From the sequence record SRR20825019_2886: a DNA stretch of 33,307 nt; one strand, written 5' to 3'. Under the pieces are notes generated by a model. That model ran no database searches, was not told the DNA's origin, and saw only the letters and a list, made by a program, of their open reading frames with translations. Below, one piece after another: positions 1 to 33,307 of this stretch. Position 1 is the first letter of the stretch; each line of letters begins with the position of its first letter. A program made the translations under genes and the position numbers.

Positions 1-24
1 TCCTTCTGGTGTGAGGGTTTTTTT
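1..24 (+). terminator. Probable 3' half of an intrinsic terminator cut by the window edge
   Basis: CC-TTCT-GG mini-loop, then GTGAGGG followed by a run of 7 T. The left arm would lie off-window. Confidence 0.35.
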
Positions 25-647
25 ATACCCAAGAAATCCACAGTTGAGTGACTTGTGAAAAGGTGTGCTTTTTCTACTGATATTATCCAAGAATTTGAAT
101 TCGTTGGCTTTGAGAAAAGTGAAAACTCTAAGCCCTTATGAGCTAATTTCTTCTTTGTATGAGATTAACTTCGTACTCCAAGACCCAAGTCTAAAGGTTA
201 AAACTGTGGATGAACAGGTTTAACTGATAATCATCCGGAATTGATCTCATAGGATGTGGTGGTTTTAGGCTATTTGATCTTAACCGGTGCCACGTTAATT
301 ATCAGTAAATTGACAATCGTTATTCTTTCGGAACACTTCCCAAACTTTGGTAATACTCGATCTCCCAGAACAACTAAAGGGAATCAGATTTACATTTCAT
401 AGATGGAACGTAGTTCTGTATTTCGAAAATTTGCGCAAATAAATGGACAAATAAAATAGACGAAACTAAGATTCCTGAAATAATTCAGCCATCTTCTTAG
501 CTATAATGATAGACTAAGAATAATTCTATTTGATTAGCCGTGAGGATATTCCGATTTTTTCAGTGTAGCAATACAACAGTCACTTAGTGGAGCGGTTGTA
601 TTTTTTACTATGAGCCGATGTAATAAAATTGGGAAGTCATAAGTGAC

Positions 648-676
648 ACATTTCAACAAAGAATTTGCTGAAATGT
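648..676. repeat. 13-bp imperfect inverted repeat (hairpin or operator)
   Basis: ACATTTCAACAAA-gaa-TTTGCTGAAATGT; fully paired with one G-U on the minus strand; ~150 nt past the GT2 stop; no U-tract. Confidence 0.4.
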
Positions 677-829
677 ATACTTTGGGATATTCATCATTGA
701 TGATAAATGGATCATTCTAAATTTTCCAAGAAAGAGAAAAGATTCGTGAACGACTTATTGTACTGGAAATAATTGAATAACTTTCAGTGTTACCCTTAGT
801 AATACTAACGATAAATGAAGTTCTAAACG

Positions 830-1558
830 TTATTTGGCGCGAAACAGGCCGTATTTAACGATACAGTATATTGCTCGAAAACCATCTTTCCAACCGATTT
901 TCTTGCCCTCTTCATACGTTCTTCCATAATAAGAGATCCCTACTTCGTAGATTCGTATGTTTTTTATTCTTGAAATTTTAGCGGTAATTTCTGGCTCAAA
1001 ACCGAATCGCTTTTCATTCATACGAATTCCTTGAATTGTTTTTGTATTGAATAGCTTATAACACGTTTCCATGTCCGTTAAATTCAAATTACTAAACATG
1101 TTTGAAAGACGCGTAAGAAACTTATTTCCAATAGTATGCCAAAAGAATAGCACACGGTGTGGATTTCCTCCCATGAATCTAGATCCGTAAACGACATCTG
1201 CAAATCCATCAACCACCGGTTTTAAAAGAGCGTTAAACTCTTCTGGATCGTACTCTAAATCGGCATCTTGAATGATCAAGAAATCTCCTGTTGCTCTGGC
1301 TATTCCAGTGTGCAGAGCTGCTCCTTTTCCTGCATTTTTTTCATGTTTGAAAAAGCTGATTTTCATTTCTGGATTTTCCGAACTGTACTTGTTAATTGCT
1401 CCCGATGTATTATCACTAGAACAATCATCGACAATAATTACTTCCTTTTCTATGTCATTAATTAGTTTGACATCACGAACCTTATTTAATATTAAGTGAA
1501 TCGTAGCTTCTTCGTTGTAAGCAGGAATAATAATTGATAATTTTTTACAATGACTCAT
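830..1558 (-). CDS. Glycosyltransferase family 2, DPM1/ArnC-like polyprenol-phosphate sugar transferase
   Basis: [60 protein letters not shown] and C-terminal [12 protein letters not shown] motifs. Confidence 0.92.
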
Positions 1559-1567
1559 AGGAGCTAA

Positions 1568-3475
1568 TTATTTTAATTTAATCTGTTGTATTCGTTTTCC
1601 ATTGGTGTCCAGTATAAATGCCTCTGGAAGCAGTTTATTATCAGCCCAGAAACTTTCAACGTTTGGTTTCCCAGTTTCTTTTATGATAAACTTACCTTCC
1701 ATTTTGCCTCCATTCCAGCTACCGATGTATGTTCTTTTATTCTTATCGATAAATGTTCCTGGGCCGCTTAACGTATCATTCTTCCAGATTCCGTCAACGG
1801 ACCTCCCATCCCGATAGTTATACTTTCCCTTTCCATTTCTGATGCCATTTTTATACTCACCAGAATATCCAAAGTTAGGATTATATTCAAAAAGCCAAAC
1901 ACCAGTTGGCGAAGGTAATACATTTCCGTCTTTATCCTTTCGTTCGACTACACCAAATGACTTCACCATTTTAAATTGCTGATCATCACTTCTTACTACT
2001 GGAAACAAGAATTTCCCAGTTTGGCTAAATCCAAGAGATTCAAATACAACATGTGTTACTTTATTTTTATCCAAACCTTTCAAAAATTCTTCTCGGTTTG
2101 GCGTATATGGGAAATTGCACGTGGAAGGTCCCCCAGCAACATAGAAAATACCTGGTTTTCGTGCTGCTATAACTGCGCCATCTAGATTTTCACCAGTCCA
2201 TTCGGCAAGTCTGATATAGTTTTTCCAATTGGCAGGATAATCAGCGTCTTTCTTAGCCATAAGTTTTTTAACTGCGTTGACTTGAGGAAATGCGAGCAAC
2301 AGAAAGCTTGCCGCGATGTATGGTGATGTTCTCATAGTTTCTCGCTTGGGAAATAGTTTAGTGAGAATAAAGTAAATTCCGAGTACTGAGAATAGAATAA
2401 TCAAAGGTACAATGGGAAGCATGAATCGAATTCCATACCAGACTTGCGGCCAAAGCATGAAAACGACGAAGTTACTTCCGAAAATGAGTAAAAAGAGCCA
2501 ACGATACCTTTTGAGACTCATCAAACCTATTAGTCCCAGAATAATTATAATTATTCCAAGTGCCCAGTGTTTGACTGGCGATGGAACCCATTCTCCTGTA
2601 GTTGAGTTCCTATATTCTACGGCAATATTGGGAAATATGCTATTCGGAATTTCTTTTGATATGTACCGCCAAGCATTTATTTTAACACGCTCACCCCAAT
2701 CGGATACTTTCATCGGTTCAGAAGCTGGGTCGTAAGTGTCTACTTTAACCATGCTCTTTAAATAAGAACTACCCCCGAGACTATTGCTCCTAATTTGCCA
2801 TGGAAGTAAAGCTAAGATAGTGATTACTAGAATTGCCAAACTACTGAGATATCTTTTCGAGAAGAGCAGGTACAAAACTGCGGCTCCTAACATTGTCACA
2901 CCAATTGAGCGAATGTAGATGGATAGAATTAGTGCTAGAAGGAAGAGAATGAAGAATACAGACTTTATTGAATAATAATTGTCAGCCCACCTCAAGAGTA
3001 GAAGAATAGATAACAGTTGAAAAAAGGCGAATGGAAGTTCAGACATCATTACTGAAGAGTATTCCAAGAAGTGTGAGTTCAGCATTATCAGTAGTCCAAG
3101 GAAGATACTAACGACTTGATATCCCGTTAATCGATACGTTATTCTATAAAATACGAATACAATTGCAAGAAGAAACAAACCGTTTAGAATTTTGAAAGCG
3201 GAAATACTTTCAATGCCTATCCTCATGAATAGACTCAGAATAAAGGGATATCCGGGAGGAAAATGATTCGCTGGGGTAGGAAATGGTTCGTTGTTGCTTA
3301 CGTATCCTTCTCCTGAACTAAGTCCGTCTGCAAGGATGTAATAATTACAATTATCGCCTCCTAGAAAGAGTTTTACGTCGAAAATGGAGGGGTAGATAAA
3401 AAGAAATGCGAGTAAAAAAATAAAAAAAGCAAACAGGCTCTTTTTTGAAGGGATGAAAGTGAATTTTGAGATCAT
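1568..3475 (-). CDS. GT-C fold (ArnT/PMT-like) polytopic membrane glycosyltransferase with C-terminal MORN repeats
   Basis: GD-x-x-YY after TM1, HFPPGYP, MSELPF, many hydrophobic helices, RFMLP; C-terminal YxGxWxNG-type repeats. Confidence 0.75.
   Translation of the reverse strand: MISKFTFIPSKKSLFAFFIFLLAFLFIYPSIFDVKLFLGGDNCNYYILADGLSSGEGYVSNNEPFPTPANHFPPGYPFILSLFMRIGIESISAFKILNGLFLLAIVFVFYRITYRLTGYQVVSIFLGLLIMLNSHFLEYSSVMMSELPFAFFQLLSILLLLRWADNYYSIKSVFFILFLLALILSIYIRSIGVTMLGAAVLYLLFSKRYLSSLAILVITILALLPWQIRSNSLGGSSYLKSMVKVDTYDPASEPMKVSDWGERVKINAWRYISKEIPNSIFPNIAVEYRNSTTGEWVPSPVKHWALGIIIIILGLIGLMSLKRYRWLFLLIFGSNFVVFMLWPQVWYGIRFMLPIVPLIILFSVLGIYFILTKLFPKRETMRTSPYIAASFLLLAFPQVNAVKKLMAKKDADYPANWKNYIRLAEWTGENLDGAVIAARKPGIFYVAGGPSTCNFPYTPNREEFLKGLDKNKVTHVVFESLGFSQTGKFLFPVVRSDDQQFKMVKSFGVVERKDKDGNVLPSPTGVWLFEYNPNFGYSGEYKNGIRNGKGKYNYRDGRSVDGIWKNDTLSGPGTFIDKNKRTYIGSWNGGKMEGKFIIKETGKPNVESFWADNKLLPEAFILDTNGKRIQQIKLK
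1634..1870 (-). repeat. 3-4 MORN repeats (protein level)
   Basis: YSGEYKNGIRNGKGKYNYRDGRS / VDGIWKNDTLSGPGTFIDKNKRT / YIGSWNGGKMEGKFIIKETGKPN / VESFWADNK; 23-aa period. Confidence 0.8.
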
Positions 3476-3605
3476 GGGCTGTGTATCTATCGAAATAGAT
3501 ACTAGACCTCCTAAAAACGCTGCATAAGCACAAAAAATAAACTGATTCTAGGTGAATCTGATCATCATTAATCGTAAAGAAAGAATAGATACGTGAGTTC
3601 AGATA

Positions 3606-4598
3606 TTAATCATTCAAATCCCATGAGTACGTCATATAACTCACTTTTGGACTGTCTAATTGCTCGGTACGGTACTTGTTAATGAAATCGATTACTGTTC
3701 CCGATTTTTTGAAATCTTCACCGTACCAATCAAAAATGCTCGAAATTTTAATGTTTTTCGCATCGCTGAAGTCATTTTTAGAAGTATCATTCAAGAATTT
3801 CTTCGTTTGCGTCGTCAACTGGCCATAAAGTTTAGATGGAGTATAAGCACGATTTAGAAGAATTGGACAAGATTCACTGGCACAATTGAGGGCAAAATGA
3901 ACGCGTGGTTCACTAAACTGCTTGCGAATAATACCATTCTCAATAGTGTTCAAATCGTAAGTCTTACCACCAAGCTGAATAAATTTCTTTTCCCAAGGTT
4001 TCGCTGTGATTTTTGTAATGGAAGAAACGGGATAATTGTCTACGATTAACTTTATGGTAAATAAATTGTAAGCATTAATCCAATAAGTTAACTTTTGGGT
4101 AGAACTCCATCCTGAACCTGGATAGTTGTCTTGAAACTCTTGTATGACAGAGTCTAGAGTTGCAGCATCCTTTTTAAACGAGTTGTAATTTACTTTACCA
4201 GAAGAAGAAACATTTGATTTAAGCATCTTGTCCCAACGCTCGTATTCATGAAAATCATATTTATCCTCTGGTTCTTCCATAATCGGAGGGGGAGGTGGGA
4301 TTCTTCCCTCGTCAAAAGGCATAAGACTCGATTTCACATCTTCGACGACTGGAATGTCCTCATCTCCTTTAGGAAGTTTACCTCTAGTCGTTTTTTTAGA
4401 GCTCTCAGTAGCACTCTCATTCGAAGAGATCACATTTTCCTGTACTTCAGTAACGGAAGAAGTTACTTCGGAAGTCTGATTTTCGCTTACAGGATTAACT
4501 GTCAAGTTTTCGGTAGCTTCCGACTTAGCTTCGGATTGACAAGATAATAGGGTCGTTCCGAATCCAAGTATCGTGAGAAAAAGAATTGTTTTTTTCAT
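3606..4598 (-). CDS. DUF547-domain lipoprotein
   Basis: Lipobox LLSC; S/E/T-rich linker with PPPPP; DUF547 hallmarks YWINAYN, LNTIEN, EPRVHFALNCASESCP, ISSIFDWYGEDF, YSWDLN. Confidence 0.85.
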   Translation of the reverse strand: MKKTILFLTILGFGTTLLSCQSEAKSEATENLTVNPVSENQTSEVTSSVTEVQENVISSNESATESSKKTTRGKLPKGDEDIPVVEDVKSSLMPFDEGRIPPPPPIMEEPEDKYDFHEYERWDKMLKSNVSSSGKVNYNSFKKDAATLDSVIQEFQDNYPGSGWSSTQKLTYWINAYNLFTIKLIVDNYPVSSITKITAKPWEKKFIQLGGKTYDLNTIENGIIRKQFSEPRVHFALNCASESCPILLNRAYTPSKLYGQLTTQTKKFLNDTSKNDFSDAKNIKISSIFDWYGEDFKKSGTVIDFINKYRTEQLDSPKVSYMTYSWDLND

Positions 4599-4637
4599 AG
4601 TATTTGAGACGATTGATCTTGTTGCAACTTACATAAA

Positions 4638-5189
4638 TTATTCCAATGACTTATAATTATTTATCCATGAAGTATCGCAAACATCATGCAAAAGAAGCCA
4701 AAAACTGGTGTCTAGAAAGAACTGACCGTCAATCTGACCAACGCCATATCTGTTATAGATATAAACTTCTTGACGCGAAGAAGGCTTATGCAGTTTGTTG
4801 CTCCAACCTCGCTCGGTATTCCCTCTGAATGGATAAGTGGCAAACCGAATTTTCCATAAGGAATCGAGCGGAACACAAGTTGTAAATTTTTCCAAAGTAC
4901 TAGAGTCCATATAGACCGAACAATCCAAGCTGTTTTCTTCGAATAAATTCTTCTTGCTTAAATTATAAGGACTCGGCCAAAAGCCAGATGCAATTTTAAT
5001 AAAGGTCTCCTTGTCCACAATGCGTTTGTTCGTTAAAACCCTTCCGTTATCAATGAAACATGCAAATGTGGTTAGCTCTGAATTGGCTCCAATGGAGATT
5101 TTTACTCCAAAAACACCTTTGCTTGATGGTTCGTAGTGTACAGATGAGAATAGCATCCAGCATAAAATAAGAAGCACGAGGTGTTTCAT
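4638..5189 (-). CDS. Hypothetical exported protein
   Basis: 183-aa ORF with N-terminal hydrophobic signal-like segment, co-oriented with neighbours; no family recognised. Confidence 0.7.
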   Translation of the reverse strand: MKHLVLLILCWMLFSSVHYEPSSKGVFGVKISIGANSELTTFACFIDNGRVLTNKRIVDKETFIKIASGFWPSPYNLSKKNLFEENSLDCSVYMDSSTLEKFTTCVPLDSLWKIRFATYPFRGNTERGWSNKLHKPSSRQEVYIYNRYGVGQIDGQFFLDTSFWLLLHDVCDTSWINNYKSLE

Positions 5190-5229
5190 GTGATTCTAAC
5201 TTACGAGAAAAATCGAAAAAAGATGCAGC

Positions 5230-5406
5230 TTACCTCTTCTTTTTGAATAAGATAGCGATAAGGAGAAGCGAAATGAGCAAAATGATCAAAGGAACCCACC
5301 AGTGATTTGAAAGAAAAAAGCTCACCAAAATCGCTGGAATCAGGAAGATTCCCAAAAGATGAAATTTTCCCTGATGATTTGAACTAGCCAAAACGATAAA
5401 TTCCAT
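5230..5406 (-). CDS. Putative small membrane protein (~58 aa)
   Basis: Probable start MEFIVLA (ATG at 5406); two hydrophobic segments and a basic KKKR tail; fills the gap between co-oriented genes. Confidence 0.45.
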   Translation of the reverse strand: MEFIVLASSNHQGKFHLLGIFLIPAILVSFFLSNHWWVPLIILLISLLLIAILFKKKR

Positions 5407-5953
5407 TTGGTGTAATACAGGCATCTAAACGAATATCTTGATACGAAACATCGGAGATTTCATCCACTAATTCGTCAAAATGGTGAAGACCAACGAAAAT
5501 ACAGCGGGGAGAACATTTTTTTAAGAAACGGTCGTAAAATCCTTTTCCGTAGCCAACTCGATTCCCATTTTTATCAATTGCCAATAATGGAACAAAAACA
5601 ATTTCGAAATGCTCTGCGGCAATCACTCTTCCTTTTTTAGGTTCAGGAATTCCATGTGATGAAATCTCTAATTGATCTTTAGACTCGAACAAAACCTGTT
5701 TCATTTCATTCGATTTAAAGTTCGCTTTAGGAACTGCAACTTGAGCATCAAAGGAAATCGCTTTTTCCCAAATTAAGTAGGTATTAATTTCTTTCTTACC
5801 TTCAATCGGTAAGAACAAGCTGATCTTTTTCCCTTCTAGTTGATACTTACTAAAGGTCAAATGGCAAACTGCCTCTGAAATTTCTTCCAACTCACGAGGC
5901 GATAAAGCGCGACGTTTGTCTGAATAATATTTTCTAAGTTCTTCCTTCGTCAT
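5384..5953 (-). CDS. 5-formyltetrahydrofolate cyclo-ligase
   Basis: MTKEELRK start, VAVPK, HGIPEP, VFVPLLAIDKNGNRVGYGKGFYDRFL, DIRLDACIT. Confidence 0.95.
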   Translation of the reverse strand: MTKEELRKYYSDKRRALSPRELEEISEAVCHLTFSKYQLEGKKISLFLPIEGKKEINTYLIWEKAISFDAQVAVPKANFKSNEMKQVLFESKDQLEISSHGIPEPKKGRVIAAEHFEIVFVPLLAIDKNGNRVGYGKGFYDRFLKKCSPRCIFVGLHHFDELVDEISDVSYQDIRLDACITPNGIYRFG

Positions 5954-5958
5954 TTGAA

Positions 5959-6258
5959 TTACATTCCAGGGAACAATGATTGTGCAGAAGACATCACTTC
6001 TTGCTCATTTATCTCATTAACTCGGTCAAGTGCACGAGTTAATGCAACACTCAAAAGATCTTCTAAATCTTCCTTGCTAATCACCGTCAAATCTGCATTA
6101 ATTTCGAGTGATTCTAACTTTCTATTGCCATTCAGTGAAACACGAACGAGCCCACCACCAGCATCTTCAACAATTTTTATATCGTCTAAACGAGATTTGC
6201 TTTCTTCAGCCTGTTTTTTCAGTACTTGAAGTTTATTTAGCATGTCGTTATTGAACAT
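5959..6258 (-). CDS. ybaB: YbaB/EbfC nucleoid-associated protein
   Basis: AGGGLVRVSLNG, EDLEDLLSVALTRA; 99 aa. Confidence 0.93.
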   Translation of the reverse strand: MFNNDMLNKLQVLKKQAEESKSRLDDIKIVEDAGGGLVRVSLNGNRKLESLEINADLTVISKEDLEDLLSVALTRALDRVNEINEQEVMSSAQSLFPGM

Positions 6259-6395
6259 AATGAAAACGATTTATGTAAAACATATTTTTGGTTCTTAAAG
6301 ATAATAAAATCGGTGGTTTTCAAGCATTCGTTGCATTTTTATGGAATAAGAAAAGAGATTTGTTTATCTTTCGAATAAATTATTACTCTTATACT

Positions 6396-7439
6396 TTGCA
6401 TAAATTTCTTTTTTTAACCTTTCTGATTTTTGGTGGATACTGGGTTGCTACAGCCTTTTATAGTGATCGTGGACAGGTCGATATGATCAGAAAAATGGAC
6501 ATGTCGGGACTTCCATTGTCGGAAGTGTTGAACCAATTGGGAGATAAACCTCTTGTGCATGAAATTTCAGTATTGGATCCTGCGAAAGCTCAAATGGGAT
6601 ACGAATTGATTTATCTAGGGCAAACCAATTATAAAGGGAAAAGCTCTAAACGAATTTCAAATCACTTCGTTTGTACCGATTGCCATACAACGAAACGCGA
6701 ATCAGCCGATATTTCAACAGATAATTCTGCCGCTCGGTTGATGTACGCAGAAACCAATGGGATGCCTTTTTTGCCTGGGTCGACGCTCTGGGGAATTTAT
6801 AACAGAACCTCATTCTACAATAAAGATTACGAAAAGAAGTACGGAAGTTTAGTTGTAGACGCGAGAGATACGTTGCAAAACGCTGTTCAGCTTTGTGCGA
6901 AGTACTGTTCTTCTGGAAGATATTTGGAAGATTGGGAAGAAGAAGCGATAATGCATTATTTCAAGCAAGAAGAATTAAAAATTTCAGATCTTGACTTATC
7001 CGCGTCGATTATGAAAGAAATTCGCTCAATGGATAAATTGTCGCCAGATGAAAAGACGGCGCTAATCAATAAAATAAAATCACGGTACTCTCAAAAGTAT
7101 GACGCAACATTTCTGGAAACAATGGACCGCAGCAAGCGACCTTATGGAGCTGGAGGAAATAGTGCAAATGGAGAGTTGATTTATGAAAAAGCGTGTATGT
7201 ATTGTCACGAAAACAAACGTGTGACATACCTTCATTTGGATAAAGGAAAACTCAACGCAAAAATGTTCTGGAAAAACATTAGAAAATACAACGAGTTGTC
7301 ATTGTATCAAATTGTTAGACACGGAACGTATTCAAAAACAGGTAGAAAGCAATATATGCCACTGTTTACCGAAGAAAAAATGAGTGATGAACAACTCAAC
7401 GACTTAGTCGCTTACATAAAGAATTTAGCAGGGAAATGA
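6396..7439 (+). CDS. Exported diheme c-type cytochrome, TsdA/SoxA-like
   Basis: CTDCH (6672-6686) and CMYCH (7194-7208); candidate distal ligands in CAKYC and YMP; C-terminal MSDEQLNDLVAYI helix. Likely start is TTG at 6396, giving signal MHKFLFLTFLIFGGYWVATA; the ORF track starts at 6288. Confidence 0.8.
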   Translation: MHKFLFLTFLIFGGYWVATAFYSDRGQVDMIRKMDMSGLPLSEVLNQLGDKPLVHEISVLDPAKAQMGYELIYLGQTNYKGKSSKRISNHFVCTDCHTTKRESADISTDNSAARLMYAETNGMPFLPGSTLWGIYNRTSFYNKDYEKKYGSLVVDARDTLQNAVQLCAKYCSSGRYLEDWEEEAIMHYFKQEELKISDLDLSASIMKEIRSMDKLSPDEKTALINKIKSRYSQKYDATFLETMDRSKRPYGAGGNSANGELIYEKACMYCHENKRVTYLHLDKGKLNAKMFWKNIRKYNELSLYQIVRHGTYSKTGRKQYMPLFTEEKMSDEQLNDLVAYIKNLAGK

Positions 7440-8302
7440 TGAGAAGAATTGTATTAACCGCAGTTTTAGCTTCTACAACAATGTTTTTAAATGCTCAAAC
7501 GGTGCAGGAAACATTTAATGGGACGCGCATCCTTAATGGACATTCAACTGAAACACTTAAAAGTCGTATTCTTCAATATAGAATTGAGCATAGATTCGGT
7601 GATTTGGCAGGATCTAAAGGAGGAATTCAACAGTTTTATGGCTTAGATCAAGCCGCTGATATTCGTTTTGCATTGGAATACGGGATTACAGATAAGTGGA
7701 TGGTAGGACTCGGACGTATTAAAGGGACGAGTGTTCCTTACCGTGCGTTGGTAGATGGATTCACTAAATACCGCGTTTTAAGTCAAACAGAAGACAATAA
7801 AATGCCGTTGAGTTTGACCGTATTGGGAGCTTCAACAGTTTCTTATGCCAAAGCGTTGGAAGATTTATCGCAAGTAGGAAGTTATCCTGATTTCGCGCAT
7901 CGATTGGCATATTCGGCTCAGTTGTTAGTTGCAAGAAAATTTGGAGAGCGTTTGTCGTTGCAACTAGCTCCAACGTACGTTCACAGAAACTATGTAGAAG
8001 CAATTGACGAGAACGGAGTTTTTGCCCTTGGAGGAGCTGCTCATTTTAAATTCACGAAGAAATTTGCTGTGATGGCTGAGTATTATCATGTGCTGAACCA
8101 AACGCAAGGAAGAATAGACATGAAGACAACCAACAGTTTAGGAGGAGGTGTTGAATGGGCTACGAATGGACACATTTTTAGAATTAGCTTAACTAATTCC
8201 GCGGGTTTCACTGAAACTCAATTCATCCCATTAACATTTTCCGATTGGTCAAAAGGTGAGTTTCGTCTTGGATTCAGTATAACGAGAAACTTCAAATTAT
8301 GA
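7436..8302 (+). CDS. DUF5777-like outer-membrane beta-barrel protein
   Basis: Signal peptide ending LNA|Q; TFNGTRILNGHSTE, IEHRFG, FYGLDQA, EYGITD, GHIF, C-terminal RLGFSITRNF; alternating beta-strand pattern; ATGA overlap with upstream gene. Confidence 0.75.
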   Translation: MMRRIVLTAVLASTTMFLNAQTVQETFNGTRILNGHSTETLKSRILQYRIEHRFGDLAGSKGGIQQFYGLDQAADIRFALEYGITDKWMVGLGRIKGTSVPYRALVDGFTKYRVLSQTEDNKMPLSLTVLGASTVSYAKALEDLSQVGSYPDFAHRLAYSAQLLVARKFGERLSLQLAPTYVHRNYVEAIDENGVFALGGAAHFKFTKKFAVMAEYYHVLNQTQGRIDMKTTNSLGGGVEWATNGHIFRISLTNSAGFTETQFIPLTFSDWSKGEFRLGFSITRNFKL

Positions 8303-8667
8303 TTAAATATCTTTTCATTTCAGCACTCATTATTCTAGCGATAGGAACAACGCTTTCGTGTAGAAAAGATAAAGTGCCAACAATAATTCCTGTTGTTGAA
8401 TGTTCGGACACCATAAGTTTTTCAGCTCAAATTGAACCTGTTATGGTTGCAAACTGCTCTGTGTCAGGGTGTCACGATGCGGGTACAGCTCAGAATGGAT
8501 ATAATTTAGTTGGTCATGCAAACATTTCTGCCAACGCTAACGTCATTCTTACCGTTATAAGACATGAAGGCGGACTTGCTCCTATGCCCTTTGGTGAACC
8601 AAAACTTGCGGATAGCTTAATCCAACAGTTCAAATGTTGGAAGGATCAAGGAACGCTAAACAATTAA
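8299..8667 (+). CDS. Small lipoprotein cytochrome c with CX4CH motif
   Basis: Lipobox TLSC; ISFSAQIEPVMVANCSVSGCH, downstream PMP and C-terminal WKDQG; ATGA overlap with upstream gene. Confidence 0.7.
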   Translation: MIKYLFISALIILAIGTTLSCRKDKVPTIIPVVECSDTISFSAQIEPVMVANCSVSGCHDAGTAQNGYNLVGHANISANANVILTVIRHEGGLAPMPFGEPKLADSLIQQFKCWKDQGTLNN

Positions 8668-8696
8668 AAAAATAGAAATTAAGTAGTAGAATCATT

Positions 8697-9578
8697 ATGA
8701 AGAAGAATTACATTTTAGCAAGCATACTTGTGGTTTCAGCAAGTTTTTTGGCGTTTCAAAAATCGGACAAAGAAGGTGCCGTGAACAAGTTTGTTAAAGA
8801 ACACAAATTTAGTTCTGGTGGACAGTCAGGTTTAACTGGTGCTCCTGGAGATGCAAATTGTACGCAATGTCACTCTGGACAAGTTCAGGCAGGATCTTCT
8901 GAAAATGTGTTTACGCTATTGAATGGTACAAATCCTACATTAAGTTATGTGCCAGGAACGAGTTACAATGCATCATTAACACTTTCTTCTAATCCAAGCA
9001 AGAAAGGATTCTCTGCAGTGGTATTGAACGGATCAAATGTGAACGCTGGAACATTTAGCGCTTCTGCACCAGGAGGAACTCAAAAATTCTCAGGTGGCGG
9101 AAGAGACTATGTTTCTCACACGAGCTCAAGTAACACTTCATCTAACATGGTTTGGTTTTGGACATGGAACGCTCCAGCTGCTTCAGTAGGTAATGTAACA
9201 TTTTATATTGCGTCTAATGTGGCGAACGGAAATGGTCAAAATACAGGTGATGTCATTCACCTTTCTCAGCATGTAATTACAGATGCTACAGCGGGAACAA
9301 GTGAGTTGACAATTGATAAAACGAACTTTACAGCTGGATATAGTCCTTCTACGAATAAAGTAATGTTAGATTTTACATACACAGGAATCGGTGAAATGTT
9401 TTTCAACTTGGTTGATCTTAATGGGAAATCAGTGTTTACTTATGCTTTAGGAGAATCTCAAATTGGAGCAAATAAGGAAAGCATCACACTTCCTTCAGAA
9501 ATAGAGAATGGAATTTATGCAGTTCACTTCTTTATTGGAAACAAAGCAGTAAGCGCAAAAATAATGGTTCAACGATAG
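8697..9578 (+). CDS. CxxCH-containing Reeler/choice-of-anchor V-like protein with T9SS C-terminal domain
   Basis: Signal peptide; TGAPGDANCTQCH, YVPGTSY, GF, SH, WFWTWNAP, VTFY, ANGNG..GD; CTD VDLNGK...NGIYAVHF...KIMVQR. Confidence 0.75.
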   Translation: MKKNYILASILVVSASFLAFQKSDKEGAVNKFVKEHKFSSGGQSGLTGAPGDANCTQCHSGQVQAGSSENVFTLLNGTNPTLSYVPGTSYNASLTLSSNPSKKGFSAVVLNGSNVNAGTFSASAPGGTQKFSGGGRDYVSHTSSSNTSSNMVWFWTWNAPAASVGNVTFYIASNVANGNGQNTGDVIHLSQHVITDATAGTSELTIDKTNFTAGYSPSTNKVMLDFTYTGIGEMFFNLVDLNGKSVFTYALGESQIGANKESITLPSEIENGIYAVHFFIGNKAVSAKIMVQR

Positions 9579-9602
9579 TATTACTAGAATAATACCCACA
9601 AG

Positions 9603-9630
9603 AAAGACCTGCTGAAAAGTGGGTCTTTTT
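9603..9630. terminator. Probable bidirectional intrinsic terminator
   Basis: AAAGACCTGC-TGAAAA-GTGGGTCTTTTT between convergent genes (two G-U pairs on the + strand). Confidence 0.65.
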
Positions 9631-9633
9631 CGT

Positions 9634-10200
9634 TTAAGAAAGTCGCCTCTTTACAATCGACTTTACCTTTTTATAAAGTTGATCAGGCAAGAATGTTCTC
9701 CAATCAATTTCGTCCATTTCACCGCCCATTACAAAATACTGGTCACCGCCAGCCAACTGCATTTCGGATGCTACGTGATCGTGGAAATTAACAGCAGCAA
9801 TCCATCCATCTTCAATGTCATCCGCCCATTCTTCATAATAACAATCATCCGAAGAATGGAAATTGAGAATGTTCTCTCCAATTAAGATAAAACGCGTAAT
9901 GCCAACCTCCACTAAAGAATCAATAATGTCTCGCTTTAATGTCATTACATCGTTCTCTATCGCATCATTCCATTCACCAATAAACTCAATAACGGCGTAA
10001 CCTTTATCATAATCGACATAGATAATCTTCAAAAAAAGAGTTTCCGAACCGAAAAAATCCCATTGGGGATGAATGTAGAAATTATACACGCGATTGTGAA
10101 ATTCAAACTCGCTGTACTCTCTTTCATAAAAAGGAGACACTTCATCTTCTGAGGCGATATAAACGCTTCGCCAATGGTAAAATGGTTCAACAAGATGCAT
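9634..10200 (-). CDS. Acidic hypothetical protein, possible STAS-like domain
   Basis: 188-aa ORF rich in aromatic and acidic residues; C-terminal half patterned like STAS/SpoIIAA (see findings). Confidence 0.75.
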   Translation of the reverse strand: MHLVEPFYHWRSVYIASEDEVSPFYEREYSEFEFHNRVYNFYIHPQWDFFGSETLFLKIIYVDYDKGYAVIEFIGEWNDAIENDVMTLKRDIIDSLVEVGITRFILIGENILNFHSSDDCYYEEWADDIEDGWIAAVNFHDHVASEMQLAGGDQYFVMGGEMDEIDWRTFLPDQLYKKVKSIVKRRLS

Positions 10201-10260
10201 TTTAAATCACGGTTAATTAGGAATTAATTACTTGGCATAATATCTGATAACAAAATTGAC

Positions 10261-10268
10261 TAAATTTG
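10261..10268 (+). promoter_or_regulatory. Bacteroidota primary-sigma -7 element
   Basis: TAAATTTG matches TAnnTTTG, 34 nt upstream of ATG 10303. Confidence 0.5.
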
Positions 10269-10302
10269 ATAGATTCTAAGCAACTTAATTTAAATAAATA
10301 CA

Positions 10303-11745
10303 ATGAAATTATCTTCGATTACGCTTTTCGTGTTGACCATCGGTTTACTTGTTGGATGTTCTACGTCTTCAACAGATCGCGAACTTAAAGAATACATGTC
10401 TTCTTATTTGAATGAGAACCAAGATGTTATTGTTTTTGGAAATGCTCACCTAAAATCTATTCTGGATAAGGCAGATTACAAGAGTTTCGACAAAATCAGT
10501 GATGTTGTTCAAGGTCAATTAAATGAGTTGGAAGGAGCTTTGGATATTGAGTCTCCGGTGTACTACACTGTTAATGGTCCTTTCGACGATAAGGGAAATC
10601 CAAAGTCGGTAACGATGCTTATGAAGGTCGTTGATCAAACCAAATTGGAGAAGAAACTCACCAAAATGGGGTATGACATCAACGAAGGGAAAGGTTTTAA
10701 ATACACGGAAGACGGTGACATGATGCTTGGATTCCGAGGGAATTTAGCAATTATCGTCGTGCAGGGTGGAAAGCATGAGTCAAAAGTTGAATTGGCAAGC
10801 CATTTTGATAAAGTAGATAATGACGCAAGCAAGGGGCAAGTGAACGATATTTTAGGTGCAAAAGGAGATATTTTACTCGGAATGAGTATGGCTAATCTTT
10901 ACAATTCATCGCCTGAAAAAGCGAAGATGACAAAGGATGAGCAGAAAAAATTGGAGCAATTGGTGAATGATTCTTATACGCAAACAACTTTTCGCTTTGA
11001 GGATGGCGCAGCAATTATTGAGTCGAAGAATAAGTTTAACAGCAGCTTGAGTAGCAAAATGTTCTTAAAATCAGAATCGAATAGCTCACTCTTGAAAGAA
11101 CTTGGAAATGGAAAAGCAAGAGCTGGATTCGCAATGAACATCGACTTCTCAAAAATGGAGTCGTTGGTTTCTGAGTTCTCTCCAGAAATGATTGACGAGA
11201 TTGGAGGAACGCAGCTTGCGATGGTGAAAATGTTCAGCGGAGCAACATCTCTAAACGACCTAATGACAGGTAAAGCGGCTTTTATTATGTACGGTGATCC
11301 TGATGAATACGGATCACTTCAGCCCCAGTTTAGTGCATTTGTTGGTTTAAAACCTAAAGGAGAAAAACTAGGAGGTATGGCCGGTTCGTTTCTTGGAGAA
11401 ATGGCAGATTTTAAATCAGACAAAAATGGAATGTCTTTTTCTACTGTGAAGAACAGTAATTCAACACAATTAATCTTGCCAAAAGGAGCCGAAAATTTCG
11501 GGAAGTCTGGAATTTCATTCTTTATCGATTTGGAAGGTTTGGATCCTGAAGAAATCGCGGATATGGCCGATACAGATGAAATTGAAGCAATTCTGAAAGT
11601 CTCTCGATTCATTTCATTTGAATATGGAAACGAAGGTGGGCAACTGAAAATTATCGCGAAAAAAGGAAAAGAAAATATTCTTAAACAAATGACAGAAGTC
11701 TATGTAGATCAATTAATGGATCAAGTAGGCAAAATTTCTTTTTAG
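10303..11745 (+). CDS. Lipoprotein of unknown function (DUF4836-like)
   Basis: Lipobox LVGC; 480 aa; layout ([18 protein letters not shown]-terminal KENILKQM) recalls DUF4836/DUF3352 proteins. Family call tentative. Confidence 0.6.
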
Positions 11746-11750
11746 TTATT

Positions 11751-12128
11751 ATGACGTTACCAAACGAAGAGTGGAATAAATTAAACGACAGCGAGGCACA
11801 TGTAATCTTAAACAAGGGAACAGAGCGTCCTTTTACGGGAGAGTTCGATGGACACAAAGTAAAGGGAACTTATATTTGCAGACAATGCGAAACTCCTTTG
11901 TATAAGTCAGAAGATAAATTTGCTTCTGGTTGCGGATGGCCGTCGTTTGATGATGAAATTCCTAACGCTGTGAAACGAATCAGGGATGCAGACGGAAGAA
12001 GAGTAGAGATCGTTTGTGCAAACTGTGAAGGACATCTTGGACACGTATTCGAAGGTGAGCAATTCACAGAAAAGAACACCCGACACTGCGTTAACTCGAT
12101 TTCGTTAAAATTTATCGAAGAGAAGTGA
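11751..12128 (+). CDS. msrB: Methionine-R-sulfoxide reductase
   Basis: KGTERPFTG, Zn-binding CRQC and [25 protein letters not shown]. Confidence 0.97.
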
Positions 12129-12129
12129 A

Positions 12130-13074
12130 TTAATCTAGGTTCGCACAGTCTAGAATATAGTCCGAATCTTGTTTAATTAATTCATCCAAAATCAACTGAG
12201 AAGCCAAAGCGAGCTGCGTATAATTCTGTGAATTATTCCCAAATTGTGCTGCCGTATTTACCCACATTTGTTGAATCAAGGCTGGGCCTCCTTCTGTTGG
12301 GTTTATTTTTTGGACTACTGCTTTTACATTTAAAGAACCAGCATGGTACACGTGCAAGACGAATAATCTGAACCAAAGATCGCTTTCACTGTAGCTTAAG
12401 TTTTGTGCATCGAGAATTCGTCTAGCTTCTGGAATACAAATACGTTTGATTAAACTCGACGCTCCGAATGCACTTCTGTCAAAGTCGCTGCGTTCATCGA
12501 TTGATCTGTTCACAGTGAGTCCTTGTGCTCGCGCAACTCCAGGCATCAACTGAAAAGCTCCGTAGGCTCCAGAACGCGATTTTTTCAATTGCCCAGGACT
12601 TTCGATCAGCAAGATCGCTTGTGCATACCAAGGGTCTACCTCATAGCTTTCAAAAGCAGCAACTCCTTTAGATAAATCGGGATAAACTTTATTGAATTGA
12701 TAAAAATCATTTTTTCCAGTAGTCACATAAATTCTAGCTTCCGCATCTAAGCCGTGAAGCTGTCGAATACTATCTCGAAAAATGTCTTTGATGGCATCAG
12801 ACTGCGCATTCCAATCTCTGTTACTCATTTTTGCTACAACCACACGAGTGGCTGCCACGTTCACTAGACAAGAATCAGGAGATAACTGCATTATTTTTTT
12901 CCAGAAAAGAGGTTGCGCCAATTGACTCCAGCCTTCGTCGTAGATGCACTTAGCACTCAATAAAGTACTTTGGTCGTCACCCTTTTTAACTTCAATTTTC
13001 TCATGATCCCATGATAAATTTGATTGAGCATTTAATATAGTTGGAAATGCCGCGATAAGAAGGAGAATGCGCAT
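12130..13074 (-). CDS. Exported SLT-domain (lytic transglycosylase-like) protein
   Basis: Signal peptide LNA|Q; ILLIES (catalytic Glu), SRSGAYGAFQLMP, IDERSD, YHAG, QNY motifs. Confidence 0.75.
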   Translation of the reverse strand: MRILLLIAAFPTILNAQSNLSWDHEKIEVKKGDDQSTLLSAKCIYDEGWSQLAQPLFWKKIMQLSPDSCLVNVAATRVVVAKMSNRDWNAQSDAIKDIFRDSIRQLHGLDAEARIYVTTGKNDFYQFNKVYPDLSKGVAAFESYEVDPWYAQAILLIESPGQLKKSRSGAYGAFQLMPGVARAQGLTVNRSIDERSDFDRSAFGASSLIKRICIPEARRILDAQNLSYSESDLWFRLFVLHVYHAGSLNVKAVVQKINPTEGGPALIQQMWVNTAAQFGNNSQNYTQLALASQLILDELIKQDSDYILDCANLD

Positions 13075-13187
13075 ATTTTCTGGTTTAATGTGTAAAAGCT
13101 AAATATAAAACGAAATTTTAGAGATTTGGTACGTTTTTCGACAAACAATCCACATTGAACCGTTAAAATCAACTAATTTTAGCTTAA

Positions 13188-13445
13188 ATGGATATAATTC
13201 GAAAGATTATTGGCTTTCCTTTGGTTCTTCTGGTAAGAATTTATCAATGGATTATTAGCCCAATTTTTCCGCAATCTTGCAGGTACACTCCCACATGTTC
13301 TTCATATATGATTGAAGCAATTCATGTATGGGGACCAATCAAAGGAACGTATTTAGGAATTAAACGGATTGCATCGTGTCATCCTTGGGGTGGACATGGG
13401 CATGATCCAGTTCCAGAAAGAACATCTAAAAAAAGCAATAAATGA
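13188..13445 (+). CDS. yidD: Membrane protein insertion efficiency factor YidD
   Basis: [34 protein letters not shown]. Confidence 0.96.
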
Positions 13446-15748
13446 ATTTACGCACTCTTCAACTAATTTTTGGTCTTCTGCTTGTCGGTTCTGCGCAATC
13501 ACAATCTTATGTGAGTCCAACGCCTACGAGTATTATGAACTTACCGACGGCAGAATCTTCTGAGCTAGGTGAAATTGCATGGTTTTATCCTCAAGAACGT
13601 GCATTGGTGGCAAATCAGTTTGAAAAAATGGAAATTGGAATTAAACTTCCGCCGTCAATAGAGCATAAAATTCGATCTTTTTTTGTCCAAGATAGGCGAG
13701 AGGAACAAATAAATCCATTCAACAGAGCGGATATTGACATAAGCGCAGAGTTTCGATTCAATAATGAAGTCGTAAAACATGTAGATGGCTTTTATTACGA
13801 AGAATTTTACAGGAACCTAACGCTTGGGATGTGGTCGAAAGACACGACATCTTATCCCTTTAGAATTCGTTTTGCACCAGAAAAAGCGGGAACATACGAG
13901 GTCTTTGTTTCTATACAAACGAATGGAGACGTTTCAAATAGAGTAACTGGAGCTCGTTTTTCATTTGAGGTTCTTCCATCAAACGTTGCTGGACCATTGG
14001 AACAAGGAACAAATATGAAGCATTTTAAGTATACGCGTTCAGGAGAAAGTTTCGTAGGAGTTGGACAGGAAGTTATAGGAGCATCTTGGAATGATTGGAC
14101 GGAAATGGATGCCGCCGCACGTCCAGAAAAGTTCCTGCCCATCTATGAATCATTGAGAGAAATGCAATCGGCGAAGGGAAATTTCACCCGATTTGTTGCT
14201 GCGCCTTGGTTTATGCAACTTGAATGGGAAGCACTCGGGAATTATCAACCTAAATTACCTCACGCATGGGAGTTCGACCGAATCGACGAAAAGTGCAATG
14301 AATATGGTATTTACTACATTTTCTGCCCAATGCTTCACAGCCAATTGGAAAAGAGAACAGATGAAGAGGACCGAAGCGGTGGAGCGGGTGTAAGGTGGGA
14401 AGCATATTGCTACAACGATGATGATGTCACGGTGAACAACTTAGCGCATGAGGAAAAAATAGGAATTAATGATCCATTCGAGTTTTTTGGAAATGAACGA
14501 GCGGGCTTCCATCAGGAGAACTATTTCAGGTATTTTATTGCACGTTGGGGATATTCGAATGCGCTTACTGCATGGCAATTGATGAGTGAAGTGGATCAAG
14601 TTACTGGTTATAGAGACGGAATCGATAGTGCAGGAAATGTCGTTGATAATTCTAGCAACAGAGAAATTGTAAACAAATGGGCAGGGCGAATGCTCAATTA
14701 TTTGGAAAATGATTTAGAGGACAAAAAATTAAAAAGCATCGCATACATCGTAGGTAAGAATTACTCGAGTTTTTTATGGGATCCAGAAATCTACAAGTAT
14801 GAAGACATGGATTATTTGGGACTTCATGATTATACTTTTGAGATTGAAGGGGGAGGACGTTTTGTTCGCAATAGAAACCTCGTTACTAGACACGAGACTG
14901 TTACAAATCTTGGTGTTGGAATTGAATTTGGAGAAATAGTTCATCCAGAATTTCAGAATAAAATGTACATCTATGATGAGTTCGGTCAAACGATTGCTAT
15001 TCCAAAAGTATGGCCGGATGACGTGTATGAGGACCCTACGGTTTGGATGAATAATTGTATGGATTTTAACTTCAAACAGGATCTTTGGTTTACGTTTGCC
15101 AGCGGCTGCGCTATAGCCGGTTTGGATTGGTGGAATGCATTTGAAGATCAACGACAAGCTCAGTGGAAACGATACTTTCCTGGGTTGGTGACTTTCTCTT
15201 CGAGTATAGATTTTGAAAAGGTCAACTATGCTACCGTTAAGGAGCGTAAAGGAGTAAATTACATTTCTCAAAGGTGGCCTTTTGACAGAGAAGATATTGA
15301 AAGAAGTAACGCTTCGGATTATAAAGATTGGGATATTTTAGAAGCGTATATTCAAATTGATTCTGCACAAATGCAAGGTTTTGGCTGGGTAAACAATCGC
15401 TCATTCCATTGGGGGAACTTGGTCGATAGTTTGGAGTGTTTGAAAGCAATTGTAAATGGAGAAGAGCCTTTTGCAAGATCTTACATGTATCTACCTTTGG
15501 ATGACGATCTTACTTCAAAGCCGATTAACATTGAGAAAGGAAGCGCGTATTTCAAGATTTACAATGTAAATAGAAGAACGAAGTACAAAGTTGAATTCTA
15601 CGATACTGAAACAGGGAAAGTGATTCAGTCTGTGGAGGTAAAATCTAATATTTTTGGAGTTCTTAAGGTTTATTCACCTGAGATGAATCCTTCGGAACGA
15701 TTCGATGTAGCCTTTAAGTTTTTTGAAACAGAAGGCGGCTGGAAATAA
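13442..15748 (+). CDS. Exported DUF5060-like plus clan GH-A (GH5-like) glycoside hydrolase
   Basis: Signal peptide; [53 protein letters not shown] (acid/base region), HDY, DEFG (nucleophile region). Confidence 0.6.
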
Positions 15749-17079
15749 TCGTCAATCCGCAGAAATTTGATCTTAGTTCCGTTGTGTTTTAGTTCTCGGA
15801 AAAGAATCATAAACAAGATAATGTATTCGGCGGTAACCATTAGTCTAACTGGGATTGATGAACCTGATCCAACATGATAAAAGAAGTAGGAAAAGAAAAT
15901 CAGATAGGACCAGAATAAGGGAAATGCGAAATTTGTAAAAACAGACAGCGCAAGAATTGGCAAGAGGTACCACGGATGCATGTTTCCACTAAAGATTAAG
16001 AAGAGGAAGAATCCGAAGAGAAGTTTTTTGAACAAGAGTCGCCAATCCACGATCACATCTTTGAGAGCGAGGCGCACGATAAGTGCCATTGAAATGATTG
16101 AAATAATAGGTCCAAAAATGCGACTTGGATTGTAATCAAGGAATAATTTTCCAATTCGATTTGTGTTGAAGTAAATAAAGGAGTTAAATTCGAAAACCCT
16201 GAAATAGAGCGCTAAACTTTTAAAGAAATGACCGACGTTGTGACCGTTAATTTGAAATAGACTGATTCCTATCGTGAGCGAAATTGTCACAAAGTAAAAG
16301 AGCGCCGCTTTTTTGAATCCTAAAAATCTCAGGAAAAAAGGAAGTAGCAAAAGCGGAACAAGTTTCATTTGAACTGCCAAAGCGAAAAAAAGTCCAGCAA
16401 CGATTAGTTTATTGGTGAAGATAAAATAGATTGAAATAATCAAAAACGACAGCATGACTCCTTCGAAATGTACATTTCCGGTACATTCAATAATCCAAAG
16501 TGGATTAAGATAAAGGATCCAAATTCTCGCTTTGTCAATGGAAAAGTGTTTGAGGAGTTTCAATAAATAAAAGGCTCCGAGCATTTCGCTGGCAATGATC
16601 AATAATTTCATGATAAACATGCTCTGCCAAACAGACGAACTGAAAACTCCTGAAATAATAAAATAAGATTGATTTAGGGGAGGATAGCAGGAATAATTGT
16701 CTTTCGAAAGATCACTGAGTCCATTGTACAATTCGCGCATGTACGGAGAATCTACATTGACTTGATTCGCAATTTCCCTTGGAACAAAATCAAATGGATT
16801 ATAGCCCATCAATGTTATTTCACCGTCCCAGATAAATCGGTAGTAATCAACGGATAGGTTTGGTTCGAAAATGGTCGAAACGGCCTGTGCAAGCATCGCA
16901 ATTACAAACATTCGTTCGAATGGAATCTCACGTGATTGCTTGATTAGAAACAAATAAGCACCGAATGCAAGTGTGTAGAAGCTTGCAATAACAGTAAATG
17001 CAGTTCTATCTGCTTGCCAATTAAGTGCATAAAGTGAACTCAGAAAAATGATTGCAGCGACAATTCCTTTCCAGTTCAC
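15670..17079 (-). CDS. GT-C fold membrane glycosyltransferase (GT87/DUF2029-like)
   Basis: GTG start; LSVDYYRFIWDG, YNPF, CYPP, NPL..IE..GNVHFE, KLVP, MHPWY; about 12 TM segments. Confidence 0.8.
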   Translation of the reverse strand: MNWKGIVAAIIFLSSLYALNWQADRTAFTVIASFYTLAFGAYLFLIKQSREIPFERMFVIAMLAQAVSTIFEPNLSVDYYRFIWDGEITLMGYNPFDFVPREIANQVNVDSPYMRELYNGLSDLSKDNYSCYPPLNQSYFIISGVFSSSVWQSMFIMKLLIIASEMLGAFYLLKLLKHFSIDKARIWILYLNPLWIIECTGNVHFEGVMLSFLIISIYFIFTNKLIVAGLFFALAVQMKLVPLLLLPFFLRFLGFKKAALFYFVTISLTIGISLFQINGHNVGHFFKSLALYFRVFEFNSFIYFNTNRIGKLFLDYNPSRIFGPIISIISMALIVRLALKDVIVDWRLLFKKLLFGFFLFLIFSGNMHPWYLLPILALSVFTNFAFPLFWSYLIFFSYFFYHVGSGSSIPVRLMVTAEYIILFMILFRELKHNGTKIKFLRIDDYFQPPSVSKNLKATSNRSEGFISGE

Positions 17080-17087
17080 CGTAATTT

Positions 17088-19004
17088 TTATTTGTTGGCA
17101 GCGTTCGACTGTCGAATTTCAATCACAGAATAAAAGAAAACAAGTCCGTAACCAATAGCGAGCATTAAATGGAAAGGAACCATTCCTAAATCACCATAAA
17201 TAGCCCGATTGACCGTCGTGTATGCAAAAAGGAAGAAAAGCACTCCTTCACCGATATTTAGAATCGAAAGGCGTTTTTTATCATACTTATTATTTCCTTT
17301 GAAATCACTCTTCTTGCTAACATTGAACTTTGGCGTTCTAACAAAAGAGCTCTTAATTCCGAGGTAACCTTCTATTACCGCAACAGTGTTGTTTAATGCA
17401 AGTCCCATAGAAACGACCAAGAACTGGAAGAAACGAGCGACAAACTTAACGAACGATTTGAACGTGTTTGGCGTTTTATCTCTGAACGAATGCCAGTAAT
17501 AGAACATCAAGAAAACCGTACTGATTAAGAAAATGGCTCCGTATTGAAGTACATAATTCAAATCAGAGAAGCTGTCCTTAATATGTAAAATTGGAAGACT
17601 CAATATGGAGATCATCAAAATCACGATGAAAACAGATGAGTTGAATAAATGAGAAAGTCCATGAATTCTATCTGAAAAACGAACGTTCTTTGCAGTCAAT
17701 AATCGTTTCCACATTTTGATAAAGCATTCCGCTCCACCTTTCATCCAACGATGTTGTTGAGATTTCAATGCAGACATGGTAATAGGAAGTTCAGCAGGTG
17801 CAATTACATCTTCCAAATACTGGAATTTCCATCCTTTCATTTGAGCACGGTAACTTAAATCAAGATCTTCGGTTAAGGTATCATGTTCCCAACCTCCGGC
17901 ATCTTCAATACACGTTTTACGCCATAATCCGCCAGTTCCATTGAAGTTGATATAGTGACCTGAAGCATTTCTTCCACCTTGTTCAATCGCAAAGTGACCA
18001 TTCAAACCAAATGCTTGAAGTTCTGTAAGCAATGAATAATCTTTATTAATGTGTCCCCAACGTGTTTGAACGACACCAATTTTTTCATTCTCAAAGTAAG
18101 GAACCGTTTTTTGTAACCAATCGCTATCTGGAATAAAATCTGCGTCAAAAATCGCGATAAATTCTCCTTCCACTTGATCCATTGCTGAATCTAATGCACC
18201 AGCTTTGTATCCCGTTCTGTCAACTCTGTGAATGTGCTGAATATTGATCCCTGTAGCAGCGACTTCTGCGACTTTGGCAGCAATCAGATCTTTGGTTTCA
18301 TCCGTAGAATCATCCAACACTTGAATTTGAAATTTATCTCTTGGGTACTCAAATTTTGCAATGGTTTCGATAATCCGATCCGCTACATAAAGTTCGTTGT
18401 ACATCGGAAGTTGAACCGTAACCTTAGGTGCTTTTTCAGGATCGAAGATCGGTTTAACATCTGGCGTGATTTTCTTTTTGCGTCTATTCTTTACGTAAGC
18501 AATCGCCAACGAAAGTTGTAAAATACTGTAGAACAATACAAGTAGAAGACAAGTAAAGTAGATAAACATGATCCCTTTACTCACAAAATGTGACCAATAA
18601 TGTTCTTGTTCACCACGATCTCCCCAGTTCCACATCCAAGAAACTTTTCTACCGATAGCAAAATCTAAATTCGGAATGTGTGTTGTTGTTACTTCGAAAT
18701 TAAACTTCTTTTCATTGAAGTCTTTGTCCATCACCTCAAGAGAATACTTTCCAACAGGTAGTTCATTAAATTCAAACTTTCCATCCGAATTAGTAGTTGC
18801 CTGGTAGGTAACGTTTGTTTCTGAATGTTTTATCTGGACATCAACTTTCTCGATAGAACGTGAAGTCTTTTGATCGGTAATAGTACCGCCAAATGTTTGA
18901 GATTGAGCCCATAGCAAGCTTGGAGCAAAAAATATTAGAGCAAAAAGGAATGTCTTGAACATCATCAAAGGTTGATTGTGCGTTGGTTTTATTGCCTCAG
19001 TCAT
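17088..19004 (-). CDS. Cellulose-synthase-like GT2 (CslA/CslC-like) with N-terminal carboxypeptidase-regulatory-like domain
   Basis: QLPMYNE, QVLDDSTD, GYKAGAL, IFDADF, VQTRW, TEDLDL, QQHRW, FVRTPK; N-terminal GTITDQKT...TTNSDGKFEFNELPVGKYSL; TAATG overlap with upstream gene at 19004. Confidence 0.88.
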   Translation of the reverse strand: MTEAIKPTHNQPLMMFKTFLFALIFFAPSLLWAQSQTFGGTITDQKTSRSIEKVDVQIKHSETNVTYQATTNSDGKFEFNELPVGKYSLEVMDKDFNEKKFNFEVTTTHIPNLDFAIGRKVSWMWNWGDRGEQEHYWSHFVSKGIMFIYFTCLLLVLFYSILQLSLAIAYVKNRRKKKITPDVKPIFDPEKAPKVTVQLPMYNELYVADRIIETIAKFEYPRDKFQIQVLDDSTDETKDLIAAKVAEVAATGINIQHIHRVDRTGYKAGALDSAMDQVEGEFIAIFDADFIPDSDWLQKTVPYFENEKIGVVQTRWGHINKDYSLLTELQAFGLNGHFAIEQGGRNASGHYINFNGTGGLWRKTCIEDAGGWEHDTLTEDLDLSYRAQMKGWKFQYLEDVIAPAELPITMSALKSQQHRWMKGGAECFIKMWKRLLTAKNVRFSDRIHGLSHLFNSSVFIVILMISILSLPILHIKDSFSDLNYVLQYGAIFLISTVFLMFYYWHSFRDKTPNTFKSFVKFVARFFQFLVVSMGLALNNTVAVIEGYLGIKSSFVRTPKFNVSKKSDFKGNNKYDKKRLSILNIGEGVLFFLFAYTTVNRAIYGDLGMVPFHLMLAIGYGLVFFYSVIEIRQSNAANK

Positions 19005-19693
19005 TAAAATCGGTACTTAAAAACAGCAAAGATAATTTTTATTCCCGCAAGTACAGTACCTTTTACGGTTCCACTTACTTTTGAAACGCCAATTCTTTTT
19101 TTGTAATTAACAGGAACCTCGCAAAACTTCATTTTTTGCTTGGAAGCTTTGATTTGCATTTCGATTGTCCAGCCATAAGTTTTATCAGACATTTTTAACT
19201 TTTCTAGCGCTACTGCAGTGATTGCTCTAAATGGGCCTAGGTCTGAAAAACGTGCGCGATAGAAAATTCGAATTAGCTTCGTTGCTAACCAATTCCCAAA
19301 GATTTGCTGAGGTGTTAATGATCCTTTTTCTCGCTTTCCAAGTACGCGCGATCCAATCACCATGTCCATGTTTTCTTCTAAAATTGGACGAATCACGTCA
19401 GGGATTTCTTGTGGATAATCGGAGTAATCACCATCTAAAAAAACGATCAACTCTGTAGAAAGTGTCTTGCTGTGCTCAATTCCTTTTAAACAAGCCCAGC
19501 CGTACCCTTTTCGAGTTTCATCAATTACGATAGCTCCCGCATTTCGAGCTACACTTACAGTATTGTCATTTGAGTTATTATTGACAACTATAACAAAGTC
19601 AACAATGTCTCTTGGAATATCTTCGACTACTTTTCCGATTGATTTCTCCTCGTTATATGCAGGAATAATAACCGTAATAATTGGTTTTTTCAT
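19004..19693 (-). CDS. Glycosyltransferase family 2, DPM1-like
   Basis: [53 protein letters not shown]. Confidence 0.9.
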   Translation of the reverse strand: MKKPIITVIIPAYNEEKSIGKVVEDIPRDIVDFVIVVNNNSNDNTVSVARNAGAIVIDETRKGYGWACLKGIEHSKTLSTELIVFLDGDYSDYPQEIPDVIRPILEENMDMVIGSRVLGKREKGSLTPQQIFGNWLATKLIRIFYRARFSDLGPFRAITAVALEKLKMSDKTYGWTIEMQIKASKQKMKFCEVPVNYKKRIGVSKVSGTVKGTVLAGIKIIFAVFKYRF

Positions 19694-19710
19694 GAACTAA
19701 ATTCAATCCT

Positions 19711-21519
19711 TTAGAGGTTCAAAGTTACTCCATCCTTAGTAATGACCAACGGGTTCGAGTCAAATCTACCTTCTTCTGGGCCATTTTCTAATTTTAGTAC
19801 GCCACGTGGGCAAACTGCAGAACAAACACCGCATCCTACACAACTCGCTCGTACGATGTTTTCACCTTTTTGGGCATAAGCACGAACATCAATTCCTTGC
19901 TCACAATAAGTGGAACAGTTTCCGCATGAAATACATTGCGCACCATTTGTCGTGATTCTAAAACGTGATTTAAAACGTTGAATGATTCCCATGTATCCAG
20001 CCATTGGACATCCAAAACGACACCAAACGCGATTTCCAAGAATAGGATAGAAGCCCACGCCAATTACACCTGCGAAAGCCGCACCGACAAAAAATCCGTA
20101 GACTTTTTTAATACTCTTACTTTTAAGAATGAATACTTCTTCCGCACCAGAGTAATTCGCGTAAAAGGTGAGTCCAGCTACAATTACCAGAGCGAGTGCT
20201 CCAATGGCTAACCAACTATTTTTACGTTTGCGGTATAAGAAAACAAGTCCAACTGCTGAGAGAAGAGAAAGAATTACGACCGCCCAAGAGAAACTTGCGC
20301 TAGTTATGGTTAAAAAGGAAATAACGTATTCTTTTCCTGAAAAATAGGGCCATAATGCACCAATAGACATCAATAGAACGAAGATCATCACAGAATGGAT
20401 CACCCAACGTTCTATTTTCCAAGCAGACATTTTTTTAGAAGAGAGCTGACGGAATCCATCACCTGCTGTTTCAGCAAGTCCGCCACAACCACAAACCCAT
20501 GAGCAATACCATCGCTTCCCAACAATATAAGTGAGAAATGGAGTAACGATTAAAAAGAGAATAATTCCCCAAAAGAAAAAGAACGTACCTGAAACACCTT
20601 CGTTTTTCATGGCGTCCATTTGATAGCTTTCAACAAAACCGTAGTTCAGTGGCCATACATTCTTCAAATCTTTCTGAAAGTAACCTTGATAATCGTTGAA
20701 TGCTTCGAGAATATGTGGAATTGCATACGCAAACACAACTTGGAAAAAGATCACAGAAATCGTCCGAATAAGTTGATAGCGATTATGTCTGTATTTGTAA
20801 ATAAATTTTATTCCTAAAAAGAAGATTAAAAAAGTATAAAGCGTTCCATAAACAAACCATTGTCCAGCTTTTGCTCCAGTGATGAGGTAAGCCAGCGGGT
20901 CAAATAAGCGAATCATTCCCTCAAGCGATTCCTCAAACCAGTACAGTTGAATGTAAAATAAGGTGAGCACGACTCCTGAGATCCAGCCCAAAACGCCTCT
21001 TCCTGTGAGTGAGTTGAAGTAGACATGATTGTTCTTAATTCCTGCGGTGTGCTTAGCGTATGTCGCGTAAGTGTAAAGTAAAATCCCTGCTGCCATTCCC
21101 AACATTGAAAGCCATAGGTAAAGCGTATGATTCGAGTTAATGAATCCAAACCACGCCAACACAATCACAGAGAATCCTAACATTCCGATAAAGAGAGCAA
21201 GCATTTGAAGCTTACTCATCGATTTCCCATAAAAGGATCGAATGGAAAGGTGATGATATTCGTAGGTAAAAATGAATGAACCGATAATCATTGAGCTAAA
21301 TGAGCCCAGAATGAACCACTCAAAAAGCGTCCAGTTGAGAGTGAAAAGTCCAAAAAATGAGAACTCGCTTACTTCCTTTATGAGTTTTGGTTCGTAAATC
21401 GTAAGTCTACTTAGCTCTATTAGTCCAAGGACACCAATAATGAAGAGAAAAACCCCAACTTTTTTAAAAATGGAAAGAGATTGTGCCTCTTTTCCGACAA
21501 GTGAATAATTAGTTTCCAT
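19711..21519 (-). CDS. Polytopic membrane 4Fe-4S protein (NapH/MauN/CcoG-like)
   Basis: GKRWYCSWVCGC, GNRVWCRFGCP, CISCGNCSTYCE, CVGCGVCSAVCP; many TM helices. Confidence 0.85.
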   Translation of the reverse strand: METNYSLVGKEAQSLSIFKKVGVFLFIIGVLGLIELSRLTIYEPKLIKEVSEFSFFGLFTLNWTLFEWFILGSFSSMIIGSFIFTYEYHHLSIRSFYGKSMSKLQMLALFIGMLGFSVIVLAWFGFINSNHTLYLWLSMLGMAAGILLYTYATYAKHTAGIKNNHVYFNSLTGRGVLGWISGVVLTLFYIQLYWFEESLEGMIRLFDPLAYLITGAKAGQWFVYGTLYTFLIFFLGIKFIYKYRHNRYQLIRTISVIFFQVVFAYAIPHILEAFNDYQGYFQKDLKNVWPLNYGFVESYQMDAMKNEGVSGTFFFFWGIILFLIVTPFLTYIVGKRWYCSWVCGCGGLAETAGDGFRQLSSKKMSAWKIERWVIHSVMIFVLLMSIGALWPYFSGKEYVISFLTITSASFSWAVVILSLLSAVGLVFLYRKRKNSWLAIGALALVIVAGLTFYANYSGAEEVFILKSKSIKKVYGFFVGAAFAGVIGVGFYPILGNRVWCRFGCPMAGYMGIIQRFKSRFRITTNGAQCISCGNCSTYCEQGIDVRAYAQKGENIVRASCVGCGVCSAVCPRGVLKLENGPEEGRFDSNPLVITKDGVTLNL

Positions 21520-21525
21520 AAGGTG

Positions 21526-22854
21526 TTATGCTGGGATTAGTTTTTGCCACCATTTAGGCGGATTTAATTTGAGTTGAGTGCCAAATTTTAGGTTGAATTG
21601 GTCGATTACCTCTTGCTCGTATCTTTTGTAAAACTCTGGATCAAAGTTGGCAGATTTTAAGTTCATGAGAACCTCATCAATAGTTGCTTCTTGATTCAAC
21701 CAATTATTGAAAAGCGGATGTCGCAATCGAATTCCAAAATTGTTAATTCCAACAAATTTTCTACTTTCTTTCTCGAAGACAAAATGCAATAGAACCTCAT
21801 CCGTCGCGTGTTGATAAACGAATTCTTCTTGTCCATCTTGCAGCGAATTAAGCACCATTCCGTAGGTCTGGTATTCAATTTCAAAGAATTTTGCAGAGTT
21901 GAACCAATGTCCAGGATTGTATTCTCTTCGCGTGCCTGTGAGCGTATGTGCTACCGTTTCACCCATAAATTTCCCTGTGTACCACACTTGTTCTATTGGG
22001 CGACGATTTTCCAACGGTTCTCTAAATTCGGCACAGTCACCAATGGCATAAACATCCTTTACTGAAGTCTCCAAGAATCGATTCACCAAGATTCCACGAT
22101 TTGTTTCAATAGTGCTTGATTTAACAAAATCAATGTTCGGAGAAACTCCCGCTGTTAAACCAACAAATTGACAATTTAAGCTTACTCCATTTTTAGTGAC
22201 AATTTTGGAAACACGTCCATCAGCGTCTGGGACAATTTCATCGAGTTCATCGCCGTAATGCATCGTTAAACCGTGGTGCTTATCAAAGTGACGCATGATT
22301 AATTCAGCGTCTTGTTTTGGAAGCACGCCACTCCAAAAGTGTGATTCTCGAACCAAGAAATCGACTTTAATATTACGGGTGAGAAGCATCTCTGCCATTT
22401 CAATTCCGATTAATCCACCACCAACAATCACAGCGCTGTCAATTCCTTTGGTGTTTTCTTCCATGCTTTCTAAATCTTGCTTGGAATAAAGTCCTTGAAC
22501 ACCAATAGAATCTTGACCTTTCCAACCAAATTTGTTCGGTTTTGAGCCTGTTGCCAAAATGAGCTTTGAATAGGAAATTGAGCTTCCGTCTTTCGTAAGA
22601 AGCTGCTTTTCATCGGTATCTATTTTCTCTATGTGTGCTTGTCGTAATTCAATGCGATTCTTTTCCCAGAAATATGGTTCGTACGGTTGCGTATGTTCGA
22701 ATTTCATGTGTCCCATGTACACGTACATAAGCGCAGTTCGAGAGAAAAAATAGGTCGATTCTGAAGAAATAATCATAATCCGTTCATCGCTATTCTTTCG
22801 AATATATCGAGCGGCGGTAACTCCAGAGATTCCATTGCCAATGATTACAATCAT
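21526..22854 (-). CDS. NAD(P)/FAD-dependent oxidoreductase (ferredoxin/rubredoxin-reductase-like)
   Basis: IIGNGISG, LILATGS, IVGGGLIGIE, VYAIGDCA; no SFxxC redox cysteine. Confidence 0.88.
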   Translation of the reverse strand: MIVIIGNGISGVTAARYIRKNSDERIMIISSESTYFFSRTALMYVYMGHMKFEHTQPYEPYFWEKNRIELRQAHIEKIDTDEKQLLTKDGSSISYSKLILATGSKPNKFGWKGQDSIGVQGLYSKQDLESMEENTKGIDSAVIVGGGLIGIEMAEMLLTRNIKVDFLVRESHFWSGVLPKQDAELIMRHFDKHHGLTMHYGDELDEIVPDADGRVSKIVTKNGVSLNCQFVGLTAGVSPNIDFVKSSTIETNRGILVNRFLETSVKDVYAIGDCAEFREPLENRRPIEQVWYTGKFMGETVAHTLTGTRREYNPGHWFNSAKFFEIEYQTYGMVLNSLQDGQEEFVYQHATDEVLLHFVFEKESRKFVGINNFGIRLRHPLFNNWLNQEATIDEVLMNLKSANFDPEFYKRYEQEVIDQFNLKFGTQLKLNPPKWWQKLIPA

Positions 22855-22937
22855 AGATTTTTTTAAACAATATAAGGCTTTTGACGGAAAAGGAATCGAT
22901 GCATTACAAGAAGCACCAAATGTGCGTGTGTCAAAAG

Positions 22938-22945
22938 CAAATGTA
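22938..22945 (-). promoter_or_regulatory. -7 element for the redox/glycosyltransferase operon
   Basis: TACATTTG(C) on the minus strand, ~84 nt upstream of ATG 22854. Confidence 0.55.
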
Positions 22946-23035
22946 TCTTAGAGTGTGAATGAGACGAAATAGAGATTCGAGAGTGAAGCGGAATACCCTG
23001 ATATATGCTAAAAACCTGTAATTTCGGAGTGAAAT

Positions 23036-24244
23036 ATGAAAATAGCAATAATTGGAGGTGGAGCAGCGGGCTTTTTTGCTGCTATAGCGGCGAAAGAGAA
23101 TTTTCCGAATGCGGAGGTGATCATTTTTGAAAAATCAACGAAGGTTTTGTCAAAGGTCAAAGTGTCAGGTGGCGGACGATGCAATGTGACAAACGGAGAG
23201 ACAAATATCAAAGTTCTTTCTCAGGCGTACCCACGAGGGGAGCAATTTCTGAGAAAGGCGTTCGGGACGTTTAATACGACTCACGTTGTAGAATGGTTTG
23301 AGTCGCGGAATGTTCCGTTGATCACCCAAGAAGACAATTGTGTTTTTCCTGTTTCTCAAAATTCTCAAAGTATCATTGATTGCTTTTTCCAAGAGGTGAA
23401 GCGACTAGGAATTCAGCTTCGAATGGGAGAAGGTGTGGTCTCGTTGTCTTCTGAAGAGCATGGAATCACGCTTAAAATGACGAATGAATCTCTTTTTTTC
23501 GATAAAGTGATCGTCGCTACGGGTGGTTCTCCGAAACTTAAAGGGTTAGGTTGGTTAGCGGAATTAGGACACACAATCGTTGATCCTGTCCCGTCTTTGT
23601 TCACGTTTAATATGCCGAATGAATCAATCACCGAATTGATGGGAATTGTGGTCAAAGATGCATTGGTTAATGTACAAGGAACAAACTTGAAATCCGATGG
23701 GCCACTGTTGATTACACATTGGGGAATGAGTGGACCAGCAATCTTAAAACTTTCCGCATTTGGCGCACGATTGCTAAGTGAACGAGAGTATAATTGCGTT
23801 CTTCAAGTAAATTGGGCAGGTGAACAAAATAATGAAGTGGTAAAAGAGATTATCAATGAAATTATCGCTCAGAACCCGCAAAAACTGGTGTCGAATTATC
23901 GTCCGTTTGGATTGCAAGATCGTTTGTGGCAATATTTAATCAAAAAATGTGAATTCCCAGAAACGCACAGATGGTCAAACCTTGGAAATAAAGGAGTGAA
24001 CAAATTGGTGAACTGTTTAACGAATGACGCTTATCAAGTAAAAGGGAAGACGACTTTTAAGGAGGAATTTGTAACGTGTGGTGGAGTAAGTTTGGAAAAT
24101 ATCGATGTAAAAACCATGCAAAGTACGGTGTGTAAGCATCTGTATTTCTGCGGGGAGGTAATGGACATTGATGGAATTACGGGTGGATATAATTTTCAAG
24201 CGGCATGGACGACAGCTTTTATTGCGGGTAAATTGGGAGCATAG
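23036..24244 (+). CDS. HI0933/BaiN/YhiN-family flavoprotein
   Basis: IIGGGAAG, KVKVSGGGRCNVTN, VATGG, LITHWGMSGP, VTCGGV, GEVMDIDGITGGYNFQAA. Confidence 0.93.
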   Translation: MKIAIIGGGAAGFFAAIAAKENFPNAEVIIFEKSTKVLSKVKVSGGGRCNVTNGETNIKVLSQAYPRGEQFLRKAFGTFNTTHVVEWFESRNVPLITQEDNCVFPVSQNSQSIIDCFFQEVKRLGIQLRMGEGVVSLSSEEHGITLKMTNESLFFDKVIVATGGSPKLKGLGWLAELGHTIVDPVPSLFTFNMPNESITELMGIVVKDALVNVQGTNLKSDGPLLITHWGMSGPAILKLSAFGARLLSEREYNCVLQVNWAGEQNNEVVKEIINEIIAQNPQKLVSNYRPFGLQDRLWQYLIKKCEFPETHRWSNLGNKGVNKLVNCLTNDAYQVKGKTTFKEEFVTCGGVSLENIDVKTMQSTVCKHLYFCGEVMDIDGITGGYNFQAAWTTAFIAGKLGA

Positions 24245-24249
24245 ATTTT

Positions 24250-24286
24250 AAATTCGGTTATATACAAAATACACATAACCGAATTT
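24250..24286. terminator. Perfect 12-bp inverted repeat between convergent genes, probable terminator
   Basis: AAATTCGGTTAT-13 nt-ATAACCGAATTT. Confidence 0.65.
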
Positions 24287-24295
24287 GTAGAGTTA

Positions 24296-24859
24296 TTAGC
24301 TGGTTTTATCACAATAGTTATTCAAGTAGTAGTTTTTCGAGCTACACATCGTTCTATGATTATGGGAAATAAATTCATAGTTTTCTCGATCGCATTTGAA
24401 GTGGATGTTTAGTTCACCCGTATCAGTGTGGATGTCATTGTTAATTCTTGCGTCGCCACCTGCCGTGTTGTAGATGGCTTGAACAGCAGTGTTTGCCGCT
24501 ACAGCCCATGCAGTTCCTGCAGGACTTTCTGTGCATACGTCGATGGCATCTCCAATTGCGTCATCTATTTTTTTCATTACATCCTTCGCGAATGTTTGCC
24601 AGAATGTTGGTTTAGTAACTAGGTATTGGAGTGCTGGGTCGTGCATGTTTCTGAATGCCACTGCCCAATAATTCCCATGACTATCATCGTAGTCAACTGA
24701 AAATGAAAGGTTGAGTTCTTTTCCTTTTTCATATTGAGATAAAAATGATGTGGGTTTATTCTTGTAAACTCCATCTTCTTGCCAATGAATTACCGCAATT
24801 TCTGCAATCGGGTATTTCGCTTCGTTTATTACCGAAATCGTTGCTGTTTTTTTACTCAT
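24296..24859 (-). CDS. Orphan protein resembling the PUD-1/PUD-2 (up-regulated in daf-2) domain
   Basis: 187-aa ORF with A-rich leader; TATISVIN..PI..IAVIH....YKN, VDY, NYWAVAF pattern; Ala-rich central segment; no signal peptide. Family call is from memory. Confidence 0.55.
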   Translation of the reverse strand: MSKKTATISVINEAKYPIAEIAVIHWQEDGVYKNKPTSFLSQYEKGKELNLSFSVDYDDSHGNYWAVAFRNMHDPALQYLVTKPTFWQTFAKDVMKKIDDAIGDAIDVCTESPAGTAWAVAANTAVQAIYNTAGGDARINNDIHTDTGELNIHFKCDRENYEFISHNHRTMCSSKNYYLNNYCDKTS

Positions 24860-24968
24860 TTTGAGTGTTTTAAGTGTTTAGGTTTTCAGGAGAGGATACT
24901 TTCCTTCCTGTCGAATAATTAGATCATTCAGTTGTTCTAAATGTATATTTGATTCGCGACGTGGCGAT

Positions 24969-24984
24969 AGGTGTAATTACCCCT
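24969..24984. promoter_or_regulatory. Palindromic candidate transcription-factor site
   Basis: AGGTGTAA|TTACCCCT (7/8 symmetric) upstream of the orphan gene. Confidence 0.4.
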
Positions 24985-25016
24985 TTTATTAGATAGGGTA
25001 TAAAATATTCTTAAAC

Positions 25017-25048
25017 AAAAAAGTCGCCTAAATTTCTTTAGACGACTT
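25017..25048 (-). terminator. Intrinsic terminator of accA
   Basis: Minus strand AAGTCGTCTAAA-GAAA-TTTAGGCGACTT followed by TTTT, ~22 nt after the accA stop. Confidence 0.8.
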
Positions 25049-25070
25049 CAATAAGTTTGTTTAAGCTGAA

Positions 25071-26024
25071 CTATTTCCAGACTCCGCGTTTACAAAAAGC
25101 TTCGATTCGATCATCGATTCTTTTTTCTGGAGCGATTGGTTTTAATTCTTTAATTGTTTTCTTCAAGTATTTGCGTACAATTTCGAACGTCTCTTCGTGC
25201 TCGCGATGCGCACCACTCAATGGCTCTTTGATTACGTCATCAACAATTCCCAACTTTTTCATGTCCGTTGAAGTCAGCTTCAAAGCATCCGCTGCTACCT
25301 CTTTATATTCCCATGATCTCCATAGAATAGACGAGCAAGATTCTGGAGAAATAACCGAATACCATGTGTTTTCTAACATCACAACACGATCTCCAACGCC
25401 AATTCCGAGTGCTCCACCTGATGCTCCTTCACCAATAATCACACATATTACAGGAACTTTCAAGCGCATCATTTCATAAATATTTCGCGCAATAGCTTCA
25501 CCTTGTCCACGTTCTTCCGCCTCTAATCCTGGAAAAGCTCCCGGAGTATCAATAAAAGTAACGATCGGTTTGTTGAATTTCTCCGCTAAACGCATCAATC
25601 TCAATGCTTTTCGATAGCCTTCTGGATTTGGCATCCCGAAGTTTCTGAATTGGCGCATCTTGGTGTTCACTCCTTTTTGCTGTCCAATAAACATAACTGT
25701 TTCACCGTCGAGCAATCCGAAACCACCTACCATCGCTTTATCGTCTTTAACACTTCGATCTCCATGCAATTCTTGGAAATTTCCGTGCGTAATTGCATTA
25801 ATATATGCTAAAGTATAAGGACGATCTGGGTGACGAGAAAGCTGGACACGTTGCCATGGAGTCAACCCTCCAAATATTTCTTTGGTCTTCTTACTAAGCT
25901 TTTTCTCAAGCTCTTGAATCTTATCAGCCATATCAACAGAAGTACTCTCACCAATCTCTGTTGTTTGATTGATTTGCTCCTGAAGTTCTTTCAATGGTTC
26001 TTCAAAGTCTAAATACGTTGCCAT
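25071..26024 (-). CDS. accA: Acetyl-CoA carboxylase carboxyltransferase subunit alpha
   Basis: True start [10 protein letters not shown] (ATG 26024); [52 protein letters not shown]. Confidence 0.97.
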
Positions 26025-26074
26025 TTTTCTGTTAATTTTAAGGAGCGAAAGGTACAAAAATAGTTCGCTTCTTC

Positions 26075-26082
26075 TAACTTTG
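26075..26082 (+). promoter_or_regulatory. -7 element directly before the ispE start codon
   Basis: TAACTTTG-CACC-ATG. Confidence 0.55.
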
Positions 26083-26086
26083 CACC

Positions 26087-26890
26087 ATGATATTATTTCC
26101 TCCAGCAAAGATTAATCTTGGGCTGAACGTTAAAAATAAACGTGCTGACGGATACCATGAAATCGAAACGTGCATGTATCCGATTTCTCTCACAGACGTG
26201 CTAGAAATTCTTCCTGATGAGCAATTTTTGTTTACCCAAACTGGTATTAAAGTCTCGGGTGATGTGGAGGATAATTTATGTGTGAAAGCATTTAGATTAC
26301 TGCAAAAGGAATTTGAGATTCCTAACGTCTATATTCACTTGCGAAAGAACATCCCGATGGGGGCTGGATTAGGAGGTGGTTCGGCAGATGCAACGTATGT
26401 TTTAATTGGACTGAATGAATTATTTTCTCTGAATCTTAGTGAAGGGAAACTGGAAGAATTATCTGCTAAATTGGGGAGTGATTGTCCGTTCTTTGTGAAA
26501 GATGTTCCACAAATTGCAACGGGGAGAGGTGAGGTGCTTTCGGAATTTCCGTTGGATTTAAGAGGGTACTATCTGTACTTAATTAATCCTGGAATTCATG
26601 TGGGAACCGCAGAAGCATACGCTGGAATTTCGTTTTCAGAGGAAGGTACTCCTTTGGCTGAGTCATTAATTCATCCAATGGAAACGTGGCGAAACGAGAT
26701 TAAAAATGATTTTGAAAAGAACATTTTTTCTGATCATCCCAAAATCGAAGAGATAAAGAATACGCTATACTCGCAAGGTGCAACGTACGCCGCGATGTCA
26801 GGAAGTGGATCATCTGTCTTTGGAATCTTTAAAGAGCGACCAACAGAACAATTTCCAGAGTATTTTGAGTTTATTACTGCGCTAGCTTAA
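26087..26890 (+). CDS. ispE: 4-diphosphocytidyl-2-C-methyl-D-erythritol kinase
   Basis: [45 protein letters not shown]. Confidence 0.97.
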
Positions 26891-29118
26891 TTTTTGATGA
26901 TTCTTCTGAAGAGAATTTCACCGCGTTTCATTTCTGATTTGATCATATAAATACCATTCGGTAAATCGGAAAGATTGAGTGTTGTGCTGTTTGCATTTAC
27001 CTCTTGTGAACTAATCAACGCTCCAGAAAGTGAAATCAGATCAACCCGCTTAATGATCGCGTCTTTTGCCATTACGGTAAGTTCTGTCGTTGCTGGATTT
27101 GGATAAATACTCAGCATCGTATTGGATTCATTTTCTGTAATTCCGATAGAGCTATTAGGATCGTTTTCAAAACGGTAAATACCTCCTAAATCTTGACCAA
27201 GGTATAAATCTGCTTTTCCGTCGTCATCTAAATCGGTGATCCAACACGCGCTATATGCTTCTACATTAATTCCTAAATATTCATTGGAAATGAGCGTAAA
27301 CGACTGTCCGCTTCCTGTATTACCATCAATGTCTTCGAAATAGTTAATCGTTCCATCATAGTTACCTACGAACAAGAATGTTTCTCCGCCTTTGCGAGTG
27401 AAATGTGGAACGGCATATCCATCAGGATTTCCGCTAGTTCCAGTAACGTCAATTCCGCCAAGAGTGGAGTTGGTTAACGTAAACTGAGGAACGGTTGCAG
27501 TCCCCGTGTTTTTGTAAAATACAAGTTCTCCCGTCCGCTTGCCAAGAACAAGGTCGATGAGTCCGTCATTATCAACGTCAAAAAGTTGTGGTGAGGAAAA
27601 AGTCCCAACATTTATTATTTGACCTACCGCGTCCGTGTAGTTCGGAACTCCAGATCCAAAGATGGCTCCACTCCCAACGGACTGATTTTGAAAGTAAATA
27701 AGCGATCCATTTTCTATAGCTAACAACATATCTTGATCTCCGTCATTATCGATATCCCCAAAGGTTGGAATACTGCGCAAACCGTTATTTGCTGAAGATA
27801 AATTCAAATAATCATCATCAATATACGTTAAAACGGGGTTGGAAGCCGTTCCTGTATTTTGATAATAAGCCAGCGTACTTTCTTTGTCCAATATTGCTTT
27901 GTATCGATAGAAGTTCGCAACAATGAGATCTTCTAATCCATCTTCATTGAGGTCTACAAAAATAGGAACGCTGCCCGTACCGTGTTCAATCATTTCATCT
28001 TGCAAAAAGTTGTTTTTGACAAAAACAAAGTTTGGTAAGGCGTTGGTGCCAAGATTCTTATAGAAGAAAACGCTTTTTTCGTTGAAAGACACATTTCGCG
28101 CATTCGGAGCAACAATCAGGTCTTTAATTCCATCGAAATCTACATCCAGAAAAAAGGCTGCTGGAAAAATAGAAATGTTGACAGGGGTTGAATTTGACGG
28201 AAACGCAGGGTCAATGCTGATCATTGGAGAATCTGTATTGGGAGCGGTGCCGCCATTGATTAACATGTTGAGATTGCTGAAAGAAACGTCACCAATCACT
28301 AAGTCATAAACCCCTGAATTGTCCATGTCTATTGCCAACGTTGTTGAGCCTGTGTGACTTGTTCCGGATGCCTCTGGATTAACAATATCTCCTCCAACAC
28401 ACGGCGGATTTGGATCATTAAGTGAAAGTGCGTTTGTATTGAGATCTTCTTTAAATTTCCCCCAGCATTGATTCATCAACACGAATTCCAAAGAATCGGG
28501 AATGCCATACATTTCCATGGACTGATTCTGATGATATTCCATGTGCATTCCGCCCTGACTAAATGTGAGTACATCAATATCTCCATCAAAGTCAACATCG
28601 ATAATCGCTGGAATGTCTGAACTGTAAACAAGGAGATTACTCGTCCCTAGCGGATATTGTGTTTCAACGATTTCCTTGAAAAGTTCCCATTGCAATCCGT
28701 TTGCTAAATCACCTACATTTCTGAAAACACGGAGTCCGCCAATTCCATAAGTGAATAAATCTTTTCTTCCATCATTATCGTAGTCGACCATTGTAGCTCG
28801 ATAGCGCAGATCCGCAGGGAAATAATCCGCGGCGTACGGTTGTAACTTGTAGTATTTATTGGGAGCTGTTCCTTCTTGCGTGAAAACACGGAGGTTATTA
28901 TTACTTCTGTCAAAAACGAACAAATCTAAATCTCCATCAAAGTCATAATCGAAATCAGAAAATTGTGGTTGATTTAATCCTCCAGTCCACGGATTTTCGA
29001 GTGGAATTCCACCTTGAATTACAGGGACAGAGTCGTTGTACTCAAAACTGAACTGACTGAACAAAGTAGAACTGAACGAAAAGAAAAGAATAAACAGGGA
29101 TAGAAAACGATAAATCAT
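26887..29118 (-). CDS. FG-GAP/VCBS-repeat protein with T9SS C-terminal domain
   Basis: Signal peptide LFS|Q; nine DxDxDG-type motifs; CTD IYPNP...LSDLPNGIYMI...RRIIKN; 4-nt tail-to-tail overlap with ispE. Confidence 0.88.
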   Translation of the reverse strand: MIYRFLSLFILFFSFSSTLFSQFSFEYNDSVPVIQGGIPLENPWTGGLNQPQFSDFDYDFDGDLDLFVFDRSNNNLRVFTQEGTAPNKYYKLQPYAADYFPADLRYRATMVDYDNDGRKDLFTYGIGGLRVFRNVGDLANGLQWELFKEIVETQYPLGTSNLLVYSSDIPAIIDVDFDGDIDVLTFSQGGMHMEYHQNQSMEMYGIPDSLEFVLMNQCWGKFKEDLNTNALSLNDPNPPCVGGDIVNPEASGTSHTGSTTLAIDMDNSGVYDLVIGDVSFSNLNMLINGGTAPNTDSPMISIDPAFPSNSTPVNISIFPAAFFLDVDFDGIKDLIVAPNARNVSFNEKSVFFYKNLGTNALPNFVFVKNNFLQDEMIEHGTGSVPIFVDLNEDGLEDLIVANFYRYKAILDKESTLAYYQNTGTASNPVLTYIDDDYLNLSSANNGLRSIPTFGDIDNDGDQDMLLAIENGSLIYFQNQSVGSGAIFGSGVPNYTDAVGQIINVGTFSSPQLFDVDNDGLIDLVLGKRTGELVFYKNTGTATVPQFTLTNSTLGGIDVTGTSGNPDGYAVPHFTRKGGETFLFVGNYDGTINYFEDIDGNTGSGQSFTLISNEYLGINVEAYSACWITDLDDDGKADLYLGQDLGGIYRFENDPNSSIGITENESNTMLSIYPNPATTELTVMAKDAIIKRVDLISLSGALISSQEVNANSTTLNLSDLPNGIYMIKSEMKRGEILFRRIIKN

Positions 29119-29280
29119 TGCGATGTTTTTACTTAAGACGAATGTGATTCAAAATAGGTTGTTGCTTCACTTAGAGTAAATATCGTAAAGATTTTAGTAC
29201 TCTCCGATATATTCACATCCAAATAGTGTCTTTGTTACCCGATTGATTCTTCTGTATAAAACACTGATTCGCTGGATAAA

Positions 29281-30381
29281 TCAAGGTGTTTTGATTACAC
29301 GGAAGGTTTCGCTTCCAATGCGAATAAAGAACACACCTTCCAGATAATTTGATAAATCTATGGTGATACTGTTTGAACCTGAGTAAACAATAGAGAGGTC
29401 TAATTTTTCACCAACTGAACTGTATACTTCAGGTGTTGAATTTGGAACTTCCCCTCCAGAAATGGTTACTTTCCCTGTCGTGGGATTTGGATAAACGTTC
29501 AGTTCAGCTGTTTTTGGAGATAAATCCATAGCTATTATTCCGGCAGACCATTGTTGGCCGTCAAAATCGACTTGAGTACAGCGATAATATGACAATCCTG
29601 CAAAAGGTTTTGTGTCATTCATTCTATAGGAAAGCATAGTAGAACTATTTCCAGCTCCCTTTTGATGTCCAACAAACTCCCAATTTTCTAAATCGGTTGA
29701 ACGCTCAATTGTAAAATAGTCGTTGTTTTTTTCAGACAGCGTTTTCCATAATAGCTCCACGCTAGAAATGTCAACAGGATTTGCCTTAAAATCGATCATT
29801 TCTATCGGGAGAACAACAGAGCAACTTCCCGTACCTACAGTAAATCCATCCAGACTGCAATAACTATTTCCGAGTCCATAATTTTGCATGTAAATCCTTA
29901 AAGGCATTGTAACCGCATCTGCGGTAAAGTTCATCGTGTAAAGTGTCCAATAACTTCCTTGGTTGACATCAAATATTTGTGAAGTGGTACCAACTTCAAC
30001 TCGCGGCTGACCGACTAAAGCATTGTAAGAAGAGCAGCCAAAGTTTGCAGCATAGAAACAAAGGGTGTATGTCTGACCGATCGTTAATCCAGTAATAGTC
30101 GATTGTGCACATTCTATTCCTGAAATTGATGCTACACCTAACCATGATCCCCCATTTGGAGAAGGAACTGCAGGAACAGCAGATGAGGCGAGGAACCCAG
30201 GGAAAGTAACGTCACACAAATCTGGAGAAAAACTACAGGTACTCCATCCTGTGGCATTTGCCAACTGACTATTTCCAACGGGTGTACCGGTGACTCCGCC
30301 ATTTACTACTGCTTGTGCCATTGAGACACTAGCTATACATAATAGTGTAAAAAATACAATACTCTTTTTCATCGAAATCAT
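29281..30381 (-). CDS. T9SS-secreted protein with Cys-rich N-terminal beta domain, Ig-like LPIE domain and CTD
   Basis: Signal peptide SMA|Q (start may be 30372); LPIEMIDF, W.T.SE.NNDYFTIERS, YYR..QVDFDG; CTD VYPNP. Confidence 0.85.
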   Translation of the reverse strand: MISMKKSIVFFTLLCIASVSMAQAVVNGGVTGTPVGNSQLANATGWSTCSFSPDLCDVTFPGFLASSAVPAVPSPNGGSWLGVASISGIECAQSTITGLTIGQTYTLCFYAANFGCSSYNALVGQPRVEVGTTSQIFDVNQGSYWTLYTMNFTADAVTMPLRIYMQNYGLGNSYCSLDGFTVGTGSCSVVLPIEMIDFKANPVDISSVELLWKTLSEKNNDYFTIERSTDLENWEFVGHQKGAGNSSTMLSYRMNDTKPFAGLSYYRCTQVDFDGQQWSAGIIAMDLSPKTAELNVYPNPTTGKVTISGGEVPNSTPEVYSSVGEKLDLSIVYSGSNSITIDLSNYLEGVFFIRIGSETFRVIKTP

Positions 30382-30561
30382 GTTTTATGTAAACAAAATT
30401 ATCGGCAGGAGACTCGACCAAATTAGTTAATTTATGGTTTAGCATCTACAAATCGTCGATAAATATTTTTCAATTGTACCATTTTTATAGTCTTGAATAA
30501 GTTTCCTAGGTCAAATCGCAACCTTTTAGTTGAAAATGTGTCTTTGTGGAAACTAGATTTT

Positions 30562-31806
30562 ATGAACTCACTCAATTTTAGATTACTCACATTGTGTATT
30601 ACAATGTCCTCATTCGGTTTTTCTCAAGACACTGCTTCGGTGCTGTTTATTGGGAACAGTTATACTTATGCGAATGATCTTCCAACAATGTTAGAGAACC
30701 TCGCAAATTCGTTGGGAGATGTCGTAACAAAAGATTCGCAAACGCCTGGAGGTACAACTTTTCAAGGGCATGTAAACAATCAAGCTACGTTTGATAAAAT
30801 TGCCTTACAAAACTGGGATTATGTTGTTTTGCAAGGTCAAAGCCAAGAGCCTTCTTTTGCTGATGCTCAAGTAAATGCTCAAACGATTCCTTATGCAAAG
30901 CAGATTGCAGATAGTGTGTATGCCAATTATTTTTGCTCAGAAGTATTGATGTATATGACATGGGGGAGGGAGAATGGAGATCCACAATGGGCACCGATTT
31001 CAACCTTTGATGGAATGAATGCACGCTTAAGATCTGCGTACATGCGCATGGCTGATACAGTTCAAGGCTCCGTTTCGCCTGTAGGTGTTGCATGGAAATA
31101 TGTAAGAGATAACTACCCTGCGATTGATTTATACGTTGCGGATGGTTCTCACCCAAGTGTGGAAGGAACATATCTTGCTGCATGTACATTTTATAGCTCG
31201 ATTTTCAGAAAATCTCCCGTTGGTTCTACCTATTTCTCGACGGTTGATCCTACAACTGCCGTTATTTTGCAAAACGCAGCAGAATTGGTCGTTTTGGATA
31301 GTCTTGACCAATGGAATTTGCGCCCAATTTCGGAGCATACGAAAGCGGAGTTTGATGTTGCCAACTTTATGAACTTGTTTACGTTTTGGAATTTCAGTAC
31401 CAAAGCGAATCAGTATTTATGGGATTTTGGTGATGGAACAACTTCTACATTAAAGAATTTGTCTCACGAGTACGCAGCGACTGGAATTTATACGGTGACA
31501 CTAATTGCGGAAAGTCCATGTGACAGTGATACTGTTTCTTACCAAATTGAAGTAACCGAAGTTTCAGTCGGCGAATTAACCGCAGAGGGATTAAAGTTGG
31601 CTCATTTGGATAATGGTGTTTATTCTATGCGCCTTCCAAACGGATCTAATGAAATTGAACTCTACACTATGGAAGGTAAGAAAGTGGACTTCATATTATC
31701 TGGAGAAGGAATGATCAAACTTGATTTTAAACAAGCAGGAAACGGAATTTATTTGCTCAAAATAAAAAGCGAAAGCGGCGAAGGAACCCTTCGATTGCCA
31801 TACTAA
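30562..31806 (+). CDS. SGNH/GDSL-like hydrolase (DUF4886-like) with PKD domain and divergent T9SS CTD
   Basis: Likely start ATG 30562, signal GFS|Q; VLFIGNSYT, WDYVVLQ, YMTW, DGSHPS; PKD YLWDFGDG..H.Y...G.YTVTL; tail YTMEGK...NGIYLLKI. Confidence 0.8.
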   Translation: MNSLNFRLLTLCITMSSFGFSQDTASVLFIGNSYTYANDLPTMLENLANSLGDVVTKDSQTPGGTTFQGHVNNQATFDKIALQNWDYVVLQGQSQEPSFADAQVNAQTIPYAKQIADSVYANYFCSEVLMYMTWGRENGDPQWAPISTFDGMNARLRSAYMRMADTVQGSVSPVGVAWKYVRDNYPAIDLYVADGSHPSVEGTYLAACTFYSSIFRKSPVGSTYFSTVDPTTAVILQNAAELVVLDSLDQWNLRPISEHTKAEFDVANFMNLFTFWNFSTKANQYLWDFGDGTTSTLKNLSHEYAATGIYTVTLIAESPCDSDTVSYQIEVTEVSVGELTAEGLKLAHLDNGVYSMRLPNGSNEIELYTMEGKKVDFILSGEGMIKLDFKQAGNGIYLLKIKSESGEGTLRLPY

Positions 31807-31818
31807 GAATTAAGTCCA

Positions 31819-31853
31819 AACTGCCGTTAACATTTCTTGTGTTAACGACAGTT
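31819..31853. repeat. 14-bp imperfect inverted repeat (operator or terminator) abutting a -7 box
   Basis: AACTGCCGTTAACA-7 nt-TGTTAACGACAGTT. Confidence 0.55.
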
Positions 31854-31860
31854 AAATTTG
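31853..31860 (+). promoter_or_regulatory. -7 element upstream of creD
   Basis: TAAATTTG, 61 nt upstream of ATG 31922. Confidence 0.5.
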
Positions 31861-31921
31861 AGAGATGTCATAAAATGTTGTTGGTTGATCAGCGTTCAGT
31901 TGAAAACAAAAACAACTTTCT

Positions 31922-33238
31922 ATGAAACAAGCTTTCGAAAACATCTTTGTGAAGATGGGAGTCATCCTAGTGTTGATTATCATCCTCTTAATTCCATCAA
32001 AAATGGTGGAAAACCTCATTCATGAACGTATGCAACGACACGAAGAAGCCGTCGTTGAGGTAAGTTCTAAGCACGCCTCTCAGCAGTCGATTATTGGCCC
32101 TGTTTTGAGTATTCCTTACAAAATTCCTTATGAACAAGCGGAGGATAATGGAAACGTACTCATCAAAGAAGAAGGAGTATTTCACATTCTTCCAGATCAA
32201 CTGAAAATAGCAGGAGATGTCTCGCCAGAAGAACGGAAGAGGGGAATTTTTACAGTCGTCGTTTTCGGCTCTAAGTTGAAAATAAATGGAAATTTCGCAA
32301 ATATTGAATTAAAACATACGGGATTAAAAGAAGAATACCTCGATCTCGGTAAAGCATTTGTGAGCGTGGGGATTTCAGACTTAAAAGGGCTCAATGAGCA
32401 AGTAATGGTAACGCTTGGAGATAGCCAAAATATGTGTCGACCAGGGTTGATTTCGACAGACGTCATCACTTCAGGTGTTCATTTCATGTATCCGCTAGAT
32501 TCAATTCCAACAGATTTAAAATTCGATTTTGCCTTAAACTTGAACGGGAGCGAACACCTAGGGTTTGCGCCAATTGGAAAAGAAACTTCTGTAAACCTGA
32601 AATCAAAATGGAGCGATCCGAGCTTTGATGGGGACTTTATTCCGACAAGCAGAAAAGTGACCAAAGACGGTTTTGAAGCTGAATGGAAAATTTTGAACTT
32701 GAATAGAAATTATCCGCAGAGCTGGAAACAGAAAGATCACACGGTGAAAGGATCTGAATTTGGCGTTGAACTAATGCTGGGAATGGATGTCTATCAGAAA
32801 TCGATGCGTGTCGCGAAATATTCACTACTGTTTATTATTCTCACGTTCTTAGTTTTCTTCTTCGTTGAGGTAATTAACAAGATCTTGATTCATCCAATTC
32901 AGTATATTTTGGTAGGAGTCGCACTTGTTTTGTTCTATGTTTTAATGTTGGCACTAAGCGAACAATTCACGTTCAACTTGGCTTATCTTGCGGCGTCGTT
33001 AATGACCATCTCTCTCATACTCATGTACGGAAAATCTGTACTCAAATCTTGGGGTTTGTCCTTCATGACAACAGCTATTTTGGCAATCATGTATGGATTT
33101 ATCTTCATAATCATCCAATTACAAGATTATGCGTTGCTTTTCGGTAGCTTGGGAGTATTCCTGATTTTAGCGGTAACAATGTATTTTTCTAAGAAAATCG
33201 ATTGGTTTGCCATCGGTGAATCGAAAGAAAAGGAATAG
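31922..33238 (+). CDS. creD: Inner membrane / cell envelope integrity protein CreD
   Basis: LLIP..MV..LI.ER, GPVL.IPY, RKRGIF, W..PSFDGDFIP, GFEAEW, KYSLLFI, IHPIQYILVG, LALSE, DYALL.GS. Confidence 0.92.
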   Translation: MKQAFENIFVKMGVILVLIIILLIPSKMVENLIHERMQRHEEAVVEVSSKHASQQSIIGPVLSIPYKIPYEQAEDNGNVLIKEEGVFHILPDQLKIAGDVSPEERKRGIFTVVVFGSKLKINGNFANIELKHTGLKEEYLDLGKAFVSVGISDLKGLNEQVMVTLGDSQNMCRPGLISTDVITSGVHFMYPLDSIPTDLKFDFALNLNGSEHLGFAPIGKETSVNLKSKWSDPSFDGDFIPTSRKVTKDGFEAEWKILNLNRNYPQSWKQKDHTVKGSEFGVELMLGMDVYQKSMRVAKYSLLFIILTFLVFFFVEVINKILIHPIQYILVGVALVLFYVLMLALSEQFTFNLAYLAASLMTISLILMYGKSVLKSWGLSFMTTAILAIMYGFIFIIIQLQDYALLFGSLGVFLILAVTMYFSKKIDWFAIGESKEKE

Positions 33239-33245
33239 TGTATAC

Positions 33246-33285
33246 TAAAAGTGTCGCGACAAGCTATTTTGCCGCGACACTTTTA
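33246..33285 (+). terminator. Intrinsic terminator after creD, possibly bidirectional
   Basis: TAAAAGTGTCGCG-14 nt-CGCGACACTTTTA, a perfect 13-bp inverted repeat 7 nt after the stop. Confidence 0.75.
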
Positions 33286-33307
33286 AATTGAAGCTAAACT
33301 ATTTGGT

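Follow-up and report, generated by a model that had tools for sequence, protein, structure and literature searches.

Genes at the locus

The window, by which we mean the whole 33,307-nucleotide stretch of record SRR20825019_2886, carries five co-directional open reading frames on the minus strand at 15670..22854, and their coordinates, with gaps of 6, 17, -1 and 8 nt, bear out the five-gene operon proposed in a preliminary description of this DNA. The genes encode RED (21526..22854), a cytoplasmic FAD/NAD(P)H flavoprotein of 442 aa and of the ferredoxin/rubredoxin-reductase type; PFD (19711..21519), a polytopic, NapH-like membrane polyferredoxin of 602 aa; GT2s (19004..19693), a short DPM1/AglJ-like GT2 of 229 aa; GT2L (17088..19004), a BcsA-like membrane GT2 of 638 aa; and GTC (15670..17079), a GT87/PimE-like protein of 469 aa with a GTG start and a GT-C fold. 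Profile matches and the GT-C model agree with the families claimed earlier, namely an FAD reductase, a membrane polyferredoxin, a DPM1-like GT2, a GT2 with a QQHRW motif and a GT-C enzyme.

A candidate Bacteroidota -7 box, TACATTTG, lies at 22938..22945 on the minus strand, 84 nt upstream of the ATG of RED. The motif is present as first described, but it is not single: the operon itself contains four further minus-strand copies of TANNTTTG (at 19761, 19720, 19027 and 17441). Since the window holds 37 copies, against 35 +/- 6 by chance, and internal copies exist, the upstream box is not a significant feature.

Two neighbouring genes may be associated with the operon. An exported DUF5060 protein, encoded on the plus strand at 13442..15748 and convergent with GTC (79 nt overlap), is a possible associate; it matches DUF5060 with 27.6 bits and solved DUF5060 proteins at E 1e-11, and a convergent DUF5060 neighbour also occurs in 11 of 80 related loci. 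A DUF547 protein (3606..4598, minus strand; PF04784, 98.3 bits), located 11 kb from the operon, is a possible distal member. It is an orthologue of the DUF547 protein next to RED in relatives, sharing 50% identity (E 2e-72) with the one encoded beside TIGR04283 and RED in a related locus (L115), and DUF547 is found in 17 of 70 PFD loci.

A flavoprotein and its predicted membrane partner

RED matches Pyr_redox_2 with 162.7 bits, and among solved structures it is closest to ferredoxin, rubredoxin and putidaredoxin reductases as well as CoA-disulfide reductases, while likeness to quinone reductases of the NDH-2/FSP1 type comes at lower scores. The sole invariant Cys of the family sits in the GDC FAD motif, and for this reason RED has no redox-active disulfide.

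PFD matches 4Fe-4S dicluster models and Fer4_5 (25 bits, cut-off 22), and reaches only 45.3 bits with the NapH/MauN model, for which the cut-off is 213. It contains two 4Fe-4S motifs and five more invariant Cys residues (C339, C343, C345, C500 and C504). As in NapH, MauN, NosR and CcoG, a Fer4_5 domain with CX3CP and a polytopic membrane part are joined to a cytoplasmic 2x[4Fe-4S] domain at the C terminus; unlike these proteins, PFD has about 10-12 helices instead of 4-6, and one of its motifs is CX3CXC. In further contrast to NapH-type proteins, PFD is paired with its own NAD(P)H flavoprotein, and the operon encodes no periplasmic redox enzyme as a partner. The structure model of PFD is of moderate confidence (pLDDT 71), and a structure search with it matched no solved fold.

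RED adjoins PFD in 66 of 70 loci, the other four having RED elsewhere in the genome, and in one relative (L184) an 826-aa fusion of Pyr_redox_3/2, Fer4_5 and 4Fe-4S domains occupies the same operon position. A model of the RED-PFD complex scored 0.86 (best control, 0.01), a mark that 116 of 157 solved complexes attained, as did 2 of 215 mismatched pairs; these counts apply only roughly here because our own alignments were used. At least 82% of the contacts agreed between runs, with a partner pLDDT of at least 87. The predicted interface comprises residues 523-581 and cytoplasmic loops of PFD and, on RED, includes the family-invariant residues R39, A41, Y44, W291, K322, F323, R376, E407 and F408. 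Solved flavoprotein-ferredoxin complexes exist for the reductase class of RED, so that part of the score may mirror this likeness. Docking of RED on the ferredoxin domain of PFD is supported by this model, and the electron link from flavoprotein to Fe-S protein that had been postulated is backed by the protein family, the fusions in relatives and the predicted complex alike. When DSSP topology, cytoplasmic interface loops and invariant columns are combined, the invariant PFD residues Y189, Y193, Y224 and Y228 would face the outer leaflet, the side on which GT-C enzymes encounter their donors.

Three glycosyltransferases

GT2s matches Glycos_transf_2 with 80.8 bits, and its best NCBIfam matches, AglJ (130 bits, cut-off 325), dolichyl-phosphate hexose transferase and PpgS, all remain below cut-off; judged by these likenesses, it is probably a polyprenol-phosphate sugar synthase. 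GT2L matches Glyco_tranf_2_3 (96 bits) and, below cut-off, CelA (121.6 bits) and PgaC (112.8 bits), with BcsA as its best solved relative (73 bits). Like BcsA-type enzymes, it has the D, DxD, TED and QxxRW motifs, visible in the translation as DDS, DADF, TED and QQHRW, followed by membrane helices. Unlike BcsA, it lacks BcsB and has an exported N-terminal CarboxypepD_reg domain (52 bits) behind a signal peptide, which the preliminary description did not contain; a domain profile search found neither PilZ nor another regulatory domain on it.

GTC itself has no Pfam match and matches MptA/MptB only weakly (33.6 and 24.8 bits), and an orthologue matches Pfam GT87 with 55.6 bits. Its GT-C fold is confirmed at the level of the predicted structure (pLDDT 88), with which Foldseek retrieved GPI mannosyltransferase I (E 9e-5), ALG6, ALG3 and PimE; profile matches include GPI-MT1 (E 2e-4) and PimE (E 0.024). 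The invariant residues D78 and D85 precede helix 78-90. GTC resembles the mycobacterial GT-C enzymes that use polyprenol-P-mannose, PimE/GT87 and MptA/MptB, matching PimE by fold and profile, but its identity to PimE is 12-14% and it belongs to a different phylum.

Three-component periplasmic glycosylation systems include GtrA/GtrB/GtrC, CsbB/YfhO and GacI/GacL. As in GtrB-type systems, a DPM1/GtrB-like GT2 is paired here with a GT-C enzyme that would use a polyprenol-phosphate sugar outside the membrane. Unlike GtrB, GT2s has no C-terminal membrane helices, and in contrast to Gtr systems the operon, by its ORFs in the window, has no GtrA-type flippase gene and adds a BcsA-like processive GT2 and the flavoprotein/polyferredoxin pair.

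Recurrence of the two modules in the Bacteroidota

All five genes are present in 50 of 80 related loci, 49 of them with the same order and strand, including loci of Roseivirga, Kordia, Polaribacter and Vicingus, in which the flanking accA and SLT synteny is lost. Among 401 sampled genomes of the phylum, 85 contain both the PFD family and GT-C, 7 only PFD, 13 only GT-C and 296 neither, which corresponds to an odds ratio of 276; this statistic takes no account of phylogeny or of the taxonomy and completeness of the genomes, and paralogues may account for GT-C matches near E 1e-12. When only PFD orthologues are considered, 66 of 70 are accompanied by GT-C. The physical linkage is looser: at least two glycosyltransferase genes lie within 14 kb of PFD in only 24 of 70 loci (46 are without), and in 32 of 70 neither glycosyltransferase nor arsenosugar-set genes are near PFD. 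Where GT-C is distant from PFD, 12 of 20 loci had all three glycosyltransferase genes within the stretch retrieved, in 10 cases adjacent to one another. Synteny and genome-wide co-occurrence both show that the redox and glycosyltransferase genes recur together, so that the objection that they might not co-occur elsewhere fails. A literature search found no published description of such a redox-glycosyltransferase system.

Shared neighbourhoods with arsenosugar genes

In relatives, the redox and glycosyltransferase modules are joined in every pairwise combination with arsenosugar operons, whose gene set comprises ArsS, ArsM, PNP, TIGR04282, TIGR04283, DUF547 and rhodanese (families exceed curated cut-offs). 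The earlier reading stands in so far as the three glycosyltransferases and the redox pair belong together and recur, but it missed this association, which alters the probable subject of the pathway. In L162 (RED-PFD-TIGR04169-ArsS-GT2s) ArsS lies between PFD and GT2s, with intergenic gaps of 10-72 nt in mixed operons of this kind. Other arrangements are ArsS-TIGR04282-PNP-ArsM-RED-?-PFD-GT2s-GT2L (L117), a locus with every module (L123), the ArsS set followed by GT2s and GT2L with RED-PFD on a separate contig (L214), and RED-PFD-DUF547-ArsS-TIGR04282-ArsM in a Crocinitomicaceae MAG (L051). L177 and L179, the PFD loci that diverge most, are tight operons of TIGR04169-ArsS-TIGR04282-RED-PFD, and in four of the eight fetched fusion-type loci (L184-L187) the gene that fuses flavoprotein and PFD is an immediate neighbour of ArsS-set genes. 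GT2s orthologues directly follow ArsS in L162 and L184-L186.

At least one arsenosugar-set gene occurs in 30 of 70 PFD loci and, by hand count, TIGR04282 in 89 of 92 PFD genomes. Because ArsS is found in 149, TIGR04282 in 246 and PFD in 92 of the 401 genomes, the redox/glycosyltransferase set is a narrower add-on to the arsenosugar genes. Although the families of the ArsM and ArsS pathway, with TIGR04282, TIGR04283 and TIGR04169, are interleaved with the five genes in relatives, profile searches of the window found none of them. Arsenosugar cannot be the general cargo, since no ArsS match was obtained in 27 of the 85 genomes that contain both PFD and GT-C; in two of these 27 (G310 and G322) the rhodanese-TIGR04282-DUF547-TIGR04283-RED-PFD-GT operon is complete. 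The GT2s proteins of phylum-sample loci share 52-62% identity with that of the window whether or not arsenosugar genes lie nearby, in keeping with a common, ordinary sugar donor.

These neighbourhoods could also mean that RED-PFD is mainly a reductant of the arsenosugar branch, which reduces the radical-SAM cluster of ArsS or keeps arsenicals trivalent, with the three glycosyltransferases merely finishing or exporting products and the pair in the window a leftover of that role. The gene orders of L162, L177 and L179, the fusions beside ArsS-set genes and an odds ratio of 6 for PFD and ArsS speak for it. We consider it unlikely, given that a PFD match is missing from 85 of 149 ArsS genomes and an ArsS match from 28 of 92 PFD genomes, that the association of PFD with GT-C is far tighter, and that a membrane protein of 10-12 helices would be an unusual electron source for a soluble enzyme of the radical-SAM type.

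The methylthioxylose (MTX) capping cluster of mycobacteria contains an MTA phosphorylase, a GT2 and a GT-C enzyme. Similarly, relatives of the window group the genes for a purine-nucleoside phosphorylase, a GT2, a GT-C enzyme and an enzyme producing a 5'-substituted 5'-deoxyadenosine, and the conversion of methylthioadenosine into a lipid-linked 5-deoxy-5-thio sugar would follow the same logic. MTX is described as a lipoarabinomannan cap (PMC10503756). The arsenic link concerns the relatives and is absent from the window. To our knowledge, the mycobacterial clusters have no redox pair.

A proposed two-module membrane system

Gene order, adjacency and co-inheritance, together with the protein families and the GT-C fold, lead us to propose, with about even confidence, that the five genes form one conserved two-module membrane system of Bacteroidota, in which the redox pair would serve a redox step on a lipid-linked glycosylation intermediate. 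RED would transfer electrons from NAD(P)H to FAD in the cytoplasm and dock on PFD at its cytoplasmic 2x[4Fe-4S] domain. PFD would hand the electrons on, through additional Cys-bound clusters at the surface of the membrane, to a conserved site rich in tyrosine within its helices. At the inner face, GT2s would load a sugar onto polyprenol phosphate; the GT87-like GT-C enzyme would move the polyprenol-P-bound sugar to an acceptor outside the cytoplasmic membrane; and GT2L would make and export a beta-glycan, or glycosylate a lipid, as the likely acceptor. Functional coupling of the two modules seems quite likely and polyprenol-P glycosylation likely. That the redox pair acts on a membrane-bound, lipid-linked pathway intermediate, an idea akin to the reductive step of the preliminary description, is a tentative suggestion; we know of no GT2 or GT-C enzyme that requires electrons. 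DprE1/DprE2 carry out the flavin-dependent epimerisation of decaprenyl-phosphoryl-ribose and offer a working analogy, as a polyprenol-phosphate pentose there undergoes flavin-dependent redox chemistry before GT-C enzymes use it, but the protein families are unrelated and the DprE system has no Fe-S membrane protein.

Alternatively, the modules may be independent and merely co-regulated, for instance in an envelope or phosphate/arsenate-stress island, with the redox pair an NAD(P)H:quinone-type enzyme and the glycosyltransferases making ordinary exopolysaccharide. NapH-type proteins are quinol-linked, which together with the lower-scoring quinone-reductase likeness of RED, the separation of the modules in 46 of 70 loci and neighbours (GH113 and DUF5060) that suit a plain polysaccharide locus would favour this explanation. 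Near-complete co-occurrence despite dispersal, the existence of all three pairwise module adjacencies at short gaps, and ArsS between PFD and GT2s in mixed orders make it improbable. That the target of the redox pair is the lipid carrier rather than the sugar, with polyprenol saturated to a dolichol-like form, or that the pair gates the BcsA-like synthase by the redox state of the cell, the second option of the preliminary description, would agree with the invariant membrane-embedded residues of PFD, suggestive of a lipid-phase substrate, and with the dolichol-phosphate donors of the closest structural relatives of GTC, but is very unlikely, as RED is not a flavoprotein of the geranylgeranyl-reductase type and GT2L has no regulatory domain such as PilZ.

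For the proposed two-module system in species with arsenosugar operons, the sugar could, as a conjecture with less than even prospects, be the ArsS/PNP-derived 5-deoxy-5-dimethylarsinoyl-ribose or its product. Because the set is co-inherited across Bacteroidota, often within arsenosugar clusters, the five genes represent a testable candidate for late steps of arsenosugar chemistry.

Organization of the five-gene set

The five genes on the minus strand are a real, conserved system without prior characterization, each part of which belongs to a known kind; the combination of a dedicated redox module with a Gtr-like/BcsA-like glycosyltransferase set was absent from the literature searched. Head to tail, they encode the flavoprotein RED (21526-22854, an ORF of 442 aa), the polytopic membrane polyferredoxin PFD (19711-21519, 602 aa), the short DPM1/AglJ-like GT2 glycosyltransferase GT2s (19004-19693, 229 aa), the BcsA-like GT2 glycosyltransferase GT2L (17088-19004, 638 aa) and the GT-C glycosyltransferase GTC (15670-17079, 469 aa). 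The ORF boundaries and the intergenic gaps of 6, 17, -1 and 8 nt agree exactly with the preliminary description, which was also right to group the five genes, as the set is conserved and its modules are co-inherited. GC content is even over the region (0.37-0.41), and an ORF scan of the window found no further ORF of at least 80 aa between the five genes on the operon strand.

The -7 box reported upstream of RED is present, but its reading as a special, single box does not hold: the motif is no more frequent than chance would give, and further copies lie inside the operon, which rules it out as a sign of a single promoter. Rfam gave 0 matches over the window.

Several neighbors deserve mention. 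An exported DUF5060 protein (13442-15748, plus strand) is convergent with GTC, with an overlap of 79 nt, and 11 of 80 related loci have this neighbor too. It could serve the locus as a glycanase, a part perhaps played by GH113 in other lineages. The plus strand at 6288-8302 encodes a cytochrome c protein and, after it, a membrane beta-barrel protein of the DUF5777 family, neither of which showed a tie to the five-gene set. Finally, the minus strand at 830-4598 possibly carries a second lipid-linked glycosylation set, comprising a DUF547 protein (3606-4598) that is 50% identical to the DUF547 protein flanking RED in relatives, a polytopic protein of 635 aa (1568-3475) that bears MORN repeats at its C-terminus and faintly matches the putative glycosyltransferases LA_3751/LA_3752, and a DPM1/ArnC-like GT2 (830-1558). 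Relatives have a small MORN protein between PFD and GT2s, to which the window's 635-aa MORN protein is unrelated (E 0.38).

Conservation and co-inheritance

Scanning with PFD gave 80 loci, mostly from Crocinitomicaceae/Fluviicola MAGs at 50-73% identity, which makes this family the probable home of the window. Cultured carriers include Lishizhenia tianjinensis, Brumimicrobium spp. and Roseivirga spongicola. RED and PFD are both present in 74 of them and all five genes in 50, of which 49 keep the same order and strand. In 59 loci the sequence extends 6 kb or more downstream of PFD, and 8 of these lack every glycosyltransferase gene. The gene order is kept in Roseivirga, Kordia, Polaribacter and Vicingus, though the flanking accA and SLT are non-syntenic. 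Three contigs with this Bacteroidota-type operon (L001, L063 and L067) belong to MAGs that bear the names Henriciella, Comamonadaceae and Luminiphilus, probably through binning errors; in the first of these contigs, a stretch matching GTC (L001:14425-15816) contains 3 stop codons and could be a broken copy or an artefact of the assumed frame.

A wider sample of 401 genomes, evenly drawn from the phylum of a related genome, gave PFD matches in 92 genomes, namely 70 orthologs (best E <= 6.1e-52) and 22 weaker matches (best E 1e-27 to 7e-11), and GT-C matches in 98. All 70 ortholog loci were examined for neighbors. RED adjoins PFD in 66, and the other 4 genomes have a RED ortholog elsewhere; at least two of the three glycosyltransferase genes lie within 14 kb of PFD in 24. 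Clustering of the neighboring ORFs places the glycosyltransferase trio next after RED in frequency (23-24 loci), followed by DUF547 (17), GH113 (15) and TIGR04282 (12). A lipoprotein of about 300 aa without a family match (cluster c9) lies between GT2s and GTC in four loci (L133, L135, L148, L149) and directly after PFD in three (L141, L146, L155) where RED is non-adjacent.

The preliminary proposal of a redox and glycosyltransferase operon depended on the two kinds of genes occurring together elsewhere, and they do. Any PFD match and GT-C are found together in 85 genomes, PFD only in 7, GT-C only in 13 and neither in 296 (odds ratio 276); for the PFD orthologs the counts are 66, 4, 32 and 299 (odds ratio 154), and for any PFD match against the radical-SAM arsenosugar protein ArsS they are 64 both, 28 PFD only, 85 ArsS only and 224 neither (odds ratio 6), all three ratios being uncorrected for phylogeny and ungauged for genome completeness, with weak GT-C matches that are perhaps paralogs. 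Where GT-C lies far from PFD, all three glycosyltransferase genes are found within the examined stretch in 12 of 20 loci and are adjacent in 10 of those. From the co-occurrence counts and these distant, intact trios it follows that a genome with one module generally has the other as well, also where the two are chromosomally apart.

The redox pair

RED matches Pyr_redox_2 of Pfam at 162.7 bits (cut-off 26.1) and has the features of a Rossmann flavoprotein binding FAD and NAD(P)H, without a redox-active cysteine pair. Among solved structures it most resembles ferredoxin, rubredoxin and putidaredoxin reductases together with CoA-disulfide reductases. Because the only cysteine invariant among 41 orthologs sits in the GDC motif, RED is of the ferredoxin-reductase type rather than a disulfide reductase; a CoA-disulfide/NADH-oxidase-type enzyme was ruled out, as there is no conserved active-site cysteine.

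PFD combines Fer4_5 with a C-terminal 2x[4Fe-4S] domain, and its model has about 10-12 helices. NapH/MauN proteins have a membrane core of 4 helices with two CX3CP and two 4Fe-4S motifs. PFD has one CX3CP (C500-C504-P505), one CX3CXC (C339, C343, C345) and two 4Fe-4S motifs, and it scores below the cut-offs of both NapH/MauN TIGR02163 (45.3 vs 213.05 bits) and the NapH equivalog (39.8 vs 234 bits). The Pfam domains of the cupric reductase CcoG/FixG, FixG_C and Fer4_18, are both missing from the 9 Pfam families that matched at E <= 0.001. Its fold matched nothing in the PDB at E <= 0.001, its profile found only generic 4Fe-4S domains among PDB sequences, and the ESM Atlas holds only unnamed '4Fe-4S binding protein' clusters; relatives are annotated merely as '4Fe-4S binding protein' or 'polyferredoxin'. 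The family is large, with 7985 of 8000 scored candidates at E <= 1e-20. Across 42 orthologs, the two 4Fe-4S motifs with their eight ferredoxin cysteines, C339, C343, C345, C500 and C504 are invariant, as are tyrosine, glutamine and proline residues in the membrane part.

RED and PFD form a pair, as supported by their adjacency and by their fusion in relatives: the 22 weaker PFD matches include proteins of an 826-aa type in which a Pyr_redox_3/2 flavoprotein is fused to a Fer4_5/4Fe-4S membrane domain. The model of the RED-PFD complex scored 0.86 and the best control 0.01, a mark that 116 of 157 solved complexes attain, as do 2 of 215 mismatched pairs (approximate counts, from our own alignments). 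Runs share at least 82% of contacts with a partner pLDDT of at least 87, and the modeled interface sets PFD residues 523-581, the region of the first 4Fe-4S motif, and cytoplasmic loops against family-invariant RED residues. From this interface and the K/R-rich loops, we infer that the Fe-S domain of PFD is cytoplasmic. In the model, the invariant Y189, Y193, Y224 and Y228 would face the outer leaflet and Q260 would lie mid-membrane, a placement that suggests a lipid-phase or outer-face site.

The glycosyltransferases

GT2s matches Glycos_transf_2 at 80.8 bits, and its GT-A domain and best similarities fit a DPM1/GtrB-like polyprenol-phosphate GT2. Its top NCBIfam matches are AglJ, dolichyl-phosphate hexose transferase and PpgS, every equivalog score being under its cut-off (AglJ 130 vs 325 bits), and no solved structure matched at E <= 1e-8. 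GT2L has the motifs of a processive GT2 in its translation (DDS, DADF, TEDLDLS, QQHRW), with membrane helices after them, and BcsA as its best solved relative (73 bits); it falls under the equivalog cut-offs of CelA (121.6 vs 699 bits) and PgaC (112.8 vs 422 bits) and has no PilZ match in Pfam. It also bears an exported CarboxypepD_reg domain, which the preliminary description lacked.

The window's GTC has no Pfam match, GT87 (PF09594) included. The earlier assignment of this last gene to GT-C is nevertheless right, because an ortholog in L133 matches GT87 at 55.6 bits (cut-off 25), the family profile matches GPI mannosyltransferase I and PimE, and the model is confident (pLDDT 88, pTM 0.88), matching Gpi14 (E 9e-5, TM 0.52-0.58) and further ALG6, ALG3, PimE, PglB and ArnT. 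The acidic residues D78 and D85 vary in none of 24 sequences and, in the model, would belong to the first outer loop. A small GtrA-like flippase gene, which would complete a three-component Gtr system, is absent among operon-strand ORFs of at least 80 aa between the five genes.

The arsenosugar neighborhood in relatives

The window is an ordinary member of the system in its stand-alone arrangement, and the main added lead is a connection to arsenosugar genes in relatives. Recurrent extra neighbors scoring over curated NCBIfam cut-offs are ArsS (TIGR04167), the arsenosugar ArsM (NF038099), TIGR04169, TIGR04282, TIGR04283, the rhodanese family NF045521 and purine-nucleoside phosphorylase (PNP), and among relatives every pairwise adjacency of the redox, glycosyltransferase and arsenosugar modules is found. 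One locus (L162) reads RED, PFD, TIGR04169, ArsS and GT2s; another (L117) reads ArsS, TIGR04282, PNP, ArsM, RED, an unassigned position, PFD, GT2s and GT2L; L123 has every module. In L214, the ArsS set is followed by GT2s and GT2L, with RED-PFD on a separate contig, while L177 and L179, whose PFD is among the most divergent, run TIGR04169, ArsS, TIGR04282, RED and PFD, and a Crocinitomicaceae MAG (L051) has RED, PFD, DUF547, ArsS, TIGR04282 and ArsM. The flavoprotein-membrane fusion lies directly beside ArsS-set genes in 4 of 8 examined fusion loci (L184-L187), where a protein of about 826 aa (Fer4_5/2x4Fe-4S; L184:6455-8935) is directly upstream of TIGR04283, TIGR04282, DUF547, TIGR04169, ArsS and GT2s; the GT2s ortholog after ArsS is 50-58% identical in L184-L186. 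Among the matches listed, at least 10 genomes have no more than about 1 kb between GT-C and TIGR04282.

The link is non-obligatory, since a match to ArsS was lacking in 27 of the 85 genomes that carry both PFD and GT-C, TIGR04282 is more widespread than ArsS (246 vs 149 of 401 genomes), and the 33-kb window contains none of ArsS TIGR04167, ArsM NF038099, TIGR04282, TIGR04283 and TIGR04169, its only trace of this neighborhood being the DUF547 ortholog at 3606-4598. A relative from the same family (G001) has DUF547, ArsS, rhodanese and TIGR04282 on another contig. With so many TIGR04282 carriers lacking ArsS, the name 'arsenosugar biosynthesis glycosyltransferase' may be too narrow; several TIGR04282 matches lie in ORFs that measure 411-476 aa, a length suggestive of TIGR04282-TIGR04283 fusions. 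Two loci (L115:1437-2309 and L116) encode an OlsE-like fatty-acid hydroxylase, of a di-iron membrane enzyme family, inside an operon of rhodanese, TIGR04282, DUF547, TIGR04283, RED, PFD and glycosyltransferase genes, in genomes that both gave no ArsS match; this hydroxylase is a possible electron consumer.

Possible mechanisms

In the textbook scheme, a polyprenol-phosphate sugar is made inside the cell and a GT-C enzyme uses the sugar outside the membrane. GT2s, GTC and GT2L would fit this scheme, with a synthase-made glycan as possible acceptor, and GH113, a mannanase family present in 15 of 70 loci, together with the likeness to PimE/Gpi14, hints at mannose chemistry. Our best guess, a tentative one, is that the redox step acts on a lipid-linked intermediate.

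Among the rivals, RED-PFD might be the reductant for ArsS, or serve arsenic redox; the fusions beside ArsS-set genes speak for this reading and the carriers that gave no ArsS match against it. RED-PFD might also act in carrier saturation, or in redox gating, readings in favor of which stand the invariant membrane residues of PFD, as these suggest a lipid-phase substrate. That the two modules are merely co-regulated is a further rival, against which speaks the joint inheritance of modules that lie apart.

In a further reading, to which we give only a small chance, the redox pair and the three glycosyltransferases would together supply the membrane stage that bacterial arsenosugar metabolism still lacks. 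The 5-deoxy-5-dimethylarsinoyl pentose derived from ArsS/PNP would be loaded onto polyprenol phosphate by GT2s, and NAD(P)H-fed PFD would redox-modify the lipid-linked pentose at the membrane, either reducing the arsenic or epimerizing the sugar. GTC would then attach the arsenic sugar to an exported beta-glycan or lipid; ArsS-free carriers would use the same machinery for a related, non-arsenic sugar. Mycobacterial capping with methylthioxylose (MTX), which PMC10503756 describes as a cap, would be a parallel of the proposed arsenic-sugar transfer.

Novelty and significance

A literature search by titles and abstract starts returned no paper on an NAD(P)H/Fe-S membrane module with a Gtr-like/BcsA-like glycosyltransferase set, and the search brought up no glycosyltransferase system to which a dedicated Fe-S electron input belongs. 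Searches for arsenosugar and glycosyltransferase gene clusters returned nothing relevant, as did those on arsenosugars, Bacteroidetes and arsS among the matches listed; the radical-SAM arsenosugar papers, by titles and abstract starts, all concern ArsS or ArsL chemistry, with no assignment of a later step. Beyond ArsS, the steps of arsenosugar and arsenolipid synthesis are not known to have been assigned.

The five-gene unit occurs in about one fifth of the sampled Bacteroidota-phylum genomes (the PFD family in 92 of 401, GT-C also in 85) and offers concrete knock-out targets. If the link is true, the product would be an arsenic-bearing envelope glycoconjugate, a large family with no annotation beyond '4Fe-4S binding protein' would gain a function, and marine arsenic cycling would be tied to envelope glycan chemistry.
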